64,000 nucleotides of DNA from Tubulanus polymorphus (Eukaryota > Animalia > Nemertea): positions 1,240,001 to 1,304,000 of the forward strand of contig NC_134029.1 in NCBI RefSeq assembly GCF_964204645.1, written 5' to 3'. Both the position numbers and the translations under genes were made by a program. Under the pieces are notes generated by a model, which did no database searches, was not told the origin of the DNA, and worked only from the letters and a program-made list of their open reading frames with translations. Position 1 is the stretch's first letter. The number at the start of each line of letters is the position of its first letter. Shown here one piece after another: positions 1 to 64,000 of the stretch.

Positions 1-1059
1 AAACCCGCTATACGTATTACCTGAAATCTAGAATTGGTGGCGATTGAAATAAATGGCTGCTACCCCCACGCCACATTTCTGTTGACTCTAGTTTATCTCG
101 GTAATCTATGTCAATATTCTCTCACTAACGATCATGACTGTTATTCAACTCAATCAATCATCGCAGTTTTATTCACTATCCAAGCAGGGCTTAACGCGTC
201 AATGCAAGGATTACTTTCAAATTTAGAACCTTTTTATTTAGTTACGTATCGCATAAATCTTTCAGCTCGCGAGACTGAGATGAATCGTTAAAGTATTCTA
301 AATTGTTTTAGTGACAAACGCCTGACTCTACTCAGTGATGGAGGTGTAAGCCACCATTCCTCGAGCCAATATCCATAGAATTAAACATAACTTTATTTCA
401 CCTCAACATAATAATGTTTAACAATGATATTATCGTGTACACAGTCGATACAATTAATATTTACTGAGTACTTCAAATTTCTGCTCATTAATTACTTATG
501 AGTTTGTTCAAAGTCTGATTTAGAAATAAACAAACGGAATTATGTGGACTTGTTTGGTTAGTCACGCGAAGTAATCTCACGGGGTTCGGATAGATTTAAC
601 TTCGTAGATACCATTGCTATGGTAACATAACGATAATTGTAAAGATTATCAGAAGAACAAACAGTGGAAATTATGGCGCAGCTCGAATTAGATTTGTAAT
701 GCTATAGGCTGGAATACGTATATTCTACTAATAAAAGCGTTTGTGATGTACAGAAATTGCATTTCTTGTTTTATGAATAAAAAGACTTAGTCTGTCAGAT
801 TGCACTATTTCAGTTGGTAAACAACAGTTGAAATGATGTTTGTTTTTACAGATAGTTCGATGAATTAAAAAAGTTTCATATTGATACAAGTTTTGAGTTT
901 GATGCGAGTTCTGCAAATGTTGTTTGTACTCAGTATTTGACGTCACGTCGTGGATACATTTTACACGGTTTTACATTCATCGCTCGCGCGCGTCTAAGAA
1001 TGATTTCTGATTAAATCACTTTTCACATTAAAACGGATTGAAATTGAAAACATATGCAA

Positions 1060-1082
1060 CTGCTGCTGCTGCTGCTGCTGCT
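1060..1082. repeat. (CTG)n microsatellite
   Basis: About 7.7 perfect CTG units. Confidence 0.9.
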
Positions 1083-3289
1083 ACCTAGAGATTTAATCCA
1101 GTGACCATAAATCATCACTGATTTAAAAAAACTGCAGTTCGTTCTGTTTTCTTCGACTTGTTGTTTTTATAGATCAAGCTCTGATAAAATCAAATACGTT
1201 CTACACAACTCTCCTTGACACGTAGATTAATCGATTGTGAAAACTCCTCGTGGTTACTGTAGTTAACGGCAGGGATTTCAATCGTATTCTTTTCTTTCAA
1301 CTCGATAATTCCCACGAAAGACCAATACACATTAATCTTGAAATTCATCGATTGAAATAGGAGTTGTTATCTCGATGAAATACTCTGTCCGTGTAAGCTG
1401 TAACGATAAAATCACACTAGAAAAACTTATAGTCTGAATACTTTACTTGTGGTAATATTTACTCAACCTTTCAATATTCCTGAAGAAAGAATAATAGTCG
1501 AAACGTCGAGTGAAATATTAGCTCGAGGAAGTTATGCTGTTCTATTGTGGGATTTCAACATACATATGAGAACATTCTTCCACCTGACATTTTTTTCCAA
1601 ATCCACAATTCCGGGAAATAACGGTACATGGTAAGACTTGTCTATTTTTGAATTCTGAGAATTTGAGCTGAGTAACTGCGACGTCAAGCTTTTCTAGGAA
1701 TTATCACACGAACAAACGTTGACCATTTGTGTTATATTTTCATCTTATAAATGACGAACTTATGAATATTTTCCGCTGTGTTCTGTAAGGAGTTCGCCAT
1801 CAGTGATCGTTTTACCATCATTCGTGCAGCACAAGATGTTGAACGATACTCTCCGTGATTATGACTGATGGACGTTTAAGCCACTCGTGTTCAGATGACG
1901 GAAAAAAAACATCTAGAACACAATCGAAAGGTTGTCATCGAACACAGGGTAATATCCGGTTAACTGTTTGACAGGGGGGGGGGGCATTTCGATCGGTCGA
2001 ATGTGACGATATACGAAGATAGCACAGTGACAGGGTTTAATCAACTGGAAAGATTAATCTGCGTCTATCGCTTGTGGCTATTCCGTAAAAAGTGATAATA
2101 CGCATGGAATAAACCGGTGTTCATGAGGGATATTGTGGTAGCACAGTCTTGACCTAAGTTCAAAGATTGTCCTTAAATCATATGTAAAACTGTCTTCAGT
2201 TGTAGATTGGCTATAGAACCGGAGTGAGAGACTGCTTTCATATTGTTCGATTGATTATAGAATCAAAATTAGTTTAGACTGCTGTTGAATATTGTTGTTA
2301 GATTGTTTATAGAACCAAAATGAGCTTTGAATGATCTTAAAATCATTACATATATATAATATTGTTTAACGAACTCAAATTAGCTCGTTTCGGCGCTGTT
2401 TCCAAACTAGGTGGCTTAACCGGAAAACAGAGAATTTAATTTTTGAAATCTATTCTTCAATTGCACAATAATTGTGCATCAGCAAACTAGACTGCTATCT
2501 GTTTTAGTGGTATCATATGGCTGTGGTCTAATATAATACCTTGTCGCTAGGATATGATATTTGCAGCTGTGAGTGGTGTGGTGTATGTAGGGGAAGCTAC
2601 TAATGGTTCTGATTTATGGTTTGATTGTCGCAAATCTCGTCGATATAAACAGATTTATGCGGTTATCATAACGAATAAGCACCTGGTTTGTTACAGCGTC
2701 TGAGAGAGCGGTCGTTTTTTTTTTCATTTTCGACCTTCAGAACTTGAGAGCATATTCTAAATACTAACAAACAAACTTCACCCAGATACTACATTCTTGA
2801 AATTCAAAAGCAGCAACTGAATTTTATTGAATGTAATCACATTACAAAATTGCACCCGCTCTCCGTTATGATATGAACAGAAAACGAACGAATTAAACAC
2901 AGTAACGTAAAGCTACACATTTCATCAGATGATGAAAAAATTCGCTCAGCCTCCCGATAATTCGTATAGTGAAGACATAAAGATCAGTAGAAGTTTTAGT
3001 GTTTCAGCGAATGGTGAATTTATCAGATTATCTGCCATTATTTCTATATCTCCGCGTACGATGTTACATCGTGAAATATGCAAACGGTTCCCGAGGGGAA
3101 AAACAGAATCAGAGTCGAATATCAGAATTTTCTTATCTTTCTTATACAGAATCATAACGAGATATGAATGATGATAAACCCTCTCTGAACGTCCGATACA
3201 CCACCCGCCCAGCAGGAGGTGATTTAGGATTTTGGTGGTGCAGAGAATATGGGCGGTTCGGGGGTTCATTTTCTAGTCCCAAGACTTTA

Positions 3290-3406
3290 CAGGATCCAGT
3301 TCCACTGTCGTGAGTTAGAGATAACACTGAGTTCAAGTTGTTAGTTTTTCAATGACTTAACTTTGTTGAGTCAAATCTTAACTCACAACTGTGGAACTGG
3401 GTCCAG
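3290..3406. mobile_element. MITE, probably PIF/Harbinger-type (family A)
   Basis: TIRs GATCCAGTTCCAC / GTGGAACTGGGTC flanked on both sides by CAG (3-bp TSD). Related copies near 8301-8396, 8960-9058, 21619-21729, 27418-27530, 35222-35383, 43739-43830 and 54560-54612. Confidence 0.75.
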
Positions 3407-4561
3407 GTGTCTCCTTTTCGGAAAAGCCTGGCGTTAGGCGTGAGTGGTGCGAGTTTGTCAGGGAGTTTACCGTAGAACTCCTGAATAAAGGATGAATGCA
3501 AAATATGATAAACGTTGATTTGCACCACTTGCACTGAACCTGAAATAATCACAGAGTCTTATCACAGCTTCAATGTGATTAAATTCCACCAGTCACGGAT
3601 AAGATTAAGGATTGAGGCAATCGACTGAATTGACAATTATTGTCTCGAAGATAAACTGCATTTTTCACTCCGTATTGAGAGGTTCTTATTTTATCTTTAC
3701 AGCGGCTCCATTATCCAGTGTGGTTATTGAACCATGACCTGACAGGTCAGCAGTATACACGCGAGGTGTCGTCGTGGTCACTCTGGGGACTTCAATTAAC
3801 GCAACAGAATTATTCACGATCATTTTAGTAGAAGTTTCGGCGGCACCCGCCGATCCGATATCAACCAAACAACAAGATTCATCTACAAACCCTCAACAGA
3901 ATTAGACTCCGCGTCGGAATCCGGCATTTTCGCGGATGCGTCGTCACGCATTGTCTCGCGAGAACTAACAGAGCATCGTTGCTTCTTGCCCACAGCTGAC
4001 TATTGTGAACAGCTCAGGATGGACCGCGTGCGCGGTGCTGCGAGATGGACTGGAAAGAGTTAATTTCACCATTAAACTCTACTACAACAACCACCTAACA
4101 TTAACGAATAAAATACCTGTAGCGCTCGCGAGCTCTCGACTCTCTGTCAGAATATTACTGATCTACCCTGGATTTATCAGTAATGGATGATCTTTTCTAT
4201 TAACGCTGTGAATTCCTACTAAGCCGCTGTTGAATGTAAGAGGCTTACTGCTGGTCGGGATTGTAACGTATTCACAAGACGATTAGGATTAAGTGTTTTG
4301 TCATCGTAAAGTAGACAGGTTCCAAATCAGAGAGAGAAAGAGTTCTAAATAGGAATGATCAACTTTATCAAGTGCGCGGCATATAGAGTCTGCAAAAACA
4401 CCGGTTCTTACAGTCATAACGCGATTAACTACAGAGGTTCACCTGACGGTGGAATGAGGGATATAATAATTTTTCCGTTGCTTGTGGTCGGTCTTTTGTA
4501 AAAATATGAATCGTATATTTACGCAGTTTCGATAAAACCGTGAGAAATAATTCCAATAAAT

Positions 4562-5770
4562 ATGGTTGAAATGAATTGTTCGCGAATTGTGAATCAATCG
4601 CAATTAATCACGGTTAACAATGAATACGCCTCGATGATGATTCCCTATCTGGTATATATAAGCGTTGTGATGGTTTTAGGTATCGCCGGTAACGCTATCG
4701 TTTTACTCGTTTACGGAACGAAGGCGAAAAAAATCACGTTGAATTATTTCGTGATAACGCTAGCGATTTTCGATCTGTTAACGTGCATCGTTTCGTTCCC
4801 GTTTAACATTCTACGCACGGCGATGCAGTTTACGTTCCCGTCTGAGGTTTTTTGTAAGATCGGATTTTTATCGCTGTATATGACTGTATCGGCCGCTTCG
4901 TTCATTCTGATATGCATCGCAGTTCATCGTTACAACAAAGTATGTCGTCCTCTGAAACGAGGCTTCGACGACAAAATGGCGAAACGGTTGTGTTACGCGT
5001 CATTTCCGGTCGGGCTCTGCGTCGCTGTACCGACTGCTCTGATATTCGGGTTGGCCACCAGGAGGGATAAAAAAACTGGAATTTGCGGTCGCGAATGCTT
5101 CATCAAAGACGAATATGAACGAACTGCTACTTTAATAGTTTTCTTCGTGATATTATGTATAATTTTCATCGGTTTGGTGGTTACAGTATCTGTGTTGTAT
5201 ATACTGGTCGGTAAGGTGGCTTACATCCGCAGAAATAACAGAAATCAACAGAATCAGATACAACTGAGGCGATATCAATTAACCACTAGCGCCGATGCGT
5301 TGGACGGTTCGAACCCCGACGTACGGGCGGCGAGTAACGGTACCAGAAACAGTTTACACCCAGCCGTCGACGTCGACGGGCGAGAAAATAATGATAATCA
5401 GTTTTTAGATTTATCGCGTGAACGAAGCCAAGATTCGAAACGTTCAGCGGCAAGTGAGGCTCCAAGCGAATACAAATCGTGGAATTCGCGTTTAATCCTG
5501 TTTAAAACTGAACGCATGTTGTTAGCAGTGACTGTCACATTTATTCTGTGTTGGTTACCGTTTTGGGTGTTCATTTCCGGTACAGTATTGAACGGTAACT
5601 TCCTGCAACCCGAAACGCCATTTCAGCACATCATCAGAAAAGTGTTCTACGAAGCGTTTTACTTTAATAACGCGATAAACCCGGTGATTTATGCCTTCAT
5701 GAACAGCGCGTTTAGAGATGATTTCAGACGGTTATCAATTCAATGGTGTCGTCGTCCACCTCGTGTTTAA
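4562..5770 (+). CDS. Intronless class A (rhodopsin-like) GPCR, peptide-receptor/CCK-receptor-like
   Basis: 402-aa ORF with 7 TM segments: GN in TM1, LAIFD in TM2, HRY in place of DRY, CWLP in TM6, NPVIY in TM7, long ICL3. Confidence 0.93.
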   Translation: MVEMNCSRIVNQSQLITVNNEYASMMIPYLVYISVVMVLGIAGNAIVLLVYGTKAKKITLNYFVITLAIFDLLTCIVSFPFNILRTAMQFTFPSEVFCKIGFLSLYMTVSAASFILICIAVHRYNKVCRPLKRGFDDKMAKRLCYASFPVGLCVAVPTALIFGLATRRDKKTGICGRECFIKDEYERTATLIVFFVILCIIFIGLVVTVSVLYILVGKVAYIRRNNRNQQNQIQLRRYQLTTSADALDGSNPDVRAASNGTRNSLHPAVDVDGRENNDNQFLDLSRERSQDSKRSAASEAPSEYKSWNSRLILFKTERMLLAVTVTFILCWLPFWVFISGTVLNGNFLQPETPFQHIIRKVFYEAFYFNNAINPVIYAFMNSAFRDDFRRLSIQWCRRPPRV

Positions 5771-6408
5771 ATCATACACACACTACATTCACAATAGCTT
5801 TTTCACATCTTTACCGAATACTTTATTTTCATCTTTAATATCTGTGTTTAACTCTTGAATATTGTAAAACCGAGAAAAATAATTGATAAGTATCATTTGA
5901 AATAGACGATTTTTGATATAAAGTTGCTCGATGATTATTTCTCTTGCTGATCGTGGCTCCTTTTTAATCGACTGTATGAGGATAAAATGCGTCACTTTAT
6001 CTCCCCACAGAACGAGGCGACTGACTGATAGTAGATTTTCATTGTGTGTGATGTTGACGTGTAACTTTTGAAGAGCGACAAAGAATCCCCAATCCTCCCA
6101 TTTCACTTACGCTAAAAAGCCATCACAAAACATCGTTTACTTCGGAGATTTTACTGAAAGTTCTCCTCTCTTCGATGTAATCGGCGTGATGTCGCCCTCT
6201 AATGTAAAACACGAGAATCATTTCAAAAGTTACAATTATTTCTTTGCGTGAAATTACGTTCCCAGATCGCGTTTATTTTCGTGACAGCGAAAAATTTATT
6301 TCGTTCCCACGGAAAAATGTTTATTTTTCACCATTTCACCTCCGGGCCTCTGTACATTCGAATACGACAATGAAATATTACAAAACGTCTCACAGAAATC
6401 CGAGCGGT

Positions 6409-7380
6409 TCATGACGAAGAAAACATCTTTTTCAAAGTGTTACGAACTTCTTTCCCGGTGAAAAGATACAGATAGAAATTCACTGAGTAGTTAAAGGCGT
6501 GTAGGGTAGACGCGTATTGATACGGGAGAACCATATATCTACCCCAGCCAGGTACCATCGATAGACTTACCACCAGTGATACCGGTAATGACGTAGCCAG
6601 GAAACAGAAACAAACGGTCAACACCATCACCGTTACTTGATTCGTGTTGGTTTTCGATTTGTTCGAGTTCATCTCGTTTCTGGTGAGCGTAAAAATGATC
6701 CCGAAAGACAGAGTTAGAAGTAGCACGGCGGGAAGATACTGTCCGATTATACCGAGGTATGTATACCACGTGTAGGCTATCGGAGCAATCCCGCATTGAT
6801 TACCGCTCATATTCATATGAGTGATTTCGATTAACAGAAACGAATACACGACGGAAACTACTCCGACCGAAACGATGATGATGACGGTCGTGATCGAGGA
6901 CGTCCAGAAACGAGGACCCGCGAACGGGAATCGTACGACGCAAAATCGTTCAGCGGCGACCAGTATGAGTAATATCGGACTCACTACGCCGCTGACTACG
7001 AAAACATATTCCTGTAATTTACAGGCGAAAGCGGACGAACTTTCGATACAAATTACGCCGTAAATATCAGCGCAAACCGTATTCACAAACATGCATAGAT
7101 GGAGACATAAGAAAGCGGTGTCGGAAACGGCCAACGATACGAAAAAACGACTGTACGACATACGTCTCATATTGGGCCGCGACATGACCGCGACCACCAG
7201 CAAGTTACCGATAAAACCTAACGACAATTCGCTGCTCGTAACGGCGTAGAAGAACCACCGAAAAACAATATCACGTGACTGTAACGGGTTGATATCTTTA
7301 ATCACGTAGAAATAGGGAAATATGACTGAAACAGTCGTCGTGGTCGAGGTATCGTTGGCACGATGCTGTTCGTCGTTCAT
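6409..7380 (-). CDS. Intronless class A GPCR, FMRFamide-receptor/srw-like orphan
   Basis: First ATG at 7380; GN, LAVSD, ERF and NYSVNFYLY motifs; 7 TM segments; distantly similar to the 22-34 kb GPCR paralogs. Confidence 0.9.
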   Translation of the reverse strand: MNDEQHRANDTSTTTTVSVIFPYFYVIKDINPLQSRDIVFRWFFYAVTSSELSLGFIGNLLVVAVMSRPNMRRMSYSRFFVSLAVSDTAFLCLHLCMFVNTVCADIYGVICIESSSAFACKLQEYVFVVSGVVSPILLILVAAERFCVVRFPFAGPRFWTSSITTVIIIVSVGVVSVVYSFLLIEITHMNMSGNQCGIAPIAYTWYTYLGIIGQYLPAVLLLTLSFGIIFTLTRNEMNSNKSKTNTNQVTVMVLTVCFCFLATSLPVSLVVSLSMVPGWGRYMVLPYQYASTLHAFNYSVNFYLYLFTGKEVRNTLKKMFSSS

Positions 7381-9249
7381 TGTTTTACAAATCAATCGTA
7401 TCTACCAGTTTAAAACAAGCCCGAAACTTTGAACGAAACGTACTTATCGGAACATGTTTTATCGAACGTGGATTGATGATTCATCCGCGGCGGTTCGCTG
7501 ATTCGCTACTGTGCTTTAACCTTTAACATCCATTAGAGGTTTTACGTAGAAACCTTTCAGAAATAAATCAAAGTGAGACTTGCTTTTGTTGAAAGCACTA
7601 TTTGAGCTCGGTAATATAGGACCATTAAAATCATTTGGAAATGTACGAAGCAACCGTCGCAAAATTACATTTCCATTTGCTGGTAAGATGAAAGATCAGC
7701 TAAACGTCGAGACAGTACTTTATAGAACTGTTATTTTTTCCATTGACTTAATTTATTTACCTGATGAAACTGCTAAGCATTGACAGAAAGCTCGCATAAC
7801 ACCAGGTAACGCGCCATTTGTTTTTGCTTATTCAACACCAGGTGTTTCCTCTTCGAATATACAAGATGAATTCGTAGGTATATTTAATATAAATTCCACG
7901 GATTTTATTGTCGGTAAAAATCCTCGGTCAAAAACTGACAAAATATTGATTTAAAATGATGGAAGCAACTAGCGAGAAAGAAAACGATGTTTAATACAAC
8001 ATAGACTCTATAGTAAAAGTCTAAGTCTCCACTTAGTTCGATCTTACAAACCACACATAGTTTTAGATAAACATTTATGATGACAATGATGACCAAAAAT
8101 TCATAAGACTATTTTATGTATTTTTCGGTTACACGTAAACTATTAACAACAAACGTGGAATGAGCCTCGATTATAATATACAGTATTCTTTAAATTATAA
8201 TTTCCAACATCTACAAAAAATCATATATTAGATATAACATAAATCCGTGATAGAATCCTATAATATATACATATAAATATTTGTTAGATGCAATCTGATA
8301 TCCAGTTCAACAGGTCTGGGTTTAGGTTTGTTTCTAGGGTCGAAACATTGAAAATGAACTAGTTTTATCTTCACTGATAACTGTGGAACGGATTCCTGAT
8401 TTACAATAAGAATTAGAGTAGATTGGTAGTAGTTCTGATTACAGATATGTTTATATTTTTCAAAGCAAGATAAATTCTATATTGCATTTTTTAACATTAA
8501 GTTTCTACATATCTTATTGCCAACGATTAGTGTTTAATCTAACAAGTATCACAAGCGATTGAAAGTGATGATTTTTGTGTGTAAATAATCGCATTTTATT
8601 GGAGCATAAAAGCATGCAGCATTTCTCATCGTCAAAAACACCTCGGATGTATTAGTATAAATATTCTACGGCATCTACAATCCCTACACATTGTACAAAA
8701 CTCTTGCCATATCAGTATTAAATTCATTAAATTACCCTTAAACACCATTCATTAACTATAATCATAACGTTTGACGTTTAAACATAGAGATAACTATATA
8801 TTTTACGAGCAGTTGTTGAAAAATACAAACACACTAATGCGAGTTGAATAATACTTAATTCGTTAATGGCAGGACTTATTACTCGAGATATGATGGAAAT
8901 AGAATATCAGGACAACTCGGCATTATTCAAATATTCCTGCTTCGCAGCAATACCAACCGGATCCATTTCCACAGTTCTGAGTTAGATTTTACTGATAAAC
9001 ATTCGGAAATTAACAAATCTTAAACTCTGCACTCCAAAAAGATAATGGCATTGGATCTGATGGCACACTCAGTTCTTACGCTTGCGAGCATGGTTAATAT
9101 ATTGATTTTGATTAAATGCAATTGAATAAATAAAAAGAAAAATCATCATTTGTATATTTATTTATATACATTTTCCTAATATAAATTCTTGTGTGTGTAT
9201 AAATATCTGTATAAATATGGGACGAATGTAATCTGATATTTCATATTAT

Positions 9250-12200
9250 TTACACCATGGAACTTTTACGTGGAACGTCCTCTGCATCAGTCGGGTTTAT
9301 AGACGGATTTACTGGTAATATAGCTGGTTCCGTGCGAGGTGGACCGGCTATATTATCGAAGCCCTGATCTGTACCTCCAGTAAACTGTGCTTGCTGTTCA
9401 TTTGGCGAAACTAAGAAAAATGAAAGACATGTGCAGGAAATGAAGAAGTGTATCGGTGCGTAACAATGCTTTGGATACAGGAACCGTATATTCACGAAAG
9501 ACCCGTAAGAACCCCATTTCGCGTTCCAATTTCAACCGCATCACTTTAGATTCTATTCAATTTTCATTAAGTTTCGATTTTTTTTCTGGGTGCTTGGATC
9601 CCTACGGAACATAGCCCCCGTTTGATTTGCAAGCATCCAGCCTTGTATGTAAGTAACTATATTGAATGTTTTTCCAAGTTTTTATAATCATATATAATCT
9701 GTATTGCATATAAACATGGCAAATGAATAATATATAGGGTATGTATGTGCCACGTAAGATTTACAGATGAAGCTCTTGCAGGAGTTTCGTGAACACGGTC
9801 CCAGGCAAACATGCAATTCAGGGGAAATATCATGCATGTTATATACGTTAAGTTTAAAGGGAAATTCAAAGTAAAGAAATGAATAAAATTAACCCATTGA
9901 ACTGTTTATTGATTATCTGAAACTAAGGAAAAAATCTTATGAGTTCATCTATCGTATAAATGAAAAAGATAACGGCCACAATGACACCGTTTGGTCTTCC
10001 ATATTTACGTGAAGTTCTAGTTACCTATATCATCCCTGGAGGCGGCCATTCCTTCTTCGACATCTTCTTTCTTCTGTAAATCAGTCATCGTTGTTTCGGT
10101 TTTATCTTCACCACTTTTTCTGTAGATACCGAATAAATATAAACCGTTAATGAAACACTCCGAGTTCGTGAGAAATGCCACTATGATAATGAAAAATAGG
10201 GCCTGCAATATTTTCCTCGAGTTTATTAATGTATAAATCCACTAGTCTCTCGACTAGTTCTGAATTGTGTTTCTCTCATTACGTTGTTGCAATGGTATTG
10301 TTGAAAATGACGACTAGGATGTAATCGAAACGGTGAATAAATTATTAGCTCGAGGAATGTAATAATATTGCTCGAGAAATTTCGCGTTTTTTTCTATTTT
10401 TCATTCTTAGCGGAACGCTTATCATGATATTTCCTTTCCTTCTTTCTTAAAAGTTTGTCAAATTAGTCCCTAGATTTAATGAACTCAGAATGAAATGCCC
10501 TTTTTCTCAGGCTTAGCTACTTTATAACGTTTACATTCATTTAACCTATAACCCATAACACCATAGGGTTGATGCATTTTCAAGCGTTTTGTCCTCAGAA
10601 GTAATAGCCTCAGTAAATTACGAGAAATTCAGCCCAATTCATTTTGGCTTCTTTCAAGTCTTACGAGGCTTTAACAATAGAATTATGATTAGAATTAATT
10701 ATCAAACAATAATTATAGGATTTTCTATCATTGTACATAAAATCACATACGATCAAAGTAATAACGTCTAAGTGTTTCTGTTTTGTGTTGGTTATTAGCA
10801 GTTGATCATTAGCATGCTAATTGCCAAAATGAGAGATACAACATTGTGCTACTAACATTGAGATCCGGTACTCGACTTTTCGAGGAAACTGGATTTTCAC
10901 AACGTGCATTCTCTATTGATTGCGTGCTGGGAGAAACACTAACATTTTGAATGTGAACGAAACAATCAATTGTATTGTCAATGTGTCCATCTGTCGTCTG
11001 TACTGTCGTCTCAGGGTCGAAATTCTGTGATCTTGCACCACCCCAGCGCATAAAACCTAGCTTCTAGGTTATAAATACGACCCCCCCACCATAAGATATA
11101 AAGGATAATTCTTTAACGAAATGATTTCTGAGTTCTCTTAAGCTCAACAATATTAGACGATGGGAACGAAGTATCTATTCCGGGACGAATTGAGTCTTTG
11201 ATACTCATTAGATTTTTGAGTTTTTCCATCGTCGTAAGTTCTCCAGCCTGATTTTCATCGACTTCGAGAGGAACTGGGTGATTACTTCCATTTGTGTCAA
11301 GGATCTTTATTTTTTAGACTAAAAACTGATTTTAAACGGAGAGATCCAAATGTCAGTATGTTTTCGTCAATTTATATACGCGTCTAATCTATTACGGAGC
11401 GAACAGGCACGAGTCACGTGGTCAACAATCGTTACGCGCGCCACCTATACTTACTGGTTCTTCATTTCTTTTTTGTGACGTAGGAAGAAAAAGATGAGAA
11501 CTCCGACAACCGCTACAACAATCAAAACGGCTATAAGTATTCCAACAATGAGTCCAGCCTCACCGGAAGTGCTACTGCCAGCCGTCAGGATGGCTAAAAT
11601 ACAAAAGTACATTCAATTTAGTACTAAAAGTGTTTATCAGAAGTTTCAAAGTTTCTGTGAAAAAACTGTATTTATTTCAACTAAGCTGACTGTTTAGATT
11701 GAACGAATAGTACTTACCCTCACAGGTGATACCAATAGCCGGAGTCCATATTGCTTGACCGTTTATCAATTCGCATCGATACTGTTGTGTATTTCCAACT
11801 GATTTGAATCCTTTATGGCATCCATTAATAGTTACTAAAGCTTGCACCGAGTAATTATTGTTGTCTTTGACGCTGTGAGGAATGTTCAATAATCCGCAGT
11901 AAGTCTCTACAAATTGAATGGCAGTAAAACGATAAGGACTCTGATTCAAAAGTGTAAAAGTTCTAGGCAAAATGCTTATGAATCCTAGCTGATGTTGTTT
12001 TGGTTCAACAGACAATCTAACAATTTAGAACCGGTCTAAGCACATTCTAACCATTCTAAAAACTGACGGAAGACCGGTCTGAACTCCTGCTCATATCGGT
12101 TCTATAGGCAAGTTTAGGATGATATGGTTCCTACAATTCCGATATATACTTACTGGGTACAATGCTTGCCTGTTGTGAATCGAATGATTCGGAATATTGT

Positions 12201-15200
12201 TTTGTCGCGATGGCAATAGCTTCACTTCCAGTAGCCTTCAAGTCGAAAGCGCAAGGTTCATTATTACCACACGTATCAGCTACAGTCGCGTTCGTCACCA
12301 TATCGATATTGTCAAACTGCGGTGTATATTGCGTATCATCATTGAACTTAAGAAAGGTTTCTCCATCCGAATATTTGAATAGTGATTCGGTTTCTTGTAT
12401 TCTCCCTATAAAATCAATCAGTTCATCAGAATATCAGTTCAACAAAACGTTTCATTCACGCGCAATTTAAAAGTAATTTACGATTCTTGCTTACATTGAT
12501 TTCTAAATTCGTCGTAAATTGTTTGAGTATTTTCGAATGTTTGACCGTATTTAGCCGGTTCAGCCGACATCCACGTTCCTAACAGTCCTTCAGTCTTCGT
12601 CTGAAAAGGATAGAGCTTGAAATGTCGAATGCTGCCCCCACAACAAAGGCAAGTTCTGCTACCTCCCCTTTACGAAGGTTAATAGGTCTAAGGGTGGATT
12701 CAATAGACGATTGACTGGATATAATTCAATAGAATAAAAAAACCCACAATATGACGAAGACTATGAGAGTTGGGGAAATTAATGAAAAAATCTCATAGAA
12801 TTGAGTCTAAACGTCACTTTCTTAGTTTTCTTCATGGTTATTTCACTGAGAACCTTAGTGTCAGTGGTATATATCGCTAACGTGGTTCACGCGAGCTCTT
12901 TAGTATAGGCAGTATACGGAGCTCCGCGAACCGGCCATTCTCAGGACTGGGTGGTTATGTGGAATGGTTATGGGCTTTTTCTTCAACTTAATCCATAGGC
13001 TGTTACTTTGTTTATGGGAACCAATTCGGTCTAATGGTGTTTTATGAATAGGTATTCGATGCAAGAAAAAAAGTCGTGATATCATTTCACATACTTTGAA
13101 TTGCTCTGGAATGGTCACCAGAGCATTTAATAAGTTGTTGCTTCTGGTTATTTTGATACCGATCCCTTCAGCAAAGGTCAAGACAAACTCGGAGACATCG
13201 GCCGGTCTAAGTCGGTTAATGTTGAAACCTACAAAAATATATCACAAAGATTTATTCGAATAAATGAAATGTTCGTTTTCTTCGAAATTCATTTGTAATG
13301 GCGAAAGTTTTGAAATCATAAACGACTTACTTTCGAATTTCTGATAGAGCTGACCGGGTTGCGTGAAGAAATGTTGCTCCCATATACCGTTTTTATTCAC
13401 CCACACAGATATTTTTCTGGACGTTTCCCAACCTATCGGCGCGAGTCTAACCTCGACCTTATCGGTATCGCCGTACTGCATGGCTATTGCAGTTACGACA
13501 GTAGCTGGAGTGTTAGTTGAAGCATCTATTGAAAATCATAAAACACAAAGAAATTAAATTTGATAGTAAAAGTGTGTTTTTAGTAGCAAATGAGTTATCG
13601 AATCTACTGGCCTTCAGTGCAGGTCGTTTGCTAGTTTTGGGTAAGCTAGCTGAAAGTACCCCTCCCATCCTAAACCAGCGGACGCAGCGTCGCCCGTGGT
13701 TGATCAGGATTTTCAATTTGTAAACGTAGGATATCTTTGTTTAAATTATAACCGTTTTTCTATTTAATTATTACCTATAAGCATCTGTTGTAATCGGGCT
13801 TGAATCTTGAGACCATTCGGTGCCCCGGCAACAGGTTTCAACAGCCAGAATTCACCTTTACCGTTAAATGTAATTCTTCTACCGTCGAATTGGACGAAAT
13901 GTGGATCTCCGAAAACCGTCGCTTCAAACATAAAGATACAGAATGATATACAAGATCAGACAAAGCGATAAAACACACCTACAGACATAACACCCAAACC
14001 ACGTCGATGCCAGCAAAACATATTCAATTGTCTGAAGAAGTTTTGATACAATTCTCTCCTCCATTATTACGCCGGTAGCAATCTGCTGCCTGGATCCCGC
14101 AGAAACATCAAAACCACAACTAACGATGGTCTCTTGAGAGAGTGTCCGAAATGCAAAGTCCTTTAGGTTTTAATCGTATTTATCGTATCTATTCTCCACA
14201 TCTGAGTGTGTTTATACTACTAACATCCAGGCTACACTGCTAGCACTGATTTATCAGAATTTCTCCTGGGTGGACAGAACAAAATGATGGACTGTGTTTT
14301 TCCGGCTTGCCCGAGGACACTACGGCGGTACCAGCCTACATCTGCTGTATGTAAGTAATTCTAATCAATGAGATGGATTTAAAGGCCCACTGGCAGTAGA
14401 AGTTGAAATCTCACCTGCTTTAGGCGATGCATACGATTTACAAGAAGTCGTTGGTCGTAAAGTCATATACTGGAGACAGTTATCAGAATACAGACAGCAA
14501 TGATAGTAACTAACTACGTCACGTATCCAGTGTGATAGTCTTGGTAAATAAGGTGGTTTCTCGTAGGGATATTTCCCGAAGCTCGCTGCCCTATCCGGAG
14601 TACTACCGTTATACGAATCCATGCTATACATGAGAAGACCTGCCGAATTGTAGCAACATTGATTCCCCGCACCTTTAGCGCTGAAAAGTGAAAAATATTC
14701 AGAATCATTCATTTCAAACATCTAATAGATTCAGTTCCACAGATGTCGGTGATGACTCGACTATGTGACCTGTAACTGTGGCACTGCGTCCAAGGTTTCA
14801 ACGACTGTCTTATTAGATTTGGTCCATTTCCGAAGTTATAAGCCCAGAATCCTAACTTAAGAACCCAAAAGGTTTTTGCCAAGAACTATGGAACTGGATA
14901 CTGTTAATTGATTTATTAATATACTTACTTGGGCTGCACGGATCGGACGCAGTGTTGAGCACCGACGTGAAAGCGACATTTCTTCGGATCTGGGTCGTTC
15001 TCGTTACAGGATACATCTGGTTCCCAGCGACCTATGTCTACTTTAGCTTGTTTCAATTCACACGGACACACCGGTAAATCATTCAGCCACGATGAATCTT
15101 GTTTGTCCTGATTCACCCATTTCAGACATTTCTGCTGTGCCCCATTCGCGCTCAGTCCTCTATTCGTCAACCATGACACCATTGTAAGCGTCGACCAAAG

Positions 15201-18200
15201 ATAACTGTTAGAAAATACAAAATATGTTACAGATATTCTCAATTTAATTCAAGTACAACTCAGGCAGGTATCAATCTGCAGCAGTCTGGAATCAACCCGT
15301 CGGACCATTTTAGTGTGAAGTTTTTGAAGTCCTGATGAAATGTGGTCAGTGCTTGGTGTTTGTAGTTCATTTTCAATTAAAAATGCCTCAGATGAAGCAC
15401 TGAACACATGCGAAGTGTAAATGATCGGTTTATGAAATTGTGCTGATTGATTGTCTTTGTAGTTCATTTTCAATCAACTTGTCTCAGGTATACGTAGTCC
15501 TGAACACATGTGTGAAAGTCTGAGGAGGTGCAGGGCCCATGCAGCAGATTGACCGCGTGATAATGTTGAAGCTATACATTGTTTAAAACGACTCTTACCT
15601 GGACTGCAGTGTGCTTTCTCTTATAACTATCGCTCCCATGTCGTAAAGATGACAGTTTTGATTCGAACATTGTACAGAATTAGCTTCGAAGATATGCATA
15701 CCATCGTTCGGTGAATTAGCTGAAATCGTCGCCAGCTCGACCCACTCCGCCTTCAATGAATATAATCAATCCAAATATGAATGAAACAGGTACAAAATAC
15801 AAAAATGCCCAAAAAGTATTGAAGTTGCCATAATCAATGAATACAAAGTTTATTAATCCGGCAGTTTCAAGATGTCCCAACAAAATAGTAATGCGATAAC
15901 TAACTGTTTCTCTGAAGACTAGATTTAGATAAATCTTGAAACCATCAGATAAATGAACTAAAGATATCATCGATTGTAGGATTGTTCATTGTCATCTACA
16001 GGTTACAAATCACGTGACTCAATTACCCGATAGCTATGATAAACCAAGTCAAATATGCGTCTTTTGAAGATTCGTTTCTCAATTATTCTAAAACTTACGC
16101 CTCTGTTGAATGTAGGGTGCTCCCTGTAACCATAAACATAGATGTTCACTGTGGAAGTTTCAGCGAAAGCCAGCGTGTTCCATTTCAATTCCAGAGGAAA
16201 TCCTGGTTGTCTTTCCGACCAATTCTGACGATCGACAAGAGTAACCGGGAACGTATCTTCAGTTGGCAAACCTTTAATATACATTACACAAATTACAGGA
16301 TATTTGTAAAGATTTAAAACATTATAACGTATTGAATGAATTCATTATAAATGAACTGTGTTTTCGAGATGAGATGAGTTTCCCTCATCTATTCAATTGA
16401 TTCATTTCATTCGATGTCTTTTTGGCATCGCCCATACAAATTAACAAGTCATATCTGTCAGGAACGAAAAAGGGAGTTTGAAATCGAAGTACAAATGTCT
16501 AGATGGTTGGTCGAAAAGGGAAGATGTCACCGCCATCGGGCCAGTGGGGGTTGCGAGTTTATTGACCGGACAGACCGGCACCGCGTCTGGTGGGACGAAG
16601 CAGAAATTGATTCTCCACCAACAAATAGACTGAAAGAGAGAATATACTTACCGACATGTATATGAGTTGGGTTACTATAATAAGTGGCACCGCCGTCATA
16701 ACTAACTTCAACTTTCACATCTCCGACTTTCATGAAATAAGGGGTGATACAGTGAACCCCGGTGCTGACGATGGCGGGCTCTTCATCTTTACCGTCAAAA
16801 CGACACATAACTGACTGAGTGATACCCTGTTCTAGACACAACCCCGATATCTCAATCATATCTCTACCGAATGAACTGACTGTATGCGGATACGCCTGTA
16901 ATTCCATACCTGTGTGGTGGTGGATTAAATCAAAACATCGAAATAAGAGCTAGAATTAACTAGATACGCGATAAAACCATGCAGAAGAAGAAAACGAGTT
17001 GGAAAAGTTTCCCCGAGCTACGTAATATTCATGCTGCCCAACGTTGCGATTATATCCTAGAAGTCATCTTGCAGAAATTGTGAAATAAATATTCCTGAAA
17101 GATGTGAATCAGGATCTAGTTGAACTGTTGAATTTACTACCAGCTCAAGGAAACATTTCAGACTCGTTTTTGTATTGTGGGATTTTATCATATACATGTT
17201 ATCGTTCAAACACCGAGTGTTTCATATAGATTTCAGTTTCAGAGAATTTCAAATTGTTTTTAAGACATTTAAATGTAAAATTCTCGGGTAATATTTGGAT
17301 TCTAACGATGTGAAATTGATAATTGCTTCACGTACTGGCTTCAAACTCAGGTTTAACACAGCCGCCTCGTAGAATGTTTTCTGTCGATATCTCATAGTAG
17401 AATCTTCCCGGAATATGAGATCCCATATTCACCAGTTTCGTCATCTGATCGACATCCCCTGATAACGGTAGAGGATACCAGCCCTGTTCCATACCAGCAT
17501 TGAATCCAGCCTAAACAAGGAAATAAGTATTAGGATTTATTGCAAATTTATAAAATAGCAGTGAGCAAAACTATCTTAAGATCTCAAAATGCTGAAATTT
17601 AAAGCTCTATGAATTCTACAGTCACTTGTATTTGTCATGGAATTGTTCGGAACAAATCAGCCGAATAGAACTTCACTATACGTCACTGTGACGTCACAGT
17701 ATACTGGATGATCATGATTTGTGAAAGCTGAATGATCACGCCGACCCGTGGCCGAACGGGACGGTCGATCGTCACCGACACCTGAGAGCCGAGTTCGAAC
17801 CGTGAACCACTCACACATATAAACATGCGACCAAAATGTGATTAAATATTTCATTGTTTTTTTCTTCAATTTGACCTTTATTGCAGCTTGATGTGGATTT
17901 TTTCTAAAAGCCAACACGCGTTAAGGATAATCATACTTGAATAGTTATTGAATAGTTATTATGAATTACTTACAGCCGCTGAAATAGCTCCCTTCGCGAG
18001 GTTTTGAATGGTGTAATACTGTAATATTACGTAAGTCTTCACTTCATCTGTTAACACCGTCAGTCGAAATGTATTTGTCTGTGTGGAAAAAATCAAGACA
18101 ATTATTAGTTAGCGACGAATCATTTCCTCGGAGTCATTTAGTGGAAACTGAATATGTAAACTGTATATGTTTTTAGTGTCTGGGTGTGGGTTGTTTTCAA

Positions 18201-19455
18201 CACGATACCGTCGACAAAGGTATCAGTTCAAACAGTTACACTTTTCACACGAATATCTACATCGAAACATCTGATAGATTGAACAATTCTGATATTAGAA
18301 ACTCCTTGTAGAAACAATAGATGTAGATGTATCGGTCACCTTGGTCGTATCGGCGGCGTCTTGCTCCGCGAGTTGGTTCCAAATCACTTCAAATCCATTT
18401 TTAGATTTATAACCTCGGGACCCGATTGCGTATTGTCGGATTTCAGTATCGTAGGCGTCTAACGTGGCATGCGCTTCCTGAATACACCAGAAACAAACAA
18501 AAAAATCAACAGATTATTAACCATTGCTGCAACACTAGGAGTTCCGTGTTGTAACGATTGTATGAAATCCCAAACTAGAAAAAGAAAAATGGTCCAAAAA
18601 GTATCCTTTTGATGATTAAGTAGATTAGTCCAATATAGTCGGAACCTTTTCTTCTTCATAGTGTAGGGTTTTATATCACATCTATAATTACAATATTTTT
18701 GATATATCGCTATGTAATATCAGTAAAGAGAAAGGTACATAAATCTTGAATAAATTAATAAATTACGTTAATTGTCGATATTCTCATCGAATACGTACCG
18801 GAAGTTCTCTGTATGATATATTTCCGGGTGAAGTTGGCTCGTTGTTTACGGGATAAAGTAACGCAGCAATTAGTGGTTTATCCGATTCAGGTAATGCGTA
18901 AGGTAGTGGAAACTTTCTGTACCTTCGCTCGTTATCTTGCCCCATAATCACATAGCCGTTTGCATATACCTTGACAAAATATGGCGTTAGCATAGTTATT
19001 GTATTAAACTCCAAGGGAAGTAAAGTTCTGGTCGGTATCTTCGATACCTGGGACACTCCTGAGTTTCACAGTGTTTATCAAAGTTATAACTTCGAGTTGG
19101 GATTAATAGAATGTTTGTCAAGTCTTAACCGAGGACTGGGTGAATAACTAATGTTAATTAGTTGGTCGGAAATCCCTAAATCTAGTCCATATATTAAACG
19201 ATGTAATTCGTCATTCGTTGTACTCGGTACCATCTGTAATAACTTTATCAACGAATATATTCTGATGCAAGTATTTTTTTGTGAAACGACAGGAAGATTA
19301 ATGAATGGAAAAACTTACAATTATTGAACTAAACATTCGGCCGTAAAACGGATATTGAACTGAGAATTGTTTGATGCAGTTGCAGTTTTCGATTTTATCG
19401 TACATTTTCGGAATTTGTACAAATGGCGGATCATTTTGCGCGAATATCTCTTCCA
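9250..19455 (-). CDS. Mesh/SUSD2-like type I membrane protein (NIDO, IPT/TIG, AMOP, vWD, Sushi, TM); 5' end unresolved
   Basis: Phase-consistent exons: 19319-19455, 18799-18969, 18340-18477, 17974-18078, 17336-17510, 16652-16909, 16099-16271, 15599-15750, 14929-15204, 14415-14680, 13775-13921, 13331-13525, 13095-13228, 12495-12600, 12154-12405, 11718-11906, 11455-11593, 10025-10119, 9250-9410. Motifs: YANG, TNTF..LTD and AGFNAG (NIDO); LPVCPC and GNQCCY (AMOP); FGDPHF..FDG..FNGKGEF and TEGLLG (vWD); Sushi cysteines; TM LIVGILIAVLIVVAVVGVLIFFFL; ends KSSMV. Confidence 0.9.
17745..17815 (+). mobile_element. tRNA-derived SINE head or tRNA pseudogene (intronic)
   Basis: A-box-like TGGCCGAACGG (17749-17759) and B-box GAGTTCGAACC (17791-17801) at Pol III spacing; no clean cloverleaf found. 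Confidence 0.45.
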
Positions 19456-21618
19456 CTGAAAAGGAAAAGATGAGAAATATAAATTCAATAATGCGGATAA
19501 TAGAAAACCTAGCAAACATCCTGCTGTCACACACTAGAATTCAGCTCGATAAATATCGCTGAAAGAAATATAATTATCAGATTCAGATAAACAACAAAAT
19601 TCTAAAATAGACTTCCGTAACGATGAAATTTCGAAAATTTATAAAAATGAAACCACACCATTCATGATAGTTATTTATCTTGTTAATCACATTTTCTCAG
19701 TATTTCGCTATTATTCGTCATTTATTACACTTTACATTTGATTTATCACGTATAACTAGTATCGGAATCATATTTGATTATTTCTGGCTGAAATACCGTT
19801 GGTCATATTCACGTTCTGTAATGGGTGGGTGTAACGTAATTCACGCAACATTATTTACATTGTATTTAACCTAATCTAAGTAATTCTTTTGACAATAAAT
19901 CGCTTATCACCAATGCGTCATTCTTTCGAAAAATAATAAAAGACATTCATTTCTCACGAAGGGTTGGGGACATGTTATCGTACATGTATATATTATGTAC
20001 TATGCGATTTAGCTTGGAAACGATTGATAAGTCTCATTATATGCATTGTGTATTTACCTAATCTAACAGGAATGATTTACAATCTTCCATTTTACTATCG
20101 GTTACCTGTGACCGTGTCAGGATATCACACAGGCCAGGTTGATTTTAACCTGCCCAAACAGAGTGAATCGTTTTAATTTCGATGAATTATTTTGACGGTA
20201 TGAGATGCGTCTTATAATCAAGGAACGTTTGTTGATGAGTTACTTTGAAAAAATAACTGGTCCGGATCCAGACCCAAGGCATATATTTGGCCCGTGTCAT
20301 ATAAGATTGCGCGTTCACAGGTAAATCACTTAATGCTATTAGAACGATAATGAGGCAAGTGACTGGAGTCACTTACAGTACCACTAAGCATTCACACGGA
20401 CTAATTTGACCCATGCTTAAATTCGGAACGGGTCTGGTCTGACGTTTTAGATCAAGCCATATTTGGCCCGCGTCAATAAGGTACGCACCCATTTGGCACA
20501 TTGTTGTATCGCAGTTGCTATATTGAGTTGTTATTGATGTCGTGTAAATAACTTCTCAGATTCGAAGAAAGGAATTTTGCATTATCAATAGATGTCATAT
20601 TGACTCACAGTATATGTATGACACATTATGGTCGTCTATACATCATCTCAATACGTCGTCAACTTTATCATTACTTAATCAAAAACAATCAGGAGAATTC
20701 TGCATCTGACATTCTGGTGGTACTCGGACGAGGGCTCCGCAAAGTTATTTGATTATTTAGAATTTTTGATATGATATTGACTTCCAAGGTGACTAAAATA
20801 AATTTTATCTTCCTTTGTCTTAACTTTTCGTTCAACAAAAATCGTAAAAGTAGTTGCAATCCTCTTTCGAATACATATTCAAAATAACGAAAATGATTTA
20901 GAAGAAGGATTGATGAAATCTGGGTTCCATTGAAATGGTACGTACATGTACATCTAGATATACAGAATTCGACCAACCTGTTCTATGTTAATGAGAGTTT
21001 GTATCGTAATTGATTAACGTAATAAATATATTCTACCATATAGACAATTTTATAAAGTCAATTTTAACAATGTTTTTTAGATGATAGAATATCTGGTTGC
21101 TAAACAAGGTACAACACCGGTGACACGAATGGCCTGACACGCCTTAATGGCGGATCGCCATTTTGTGGGTCGGTGTTGTGAGTCTGATGAATGTAAAGCT
21201 AAATCAATCCTTGCAATATCAAACAGTATTTTCTCAGTGATCTTTACCTGTTTGTCCATGAGATGAAATTACCAAATTCAACCAAACGATACTCAATATA
21301 CTGAATAATCCTGTTAATAGCTGCCGATTACAGGTATGCGACGCCATGACTATGTCTCCAAGCCTGGTATCATCCCTATTAGAACCTTATCAAATTTTTG
21401 TCCCACATGCGACTCGACTCCGAGATAAGCTAATTTTACATGAGTAGGCTTAAAACAAACATTAGGACGAACGCATACAGGTCTATTTACACAATATACA
21501 TAGTCATCTGACCCAAACTAAAGCTTTAATGACAATAAAACTATTTCCCTTCCTCTTCCTTGCGTTTATCGTTTATCTGTATTTTTTGTGAAAGCGTCAT
21601 AAATGAATAAAAGACAAG

Positions 21619-21729
21619 CAGGATCCAGTTCCACAGGTGTGAGTAATTGACTTCGAATTAACTCATTGGCAATGGACTGATTTCAACTCAGATTTTTATT
21701 CTAACTCGCAACTGTGGAACTGGGTCCAG
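21619..21729. mobile_element. MITE family A copy
   Basis: CAG-GATCCAGTTCCACAG ... CTGTGGAACTGGGTC-CAG; same TIR and TSD as 3290-3406. Confidence 0.75.
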
Positions 21730-22201
21730 AATTTTAATGAATCATACATCTATCCGATTTTGAGGACGAATGATCTATACTTTTGCTAAAGGCAATGAAC
21801 ACGATGAACTCTCAATCCAACTATAATAAAATGTGAAAATTATATTACTGAATCAATCATGATTTATTTTCGGAGCTTTCAAAAATGTTACTGCCCAGTT
21901 ATTTTATTATTCAACTGAATTCAACAAAAAAAAATGAATTAATGAAAATTGATTCGGAAGAAAAATGTAGTTCTATTGAAAATCGTGTTGAATCGCCGCG
22001 AAATTTTACACATTAAACACAATGAGAATTTACAATGAGAAAAGAAATGTCGATATTTGCAGATCTATCGTTATTTCTTTACTGGTTTCATCATCACACA
22101 CACACACGATATAAATCAGGAGTGATATCTACTGGTAACGATTGTTGTAATCTATAGATCACGATAACTTGGTATCGCATCTCAGATAAATCTCAATAAT
22201 C

Positions 22202-23152
22202 ATGAATTTTACTCATGTTCAGATGGTTCCAGCATACAACAGTTATACCGTACTCATGTCCGTGGAGAACAAGTCTGGCGTATATCGCATGTGTTCATTG
22301 GTCATTTCGTTGGTTCTATTTTTACTGGGTGCCTTCGGAAATTCAGCTACTTTCCTGATAATGATAAGTCGTAGATTTCGCAGTTTATCTTACGCTAACT
22401 ATCTGATCATTTTGTCTGTTACCGATTCAGTCGTCTGTGTTAACATATCACTGATGCCCGTTTTACAATATGTTTTAATGCACGTAAAAAGTGGTCCTAT
22501 ATTCATAATGAATTCACTGATCAGTTGTCAAATCTACGAAGCTGCTTTGTTGTTCTCTGTATCCAGTAGTTCGTGGTTAATCGTGGCTATATCTCTAGAA
22601 CGTGCGGCAGTTGTTCTCTTCCCGTTCACATCTCGTTTAATATGTACACCGAGATTCGCCCGAAGTGTTATTGTGGTAATTATGGTTACGAATTGTATTA
22701 TATTATGGATCTATCCTGCTTGGATTAGCTTTTTCGATAACTTAGATCCTCCTCTATGTTATTACGGGTTACGTGAACAAATGATTTGTTTTATCACTAT
22801 AGTTGTCCATGTTCATTTTCTTCCTTTAACCATCATAGCGACGTCAAATTCTGTAATAATAATGCAGTTATTCAGAGGTTCAAAAATAGTTTCGTCCGAT
22901 AAGAAAACTACAAAAGCAAAACGTACAACAATAATGCTTGTAACAGTTTCACTCACATTTGCGATGTTAACACTTCCCTCCTCTATTTCTGCGATCTTGC
23001 CAATCACCGAGAATCAGAGAGTATTTCTTTTAGACATTTTCACCCAGATTCAAATGTGTAACTATGTGGTCAACTTTTACATGTATCTGTTACTGGGACG
23101 AGAAATTCGAGAATATTTCTGTGAAAGAATTCGCTGTTTCTCCTGGCAGTAA
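22202..23152 (+). CDS. Intronless class A orphan GPCR, cluster paralog A (putative chemoreceptor)
   Basis: 316 aa, 7 TM; family motifs RRFRSLSYANYL, WLIVAISLERAAVVLFPF, KRTTIML, NYVVNFYMY. Confidence 0.92.
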   Translation: MNFTHVQMVPAYNSYTVLMSVENKSGVYRMCSLVISLVLFLLGAFGNSATFLIMISRRFRSLSYANYLIILSVTDSVVCVNISLMPVLQYVLMHVKSGPIFIMNSLISCQIYEAALLFSVSSSSWLIVAISLERAAVVLFPFTSRLICTPRFARSVIVVIMVTNCIILWIYPAWISFFDNLDPPLCYYGLREQMICFITIVVHVHFLPLTIIATSNSVIIMQLFRGSKIVSSDKKTTKAKRTTIMLVTVSLTFAMLTLPSSISAILPITENQRVFLLDIFTQIQMCNYVVNFYMYLLLGREIREYFCERIRCFSWQ

Positions 23153-23668
23153 GAAACCATAACTTTTCAATTAGACGCATGAACACGTTTGATATTTGGT
23201 CAAGATTCTAACTTTTTACACTTGCTTGTGTAATTGATTATTATTGTATGTGGCCAGTCCTTGGTTGATCATGTTTAGGGCGAGCTGAACCTTCCGGAGA
23301 ATACTGACTCACGCAATCTTTAGAGAATATCTTCTCTGAGATATCTTCAGTGACAAATGAAATTTGTGTATTCTTTAAACTGAAATATCTACACGAATTA
23401 TTTGCGCATACGTTCATAAGTAAATAACAGTTTATTCTCCGCATTTTATTAGTATGTCATTTGGAATGATATTAGAGTGTTCACATGTAAGAGATATTAA
23501 CAATATTTTGAAACTTGTGGTAGGTTTCAATGAGATGTTGACAATAATACGGTACCGAATAAGACATAATAAGACTTGGATTGGATTCAACGCGTGGACA
23601 GATAATCATCATGTATTTATTTGTTAGAACATATTCAGCAATGACGGCCATGAATAACATTGAGAATA

Positions 23669-24649
23669 ATGATGAATTCTTCATTAGTAACGCAGATTGG
23701 TAAACGACCGTATCACAGTTACACAATCGTCATGTCATTAGAACACAGACACGGCAAGTACCGTGCATTCTCGATAGTTTACTTTTTGATTCTGTCTCTA
23801 CTGGGATCATTTGGAAATATAGCTACATTCCTGATAATGATGACTCGCAGATTCAGGAGTTTATCGTACGCTAACTATCTGATCGTTTTGTCGTTATGCG
23901 ATTTTGTATTTTGTTGCCACATGACGTTGATACCAATTTTACAGTTTATTCTTTTGCGCGTAGCGAGCAAACCGATACTGATGGTGAATTCGAAGAACGG
24001 TTGCAAAGCCTACGAATTTATAATGCTGTCTGCCTCCTTAACAAGTTCGCGTTCAATAATAGCTATATCTCTAGAACGTGCGGCAGTTGTTCTCTTCCCG
24101 TTCACATCTCGTTTAATATGTACACCTAGATTCGCCCGTTGTGTCATCCTATTTATCTTGATAATGAACATTCTTGTCGCATGTTTTATTTCCCCAATAC
24201 TGACTACGGAATATCTTGAATCTTTTGGATGTTACTTCAACAACTCTTTCCTACCGTTAAAAGTTCGTTTGATATTTTTCCCTATTTATACATACAGTCT
24301 GCCCATAGCGGTGATTATTACATCCAATATTGGAATAATAGTTCAGTTATTCAGAGGTTCAAAAATGGTTTCGTCCGATCAGAAAACTACAAATTCAAAA
24401 CGTACGACAATAATGCTTGTAACGGTTTCACTCGCATTCACTGTATTCACATTCCCCTCCTCTGTCATTTCATTTTCGCCTATTCCCTTAAAACTGAAGT
24501 ATTTTCTATTTGAATTTTTCACCAATGTTGTAATGTGTAATTACGTAATAAATTTTTACATATATCTTTTACTTGGTCGAGAAATTCGTGAATATTTCTG
24601 TGCTAAAGTTTGTTGGATGTTGAATAAACGGTGGACCGGCTTTCATTGA
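23669..24649 (+). CDS. Intronless class A orphan GPCR, cluster paralog B
   Basis: First ATG at 23669; same family motifs; 7 TM. Confidence 0.92.
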   Translation: MMNSSLVTQIGKRPYHSYTIVMSLEHRHGKYRAFSIVYFLILSLLGSFGNIATFLIMMTRRFRSLSYANYLIVLSLCDFVFCCHMTLIPILQFILLRVASKPILMVNSKNGCKAYEFIMLSASLTSSRSIIAISLERAAVVLFPFTSRLICTPRFARCVILFILIMNILVACFISPILTTEYLESFGCYFNNSFLPLKVRLIFFPIYTYSLPIAVIITSNIGIIVQLFRGSKMVSSDQKTTNSKRTTIMLVTVSLAFTVFTFPSSVISFSPIPLKLKYFLFEFFTNVVMCNYVINFYIYLLLGREIREYFCAKVCWMLNKRWTGFH

Positions 24650-25152
24650 AAATCGCTGATAAAAAGAACAATCCTTGTTATTTAATGATGCAATACATTT
24701 ATTACGTATTTCAAGTTGTAAAATTAACACAACGACTCTTTTAAAGAGTCGAACGAGATCTCCAGCATTCGAACCCTGTGCGCAAACCTCCGAGGAGCAG
24801 TCACAGTTTATCAGTGTGGTGACCAGTCAGGATATGGTCCCGGGCAACTGGTTGTCGAACGCTCTATTCACTTACAATAACCTTACCAGGCCAATTACCT
24901 TGAAGAAAATTTCCCATCAAAAAGCAGATTACATTTAGGCAAAACTAGAACTAAAAATATTTTCAGTAGAGATAATGCGAATGCACAGTGACATTAGATT
25001 AGTTATAAGACAGGTGATATTTGATACACGGTTTTATCAGTAAAATGACTTTCATTCGTCACAAAATATACAAAAATGTTCGATAAATAAATGATGATTA
25101 TTTCATGTTCATATTTGATTGAGAAGCGACGAGTGAATTTAACATCGAAAAC

Positions 25153-26321
25153 ATGCGTCTAGTTATATTTCTCGTGTTTGCCATTCTCTCGGGTAAAACG
25201 TTGGCTAAGTACAGTTTCAAGAACTGTGATAGTAAGTGATAAGTATTTCTACAAGGTTTTATATATGAGCACGTACATATCGTGACAACGAAATTAAAAG
25301 ACGTATTTACGCGTCTGTTGGTTTCAATAGACAAGTGACTACATAATTCAATTGAGGAAAAACACCCATAATTATTGAAAACTAAGAGAGTAGTGACGTT
25401 TAGACTCAGTCTTATGAGCTATTCTAAAAACTGTTTTGAAAATGGCGCAAACAATTGAGTTGGAACATGGCTCATAGAATTGAGTCAAAATGTCATTAGT
25501 ATTAAAAACGGCTGATCGAATTGAGCCGAAGCATCATTATACTCCTTTAGTTTCTAAAGATTTTTACGCTATTTCTATACACTGAGTTAATGGATTGAGA
25601 TCAAGTATCAGAAAATGTATCTATGTAGCTTGAATATGTATCTATGCGTAATTCTTAGATGGACCTCGTAACGTGTCACTGGAAAATTTCTCAATCGATT
25701 CCTCGAAAATTTCAACCGATGACTTCATTGAATTACCCGGAACTTACAACATATCAGCGACATTCTCGGTGAATGAGCCTTTCGACTCGATCGACGCAGA
25801 TGTCACTATGAGAAAACATTATAAAGGAGGTCAGATACTCACAATTTCGTGTTACAAAAACACGGGCTCTTGGTAAGATTTTTGGTTATTTTACAAGTTA
25901 TCGCCTGGTCGTATCGCATGAATTCCAAACGCTTCTTCGACCATAAAAAACTACATACATCTGCCCAGCAAACTACGCGCATAAAGCCTGATTTTCTTTG
26001 AAGAATTAAATGAAATAAGATGGTTTTATGTTGTTTGTGATTTCTAGTTTTTATGAAGATATCTACGGTTCCTTTAACCAAACTGGTAGCATAGTTATTG
26101 ATAAAGAGTTTGATTTACCGGTCATCGCCGGCAGTTCGGGATTATTTGCCCGGGTAAGTCAGATCTTATGAATAAAGCCTAGAACAGATTTTGAAAATGT
26201 CACTAGAGCATTCATTGATCATGTTGTAATATTTTTGTAGGGATTTTATGAATTGACGGTCAAACTACTCTCCGATTCGCAGCAGGTCGGGTGTTTTGTA
26301 ATAAGCGCTGATGTACGATAG
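25153..26321 (+). CDS. Secreted ML-domain (GM2-activator-like) protein 1, reduced 4-Cys form
   Basis: Exons 25153-25231, 25659-25872, 26048-26153, 26241-26321; signal peptide MRLVIFLVFAILSGKTLA; FKNC, ISCYKNTGSC, VGCF; same intron phases (1,2,0) as the adjacent paralog. Confidence 0.85.
25378..25554. mobile_element. MITE-like element (family B) in intron 1 of ML gene 1
   Basis: Imperfect terminal inverted repeats AAACTAAGAGAGTAGTGACG / TACTCCTTTAGTTTC; related sequence at ~12750-12830. Confidence 0.5.
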
Positions 26322-26915
26322 AATATGAATTTCCGATTCTACTCACACGGATCCAAAACTCGCTCACTCCTCGTTCAAAAAACATTTCAGAAATTTTCTA
26401 TCACTTTCAATATTTGGATTGATTATGAATAATTGTGCAGTAATAATAAACTCGTTCTAATACTGAAAAATTAAATTATAATTGGGTCAGATTTTACCCC
26501 GATTTTACCTGCAAGTGTTTGGCTCCCGGTTGGACTTGACGACTTACACTAAGTAAATTAAATTGGAAATACAAATTGAGACTCGAAAATAGAGATGACT
26601 TCTGTAGTGCGACGACTAATCCAAATGACGGTTAGAGAGTTTGGCTGAGGTCTCTGAGAGATGGGCCGACATCGAGGAAATCCTCATGAAATAACGGATG
26701 TCTCCGACTTGGAATAAGGTCACGAAATTGTATTTATTTCCATCCGAATGAAACAATATTTCATCAACGTGATTTTTCCACGAAAAAAAAAACCGATAAA
26801 TTTGCACCTGTTCTATCGCATAAAAACAGATGCTGATTCTCCCGTGTGAGATCGTTATCTTATCCTAAACTCGGTGTATAAAACACGGTCATCATAAAAA
26901 ATCGAATCATTAAAG

Positions 26916-28012
26916 ATGTTGAAAATCACAATAGCACTATTGAGCGTGTTGGTCGCGTGCTCAACTGCTTTCAAATATAAAAACTGTGGTAAGATCGTAT
27001 TTTTATTTTATCTATTCACAATATTTCTGCAATATTACCACCAGGGCCGAGTTGCGCATTCTCCAACTGGTTCTTTAGTTGTTAGATTAGCTATAGAACA
27101 ACACATGTCTCAAATCCAAGCCACGTCTCTGTTACTGGCCCCGGGTTAATTTGTTCATTTTTCTGTTGAATTGCAGGCAGTAATCAGGCTATTCGAGTGA
27201 ATCAACTTTCTTTGTCGCCTTCGTCAATTCATTTCCCCGGTCAGCTGCGTATAAGTGGTTCAGCTACTATAAACAGACCTATCAATGGAAATCTTGAAGT
27301 TAAGATGGATTTAAAGAAGAAATTCCTCTTCTGGATAAAGGTTCCTTGTGTCAAAGGTATAGGATCATGGTAAGTTACATTTTAGATGATGTCTCCGTTA
27401 AAAGAACCGAAATCTGAAGCCGGATCTATTGTTGAATTTAACTTTAATTTTTTATGGAGTTAGATTATTTCATTTTCAAATTGTTAACTCTATCGTCAAA
27501 GCCTAACTCATAACGGTGGAACTGGTTTCACAGTTTGGATTATTTCTGACATATCAAGAAAAACAAACATAAAGACGACGTACACTTGAAAGAAAGGGCT
27601 GTATGACGTTATCTTAAAGATGTCTCAGAAATGTTCCTGTTTTGACTCGAATCAGCCTCAAGCCGTATGTAATAAAACCGCGCATATCTTCAGCACTCAC
27701 CGGAATATATGCGACAAATTGAAGTTGATCTCGTGTCCGGCTGGTAAACAATGTCGTTGCCCATTTTCACCCGGAACGATCAACTTCGACGAAGTTGTCA
27801 ATTTACCAAAAATACCCACTGGACTGAAGATATTAGCCAAGGTACGAATGTACATAACACAAATACTTAAAACGAAATAAAGCTATATATTTGTGATAGA
27901 TTATATAGATATTCATTCATTGATATTTCAGGGATCAATCAAAGTAAAAGCGATGCTACGAGAAAATGGAAGAGAAATCGGTTGCGTGGAAATTGAAACT
28001 TCAATCAAATAA
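26916..28012 (+). CDS. Secreted ganglioside GM2-activator-like ML-domain protein 2 (8 Cys)
   Basis: Exons 26916-26988, 27177-27369, 27694-27841, 27932-28012; signal peptide; YKNCG, LSLSPSSIHFPG, WIKVPCVKGIGSC, CRCPF, EIGCVEI; AATAAA just downstream of the stop. Confidence 0.9.
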
Positions 28013-28158
28013 TACACGATTTTACGAATGTGGAATAAAAGTGAAATTAATTCTAAAATATCTGAAATATTCGTTCGATGTTTAGAATGGAGACCCGAAC
28101 ATAGGAATATCTCAGCGGACTGATATTTTCGATAAAGAATACGTTCTCGTAATGAGTC

Positions 28159-28427
28159 AATTATCTCCTAGGAAAAAAACTAGATGTTATTCTAGTCGCT
28201 GTTTCTTCCTAAGATTTCCGTGTACAGAACAGTCCTCGCAGATAATTCGCTATATTTAATACGACACCTTTTTCCGTACATGCCACAATCTGGTTTGCAC
28301 CAGAAAGATCAAAAACTGACCTATTTGGTCAATCTATAGATCGCGCATGAGCGGTCAGTGGAAGGTTCGTTTGTCGTCTCGACCTGAACATGATCTCACA
28401 GACTGTGGTCACATAAGATTATAATGG
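28159..28427. repeat. Dispersed direct repeat, copy 1 (153-bp core 28275-28427)
   Basis: Core differs from 35993-36145 at 3 positions; weaker similarity extends ~115 bp to the left. Confidence 0.9.
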
Positions 28428-28733
28428 AGTTCTAGTCGGTTGCCACGACCACAATTTTAGGTTCTACCCGACGCGTATTTCGCCAATTTGATTTTTTTAA
28501 ATGATTTCTATCATTTGTGAATTTTATTGAATCTAATTCTATCAGTGAAGTTGTTACTATTTGACCATATATTTGAATGTAAATATGTTTCTATTCCACA
28601 ATTTCAGGTTCCCCTTTTAATTAAACACAACCCACATTTTCACCTTAGTTTAAATGATTACTATTCGTCGTGAATTTCATTGAATCTAATTCTATCAGTG
28701 AAGTTGTTATGTAAATGTACTGCGTCTATATTT

Positions 28734-29741
28734 CTATTCGACGGTTTTCACTGAACTCTCGGTCACGTGATAAACATTCCGTCTTCTGTTCAACATCCAA
28801 CAAACTTTAGCAAAGAAATAATCACGAATTTCTCGTCCCAGCAGGAGATATATGTAAAAATTTATTGCATAATTACACATTACAAAATTGGTGAAGATTT
28901 CAAAGAGATAGTATTTTGGTTTCAAGGGAATCGGCAGAAATGCGGCGATAGACGTCGGAAGTGTGAACATGGCAAACGCGACTGAAACAGTTATAAGCAT
29001 TACTGTCGTACGTTTAGCTTTAGCCATTCTTTTATCGCAAACTAATTCTGAACTCCTGAATAACTGGAATATCAAGATAGAATTCGATGTCACTATTAAA
29101 CCTAGAGGCAACGGGTAGATGTAAATAGTTAATGCTTCCATTATAATTTCCAGTGGGATGGTAAAACTATAGTAACATCCGATCATTTCTAGGAATTCCA
29201 CATTCAGTGCAGGGGACACATAAATTACAACTAGGACGTTCATGGTTAGAATAAATAGGATGACGCATCGGGCGAATTTCGGTGTACATATCAAACGAGA
29301 TGTGAACGGGAAGAGAACAACTGCCGCTCGTTCTAGAGATATCGCTACTATCAACCACGAACTGCTAAATTGGACAACGGACATAGCAAATTCGTAGGTT
29401 CTACAACTGATCAGTGATCTCACCATAAATATCGGTTCACTCGCCACGTGATAGAATACAAACTGTAAAATAGGCATTATCGTCATATCGCAACAAAACA
29501 GAAAATCACACGATGACAAAACCACTAGATAGTTAGCGTAAGATAAACGACGAAATCTGCGACTTATCATTATCAGGAAAGTGGCTATATTTCCGAACGC
29601 CCCCATTAGAAATAGAATCGCCAAGAAGACAATTGAGAATGCTCGGTAGCTGCCCGTTCTGTAAGCCAAACCCAATAGAATGGTGTAACTGTGGTAGGCG
29701 CGGCTGCTTATGTGCATTGATACAGTTGAATTCATGACCAT
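28734..29741 (-). CDS. Intronless class A orphan GPCR, cluster paralog C
   Basis: First ATG at 29741 (MVMNST; the second Met aligns with paralog starts); same family motifs. Confidence 0.92.
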   Translation of the reverse strand: MVMNSTVSMHISSRAYHSYTILLGLAYRTGSYRAFSIVFLAILFLMGAFGNIATFLIMISRRFRRLSYANYLVVLSSCDFLFCCDMTIMPILQFVFYHVASEPIFMVRSLISCRTYEFAMSVVQFSSSWLIVAISLERAAVVLFPFTSRLICTPKFARCVILFILTMNVLVVIYVSPALNVEFLEMIGCYYSFTIPLEIIMEALTIYIYPLPLGLIVTSNSILIFQLFRSSELVCDKRMAKAKRTTVMLITVSVAFAMFTLPTSIAAFLPIPLKPKYYLFEIFTNFVMCNYAINFYIYLLLGREIRDYFFAKVCWMLNRRRNVYHVTESSVKTVE

Positions 29742-30103
29742 CCTTCCTCGCTGATTGTATTCAAACCAATAATGAATAGAGAAAGGTCTTGGCGAATCAA
29801 TCTGTTCGCATTGAATTAATATTCTATTATCTGTTGTCAACGTTTATTGAAATGAATTATTCGTTGAAACCTAACACAATTTTTATAATACACCAATTTA
29901 ATTCAATTCACGAATATGTCAAATGGACTATTTTAACGGACTAAGTAACGATTTTTGAATAAAATGCGAGCTCGAATAGAATCTGAATTAAATTTACGTG
30001 TGCTCTTGTGGTCAATTTCACATAAAGAAATAAGTATCTGCATATGTTGCTGAAATCTGCGATAGAATGTCATGTTCTCGGGAAAACTGCGAACTTGTTC
30101 TGC

Positions 30104-30317
30104 GACTTTCTTAAGACGTTTGTCTTAAGACGTATGTCTTAAGACGCTTGTCTTTAGACGTTTGTCTTAAGATATTTTTCTTGAGATTTTTTTCTTAAGA
30201 TTTTTTCCTCAAGATATTTTTCTCAAGATATTTTCCTCAAGATATTTTACTTAAGACAAACGTCTTAAGACAAGCGTCTTAAGAAATACGTCTTAAGACG
30301 AACGTCTTAAGAAAGTC
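30104..30317. repeat. Foldback element built from 13-bp TCTTAAGA-core units in inverted arrangement
   Basis: GACTTTCTTAAGACG(TTTGTCTTAAGAC)n ... (GTCTTAAGACAAAC-like)n TTAAGAAAGTC; the arms are reverse complements. Confidence 0.85.
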
Positions 30318-30674
30318 CTCAGTCACTCCTCCTCCTCCCTCCACTGTGGCCCCATAGTGACATACCCTTAACATTACACAACCGATGATTTTGCTCTTTT
30401 CGAATATTTCAAAGCTATTCGTACTTAGATGTAGAAACAAGAAACGAATTACAACTTCACGAATACGTACACCCAGGCATGGACAATTCGGACTTTTGAC
30501 TAATTCGGACAGAAATTAAATCGTTTTCGGATTCCCTGACGTACTTTCTTATCCTTAACTTAGACTCTCGCTTCACCCAATCAATTTTGCTAGTCCCTCG
30601 TGTTAGGCGGAATTTACCGTATAACGATAGCTCTTTATTGATAGATCTCGAAACAATAAAACATTTCTTTATTA

Positions 30675-33600
30675 TTACTCGACGTGTTTACGTCTTAAAT
30701 CGTATAGCGAATACCAGATTTCAGCGAGACAAACAGTCGAATGGAACCGATAGAAAATCCCCATCGGAAGCGTTATGTAACTGGCGACCATCCACGGAAA
30801 AATACGATGTTGATTGCGCTGTACGTTCAACGCCATGACCGTCGATTCTCTGACCTCGAACGTCAGTACGGCCCATAAAGCCACGTTAGCGATCAGCAAA
30901 AACGTGATAAACGAACGTCCTGGTTTTTCGTGGCGATCCGAATCGCTCATCGCCGACCGACCAAATGCACAGATTATGAAATGCGTTTGTAAAAAAGTTT
31001 GTAACATTTTAAAAAGTGGTAGCATCAAATAAGCGCAATGTGGACCGTCGATTGTTGAGTGGAACGTGACGATATCGATAGCTCCTAGTAGGTTGAATAT
31101 CTCTCCGGTGAAATACCCGGCTTGTCCTATCAGTAAGAGTGTATCATCGAATAGATCTGGTGAGGTTCCCGTGTGACTCAGTTTACTTGTGGCTTTTAAA
31201 GCGCAGAATACTGCGATTGTGCTGACGGAAAGTAGGAAGAATTGAGTCGTAAGGAATAGTAACATCGACACGTAATACTCGGTGCCGTCTGATGTTTTGT
31301 AGTTCTCAAACACGAAAAACATAGCGATGCTTATAACAGTGATGGACAATACGACGAGACCTAGGAACAAACCTCGATTTGCGCGGTGACAGAATATATC
31401 AGTGTACGGTTTTTGAGGATTTTCTCCGATCTGATCGTCGCTATCCGGAAGAGGTTTCGATACGTTCAGTAACATTTTGTACTGAATAGCAGCGCAGATG
31501 ATGCAGTATTCGACCACGCACGGGTACAGATACGGCGACGCGTTTGTAGCCAAAGTCGCCCCGTTCGACAAGGATTCATCTTCTGTTGTATCATTCTTCA
31601 AAAGTCGGCCTGAAATCACTAAAAAAATTCATAATTCATTAACCTTTATCATCAGGTTTCGTAGAACCGGAAGTTAGGTAAGGTGTGTTAGAATGTGATC
31701 TTATAATTGTGTAGGCGCACTAGATTAGTACGACACCTAGAGTATATGTACTGTACTAAAAGTTTATGTATGCATGCACAGTTGATTAATAAAGTTAGTT
31801 ATTCAGTAGTGTTCATAGAAGATACGTCGTTATTGTTTATCCTCTGCTGATAGTCCGAAATGGCTAATCAAAGTCAATCAGTGACCCAGGCTCATTCGTC
31901 TAACATAGTACCGTCAACAAGGTGGTCATATCTGTCATCATTCATCTTATGGGCCACGTGATCGATTGTATTTATAGGGATCTTTGAACAAGGTGAAATA
32001 CTATAAAATAGAATACAAACAGAAGACTAATGATATTTACTTCGAGTGTGGTGGTTTTCATTGCTCATCGCTTCCAGGGTTTCATGAGTTGTGATTGAGC
32101 ACCAAAGAGTTACGTTATACGCAATCAGATGTATCAAAGCGAATCTGACTAGCTTCACTCGTCTATTCACATATATCTGTAATGTAAATCATCAACACCA
32201 TTTATAGGGACAAAAACACTGATCTAATAATATTCAAATCACGCTTTATACAGACCGCCAGATCGCGGAGGTTCGTCAATTCGCTGATCTATGCATATAT
32301 GAATTTTGCTTGTATTTGAACTTCAAAGTTTATTTTTCAGAATCTGAGCATTTGAGCATCTGAGCATTGGGGAAATATATCTAGCGTTACATGCATTATT
32401 TTAATAAAAGGCAAACAACAAAAAAACAGGAGGAGGCCCTCCGGAATTCAAGAACCTAGACTTGAATCTCACTCTGCAAGCCTGTAAAAGTTATGCCACT
32501 TACATTGCTGTATTTGAATACTTGAAACGACTGCAGGAGAATAATGAGAATCGTAACGAAGTTGTTTATTGTATCGATGATGTCTTTCCACGTCCAGTTC
32601 TGTTTCAACTGTTCAAACGGCGAAACCAATCGAAATCCGAACATTATCATACCGACAATGTTAAATGCTGAAAATAATGTACGATAATCTGTGACCAAAA
32701 CAATAGAATACCGGCTTCATTTAACATCACAAAACTTTAGTTTTGGAGTCAAATGCACACCGACCTAAGAATATTTTTCTTTAGACAGTAAAATAATTCT
32801 GAAGGTCACACCCCTAATTCAAATTCGGACAAAACCTGTAACATGTTCACATTATCATATGATTTATTACACACAGAACTATATGAATGTTATATCTGGG
32901 TTTTCTTCAATATTATTTTCGTATTCTGTGCATATTTGGGGAATCATAGATATTCAATTGAACGAGCTGTATTTTATTTGAAAGGGCACTATAGTTGTAT
33001 ACTTTTATTGGACATGGATTCTGATGACAGCCTTAATTCGCATTTCGCCGACGATTTCTTTTTTTATTTTAGGATTCAGACATCTTTTCCGATCCATTGT
33101 CCGCGGCGTTGCTTTGCAATACGTACCGACCAGGCCGCATTTAGGATACAAGCTTATCACGTGCTGATATCCATACGCGACTTCCGGGTAGAATGCGTGC
33201 CGCTCATCTTGTTCGGTTGGTTGGTCTCCGTCCGGTTTGCTGTCAGCTCTGGATATCGTAGTTAGTTGGAATTGTGAATTGGGTTGTGAGATGGGGTCGC
33301 GTCTGTGACTTGCACGTCTGTATATGTCTAGGTGAAGGTACAACATCGCTATAAGTGCTACAAGTCCCATATACACCCTAAATACTATACCCTAGACAGA
33401 GAAACAAAACACTTATTCAAACCTTTACAACATCAAAAACATTCAATAATATGTATTTGTATTTTACTATAATTTCTAACGCTTGCGACAGATTTTTCCA
33501 ATGAAATATGTTCGAATTTCTTTTCCCAGTAAAAGATATATGTAAAAATTAATGGCGTAGTTACAAACGTGCAACTGTGTGAAAATATCTAAATAGAATT

Positions 33601-35583
33601 CGTTCAGCTCCCCGGTGAGTGGTATGAAAGCGCTGACTGACGTCGGGAGTGTGCATATTGCAAATGCGAGTGAAACTGTTACAAGCATTATTGTTGTACG
33701 TTTGGATTTCGTAGTTTTCTTATCGGACGAAAGCATTTTTAAACCTCTGAATAACTGAATTATTATAGCAGAATTTGAGGTGAAAATCAAAACCAGAGGC
33801 AGGAAATAAACGTGGACAACGATTGCCATATTGAACACGAATTGGTTGAAAAGTTCATAATAACAACCGAATATTGGGAACGAGAAATATATCTTAATCG
33901 TCGGTAGAACGCATATAACTAACGTATTCAGTGCAGAAATTGAAACGATGACACAACGGGCGAATCTCGGTGTACATATCAAACGAGATGTGAACGGGAA
34001 GAGAACAACTGCCGCACGTTCTAGAGATATCGCTACTATTAACCACGAACTGGTAGAGCCCATAAATGACATTATAAATTCATAGATTTGACAACTGATC
34101 AGTGAATTCATGATGAATATAGGACCAGTGTTGACGCGCAAGAGAACAAACTGTAAAACAGGCATCAGTGTAAAATTGATGCAAAAAGTCAAATCACTGA
34201 GCGATAAAGCTATCAGATAGTTAGCGTAAGATAAACTGCGGAATCTACGACTTATCATTATCAGGAAAACGGCTACATTTCCGAAGGCGCTCATAAGGAA
34301 TATGATTGGTAGAGTACATAGTGATATTGTACGGTATCCATCGGACTTGTTCTCCACAGACATGAGGGCGATATAACTGAGATAAGGTCTGCCAAACTGC
34401 ATATGAGTAGAGTTCATTATTTCTGGTGGCACGAAGTTTTCTTCTCCTGAGCTCAGAAACATCGATTAGGGTACAAAGAACGAGATAGAATTATTGTCTG
34501 AATATTATTATGGATTGTCTTAATGAAATAAACTGGTTTTTTCTTCATTAATTTAGTTCCCTGTGTGCAGCAATTTCATAAATCTAACCACGCCAGAGCA
34601 ATATTGATTTAGATTTCTAAAATGGTTGGTTGAAACATGAATCATTTTTCTAATCCATGGTTAAAAATAATGGTGATACAGAATGGTTGACTCGATTAAG
34701 TTAGAATATAGAGTCAAATTAGTTCGTCTACAACGCGTTAACCGTGAAGCTATAAGCGAGAACCGTCGAAACAAGGTCCATTATAATCTTTAAACAGAAA
34801 AGAAGCCAATAAAGTAGAAAAACAATTAAGGCTTTAGAAATAAACATATTCCACACGAAGCACACAACATTAGCAAATTCAAGCCATTGTTAACTTTGTC
34901 TCTGTGCAAACCAGTTCTAACTCTATATTCGTGATTTATTTTAGCATGTGAACATAGGTCTGTATGGTGAAAGGAACATTTGAAAAGAATTCTATATAAC
35001 AGCCTTTAAACCAGACTGGAATTCTGTGTTTTTGTGACATGACAATTTCGATGTTCTAAATGATACATTCTACTAAATGATTGTATATGGGCTTAATATC
35101 AAACCAGGTAGATATATAAACATGTAGATAGTTGATAGATCGTGTTTGAAAGCTGTTTCTATTAATTAACGAGGTATGTTGATTATTGGTATATATTGGT
35201 TATCTAGGACTCTTACTCTAACAGAATCCAGTTCCACAGTCTGTCGGTTAGGTTTGACTTGAAGTTCATTACAAGACCCGCTTCCTCTGGTTATCAAATA
35301 AGTTCCCTATAGATGAAATTAGTTCATTGTTAATGTTCTAAATCTAGTCAAATCCTAACCGACAGCACCGGGACTGGGTCCTACCGATCAACGGAACCAA
35401 AATGGCACCATCTGATCATATTTAACACTAATTGTATCGTAGACAGGTTTCTTTTAATCTTACCGGAATATAGTAATGATCTTTGAAATAGGCTCGAATG
35501 AACGTATCCGCTATTGAAAATACTATTCCCAATATACAAATAAAAATGAAATATAAAACAGTAAAAGTTTGTGTAGTCGCCAT
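30675..35583 (-). CDS. Otopetrin-family proton channel (539 aa)
   Basis: Exons 35464-35583, 33127-33391, 32504-32667, 32041-32176, 30675-31609 (1620 nt, phases consistent; in-frame stop upstream of the ATG). Motifs RFALIHLIAYN..LW, PYLYPCVVEY, C..ANRGLFLG, KPGRSFITFLLIANVALW, LPMGIFYRFHSTVCL. Confidence 0.92.
33476..34462 (-). CDS. Intronless class A orphan GPCR, cluster paralog D, nested in otopetrin intron 1
   Basis: Intact 7TM ORF with family motifs; paralog-aligned start is probably ATG 34417 (MNSTH); lies wholly within intron 33392-35463. Confidence 0.92.
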   Translation of the reverse strand: MFLSSGEENFVPPEIMNSTHMQFGRPYLSYIALMSVENKSDGYRTISLCTLPIIFLMSAFGNVAVFLIMISRRFRSLSYANYLIALSLSDLTFCINFTLMPVLQFVLLRVNTGPIFIMNSLISCQIYEFIMSFMGSTSSWLIVAISLERAAVVLFPFTSRLICTPRFARCVIVSISALNTLVICVLPTIKIYFSFPIFGCYYELFNQFVFNMAIVVHVYFLPLVLIFTSNSAIIIQLFRGLKMLSSDKKTTKSKRTTIMLVTVSLAFAICTLPTSVSAFIPLTGELNEFYLDIFTQLHVCNYAINFYIYLLLGKEIRTYFIGKICRKR

Positions 35584-35874
35584 AGTTGACGATCGCTAAC
35601 GATCGTTTTATCACAGGTCGTGTGATCACCTGTAATCATCTGATATGAATTTATTTGACCCGGACATTGTGATAATGGTATCAGCGATATTTGTGTCCCC
35701 GTTGACTTATAAGAGTTTTCATTTTTGAAAATTATTCTTAGACATTTTCAAGGACTGGGCGTTTTGAATTGTTTTTATCACAGATGATTTGATCTTTTGT
35801 CTCATGTCCGATAAGACGCGCCGCCTTCTTATATCATAGCATTTAGGGAAATTTCAGTAATATAACTTTGACCT

Positions 35875-36145
35875 AATTGTCTCCTAGGAAAAATAACTAG
35901 ATACAATCTTATCCGCCGTTTCATTTTAAGATTATCGTGCGCTTGACCAGTCCGCTGAGCCACTATCACGTGACAAGAACGTGACCTTTTGACGTACATG
36001 CCACAATCTGGTTTTCACCAGAAAGATCAAAAACTGACCTATTTGGTCAATCTATAGATCGCGCATGAGCGGTCTGTGTAAGGTTCGTTTGTCGTCTCGA
36101 CCTGAACATGATCTCACAGACTGTGGTCACATAAGATTATAATGG
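35875..36145. repeat. Dispersed direct repeat, copy 2 (core 35993-36145)
   Basis: Matches 28159-28427 in the same orientation. Confidence 0.9.
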
Positions 36146-37403
36146 GACCATCGCCATTTTAAATTCACTCATGAAACGATTCGAATTCAGCGAACTTTTC
36201 AAAAGATATTTGTGATTAGTGAATTATTTCCATATTCGTTGATGATACTAATTAGACTTTAGCCAAAACGTTGTTCAAATATATATCGGTATACACTGCT
36301 GTTAATTCAGAACTTTAGGCTGAATTATTGCGGGATTTCTATCGTATGTTCATTTTACACTGATATTGTGTAATCTCTCGACCTATGACCTTAATTCTGT
36401 ACGTCTATGGTAACTATCAATCTGGACAGGGGCTCTTATTTGAAGTTTGGGGGTGAACTGTGACTTAAGGTCATCCGGTATCCTCGGTACAACTGGAACA
36501 GGACGGTAAAAATAATTCCTAATTTCGTTTTCTTTTGTTCCCAGAACACCACGGAATTTATATTGCAACAAAAATAAACTGATTCATTTATTTCCTTGAG
36601 CTCCCCTACCGACCGCTATGATAGCACTTGAAATTAATTAACATTTATTAAATGATCACTATCATCATCCTGTTTCCTCCGTTCCAGCAGATATTGCCGT
36701 TGATGACGATGACTCATCTGGAGCTGCCAAATTTAGACGAAGATGCAGCAATGAGAAAATCAAACGGTCGATGTATCCATGGTAACAAAGAGAAGCGTGG
36801 GAATATAATGTAACAGCGCCGTTCTGCAGCAATGCTTCCTGAATAAATGCTGATGCATATACAATCAGTTACTGACAGGGAACCTATTCGTTTTTCTATA
36901 AGTTGTTTTCGTATGCATGAATCGTGTAAGTATAAACATCATTTACATTTTCCCGTTATATTTCTACGCGTAGAAATATGTGTTCTTTTCGATAACCACA
37001 CTGTATAGGTAGGTATCTCGAGTCTACCATACTAGGGAATTCATATTTGGCTTATGCATTTTTTTTGGAAGAGACATATTTGCCATTGGACTACGCTTAT
37101 ACTTTAAGGTAATCTTGCGCTGAAAAGTCCCTAGTAGCCTATATACAGGATCAGACACATAAAGTAAAGTAGCTTTCTTGCGTGTATATTTTCCGATTCA
37201 ATTCTAGTAGTTTGTTTTTAACTGATATTAAGCCTCTACCAACAGTAACGCAACGAGACGATAAGCTGTGTGTCTATCTATCAGTGCAATTTCATACGTG
37301 GCTTACTTGTTTATACGTGTATATTTTGTCATTCAATTCTTTTGCTTTGTTTCATTGGGAGAATTTCTTTCACGTGTTTGACTTGTATTAAACTACACTT
37401 TAA

Positions 37404-37673
37404 TGTGTCTGTCCACTATCTGAATATCAAAAACCTTTAGCTAGGAAGAGAAACGAGTGGCGTTGTTTCCACCGATGCTATGATCGCTTTACAAAACTGA
37501 AACAGGTTTTCGAAATGTCTCATTGAAGAGCAACGAGACAAGACTATTGTGTCTGTCCGTTATCTGAATATTAAAAACCTTCAATCAGGAAGAGAAACGA
37601 GTGACGTTGTTTCCAAATCGATGCTATGAGCTTTTTTACAATACTGAAACAGGTTTTCGAAATGTCTCATTGA
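37404..37673. repeat. Tandem duplication of ~125 bp upstream of the glycosyltransferase
   Basis: 37404-37526 and 37548-37673 share TGTGTCTGTCC...GGAAGAGAAACGAGTG...ACTGAAACAGGTTTTCGAAATGTCTCATTGA. Confidence 0.85.
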
Positions 37674-37862
37674 GTTGAGTCGAAACGCTAAGCGAAAATA
37701 TACTCGTAGGTGCATCTTAATTGTGGGGTTTTTTTAAGACCACCGTCCGTTACGTTGACTCAACTACGTATTAAGAAGACACATATTGACTGTATTTGGT
37801 TAATGAAACAAATTCTATTGAATTCTCGTTTTATTTTCCAGAATTGATAACAGGAATGCGCG

Positions 37863-39227
37863 ATGTTGTGCGATATTTTATTGCGAGGAAGAGGATCGCG
37901 CAAATATATCCGATGTTTCGCGCTATTGGGAATACTGTGTATGGTGATTATTTTACTGTTGCGGCGCTCGTCTAGCCGACGAAACCCGGGCGGAAAAACT
38001 GTCAAACTAATCAAAGATCCCGAATCCTACCCGACACAATGGAAATACATGTTCAACGATGAGTTGTTGGTATTTTCGGCATTTTCAGTCGACGCGCGCA
38101 CGAATGACCCGTATATCAGAGCTTTCGGATTGATTTCGAATAAATTCGACGATCTGTCCCCGTATTATTGCGTAGTTAACTATAGGCAAAACGGAAAGTT
38201 TTGCCCGACGAAAAGACAACGCCTAAAAATGCAGGAAATAGATTCTGAAAATCGGGGCTGGGCCTTCTTCCCGGTTTCTCTGAAATGTCCATTCGCGAGA
38301 GGAATGGATCCGGTATCGATAACTATAATAAAAGATTTGAACGATTGTCGTGAAAAGGATAACCTAGCTTGGGTCAAGGTCACCGAAACAGAGGCTCGAA
38401 CCGACGTAAAATTGAAAGATTTCGGGCTGTGTATTTTACCACCCGAAGGATTCGAAAGCGTCGGTCAGATTTTAGAAGTGATGGAACTGAACAGAATTTT
38501 AGGCGCCGATTTGATACTTTTGTACGACCAGGCGTGGAGAAAAACCGACCAGATCGTGCTCGCTTTACAGCATTATCTGAAAAGTGGAATTCTCGATATC
38601 GTCGACTGGCATCTTCCGTTAGACGCGCATGATAAGTTTCACCGACACGGTCAAACTGTGTTCCTAAACGACTGTCTTTATCGATTGAAGAATAAAGTGA
38701 AATACGTCGTGTATACGGACGTTGACGAGTTTCTAGTTCCGCTGAAACACTCCGATTGGCCGTCGATGATGGCGTATTTAGAACCCACTAACAAACACGT
38801 CGCTTCGTATCGAGTCGATGACTTGTATATGTTAGTTAAAGACCCAGCCGACAGGTGGCGGTGTAAAGACGAAACGGGTATAGAAAAGTTGACTTTCGAA
38901 TCCGAGGACGTGTGTCCTATGGTGCTGTCACATACCCTCGTCTTGCAGAGCAAGTTCTCCTACCCGTCTCACTCCAGATGTATTCTTCGTCCGGATAAAG
39001 TAAATCTCGTAACTGTTGATAAAAGTATCGAAACAATACCGGGTTTTACCGATAAAACGTTAAGTCGTGATTTAGTCGTTAGTTTCCACTACATCGACGA
39101 AGAGGAGGCGAAATGGTGGTTAGGCGACGAGTCGTTGATAAGCGCGAAAAAATACATGTATATGTTCGAATATAAGGAGGAACTGATAGCGTCGATTAAA
39201 GAAAATCTGAAACATTGGGACACGTAA
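37863..39227 (+). CDS. Glycosyltransferase family 92 (galt-1-like), type II membrane, single coding exon
   Basis: 454 aa; N-terminal TM anchor; VFSAF, E.MELNRILGA, GQTVFLNDCLYR, YVVYTDVDEFLVP (DxD) and HY motifs typical of GT92. Confidence 0.85.
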   Translation: MLCDILLRGRGSRKYIRCFALLGILCMVIILLLRRSSSRRNPGGKTVKLIKDPESYPTQWKYMFNDELLVFSAFSVDARTNDPYIRAFGLISNKFDDLSPYYCVVNYRQNGKFCPTKRQRLKMQEIDSENRGWAFFPVSLKCPFARGMDPVSITIIKDLNDCREKDNLAWVKVTETEARTDVKLKDFGLCILPPEGFESVGQILEVMELNRILGADLILLYDQAWRKTDQIVLALQHYLKSGILDIVDWHLPLDAHDKFHRHGQTVFLNDCLYRLKNKVKYVVYTDVDEFLVPLKHSDWPSMMAYLEPTNKHVASYRVDDLYMLVKDPADRWRCKDETGIEKLTFESEDVCPMVLSHTLVLQSKFSYPSHSRCILRPDKVNLVTVDKSIETIPGFTDKTLSRDLVVSFHYIDEEEAKWWLGDESLISAKKYMYMFEYKEELIASIKENLKHWDT

Positions 39228-40971
39228 TGAGGATTAAGAAAAATAATGCCTTGGTTTTCCTGATCGGCCGGGTCATTTTAAAAACCGGAAAAATTTGTAA
39301 TCAGTTCTTTTCAATAGCTGCCGAATCTGTTAGCTTGATCACGATGTCCACGGTAGATAGGCGGTTGACTGACTTTTTTGAGACGCTCCCTTGGTTGATA
39401 CGTTTTGTGTGCGGAGACACTCCCTTGGTTGAATTAATGATCTCAAATTCGAATCATTTTTACGAGTTCATTTTCAGAAATGTCTTTGATTTCAGTAGAG
39501 GAAAGCGGAATAAGTAACTAAGCTACAATTAATCTGAGGGTTTCGATAATTGATAAAAGCATAATCCGTATATATGAATAGTTATTTGTTTTCGCTAATC
39601 ATTTCTATACGGGTGGGGTTTTCAAACATTCCATAGTTATGCATGGTCTCATTATCTTCTCTGATATCATAGGAAGTTCAATAATATTCGGTGCTGCACT
39701 CGCTTTGTACGATTATATATTATACATTATATACCACACACTTCGTGCGATATTGTGTGTTTTAATAAGATAAAAGGCGCTGAACGAAGCGTAAATTGAG
39801 ATTTCATCTTTTGGCCTGGAGCCGCTTTTAGTTTCACAATTTCACACACCCTGTACATGCGTAATCACTCAATCGATAAACGTATCTATGCACAATATTC
39901 AAAAACCCTAAAAAATATGAACATGAATAAATGAATGATTATTTTATGCATAAATGATTGTGTTTGCTCGAAGGGGATTCTACGTCACTTGCATTCGCAG
40001 TCTCGGAATTTATTCCGTTTTGACTGATATTTTTCACAAGAGAAACGATCATAAGTTTAGTCGAAACTGTTAAAATCATCAACTTTAGGTTTGAATTTTG
40101 AAATACTGAGATAAATACTCGAGTCTACCAGTCATTAGTGTAGCGTGTCTGTACGATTCACACCACTTACATTTCTCAATAGGTTTATTTCGTTTGGAAG
40201 ACGTGAAATCAGTTTCAATAACTTGTAGTGTTCTGTATGAAACCAATAAATTCATTTATCAAGTTTTATCGTTTGTGTTTGATGTTCGTAAAAGCGAATT
40301 GATTTTTACATTTATGGCGGTTCATTCACCTGATGAAGCTACTACCTGTATACATTTAGTAGCGAAAGCTCGTGCGTCAAATTAGTACTACTCGTCTCAT
40401 TCGTAACGAAATAATTCTTTTCAATATTATGTCATCAAGTCCGAACCTGTTGAAAATGAGTCAAGCCCGAGATACAACAACAACGATTTTAAGATGTACA
40501 TTCAGTATTTTATATTTTCTTATTCAAACATTTTTCCAAAAATACAGGATGAAAGAAGATTAATACAACCTACAGTAGAACTCATTTCAGTTTTCGTCAG
40601 ATAATTTTTCACATAACTGGAGTCATTTTCGGCCCGGAATCTGTATTTCAAACTCATTTCATAAAGTGTAATGTCTTTATTTGAATTCAAATCATCAACA
40701 AAATGATCGTCCCAATAACGATGACTTGAGCAGCGGGTTTCACGATACTTGTATTCAACACAACGCATTTTCTGCTATATCAGTCTTATGTATTATATGT
40801 GTAAAGAGCGACACTGTTCATAGAATCAATTATCTCATACAGAGATATTCAATAAGTCGAGTACAGCGCGGTGTCTTCCATACAAATTAGAACATCAATA
40901 GCTCAGATCAGAATACACGTAATATCTGCATCAATAATAATCACACAATCCACCGGTGATTATAACACAGC

Positions 40972-43900
40972 TCACACCTGATTCAACATGGCCGCCAATA
41001 ATTCATACTGAAAATAAAACAATTCATTATACGTACTACATTTAGAAAGATACCATTCATAACTTTAAAATTTATTGTAGAAAAACAGGTAAAAAAGAAC
41101 AGCGAATTCATTGCTTAATTCGTCGTAGGTGTGCGAATCATTTTTTTGACAACTCATCCAAATTACGACTTACAACTAGCAAATTGAATTATAAATCCAA
41201 ATTGGGATTCCAGAAACTTATCAAAATGAGAACTAAAGCGAGTTTGACCTCAACATTGTAGCGAATATTTACCTCTTTCTGCTTTTCTTGTTCTTCATGA
41301 ATCAATTCATCCAGAACGTCTTGGAATCTTTGCTGAAACACAAACACAACATTCAATAAATTTCCGACGATTGAATTTCTAAATGAGATTCAGCGAATTC
41401 TATTATTACCCGTAAAGCCAGATTATCAATGGCTGAGATTTCTGCCTCTTGTTTCTGGCGCTGTTCTTTTAATTCTTGAAGCTGTTGACCCAATTCTGAC
41501 AATTTCATCTCCAACTCAGCTACGGAAAAACAAAGAAATAAATCTGTTTTAAAATCATTTCTTACGGATTAAGAATTTCAGATTCGTGTTTATGATTCTT
41601 ACTGTTATCGACCGACATTTGTGATACATCGAGGTCGTCAGTTTGTGGAACGGTTTCATCTCTTACAGCCCCTCCTCCTTCTTCATCATCTTCACTATCC
41701 ATAATATTCACATCTTTATCATCATCTTCCTCTTCACTACTGCTCACTTCACCGAATATATGCTCAGCTATGGAAACAAATGGACATTAATAATAAAACT
41801 CGAGAATGAACCAAAGGAGTTAAGATCCCTAGAACTCAATTCGGATCTTTTGACTTGAGAGTGATATCTGAGTTTGATCGTACAGTAGACTCCGCTCAAG
41901 TCTGATCTTTTGACTTGAGAGTGATATCTGAGTTGGATGGTACAGTAGACTCCGCTCAAGTCTGATCTTTTGACTTGAGAGTGATATCTGAGTTTGATGA
42001 TACAGTAGACTCCGCTCAAGTCTGATCTTTTGACTTGAGAGTGATATCTGAGTTGGATGGTACAGTAGACTCCGCTCAAGTCTGATCTTTTGACTTGAGA
42101 GTGATATCTGAGTTTGATGATACAGTAGACTCCGCTCAAGTCTGATCTTTTGACTTGAGAGTGATATCTGAGTTTGATGATACAGTAGACTCCGCTCAAG
42201 TCTGATCTTTTGACTTGAGAGTGATATCTGAGTTTGATGATACAGTAGACTCCGCTCAAGTCTGATCTTTTGACTTGAGAGTAATATCTAAGTTTGATGA
42301 CACAGAAGACTCCGCTCAAGTCTGATCTTTTGACTTGAGGGTTATATCTGAGTTGGATGGTACAGTAGACTCCGCTCAAGTCTGATCTTTTGACTTGAGA
42401 GTTATATCTGAGTTGGATGGTACAGTAGACTCTGCTCAAGTCAGATCTTTTGACTTGAGAGTTATATCTGAGTTGGATGATACAGTAGGAAAAAATAAGT
42501 CCGGCTTGAGAACTTCATGTTTTGTTGGTCGAGCTGATAAGATCTGATTGGAGCAGAGTCTATTGAAGCAGTGATTAGTATATTTTACCGAGGTTAGTGC
42601 TGCTGTCAGCGTGAGATATTACACTCGGTTCATTCGTTGTTTCTCCTTTTAATCTTTCACCGGGAGCCGAATCATCGTCATAAATTATTTCCCATTTAAC
42701 ATCAATAGCTTCGTTATCAGCGCGGAATAAACGCTTCACTTCCTTCTCAATATCCGGCTGTTCTGTGTACTAGAAACAATAATCAGTGAAAATACTGCGA
42801 TAGAGAGGAGGGTGGCATTATTACCCAAATAAACTGAAGGGACACATCATTACGGTATCCAGGCAAACTGACATCATTCAAATAAACATCATAAGTAAAT
42901 TACCACATGAAAATCCCATTAAAACTTACATTTTTCTGTAGAGTTTTTCTGAATCGTTTTTTTCTGACGTTTTTTAGGGGTGGAGTAACTGAAATAATAA
43001 CAGTATGTTTAATACAGAGAGCGTACTGTGCAGGTACACGGTGTACTACTGTGCAGGTACATGGTGTACTACTGTGCAGGTATAAGGTGTACTACTGTGC
43101 AGGTACACGGTGTACTACTGTGCAGGTACACGGTATACAACTGTGCAGGTACACGGTGTACTACTGTGCAGGTACACGGTGTACTACTGTGCAGGTACAC
43201 GGTGTACTACTGTGTACCCGGTAGGTACACGGTGTACTACTGTGCAGGTACACGGTGTACTACTGTGCAGGTACACGGTGTACTACTGTGTACCCGGTAG
43301 GTACACGGTGTACAACTGTGCAGGTACACGGTGTACTACTGTGCAGGTACACGGTGTACTACTGTGCAGGTACACGGTGTACTACTGTGTACCCAGTAGG
43401 TACACGGTGTACTACTGTGTACCCAGTAGGTACACGGTGTACTACTGTGCAGGTACACGGTGTACTACTGTGTACCCGGTAGGTACACAGTGTACTTCTG
43501 TGTAACCGGTAGGTACACGGTGTACTACTGCGCAGGTACACCGTGTACTACTGTGCAGGTACACGGTGTGCGTGGTGTTCTATAGGCCTAATACTGACGT
43601 CCGTGAGGATAGCGAAATTTTCTATCTTTATCTTTGTCTTTTTTCGATTGAGTTTCTTCATCAGCGCTGTCACTTGTATCAGCATCTTCTTTACACAATA
43701 ACATCTAAAACACAAACACACACGTACATTAAACACTTGATCCAGTTTCACAGTTCAGGAATCATCCGAGGTTTTAAATCGGTTCATTAGTCAAATTTCA
43801 ACCCAGAAAATTCTGTGGATCTAGGTCCTGAATATATCAGTGATTTCAATATTTACCTGGCAAATATCAGCAGTTTTATAAAATGTTTTTTTATCCGTGG

Positions 43901-44800
43901 TTTTTAGACATTCAGTAATACAGGGAAGATCGTGCAACTAAAAAGAAAGTTAGAAAAGTACAAATAACTTCTAATTGAGACCCTCTGTGGCAAGCGAGGA
44001 TGATTCAGTCTGTGGCAAGCGAGGATGATTCAACCTGTGGCAAGCGAGGATGACTCAACCTGTGGCGAGTGAGGATGCGAGTAGCGGTACTTACAGTAGC
44101 TTTCAGATATTGTCCCCCATAACGAACGCGTCCAACTCTTTTATCAAGCGGTACTTCTATCGTTAATTTATCTTTTAAATTCATCGAACCACTTTGTATA
44201 TCGTGTTTCAAAGCTAAAGCCGGACCCTGTGAATATAGAAAACATTTATCGATCCATCAACATAACAATATTCCTCACTGGACACGGATTTGAAGACTCC
44301 TACAGCACAAAATCCTGTGCAATCTCGTGATGCTATCTATCAATCATCAGGGATCAGGTCCCAGGATCAAGATCCCCCAGAAAAAAGTATCTATCTTGTT
44401 GGGACCTCCAAATTACTGAGATGACACAATTTACAATAATGTATGTACGTGGTGTAAATGCTGAATGCGGACAGATGGAGAGATGAGAAATGTTCACAGA
44501 TGAATAAACTGTCAGTCAGTATTTGATACTTACAATCGGCATCCGTAAAATGAATTGTTGTTCTAAATCGAATGCGTCATCTTTCCTCTGAACCTGAGAG
44601 GGTCCAGCTCCGATCTGATGATGAGCGGATGAGAGTTTACCGGGAGGTCGACCAACTGTACCACCTCCTTCCCTTTTACCTCCTCGACTCTTACCCCCGA
44701 ATACTCCTCCTCCTTTCTTTTTCGATCCTTGGTTTTTACTCTTGAACGGAATTTTCTTTTTTATAAATAACGGGAATTTCATGCCTTTATTTCCAGACAT
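40972..44800 (-). CDS. TAF7: Transcription initiation factor TFIID subunit 7
   Basis: Exons 44534-44800, 44095-44226, 43857-43937, 43599-43704, 42930-42988, 42589-42769, 41603-41767, 41410-41519, 41273-41332, 40972-41007; motifs LEQQFILRMP, DLPCITECLKTTDKKTFYKTADICQML, PHGLTPPLKNVRKKRFRK, DIEKEVKRL; C-terminal coiled coil. Confidence 0.95.
41844..42488. repeat. 60-bp minisatellite (~10.7 units) in a TAF7 intron
   Basis: Unit TACAGTAGACTCCGCTCAAGTCTGATCTTTTGACTTGAGAGTGATATCTGAGTTKGATGR, nearly identical copies. Confidence 0.97.
43023..43569. repeat. 23/30-bp minisatellite in a TAF7 intron
   Basis: Units TGTACTACTGTGCAGGTACACGG and variant TGTACTACTGTGTACCCRGTAGGTACACGG. Confidence 0.97.
43985..44078. 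repeat. 25-bp minisatellite (~4 units) in a TAF7 intron
   Basis: CTGTGGCAAGCGAGGATGAYTCARY repeated. Confidence 0.9.
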
Positions 44801-46127
44801 TTTCAATATTCATTTATTTGTATTTGTTTGGTTATTTTTGGTCAATGTTGAGATGACATTTCGACAAATCTAGTAACAAACCCTAAAGTGCGGATTTGGC
44901 TTCATAACTAAAATGCGGATTTGGTACATGAATAAAATGAGGATTCGGCATCGATTTGAAAATCACTTGCGGACAGGAGGATGCTGGGTCCCAACTGGTT
45001 ATAATCGACTATCCAGATGCTACTGACGACTTAGGATCGCGACTTTCAAGACCTCGTTGCCCAATCTGTGACGCCGGCAATCACGAGTTGCAGGCGGGGT
45101 AGTTAGTTACCTAATCGTTGGTGGTAAGCTTTTTATAATCGGATGGGCTTATACCAACGTTAGGGATGACAAGGACCAAAACACGGTTGAAAAAAGTAAC
45201 ACTTCAAAAATATACTTTCTATTCACTTCAGTCTACAATTAATGGCTTAATTCACAAACTAACACAGGTACCTTTCGAAATAATCCAATTTTATGTATGT
45301 TTCGAGTGATTAATCAACATTATTTTGAGAAATTAATTAATTTCTCCACAAATTTCGCCATTGGCCGCCATTTCTCTGTATTGCACATGTGGCATGATAA
45401 GACAAGGGGACCTACAAGGATTTATATAAAACTTCCAAGACGAAACGACAATTTTTATTTTTGATGGTTTTCCAACTTGTATTTCAAATCTTCGTGTTTT
45501 CCATAACGAATAATGAAACAATAAATTTCTGGTAAAAGAAAAATGTGTATAAGTGTTGATTTCTTCATTTTTTTAAATTTCGTCGTTTCGCTTCGTTAGT
45601 TTGTGCTGTTGTCCTGGCCTCAGTCCACAGGTGCCAGCACCTCCAGTAATTTTCAAAATGGCAGCTGTTGACTGGACGGAAATTTACTCTCACTTTACGG
45701 CCGATTTGCACATGGATTAAGATCGTCAGGTGAGGTGTTATAGGTATCAGACAAACTACGAATCTGTTGTGCGTCGATTACAACAAAAATTAGACAGATA
45801 TCTTAAGAGACAATGAAATGCCAGGCAAATTACTCGTCAGTCAAATTGGCTGACGAAGATTTCATACAAAAATGACCTTCCCATTCCTGACTGTGGTTTG
45901 TGAAAATATCCGATCGTGAAACTAAACCACAGACAGGTTACTGACTTACTGGCGGGGTTGACACCGAGTTTCCGTTGAAATCGAATGGAACTTTGATTGG
46001 CCGAATTGAACCAAAATAATTGATAGACTATTATCAAAAACAAAATAGAAATTTAAACACTTAAAGAGAAGTTTATTTCTAATCAATAGTATAATAATAG
46101 TAGAAAAGATTATTATTTGGAATGTAT

Positions 46128-48407
46128 TCAAGAACATTGCACTTGAAAAACTTTGACAGCTTTGTTTTCAGGATTTCTTACAGAGAATGGAAAATGACCA
46201 TCAAAACCATGACAGGCAGCACCTAAAATATCAATGAAACATTTTTATCACGCATTGAATTGAGAAAATCATGATACGATTCTCAATGTCTTCTAATGAA
46301 ATTACCGAAGTTTCCATTTATATCAGTAACAATTAAAGCACCACTAAATGATGGATACTTTTTAATAATAGGAAGAATTGCCATTCGCCCAGCTTCACTT
46401 GGAGTGTATCCTTGCTTTAGATATTCAACAGCCCTGAAACTGAAAACGACAGAAATTCATCCATCAAATCAAGGACTTTACGAGATTCATAAATACTGGC
46501 GCTACAAAAATACCTGGGAAGAAAACGCATCATGAGATCTCCATCACCAGTAGCTGCAGCTCCTCCAGCATCAGAATCCACATACACCCCTGCACCAGCA
46601 ATCGGTGAATCACCAACACGACTACAAACATCGATACAACAATTAAACACAGTAGACGCCGCTTGCCACCGAGCTGACTGCTATCGGATTATCTCCTGAC
46701 AAAATGTTTGAAATCTTCTTACTCCAGCACCCAGCAACAAAATCAAATCAGATGCAAGCACCACAGTCTACCGCATGTACAAATAAATATCACCTTGCAA
46801 TAGAATAAGTATCGGCAAGTTTTTAACTTAAGAGCCACTGTTGAGAAAAGTCGTACTGTCTACAATTCCTTACATTACTGTTAGATCGGGTAAATTTGTG
46901 CAACAATAAAATGAAACATACCCGGGTATTTTATGAATAGCACCGTTAGTTGAAGTACCGCCTGCTATTCTCTGTTTATCATCTATAACAATCATTCCTA
47001 TTGTATCGTGGTGACGTTCATCGGTGTGTTTATTATAACGAAGTGATTGTTCGAATTGTGCTGTACTAGGAGAGTACGGACCACATGACTTCAAAGGATC
47101 CGGCCTCACATTCTACAATATAAATCAACATTGTATTCATTATTGATTAAATGAATTTCAATTCTATGATTTCAGTTATCGGATGAAACTCACATGCCAG
47201 AAATTCGGTTGGCAATTTGAAGACTTCCATTTTTTCCATAAGGAAATAGATTCAGCAGTGCGTAAATCAGTTTCTTTAAAGCCTAATGAGATTGAGAATT
47301 GTGTCGCTAAAAAGATTAATAAAAACGATTCAGTCTCAGTCACAAATTGATAAGACTCAATTTCAAACCCGACTGTTTAGTTACAGTATAAGGCCCAGTT
47401 GCTCAGAGTTAACCAGTTGATAGTCAACATAATTAAAATTGATAGTTCATCGTTACTTTCGCATTCATCTGCCGATCATCTCAGAGCAACTGGTCCCTGG
47501 ATGCATAATTTGATACTGAATGAAATGAAAACAGGTATCAATCTGCAGCTCCAACCAATCCACTTCAGTGTGAAATGTGGACGATCAGTTTCTGAAAGTG
47601 TGCTGATAAAATGAGCTGCACATTGAGACTATGATGTATTCCGATAGTCAGTCCAGTTGATGAGGACTAACATGATACCGTACGTACCTGATTCGCCAAC
47701 AAGTAAAGTATGTTTAGTGTGTTTCATCACGGAACGAGCTACGGATATTGCTTGTTTTATTCTTCTCAGATCTCCAACTCCTCCGACATCATGAGTTTCA
47801 CTACAAAAAACATTCAAAATCATTAAGCAAAAAATTAACCATTTCTACAAATTCTAGTGTCAAAATTTTCATATTTTGGGTCCTCTGCTTCTAAATTTGC
47901 GGATTCTTTGTTCATGTAATTCTATCATTAGAAAAGTAACTTCAGATGATAATTGATGAAACAACCCACCCATCCATGATTACAGCATCTAGCGTTGTTT
48001 CTCCGCGTTCGTCGGGACTACCACCGAACCCTACTGATCCATCGCACTGTAAAATCTCACATACCGAACAACCGATCTCTACCGCATCCAGGTAATTACC
48101 AGACGATGATATCACGTTATTCCAAGCTGAAACAATCATCGTCATTTTCGTTTCGTTATAAACAACAATACAGCTTCATTTAATTGCATTGATCGAACTT
48201 ATACAATTATACTTCCGGGTTTGGAAAAACAACCGATTAGTGAAAGAAAGACTATGGTTTTCTTATTTCATACGAACCGGCTTGAGTCGAGTTAGTAAAT
48301 GCCCACGTATTTATCACTAGAGGTAATCTGTGGGAAGTTTCAGAACTCAGTGAAGTCGAGAATATGACCAATAAAATCAAAATTCGAAAATCATTGGGCG
48401 CCGCCAT
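46128..48407 (-). CDS. AGA: N(4)-(beta-N-acetylglucosaminyl)-L-asparaginase (aspartylglucosaminidase)
   Basis: Exons 48278-48407, 47970-48126, 47688-47800, 47194-47306, 46922-47112, 46514-46621, 46306-46439, 46128-46222; signal peptide, [28 protein letters not shown], autocleavage HD|[28 protein letters not shown]. Confidence 0.96.
47393..47499. mobile_element. MITE-like element in an AGA intron
   Basis: TIR-like GGCCCAGTTGCTC / GAGCAACTGGTCC; similar termini near 27043-27143 and 56239-56325. Confidence 0.5.
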
Positions 48408-49966
48408 ATTGTTTACACGTGTTGCGTCAAAACATGTTGTCTATTGTCTAAATGTGAGAGAGCATTCATCAAGATAATACACTTTAGAGCTAAAATAAAT
48501 ACATGATAATCTATGGTTATTACAATTTACTGAAATTCAATTTTGAACTTAAAATCATAAATGTCAATGTAAATTCAGAGAACTTTATTGAGAATGTTTT
48601 CCCAGGCTTTTTAGCTAGAGTATGACAATAATTAGATTAGTGGAAAAGGGGCACCTTTCTCAAATTTCTTTGGGATATCGCCTCAGGACCCCTGTTACTA
48701 GCACTGATTAAAACAAACAACAAAGAACAAGCTTTGAATCAGTAGAGTGCCGCAGGGCGTTATGGCATACACGTGTTCGAATTCTTATAGTGTGTTTTTA
48801 AAAACTGGGTCATGTCAGTAGTGTGGAAACAGAAATGTCTATGGTTGAAATATCGGCGTGAAGTTTTTGAAGCGGGAATGCGATGTCTACGCGGGCCAGG
48901 TTGCGGAAAACTTAATTAGAAATCTCATCCATCGGGTTATAATCTCCTCGCCGCGAAAACAGTGGTTTTTGCTCCCAATCCTCACACGTAGACTTTTTAT
49001 TGAAATCGACGATTACGTCACCAGTCAACAGAGCAAAAAAAAACAATCAGCTAAACTAATTAAATTTAACTTATAAATAATATATTTTCTAAAATGTCAA
49101 TATTTACTACAGTCATCCTAAAAACTATATTTACAATAATTTATCAAACAACAAACACCGGACAATCATTTGATCGGAATATTTTCACATACAAAGAAAA
49201 TGCAACAATTATAATCAACATAATTATTCCACAACTCGGAAAGATTTGTGGAAGAACGACATAAAACTATGGGAAGAATAGATTAATGAATACCTTTTCA
49301 TTTAAAGCCAACTGTATCACATATACGATATATTTGATTATCAATACTTGTGCGAGTAAAACTATAACTCAAAACTTAACCAGCTCTCAAATAGACTACC
49401 AGGGTTTCACTTAACCCTAAATGGTCCCTTAATCGAAAATCTGGGGCCAACGTTCACAAAAACGTTTTTTAACACTTAAATAGATTTGATTTCTGCATTT
49501 TTCAGCTTATCTTTTCTCGAGTCAACTGATTTTTTACTGGATTGAATACAAACAATTCCTGAGCAACTAGATACGACAAATACCAATGAATGATTCATTA
49601 GATTCAGTCGAAAATGTTCAAATGAATAGATTCTAAATTACCTACTGGTAATTCTATGTTTAATATACATGTATAACGCAGCAGGATATCGAAACAATAA
49701 ATCACTTAATTTATCAATAAACCATTGATCGTCATCATACAATTATTGTAAGCCAAACATTCTGCTTTAATCAATATAATACATGAATATATATAAACGT
49801 CTTTGTCATATAAATATTTTGATTGGCTTTGATTGATTGATTGATTGATTGACTGATTGATGATTAGAGAAAAAAAATGTTATTCCATACAGAATAGTAA
49901 ATATATGTACAAAAATACCTCACTACATCGTAACTGAGTATTGAATGATCAGTTAGTGATTACACA

Positions 49967-50127
49967 GGGGATCATTCATTCATTACGTACGCATAAAATT
50001 TGAATTTTTCAACCCCCCTCCCCCTCTGTACGCAAAATCGGCCATTTTTTCATATACATTAAGCATTACAGTACGCACTGACCCCTCCCCCTCCCCTAAT
50101 GCGTACGTAATAAATGAATGATTTTTA
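49967..50127. mobile_element. Tourist/PIF-like MITE
   Basis: TIRs ATCATTCATTCATTACGTACGCA / TGCGTACGTAATAAATGAATGAT with internal C-rich tracts. Confidence 0.7.
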
Positions 50128-50167
50128 GGTAAAATCCCAGCAGAAGTTCAATTTGAGTCGATGGTCA

Positions 50168-50661
50168 TGTCTAGAGGGAATGTAGGTAATAATCCCCCAG
50201 GTAAATATCCCACAAGGTAAAATCTCCCCTAGTTTAAATCCCCGCAATTTCAGTTTTCAATCAAACTTACGTATAAAACCTAAATGAAAATAGATAATAC
50301 TTTTTACACTAATATCTAAATATGAACATAGATATTTTAATATTACTTAGAAATATATTTCTTTATAGAAATTTACAGAACTATGATAAGGTGATTTTTG
50401 ATGCATGTAGCTTATAGTTAATAGTCACAGAATAATGTCATGTATGCACATAGCCTAAAGTCAAAGATTATCCGAGGTGAATATTGTGATTAAAAAACAC
50501 CATTGAAAATTGGAAATATTTGAAATCTATCACAGTTTTTCAACATAAGAATATTGGAAGTATTTTGTTTAATTTTGGTGTGAAATCAAATTTAGGGAGA
50601 TTTTTACCTTGGGGGGATGTTTACCGGGGGGGGGGGGGGATATCTCTTACTGTCTAGAGGG
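50168..50661. mobile_element. Non-autonomous DNA transposon with flanking direct repeat
   Basis: TGTCTAGAGGG directly repeated at 50168-50178 and 50651-50661; subterminal inverted repeats CCCC.GGTAAA..TCCC..AAGGTAAAATCTCCC / GGGAGATTTTTACCTTGGGGGATGTTTACCGGGG; AT-rich core. Confidence 0.7.
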
Positions 50662-50923
50662 TGGGTTCAGCCAAGTAGATTAGGACGCAGTTCACAGTTA
50701 TTAATTGACGCTAAGGATTAAGATTTTGAAAGTAAACTAATTTTTACCTAGAGAATGGAACTGGTTCCAGGGTTTCATAGGAACTGCCAAATCTGAAAAA
50801 GTCTGCATTTTCGAAGCACAATTGTTTAAAGGGCAATATCTTGTCATTAAACAGCAGCTAAAAGGGTCCAGTTTTCAAGCCACCATAAAATTAAGGCAAG
50901 GGACACCTTGCAAGGCTTGCAGG

Positions 50924-51241
50924 CACTGGGGTCACCCTGCAGAGACTGCAGGGGTTACTCACTAGAGACTAGGGACACACCCAGCAGAGACTGGGGTCAC
51001 CCTGCAGGGATCGGGGACACCCAGCAGAGACAGCGGACACCCAGCAGAGACTGGGGTCACCCTGCAGGGATCGGGGACACCCAGCAGAGACTGGGGTCAC
51101 CCTGCAGGGATCGGGGACACCCAGCAGAGACAGCGGACACCCAGCAGAGACAGCGGACACCCAGCAGAGACTGGGGTCACTCTGCAGGGATCGGGGACAC
51201 CCAGCAGAGACAGCGGACACCCAGCAGAGACAGCGGACACC
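50924..51241. repeat. GC-rich 19-20-bp minisatellite with variant units, just 3' of NIPA
   Basis: Alternating GGACACCCAGCAGAGAC(AGC/TGG) and GGTCACCCTGCAGGGATCGG units. Confidence 0.95.
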
Positions 51242-51297
51242 CTAAATTGATACCCACAAGTTGAAATTCATTTATTCACCAGTTGTTGAAATGCTTT

Positions 51298-54200
51298 TCA
51301 ATGATTTGAATACGTGCGAAATACTGATTCTCGTGATTGACTATCGTGCAGTAATACTGTATCTGAGACTTGAAGACTAGAATCATCATCATCATCATCA
51401 TTGAAATAATCGCGGAACTCTCGCTGCTCTGGAGCGCCCCCTACAGTCATGGCAGCATCTTTACGAACTGTCGGTAGATTCCTCCACGTTATATTCATAT
51501 CTTTAAACGCTTGTAGCAGAAATATCCCGGCGATGATCGTGAAAAAACCACTCAAATTACCGACGATATCTAAAATGCTGAGGCGTCCCCATTCTTTAAA
51601 CAAAATGGCCGACGCTAGCATTACGAATACGTTGAATATAACGTATAAAATCGGAGTTACGACCGAAGTGTTGAAAATATCGAGAGCTTTGTTGAGATAG
51701 TTCATCTGAACCGTTATACAGAATACGACCTGCAGTAGAATGAGCCAGGTTAACCAGTTTGTAAACTGCTGATTGCCATGTACTGTTTGCATTATGGCGA
51801 CTCCTAATCCCTTACACGCCATCACCGATAGAGATCCGATCGAACCCGATATCGTCAGATAGATCAGAGGATTCGTCTGCCCGAATTTGGGCGCGAGCCA
51901 AAAAATCAGCAGGACGTTTCCAAATACGATCGCGATCGCGTAAACTATAAATGCTGAAACAAGATTTAGATATGAAATTAGAAACAGATCACAAAAACTG
52001 TGGCAGAATTATCCAGCTTTTGTCCATTTCAAGTTTGCATGAGAGGACGTCTACCCCATCCATTCAAAGAAGACTTTTGGCAAACCTTCAATACAATGTA
52101 AAATGGATTAAAGTGGATTAAAAACAGACATTATAGTTCATCTGCCCGTCTGTGCTGGTCCTATTAAGAACTTTATGAGGTCTTTCTGTATGTACCACTA
52201 ATACTGACCGAGCTAGGCCACTCAATGTCCTCTAAAGCAAAGTTGAAATAGACATTATAATTGAAAGTATATTTCACACGGTAGACTCTGTTTACCCTGC
52301 AGTGGATTGCCTCGAATTATCACGAGCCCCGTCTGATAATATATCACAAATTGTCCTGCTTGTGCTTAAAACTCACCGATATCTTTCATTTTTTCGGCTA
52401 ACTCATACATGCTGTTGATTTCGGGTTCTTTAGGAGCATGTATGACGACGACAGTTGATCCCAGTATACAAACAGCGCAACCGACTTTACCCAATAAATT
52501 CAATCGTTCGTTGAGAAAATACGACGATAAAATGGCGCTGAAAAAAATAAACAACATTTCAACATCAGTCGTTGGAATGACAGGAAGAGAGATGAGATTT
52601 CCATTCGTAACTCGCGCTTACCTGACGAGAACGCTGAGAGCTCCGAGAGTTGTGACTAAAGTCGCCGGAGCGAACGCGAATGCGGCGAAATTAAACCCTT
52701 CACCGGCTCCCACTGAAATAATAAACACGAACATCGATCCAATCAGCACCGTGACAACAGACTCACCTTTACTCGTTAGCAGTCAAAAAACTGATCAATT
52801 CTTACATGCATTTTACTATCATTTATTATATCATTGGAAAAACTTTCTTTTTCCCTGATTGTCAATAATGTAATCAGTCAACTCAACTCTGCTGATTAGA
52901 GCAGAGTTTAATGCGTTGAAATTCAACTCACTCAGTAATAGGCCAGCCCACCACATCCATTCTTTCAAGTATCCATGGCCCCCAGCACCTGAAATATATC
53001 AATATCGTTCTAAATGATAATCGAATAAGTGCATTTTATCAGCACAAAAACGAATCTAGAATTCATAGAACAAGTTTGAATGTCTGTCTGAAAGGTGGTT
53101 TCAAATCACCAGTCAAACACGCCTTAATAAATTCATCATCGTTGTGACCCTGGTTCCCACAGTTAGATGAATTCAAAATTCCCAAGTTTTTCCCAAGTAT
53201 TTCATGGGTGAATTTTCAATTTTCCCAAATGGAAATGAACACATATCGTCATTCAACAGTCAACATTTTAGCGGTGATTGGTTTATCGATTTTTATGTTG
53301 ATGAAAATAGAGATGGCTTCGGTAATGTGAATATTCGATAATGATTTAAAAGCAGGTACCTGCTCTTGATCCATGTTTGGCTAAACGAAGTAAACCTTTC
53401 TTCTTCAATATAAAACTGGATCCTATGAATATCGTTGATAAAACTGCTAAGAAGAGACCGATGTAGAAATGTCTTTGGGCATCAGGATTGTCAAATTCCA
53501 TATCAATAGTTGAATTATCAGATGATGATGAATTCGTGGAATTTTCACTAGGTTCAACCTGAATCATAGTAAACAATTCATAGTTAGTTTCTTGTAACAA
53601 TTTTTGATTCTTTATAAGTAAGAACAGGGCTGGATTCATGGAGACAGTTTGCTGAAAAGGGCAGATTGTTTAAAAAGGCAGAAATCCACGTTGGGTGAGT
53701 TCCGCCGAGAGGAAACCAAAATGGCGGTCTGAAAATTTAGCCGGGAAGGGGACAGGGGAGCAGTTGCCCCATAAATTTTGGAAAGTGTCCTTTTTGCAAA
53801 TATAATTGTTATATCCTACAGAACTGCCCTTTTTCGGGTTTCTCTGCCCTACCCCTCTATAATTCAAATGCTAGGTATGGTCCTGTTCAGTGACAATAAA
53901 GAGTCACTAACTAAAATTGTCCAAAAAAAATTGCCATTGTTTGGGTGCAACTTGTGTATGAGGTGAAGTGACTAATAAAAAATATAATATTTGCCAAGGA
54001 GTGAATATTGACTTAACGAAGGTTAATATTTACTTTTCATTTACACAATGAGCAAAGAATAAATACCAGGTTCTCTTCTAACATAGATTTTACCCTATGC
54101 ATATATTAATGTAAACCAAACATTCTGCTAAGTGACCTATTCCTATTTTTCATTTCAATGTTATGACGTTTTTAACTTTTTACTGCAACTCGAACAACTG

Positions 54201-54686
54201 ATTTCTAGGAGAAATGAAACCAATTTTTCCTCTAAAAATTCAACTTCTCTGTAGAATAACTTGACTAAAATCCGATTACTTAAATAGAAAACATTACGAA
54301 AAATTGATTGCATTTTTTTACTCTAAAACCTGCATTTTCAATACAAGAATACGTCAATCCAGCTATTTAGAGATAAATGACTTTAACACAGAAGATCTGA
54401 ACAGCAGCTTGTTGCAGGATTACAGGAGAATCAGCAGATTTTATAGAATCTAAACAATTAATGATGATTCAACAGGTTTTCTATTCATTTCTCCTGTAAC
54501 TGAATTACAACCAGTAGGTAGAATTACCACCACATTTTACTGACGCCAGAGAAGTCAAAATATTGAACACGAACTAGAATCTAACTTAAATTGGCAACTG
54601 TGGAACTGGATTCATTACTTAGAACTTAAGTTAAGGTTATCAAAGTTTACCTTTGTTGGTGAATAAATTGTTGTAGTCGCTGCCAT
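51298..54686 (-). CDS. NIPA2: NIPA-family magnesium transporter (NIPA2-like)
   Basis: Exons 54651-54686, 53360-53651, 52932-52988, 52622-52712, 52377-52537, 51298-51953; motifs [79 protein letters not shown]. Exact vertebrate ortholog and first exon are less certain. Confidence 0.9.
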
Positions 54687-55603
54687 AATTAAGGATGATG
54701 TTTTTCGAAATAAAATCCCAGAAGTTGTCGCGGTCATATTTTTGCAAATTTGAAGAGTCAAGAAAATGACACAGTGCACATTTGTAAATCAGTTAGAAAC
54801 CGTGAAACTCAAACTGTTCTTTTAGGATTAAATTTCTAATCCGCATTCCAATAATTTCCAGTATTACGAATGAACTTGAAGAGATGAGAAAGTTTAAGAC
54901 ACGACGATAGTCCAATCAAAAATCTTAAAATCTAGTAATCAATCGTAATGAGTACAAGTGTAGTTCTAATATATCCCAGCTGCACACTACCAGCACGCCG
55001 GTGACAATAACTGATATGCGAGTGGCTAAGCAACAATCATCGGATACCCACAGAATGTGAAAGCTACCGGTAATGACATCTATTATAGCAGAAAAGCGAC
55101 ACTCTGACGCGGAGATTAGATTTACCCGGTTTATACATATGTACATTATTACAGAAATTGTCATTCGATTTTTACTTCATCTTTTGAGGACTTAAAAAAG
55201 CAATGAGTACCTTAATGGACAGAATTTATTGTATTCTTCGTGTTGAATAAATATATCGATGATTTCATAAAATAGATTATTCGTTCAGGGCTGTACATAG
55301 TGGGGCAGTGAAAAGTGCCAATATTATTTCTATATTCAATTGAAATTTAATGTAGAACCCTTCACAAGGGACCGACAAGGGACCGCATTTTGTTATTGGC
55401 TTAAGAGAGTTTTTGTTAGGACCTAGAATTGGTATCTCTAAAGATGGTATAAAAGTCCCTTGATGATTATGTACATACTAATCAATCTAATCATCGAGTA
55501 TGAAATTAACCAAACTACTAATAATCAGATCTATGTTTACTAATTTACTAATCAACGAGTTCAATTAACCTAACAAGAAAGGGAGTTTCTATCTTCTTCA
55601 TTA

Positions 55604-55689
<86 letters not shown>

Positions 55690-55691
55690 GG

Positions 55692-55767
<76 letters not shown>
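55604..55767. repeat. (ATG)n microsatellite interrupted by (GGT)6
   Basis: Direct reading. Confidence 0.98.
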
Positions 55768-57448
55768 ATAAACTACCGGTACCCTTCTTCCGGGTTTCTC
55801 AACATTTAAATTCAAATGACCCTGCAGTAAAAGCTTCTTGTTGAAAAGGGCAGAAATATGTGACGTTTGTGCGATTAAATGTCTGATACTTACAATTTGT
55901 CTCTCTTCAACAGCTACAGGAACAATAAATTAGATGAATTGAGCGGACACCGGGGGCTGACTGCTGAATTAAAATATAAAAATATGCATTACATGGGTAA
56001 CAGAAAGAGCTGACTGATATTTATCACACATAGCCTAATAGCAGCCATTGTTTAAGGGAAATTATTCAGTAATCTGTTGGTGGTTTAGTTTCGCGACGGA
56101 TATTTTCACATAAGCCCATCAAAAGCTTACCAATGATTAGTCAACTAACTAGTATCTAGCAGGTGTTCCTGAAACCAGGGGAACCTAACCCCGGGGAAGG
56201 TGGGCAAATCAGACGGCAGTACGGTTAGTTACCAGCCCGGGCCAATTGCTCAAAGGTTGGTTCAAGATAACAGCTGATAAACACTAGTGGTAACTCTAAC
56301 TAATCTTTGAGAAACTACTTGTCCTGCTGGTTACTGACTCACTGTCTGTTGCTGTGTTGTGTGTCAGGGGACCAGTGTTCTGATAGGGTCCTCCTAATTA
56401 CCGAGATGATGCAATTTACCGAGATGAAATGAAGTGGGCCTATAGCATTTTTGTTAATTTCTTAACCGTTTTAACACTTGAAATCATGTTATATCAGTAA
56501 TAAATACCTTCTCGAGTCATATTTTACGTATTTTGCCAGATATTTTGTAGAAAAAATATTGACTTCAAGTTCATCATCTGGGTTACCAATAAATTCCGTT
56601 GAATTTGATTCTGATACGCTTTTTATTAAGGATTACAGAAGAACATTGTGCCAAGCTCTTATAGTGTTCAAGCAGAACTTTCGAATTTGTGATACAATGA
56701 TTTGAAGACTACCTGCGTCTGAAGTGAGGTGTGAGGAGTGTCATATACAAACCCGGAACCGAACTGACTGAGGTTTGTGATCTTTGTTTTGTTTTCGATT
56801 CCGATGTAAACACGAATAAACATATTCTCATCATTTCCAAGTAGTCTAATAAGTAGCTACTACACTAACATTCATAGACGCTAAACTTACTGTATAAAAA
56901 CGAGGTAATTAATTCAGATTATATCAAACTTTCGCCTTTCTTAACGCAAGAGGCTATATTTCTAGAGAAGGGACAACCGATAAATATGGAAAGCTGTCTC
57001 TTACAGAGGTGACTGAAGTGGCAATAAAGAATTGAATTGAATTGTCCTCTGAGTCTGAGTTCGAGTTCCTCTAATCGGATTGACCCTGACAATTAAAAAT
57101 CAATTAATTACACAGTGCCTATCTAATTCATGAATCATTTAGATTTTATTTAGTTATAGGATAATGCCTGAGGCTTTATTTAACCGTTTAAAGGACTATT
57201 ATGTGGACAGCACAACATGCCTACTGCGACAATCATATCTATCTTATTCTTATTGTTATATTAAAGTAAAATGTTTATGTCTTGTAAATACTACTTGTAA
57301 ATATCACTCTGTACATCTCGACCCGAAAGGTGTGTATCAGTATAATAAAGAGTTTATTGAATTGAATTGAACTGAATATTCGATACAGTCGCGAGGAAAT
57401 AGTAAACAACTTCGTTATATAAGAAAAATACTTCCGCGTTTGGTTTCA

Positions 57449-58386
57449 ATGTCGAATCAACAGCAGAAACTGATATATCTGAGGGGCTGGAGATATACAG
57501 CACTTGTCGGAGGATTGATTGGGTTAATAGGAACTGCTATGTATTTCACAGCTGTTGATCCGTACATCAACCCCAATAAATGGCGTAAGTTTTCTAAAAA
57601 AGTACTAATGTCTATTTATTAATTGATGAGACCTGTTTTTCTTGGATATTTTGCTTACTTTTTGGGGTACATACCTCATTTATGTCTTAACAGAATGCCA
57701 AAAATCGCGGACAACAACTGAATATCCGATATATTTCCAGTTCTGTACCAATTAGATGGATTGGCAAAAAGACTCCTTAAGTCCAGTTGAATGAGAGAGA
57801 AAATCCTCCATTTTGTCAAATTTCTTGGATTTGAACATTGTTACCATGCCTACGCCACCCTGATTTAGTTGTTGAGACCCCACAAGAAAAATAACTTCAT
57901 TTCGTAGGCATGGTGACAATGTAAAAATTCAAGAAATTTGACAAAATGGAGGATTTTCTCTCTCATTCAACTGGACTTAAGGAGTCTTTTTGCCAATCCA
58001 TCTAATTGGTACAGAACTGGAAATATATCGGATATTCAGTTGTTGTCCGCGATTTTTGGCATTCTGTTAAGACATAAATGAGGTATGTACCCCAAAAAGT
58101 AAGCAAAATATCCCAGAAAAACAGGTCTCATCAATTAATAAATAGACATTAGTTTTGACCTGACGGTGGCAGCACCTATCGGTAACGCGTTTTTTGTCTA
58201 ATTGTACTAGGATCAGTACAGAAAATTACTAGAAGAGATATCGATCAAGATGAAATACAGCCTGGAGGTAATTTGAATTGTAAAATTGATCATAAATGAT
58301 TTTCTTTGGTTTTGTCGTGTAAACGGTCTTGTTTTCTTAACACAGGAATGAGAGTCTGGAGTGATCCATTTCGAAAGAGAGAATGA
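57449..58386 (+). CDS. SMIM20: Small integral membrane protein 20 / phoenixin precursor
   Basis: Exons 57449-57584, 58211-58267, 58346-58386; N-terminal TM; C-terminus IDQDEIQPGGMRVWSDPFRKRE matches the phoenixin core QPxGxxVWSDPF. Confidence 0.93.
57604..58153. mobile_element. Long palindrome/foldback (arms 57604-57854 and 57903-58153, 48-bp spacer) in SMIM20 intron 1
   Basis: Arms are reverse complements with only a handful of mismatches, mostly near the loop. Confidence 0.9.
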
Positions 58387-58652
58387 AGGAATCGTAAATT
58401 GAATTCAGCTATATCAGTAGTTTATTCATTGTGTGTTAGCAAAAAACGATTTTTTTGTAATTTTTTTCATGTAAATAAAAATGTACATAGTGATAGCATA
58501 TAATTGTAATGTTCTGCTGACTGTAGTTCTTCTGATTAGTTGGAGAGTGCCTGGATGTTTGGATAGAGAAAAGCATCAAACCAACAACAAAAAAACGATA
58601 TTCTTAGTATGGACTTTCCTAAATTTACACGATGATGTACCGTCTAATCCAG

Positions 58653-58798
58653 TATGGAAGCCCCTAGGTGACATGGGATAATTTTTTTCACAATTTCGAC
58701 TTATTATGTCAAATTTCGAGATAATAAGTCGAAATTTGACATAATAAGTCGAAATTGTGAAAAAATTATCTCGTACATGTCACCTAGGGGCTTTCGTA
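58653..58798. mobile_element. TA-flanked palindromic MITE
   Basis: TA-TGGAAGCCCCTAGGTGACATG ... CATGTCACCTAGGGGCTTTCG-TA with internal inverted AATTTCGACTTATTATGTC units. Confidence 0.8.
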
Positions 58799-59252
58799 AG
58801 TACCGGTATCAAAATTAAAGGAAATAATGTGCTTTTCAAATGAATTAGGAGTGGCAAGCATGAAGTTTCTGGCGGGATTTCGGATGATGCTTCAAGTAAT
58901 TAAAAACAGCCTAATATGTCTCCCGGCCTCATCAATGGAATCAGGGAAGTGTCTCTCATTATACACTTCCCTAATTGAACCAAGAAGTTTTTTTAATTGA
59001 AAACTCGGGATCTCCGTGATAACCGTATGAATGATGATTAATCACGAGATGGTAGTGCCAGGGTTTTCCCTAATGACTCAAATAGCACTTTCCACGTGCA
59101 TGGTGTGAACTACACGTTTTTTTACCAGGCGGCGGCTAAATTCGGAGAGGGAAGCTGTTGGGAATCAAGTAATTTATTTTATGGCCTTAATAAAGTTCCA
59201 CGATATTGTATAGCTGGCTACACTGGCGCGTATTCAACCCAGTGGAACCTTC

Positions 59253-59260
59253 TATATAAG
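59253..59260 (+). promoter_or_regulatory. Candidate TATA box for a + strand spliced non-coding transcript
   Basis: TATATAAG with Inr-like CCATT motifs ~25 nt downstream; strong + strand splice acceptors follow. Confidence 0.35.
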
Positions 59261-59626
59261 CTCTCAATGTAAATCCATTCCATAGAGACACAATTGCGGC
59301 TATTCAGAGTTGTTGATATCATTTATACGGGCTATTGAATACGTCACCGGCTGACCACGGTGTACACAAGCATAGACCATTCACCTCCGCTCTCTCACAC
59401 TGTGCAGACATGCTACCGTGGATTCTCCTCCTGGCGATTTTCGCTGCGCTCCCGCTCCTGCTCCTGTTCCTGCTTCCTGAGGAACGACGTCTTTATGTTT
59501 TATGTGTTACTGTTCGTCTCTGTGCTGTCCTGTACTGTTCCGTGTTTATTAACCCGTTCTTTTTTGCAGGTTCTAACCCGTTTTATTTTTCAGGGCCGAT
59601 TTCTCTGTCGAATTTCAATGTTTTCA

Positions 59627-60401
59627 GGAACAAAACTAATGTCCGAAAGCGTCGGCTCTCCTTCGCCGGTCACGTCTCGAGGATGTCAGACAAAGAGTCG
59701 GTCAGGAAATTCTGCCCTCTACGCGCCCTCATACGGAACACGAAAACCAGGATGACGAGGCCTCACTGCCCCCACCTATCTGCAAAGTGTGCTGAGTGAT
59801 GTCAATGACGGGCATATCTGTGAGATTGCACGGGATACAAATGGAGCGGTTATACTGGATTGTCACGCTACTAGCATTCATTGTGTCCTTGTGACCGCCC
59901 GGATGAGGGATGATTCTACTGTCACGCTCTTTGTTTCTGGTATTCTGAGTCGGCTGAGGGATGATTCTACTGTCACGCTCTTTGATTTCTAGTTTGAGTG
60001 CTAGTTTTCATTGTGTCCTTGTGACAACCCCGGTCAGTGGATGAAGTCTCTTGTCGGCTTGTGAGTGTTAGTTTCATTGTGTCCTTGTGACAACCCGGTC
60101 AGTGGATGAAGTCTCTTGTCACGCTTTTGAGTGCTAGTTGAGATCCTGAATCTCAACCCGGTCAAGCTGGTTGTACTGCGCTATTTGTGTTTCGTGCAAT
60201 TTTACAGGTGTGTCCGTTTCTGACGTCGCCCAGTACATCCTGCAGTTAGATGGGGAATGTGAGGCGTCGTCATCCTGGTTTTCGCATTCTGTGTGAGGGC
60301 GTGTAGAGGGCAGTATATTCCTGGCTGGCTCTTTGTCTGGTGTTCTCGGCATGTGACCGGCGACGGAGAGCTGAAAAGCTTTCGAACATTAGTTTTGTTC
60401 C
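59627..60401 (+). mobile_element. Inverted duplication of a decayed non-LTR retrotransposon ORF2 3' fragment (arms ~59627-59880 and ~60128-60401)
   Basis: Translations VRKRRLSFAGHVSRM and (frameshifted) YAPSYGTRKPG resemble the post-RT C-terminal RRLxxxGHxxR...RxxGRP region of RTE/L2-like LINEs; the right arm is the diverged reverse complement; the loop carries short direct repeats. Confidence 0.75.
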
Positions 60402-60954
60402 GTACCAGGTTTTCATCGCTCTTCTCTTTTTTTTTCATTTCAGGACTCCCAAGAAGTTGAAGAAGAAGATGGTAGAAGGCGACTACAGAAGATGCCGAAA
60501 AAAGAATAGTGAACTCCGCAATCTTGAAAGTTAAGTTGATTCACATATAAATTAGGATTAATGATGAAGAAATGTGTGACTACAAAATGTTTTTCTTTTT
60601 CTCAATTTCAGCTTCGACGACACCCAAGAAGACAAAGAAGTACTTCGATTTTGAAAAAAGATTAAGTAAAATCGACCGACGATCACGCAACTATATCTGT
60701 ACTTCGATTTCCAAAAAAAATTAGACAAAATTATCTTCATCCTTGTAAACTTTTGGACTACTTATATGAAAAAAAAGACCAAATATTGTAAAATTATCGA
60801 AAAAAAATGATGTAAATTCGACCGACGATCACATAACTATATCTGTACTTCGATTCCCGCCTGTTTCGCTCCTGGCAGGTGTATCACGATCGTAAGGGAC
60901 ACCAACTCAAAAGTCAAACGCGAGCTCATCAACTAAGATCTGCCGATTAGAGAA

Positions 60955-62790
60955 CAGTGCACAGAAGGGGCCAATTTGGATGAAACTCAACCAACCAACT
61001 TAGGAGATCCTCCGATAATGAACCCAGCCATCATAAAAGGTAATTTGATATTTGATACGAACTTAGAACATTTTAACCGATACTGAACCCAGCAAACTTG
61101 AAATGTGATTGGCTGTTTGTTGGATATTCCGGAAATTCCGGGAACTTCTGATGTAATTGGGAAAGCCCATTGGGAAAACCCAATGTGGAACCCAAAACAA
61201 AATGGCGAGCATTTCATTCGACTAGGTATCGTATCGTAGGCTATTCTAGGTATATTATTTATGGAAATTATTATGATAAATTCTAAATGAAATATTTTGT
61301 CATTACAGGATATCTTCTTTTAATCATTGCAGCTTAATTTAAACTATAAGAAAAAAACCCAGCTTGAGATCAACTACTCGTCCAAAATCGACCAACTGGA
61401 ACAGCGCACAGATGAGGCCAGCTAACTAACCAACTAATAGGATAATCCCCGATAACCAAGCAATCATAAAAGGTAACTTGATATACATGGAATTATTTCG
61501 ATAAATTCTAAATGAAATATTTTGTCATTACAGGATATCTTCTTTTAATCATTGCAGCTAAATTTCAACTATAAGAAAAAACCCAGCTTGAGATCAACTC
61601 CTCTTCCAAAATCGACCAACTGGAACAGCGCACAGATGAGGCCAACTAACTGACCAACTAATAGGATAATCGCCAATAACCAAGCAATCATAAAAGGTAA
61701 CTTGATATACATGGAATTATTTCGATAAATTCTAAATGAAATATTTTGTCATTACAGGATATCTTCTTTTAATCATTGCAGCTAAATTTCAACAATGAGA
61801 AAAACCCAGTTTGAGATCAACTACTCATCCAAAATCGACCAACTGGAACAGGGCACAGATGAGGCCAATTAGAATCCAACTTTTCAACCAACAAACTTAA
61901 GATGATCCACGCCAATAACGAACCAAGCAATCATTAAAGGTAACTTGATATACATGAAATTATTTTGATTAATTCTAAATGAAATATTTTGTCATTACAG
62001 GATATCTTCTTTTAATCATTGCAGCTAAATTTCAACTATGAGAAAAACCCAGTTTGAGATCAACTACTCGTCCAAAATCGACCAACTGGAACAGGGCACA
62101 GATGAGGCCAACTAACTAACCAACTAATAGGATAATTGCTGATAACCAAGCAATCATAAAAGGTAACTTGATATACATGGAATTATTTCGATAAATTCTA
62201 AATGAAATAGTTTTCATTACAGGATATCTTCTTTTAATCATTGCAGCTAAATTTCAACTATAAGAAAAAACCCAGCTAAATTCAAACTCGTCCAAAATCG
62301 AAAAGCACAGATGAGGCCAACTAGAATCCAACTTATCAACAAACAAACTTAAGATGATCCACGCCGATTATGGACAAAGCAATCATTAAAGGTAACTTGA
62401 TATACATGGAATTATTTCGATAAATTCTAAATGAAATATTTTTTTCATTACAGGATATCTTCTTTTAATCATTGCAGCTAAATTTCAACAATGAGAAAAA
62501 CCCAGTTTGAGATCAACTACTCGTCCAAAATCGACCAACTGGAACAGGGCACAGATGAGGCCAACTAACTAACAAACTAATAAGATAATCGCTGATAACG
62601 ACCCAAGCATAAAAGGTAACTGGATATATGTGGAATTATGTCGATAAATTCTAAATGAATTCAACTATAAGAAAAAACCCAGCTTGAGATCAACTACTCG
62701 TCCAAAATCTACAAACTGGAACGGTGCACAGAAAAGATCAGAACTGAACCCAGCAATCTTTAAAGGTAAGTTGATATACATGAAATTACC
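60955..62790 (+). repeat. ~223-243-bp tandem repeat (about 6 full units plus partials), each with splice-like donor and acceptor
   Basis: AGGTAA recurs at 61471, 61695, 61938, 62161, 62390, 62614 and 62764; full units have CATTACAG and TCTTTTAATCATTGCAG; no + strand ORF of 60 aa or more. Confidence 0.92.
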
Positions 62791-63204
62791 TGTATATAGA
62801 AATTTCAGTCCTCATATGAACATCATTTCATAAGTGGCTATCATCAAAATCTATTTACCGGTCCACATGGCTGAACTTTTATCTTCACTAGTCTTAAACA
62901 GTGATGAACTAGTCCTACTACTGCAATTAATTATTGGGGTTTAAATCAGCAATTGACGTCAATGAATTTTACTTTGTGAAAAACAGGGTGGCTTGTAATT
63001 TTAAATGACATGTAAATTATGATAAATCTGTCTGAAATGTTTTGCTTTCTTCACTAATTTGTTTCAGCCAAACTACATCTCGGAAAAATTGGCCTGAAGA
63101 AGACACTCACAAGTAGATGAATACTGATCGACCCATTTTTAGAAGTTGAGGAGCCAGCAACGGATTAATCACTTAACGATGGATTCTTCTACAATCGGTG
63201 GTTG

Positions 63205-63425
63205 ATTTCTATAAAACATTTTATCAGGAGCAGCAGAGACAAAAGTGTATCTTATAAACATTGATTCGAGCAGCAAAACTAATGGATTATTTCATAAACA
63301 CTGGATTCAGGATAAACATTTTTCTAAAAGCAGCTAAGACAATAGTGTATCTTATCAGGAGCAGCATAAACAATTGTGCATCTTATAAACAGTGAGATCC
63401 AGGAGCAGCGAAGACGATAGTGGAC
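63205..63425. repeat. Degenerate ~45-bp tandem repeat
   Basis: Recurring CAGGAGCAGC..AGACAATAGTG..TCTTATAAACA blocks. Confidence 0.6.
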
Positions 63426-64000
63426 TTCTGAAGTAAAGACAGTATTGATTTTTTTTTACTTACCACCCTTTTTCGAACCAGTATGATGGATAATAAAGCG
63501 TATTTGAGGAAACTATTTTATGATGTGTTATGCAATGTGAGAGTCTAATAAAAGCTAAGCTCCATTAATTCACGATATTGGTATTCGATCCTTGGTTAAT
63601 AGACGAGTCAATTTAGGTTAGTGACTAGGGGTAAATGGTCGCGTCGAGCGCCTAGTTTGGACTCGTAGGTCTGTTGAGTTAACTCCTCAACTGAGATATA
63701 GTTTCAACATGATATTGTGAGTTTAATCTTCGTGCTTACCATAGTTAAACAAAGTTAACCTTACGCTTTCCAGAGTGAGTGAATTTGTAGCTTAATGTTT
63801 TTATTTTGAACTGTTTTTAAATAACTCATTTTAGCAGGGTATAATTGTGTAAGAATAAAACGACATACACGTTCGTAGGATCTTCCAGTTTGAATTTGTG
63901 GTTTTTATGTTGGAGACTTTTTTGAACTGAGGGACTTCCTCGAGTACATAAATACCTGTCATTTAGGTATAAATATTGTTGCGGGGATAAAACGACATGT

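Follow-up and report, generated by a model that had tools for sequence, protein, structure and literature searches.

Inverted duplications of transposon fragments that give double-stranded RNA are known from the endo-siRNA inverted repeats of mouse oocytes and from maize Mu killer, and in both cases the RNA acts on an extant, closely matching transposon family. Another kind of structured RNA is found in the stem-loops of LINEs and SINEs that are recognized by reverse transcriptase; these are cis-acting elements, short and placed at the 3′ end. For spiralian animals, to our knowledge, there are almost no functional data on small RNAs or transposons. In Drosophila, hpRNA loci such as hp-CG4068 and the D. 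simulans Nmy/Tmy suppressors are present singly or in small numbers in the host genome, with a recognizable target and proven Dicer-2 siRNAs (see also PMC10292708, PMC10317233). Furthermore, hairpins engineered to contain 18 to 26% G:U pairs still gave effective RNAi while their DNA inverted repeat was broken (PMC9263138).

The present study concerns positions 59627-60401 in a 64,000-nucleotide stretch of DNA from the nemertean Tubulanus polymorphus, hereafter the window. The original prediction, made from the letters of the window, took this segment for a LINE-derived host hairpin locus, rich in G:U pairs on the + strand and possibly silencing its parent LINE family. Our literature search found no report of such a repeat family, nor of nemertean small RNAs bearing on it. 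The analysis reveals a conserved, strand-specific, and compensated long stem inside a multi-copy non-coding repeat.

Results

A repeat search returned two collinear inverted-repeat blocks, 59709-59850/60175-60316 (142 nt, 77% identity) and 59652-59708/60318-60374 (57 nt, 79%), and the arms align end to end; the long inverted repeat is thus borne out. The hairpin spans 775 bp, with arms at 59627-59850 and 60175-60401 and a centre of 324 nt. Local alignment of 59627-59850 with the reverse complement of 60175-60401 gave, for the + strand RNA, 177 Watson-Crick pairs, 28 G:U pairs, 9 A:C mismatches, and 10 transversion mismatches; the corresponding numbers by global alignment were 183, 30, 9, and 15. 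The predicted count of about 30 G:U against about 9 A:C was accurate (28 to 30 against 9), with a binomial p of ~0.001 to 0.003 for the arms of the window copy (p = 0.001 for the global alignment). The wobbles occur in both orientations, 18 with G in the left arm and U in the right and 12 with U in the left and G in the right.

Folding of both strands, as proposed in the original prediction, gave a single rod of −450.6 kcal/mol (z = −26) for the + strand RNA and −341.1 kcal/mol (z = −18) for the − strand RNA. The longest unbroken + strand helices measured 38, 34, and 27 bp. In these predicted folds, and in a consensus fold with 205 pairs on the + strand, a long inverted repeat folds in one transcript strand, as in hpRNAs. 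A long hairpin that makes sense only as + strand RNA is supported by the recurrence of the G:U excess in all five subfamilies, by the joint changes at paired positions, and by the symmetry of the substitution spectrum, all described below.

Such a stem could be a source of hairpin-derived endo-siRNAs, with Dicer cutting the + strand rod and the siRNAs, at the level of the family, targeting either a related retroelement or transcripts of the repeat itself; the original prediction would thereby pass from a single host gene to a repeat family. The length of the stem with its unbroken helices and the strong + strand polarity of folding speak for this reading, as do the Pol II-like signals on the + strand. 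Since RNAi remains effective at 18 to 26% G:U (PMC9263138), the ~13% G:U of the present stem is also compatible with Dicer processing.

Across the whole 268-Mb assembly, the 775-base hairpin has at least 40 full-length matches of 97 to 98% identity, located on all large contigs and on both strands. An arm 25-mer searched genome-wide with up to 3 mismatches matched 127 times in forward and 125 times in reverse orientation, which implies ~125 hairpins. The sequence on both sides of the hairpin was constant in 30/30 fetched copies and there was no target-site duplication; therefore, the hairpin is an internal part of something larger. Indeed, the copies are collinear for more than 9 kb, and the hairpin has a fixed place within a dispersed, non-coding repeat of more than 10 kb (a lower bound, as the compared stretches end inside the unit) with ~125 copies. 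Apart from the frame that runs into the left arm, the large repeat contains no ORF above 110 aa, and neither LTRs nor terminal repeats of the large unit were found within 10 kb. Its 5′ extent differs between copies, and internal tandem arrays are present. The notion of a host hairpin locus is thus not supported, since the predicted locus is one of ~125 dispersed copies, 97 to 98% identical and with conserved flanks, and we advise against annotating 59627-60401 as a host gene for a hairpin RNA.

These flanks bear directly on a further explanation, in which a DNA transposon of the foldback or MITE type, 775 bp long and bounded by conserved terminal inverted repeats of 24 bp, is nested in the larger repeat. 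In its favour, the outer 24 bp of each arm hardly vary in any subfamily, as would be expected of ends bound by a transposase. However, the same flanks lie on both sides in all 30 copies and in all copies examined from the deep subfamilies, the junctions carry no target-site duplication (...TTTGCT/GGAAC ... GTTCC/GTACCAGG..., slashes marking the ends of the unit), and no hairpin copy was seen outside the larger repeat. The constant flanks largely refute recent mobility of this kind, and we regard the explanation as highly improbable. A SINE-like, LINE-dependent retroposon does not fit either, the LINE-derived pieces being internal and 6 to 8 kb from the shared 3′ region; there was no poly(A) at 63621, where the homology of the window copy ends. 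A retrozyme or viroid-like rod was likewise set aside, as no self-cleaving ribozymes were found flanking the rod: hammerhead or other ribozymes gave no Rfam match at E ≤ 0.01 in three copies (L001, L035, and L037) and none at gathering score in the window. Neither Rfam nor ARAGORN recognized a known RNA family or a tRNA in the module.

The window copy of the large repeat occupies 58586-63621 on the + strand, as defined by blastn against the fuller copy L035. When the window and the DNA downstream of it were compared by blastn, the copy matched 226-8053 of L035 but lacked ~2227-6630, an internal loss of ~4.4 kb; it is an ordinary member of the family that has suffered an internal deletion and is now decaying. 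Its upstream part contains a perfect palindrome at 58683-58765 (37-nt arms, 9-nt spacer) with sub-threshold Rfam matches to MITE-derived plant miRNA families, which looks like a small MITE-type insert. Elsewhere in the window, minisatellite-like arrays lie at 41768-42439 and 43110-43505; their reading frames are open and repetitive, with units such as SGVYCTIQLRYHSQVKRSDL.

A pyrimidine-rich 5′ flank (59410-59626) precedes the hairpin in all subfamilies, at 85 to 92% identity in most comparisons and at 85 to 91% between subfamilies over the last 100 nt before the stem. In four subfamilies, a frame at 59410-59799, starting MLPWILLLAIF..., is open all along this flank; in the remaining one the ATG is missing. 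Its indels come in multiples of three, and its differences are spread evenly over codon positions with no codon-position signature, which speaks against a coding reading of the frame that enters the left arm. Its openness probably reflects the pyrimidine-rich composition and not coding.

On the other side of the hairpin, a T-rich tract (60402-60443) directly adjoins the right arm and ends, 42 nt further on, in an AG (60442-60443) that resembles a 3′ splice site; it is found in all five subfamilies at 87 to 97% identity. It is followed by an exon-like stretch and then a donor-like GTTAAGT (60444-60529), the donor-like site being kept in subfamilies A to D. Further downstream, the motif TCGACCGACGATCAC..CTATATCTGTACTTCGATT is present twice in 60640-60860, and 60640-60796 is 83 to 84% identical between the deepest subfamilies, better conserved than the arms. 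Repeat analysis and comparison with L035 show that 61261-62659, still inside the large repeat, consists of 224-bp (453-bp) units in tandem; each unit has acceptor-like and donor-like sites, and the number of units differs between copies. A second acceptor-like site, TTTGTTTCAG (63058-63067, AG at 63066-63067), is kept in 5/6 other copies compared. G+T richness is limited to the right arm and the centre, and the downstream unit is A-rich.

The proposed + strand transcription signals fared unevenly. The acceptor-like sites at 60443 and 63067 and the AATAAA at 63547-63552, which lies ~70 nt before the homology end, are common to other copies. The TATA-like motif at 59253-59259 is found in only 4/30 copies, most being deleted there, and the acceptor-like AG at 59626-59627 is confined to the window copy and one other, most copies having TTTGCT.

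The diverged hairpin copies define five subfamilies, A to E, each represented at every site by the majority state of its 1 to 31 copies; the window copy belongs to A. Between subfamilies, arm identity is 67 to 85% (a difference of 15 to 33%), and each subfamily keeps ~165 to 178 Watson-Crick pairs, with 22 to 32 G:U against 6 to 14 A:C. The G:U sites are often common to subfamilies (12 of ~30 between A and E); the A:C sites almost never are. RNAalifold on 17 copies gave −211.8 kcal/mol for the + strand and −128.5 kcal/mol with 138 pairs for the − strand. At 44 of the 205 + strand consensus pairs, both sides have changed and pairing is kept, transversion types such as A:U to C:G included.

Double changes at paired sites are 3 to 4 times commoner than expected. 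Between A and E there are 24 against 13.5 expected (Fisher p = 2e-4), half of them (12/24) replacing one Watson-Crick pair by another, and the excess stays when CpG-context sites are removed (13 against ~6.7). Shifting the partner by 1 to 5 columns gave 10 to 21 double changes and only 0 to 3 kept pairs. With the ancestral pair state taken as the state common to at least three other subfamilies, the inferred Watson-Crick ancestors underwent 92 one-sided and 23 two-sided changes, where ~6 to 8 two-sided changes were expected, and 18 of these 23 restored a Watson-Crick pair.

Conservation is distributed unevenly over the module. The outer 24-bp stem (59627-59650 on the left, 60378-60401 on the right) is 92 to 100% identical across A to E, and the apical region or loop (59851-60174), with its internal repeats (a 66-nt unit present 2.2 times; TTCATTGTGTCCTTGTGAC motif), is 95 to 98% identical in A to D. 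The remaining arms, at 67 to 85%, are the least conserved part. We infer that the stem is kept as structure, that its base and centre are sequence-specific parts, and that the + strand is the meaningful strand. In four copies of subfamily E (L056, L057, L063, and L066), which have retained the stem and its base, the apical region is replaced by an unrelated array of ~5 repeats with a palindromic core AACTAGTTAAC.

Transcription-associated mutational asymmetry, present equally in unpaired flanks, had been named in the original prediction as another possible origin of the bias. To polarize the arm differences we used parsimony over the subfamilies, the parent LINE not having been found. The subfamily-specific + strand substitutions were C>T 45, G>A 39, A>G 33, and T>C 38 in the arms and C>T 61, G>A 32, A>G 43, and T>C 74 in the flanks and centre. 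The sum of C>T and A>G against that of G>A and T>C was 78:77 in the arms and 104:106 in the unpaired sequence. Such a strand-symmetric spectrum in arms and flanks means that mutational bias does not explain the G:U excess, and transcription-associated asymmetry was rejected as its cause. The same counts disposed of ADAR-type editing fixed through retrotransposition: A>G shows no excess over T>C in the arms (33 against 38), where the original prediction had suggested looking for A-to-I editing, and C>T gave rise to G:U pairs (24) besides A>G (17), a mixture that an ADAR footprint does not explain.

Changes of Watson-Crick pairs led to G:U in 41 cases and to A:C in 25, a difference that is marginal by itself (p = 0.06). 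Changes that would otherwise have given A:C fall disproportionately on existing G:U pairs and turn these back into Watson-Crick pairs. Purifying and compensatory selection on + strand pairing fits this pattern; a mutational bias does not.

Could the same pattern arise with no RNA function at all? The hairpin would then be an old inverted duplication of a LINE fragment hitch-hiking in the repeat, with arm similarity from conversion or template switching at the quasi-palindrome and a G:U excess that is a mutational or sampling effect. The arm-to-arm divergence of ~23% is near the 15 to 33% seen between subfamilies, as expected if a perfect repeat had decayed neutrally in a star-like manner; conversion tracts could account for double changes such as CGAAAAC to GCAAAC, present in both subfamily E arms; and the ~3.5-fold excess of private changes per site in the arms over the centre hints at a DNA-level process. 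However, nothing in conversion or template switching would make G:U commoner than A:C on one strand of the element, yet the bias is present in every subfamily; the symmetric spectrum leaves no mutational asymmetry to invoke; and G:U sites are common to subfamilies where A:C sites almost never are. In other words, a DNA-level process can mimic compensation but not a one-strand wobble bias, and we consider the absence of an RNA function very unlikely.

Among the near-private changes of 31 young subfamily A copies, 26 led to G:U, 16 to A:C, and 18 to a transversion mismatch; the ratio of 26 to 16 is not significant and, coming from 31 of ~125 copies, not decisive. Altogether 60 private changes lose a Watson-Crick pair and 9 restore one. 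This predominance of pair-breaking changes fits decay after insertion, with the structure kept only in lineages that found new copies. A host locus would exist in one or a few copies under selection at that locus; here, there are ~125, and the young ones are losing pairs. In these 31 copies the density of private substitutions, transversions included, is 0.18 per site in the arms and 0.05 per site in the apical region, a ~3.5-fold difference. An apparently lower diversity of the hairpin than of its flanks was discounted, as the 30 main-family copies had been picked by hairpin similarity, which biases comparisons of diversity within the family.

The arms themselves point to a retroelement. In the sense direction the left arm reads ...NKTNVRKRRLSFAGHVSRM... 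and then, past a frameshift, ...YGTRKPG*RGLT...EIARDTNGA; the right arm gives the same reading on the opposite strand, so that the arms read as ...RRLSFAGHVSRM... and ...YGTRKPG.R.LT..., which we take to be the C-terminal tail typical of non-LTR retrotransposon ORF2 proteins. An unbroken 57-aa stretch of the right arm of a deep subfamily had 34 matches among 1.84 billion proteins (E 1.4e-6 to 1e-3), mostly short unnamed animal proteins. DUF6451 was present in 2/10 scanned matches, ~85 residues upstream of the matching part, and in one Atlas cluster 76% of the members carry DUF6451 and 35% carry RVT_1. A direct link of the arm reading frame to RVT_1 was not found in the 57-aa search and the 10 matches scanned. 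Pfam gave no match for four ORF pieces, and Atlas returned only unnamed clusters for the arm piece. Thus, the arms are probably retroelement-derived, two inverted fragments of an ORF2 tail, the left one (59627-59850) being its sense copy and the right one (60175-60401) the antisense copy.

The LINE derivation put forward in the original prediction is therefore probable from the arm reading, the 34 protein matches, and the DUF6451/RVT_1 cluster, but no parent was found in the genome. Genome-wide searches with 28-aa and 35-aa arm pieces and with the degenerate 25-mer (up to 3 mismatches) found no free-standing parent LINE. All 25-mer matches among those listed were at hairpin arms. The two arm-piece searches gave 150 scored matches each, read as hairpin copies at or beside known hairpin coordinates, and all 24 weaker matches that were fetched (24/24) proved to be diverged copies of the hairpin-bearing repeat. 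With no free-standing parent, no trans target is visible, and the genome searches returned nothing of near-perfect complementarity to the arms other than the arms. The idea that the hairpin silences its LINE family is not supported by these searches. Moreover, arms that are the fastest-evolving part of the module fit poorly with siRNAs tracking a fixed target.

For the endo-siRNA reading as a whole, these observations weigh against the folding evidence. No free-standing LINE or other near-identical target was found genome-wide; the arms evolve fastest while the apical region and the stem base are conserved, which a pure siRNA precursor does not need; and ~125 dispersed copies, the young ones decaying, are not a host locus. 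We regard an endo-siRNA source as possible but unlikely.

Discussion

We favour as rather likely the explanation that the hairpin is a conserved structured-RNA module of a large, gene-like dispersed repeat with at least five subfamilies, its pairing kept in the spreading lineages, and that it may act in cis in the repeat's transcript. The module would have been born from two inverted pieces of a retroelement ORF2 tail, as the protein matches make probable. In the spreading lineages, the + strand transcript would have kept a stem of ~225 bp, ~77% Watson-Crick and ~13% G:U; changes that preserved pairing would have persisted or been compensated, and changes giving A:C would not have persisted. 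The stem base and the apical region would be constrained as sequence. The strand-specific compensation suggests that the module acts as RNA in that transcript.

As to what it does there, the role that we would name first, and hold tentatively, is that of a cis-acting double-stranded rod in the repeat's own predicted Pol II transcript, in an intron-like position before the conserved acceptor-like site. This is a guess from the sequence conservation of base and centre and from the position beside a splice-like site. Such a rod would present the conserved apical region and might be needed for processing, stability, or propagation of the transcript; Dicer products may be a by-product or a second function.

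Some points count against the favoured explanation. Correlated changes in the arms could also arise by arm-to-arm gene conversion or DNA-level template switching, and the lineage-specific bias taken alone is marginal (41 against 25). An alternative that we judge improbable puts the hairpin at the heart of a non-coding unit, mobile or amplifying, of a kind not described before. Such a unit would need its long, wobble-rich double-stranded rod in order to spread, the rod being perhaps a handle for a reverse transcriptase or a dsRNA-binding protein; otherwise, the hairpin might be an element-borne hpRNA that suppressed a parent LINE of which no free copies are left. A rod of this kind would likewise have a sequence-specific base and an apical domain.

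If the explanation by a family-level structured-RNA module is true, compensatory evolution has maintained an RNA stem of 225 bp in a repeat with over 100 copies while the arms diverged by up to a third. Evidence of this kind, for a long double-stranded RNA under selection in a spiralian animal, would be rare, and the hairpin would also be a natural counterpart to engineered G:U hairpins.

Compared with the Drosophila hpRNA loci, the worm hairpin shares a long imperfect inverted repeat that folds in one transcript strand, an origin by inverted duplication of a fragment of another element, and Pol II-like signals on the folding strand. In contrast to those few host loci with their targets and siRNAs, the worm hairpin has ~125 dispersed copies inside a non-coding repeat and no detectable target; furthermore, its centre and stem base are conserved in sequence. 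The likeness to the mouse-oocyte repeats and to Mu killer lies in the inverted duplication of a transposon fragment, but no free parent of the worm stem was found, and the stem appears to be kept by compensatory change and not by identity to a target. With the LINE and SINE 3′ stem-loops it has in common a structure kept by covariation in a repeat family and a LINE derivation. Unlike them, the worm stem is ~225 bp long and internal, comes from coding-region sequence, and has no partner LINE that we could find. The engineered G:U hairpin transgenes of Zhong et al. 2022 (PMC9263138) resemble it in that G:U pairs keep the RNA duplex and break the perfect DNA inverted repeat, which offers a rationale for a wobble bias on one strand. 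Those constructs were designed, with all C in the sense arm changed to T, whereas the wobbles of the worm hairpin are natural and lie in both arms (18 + 12).
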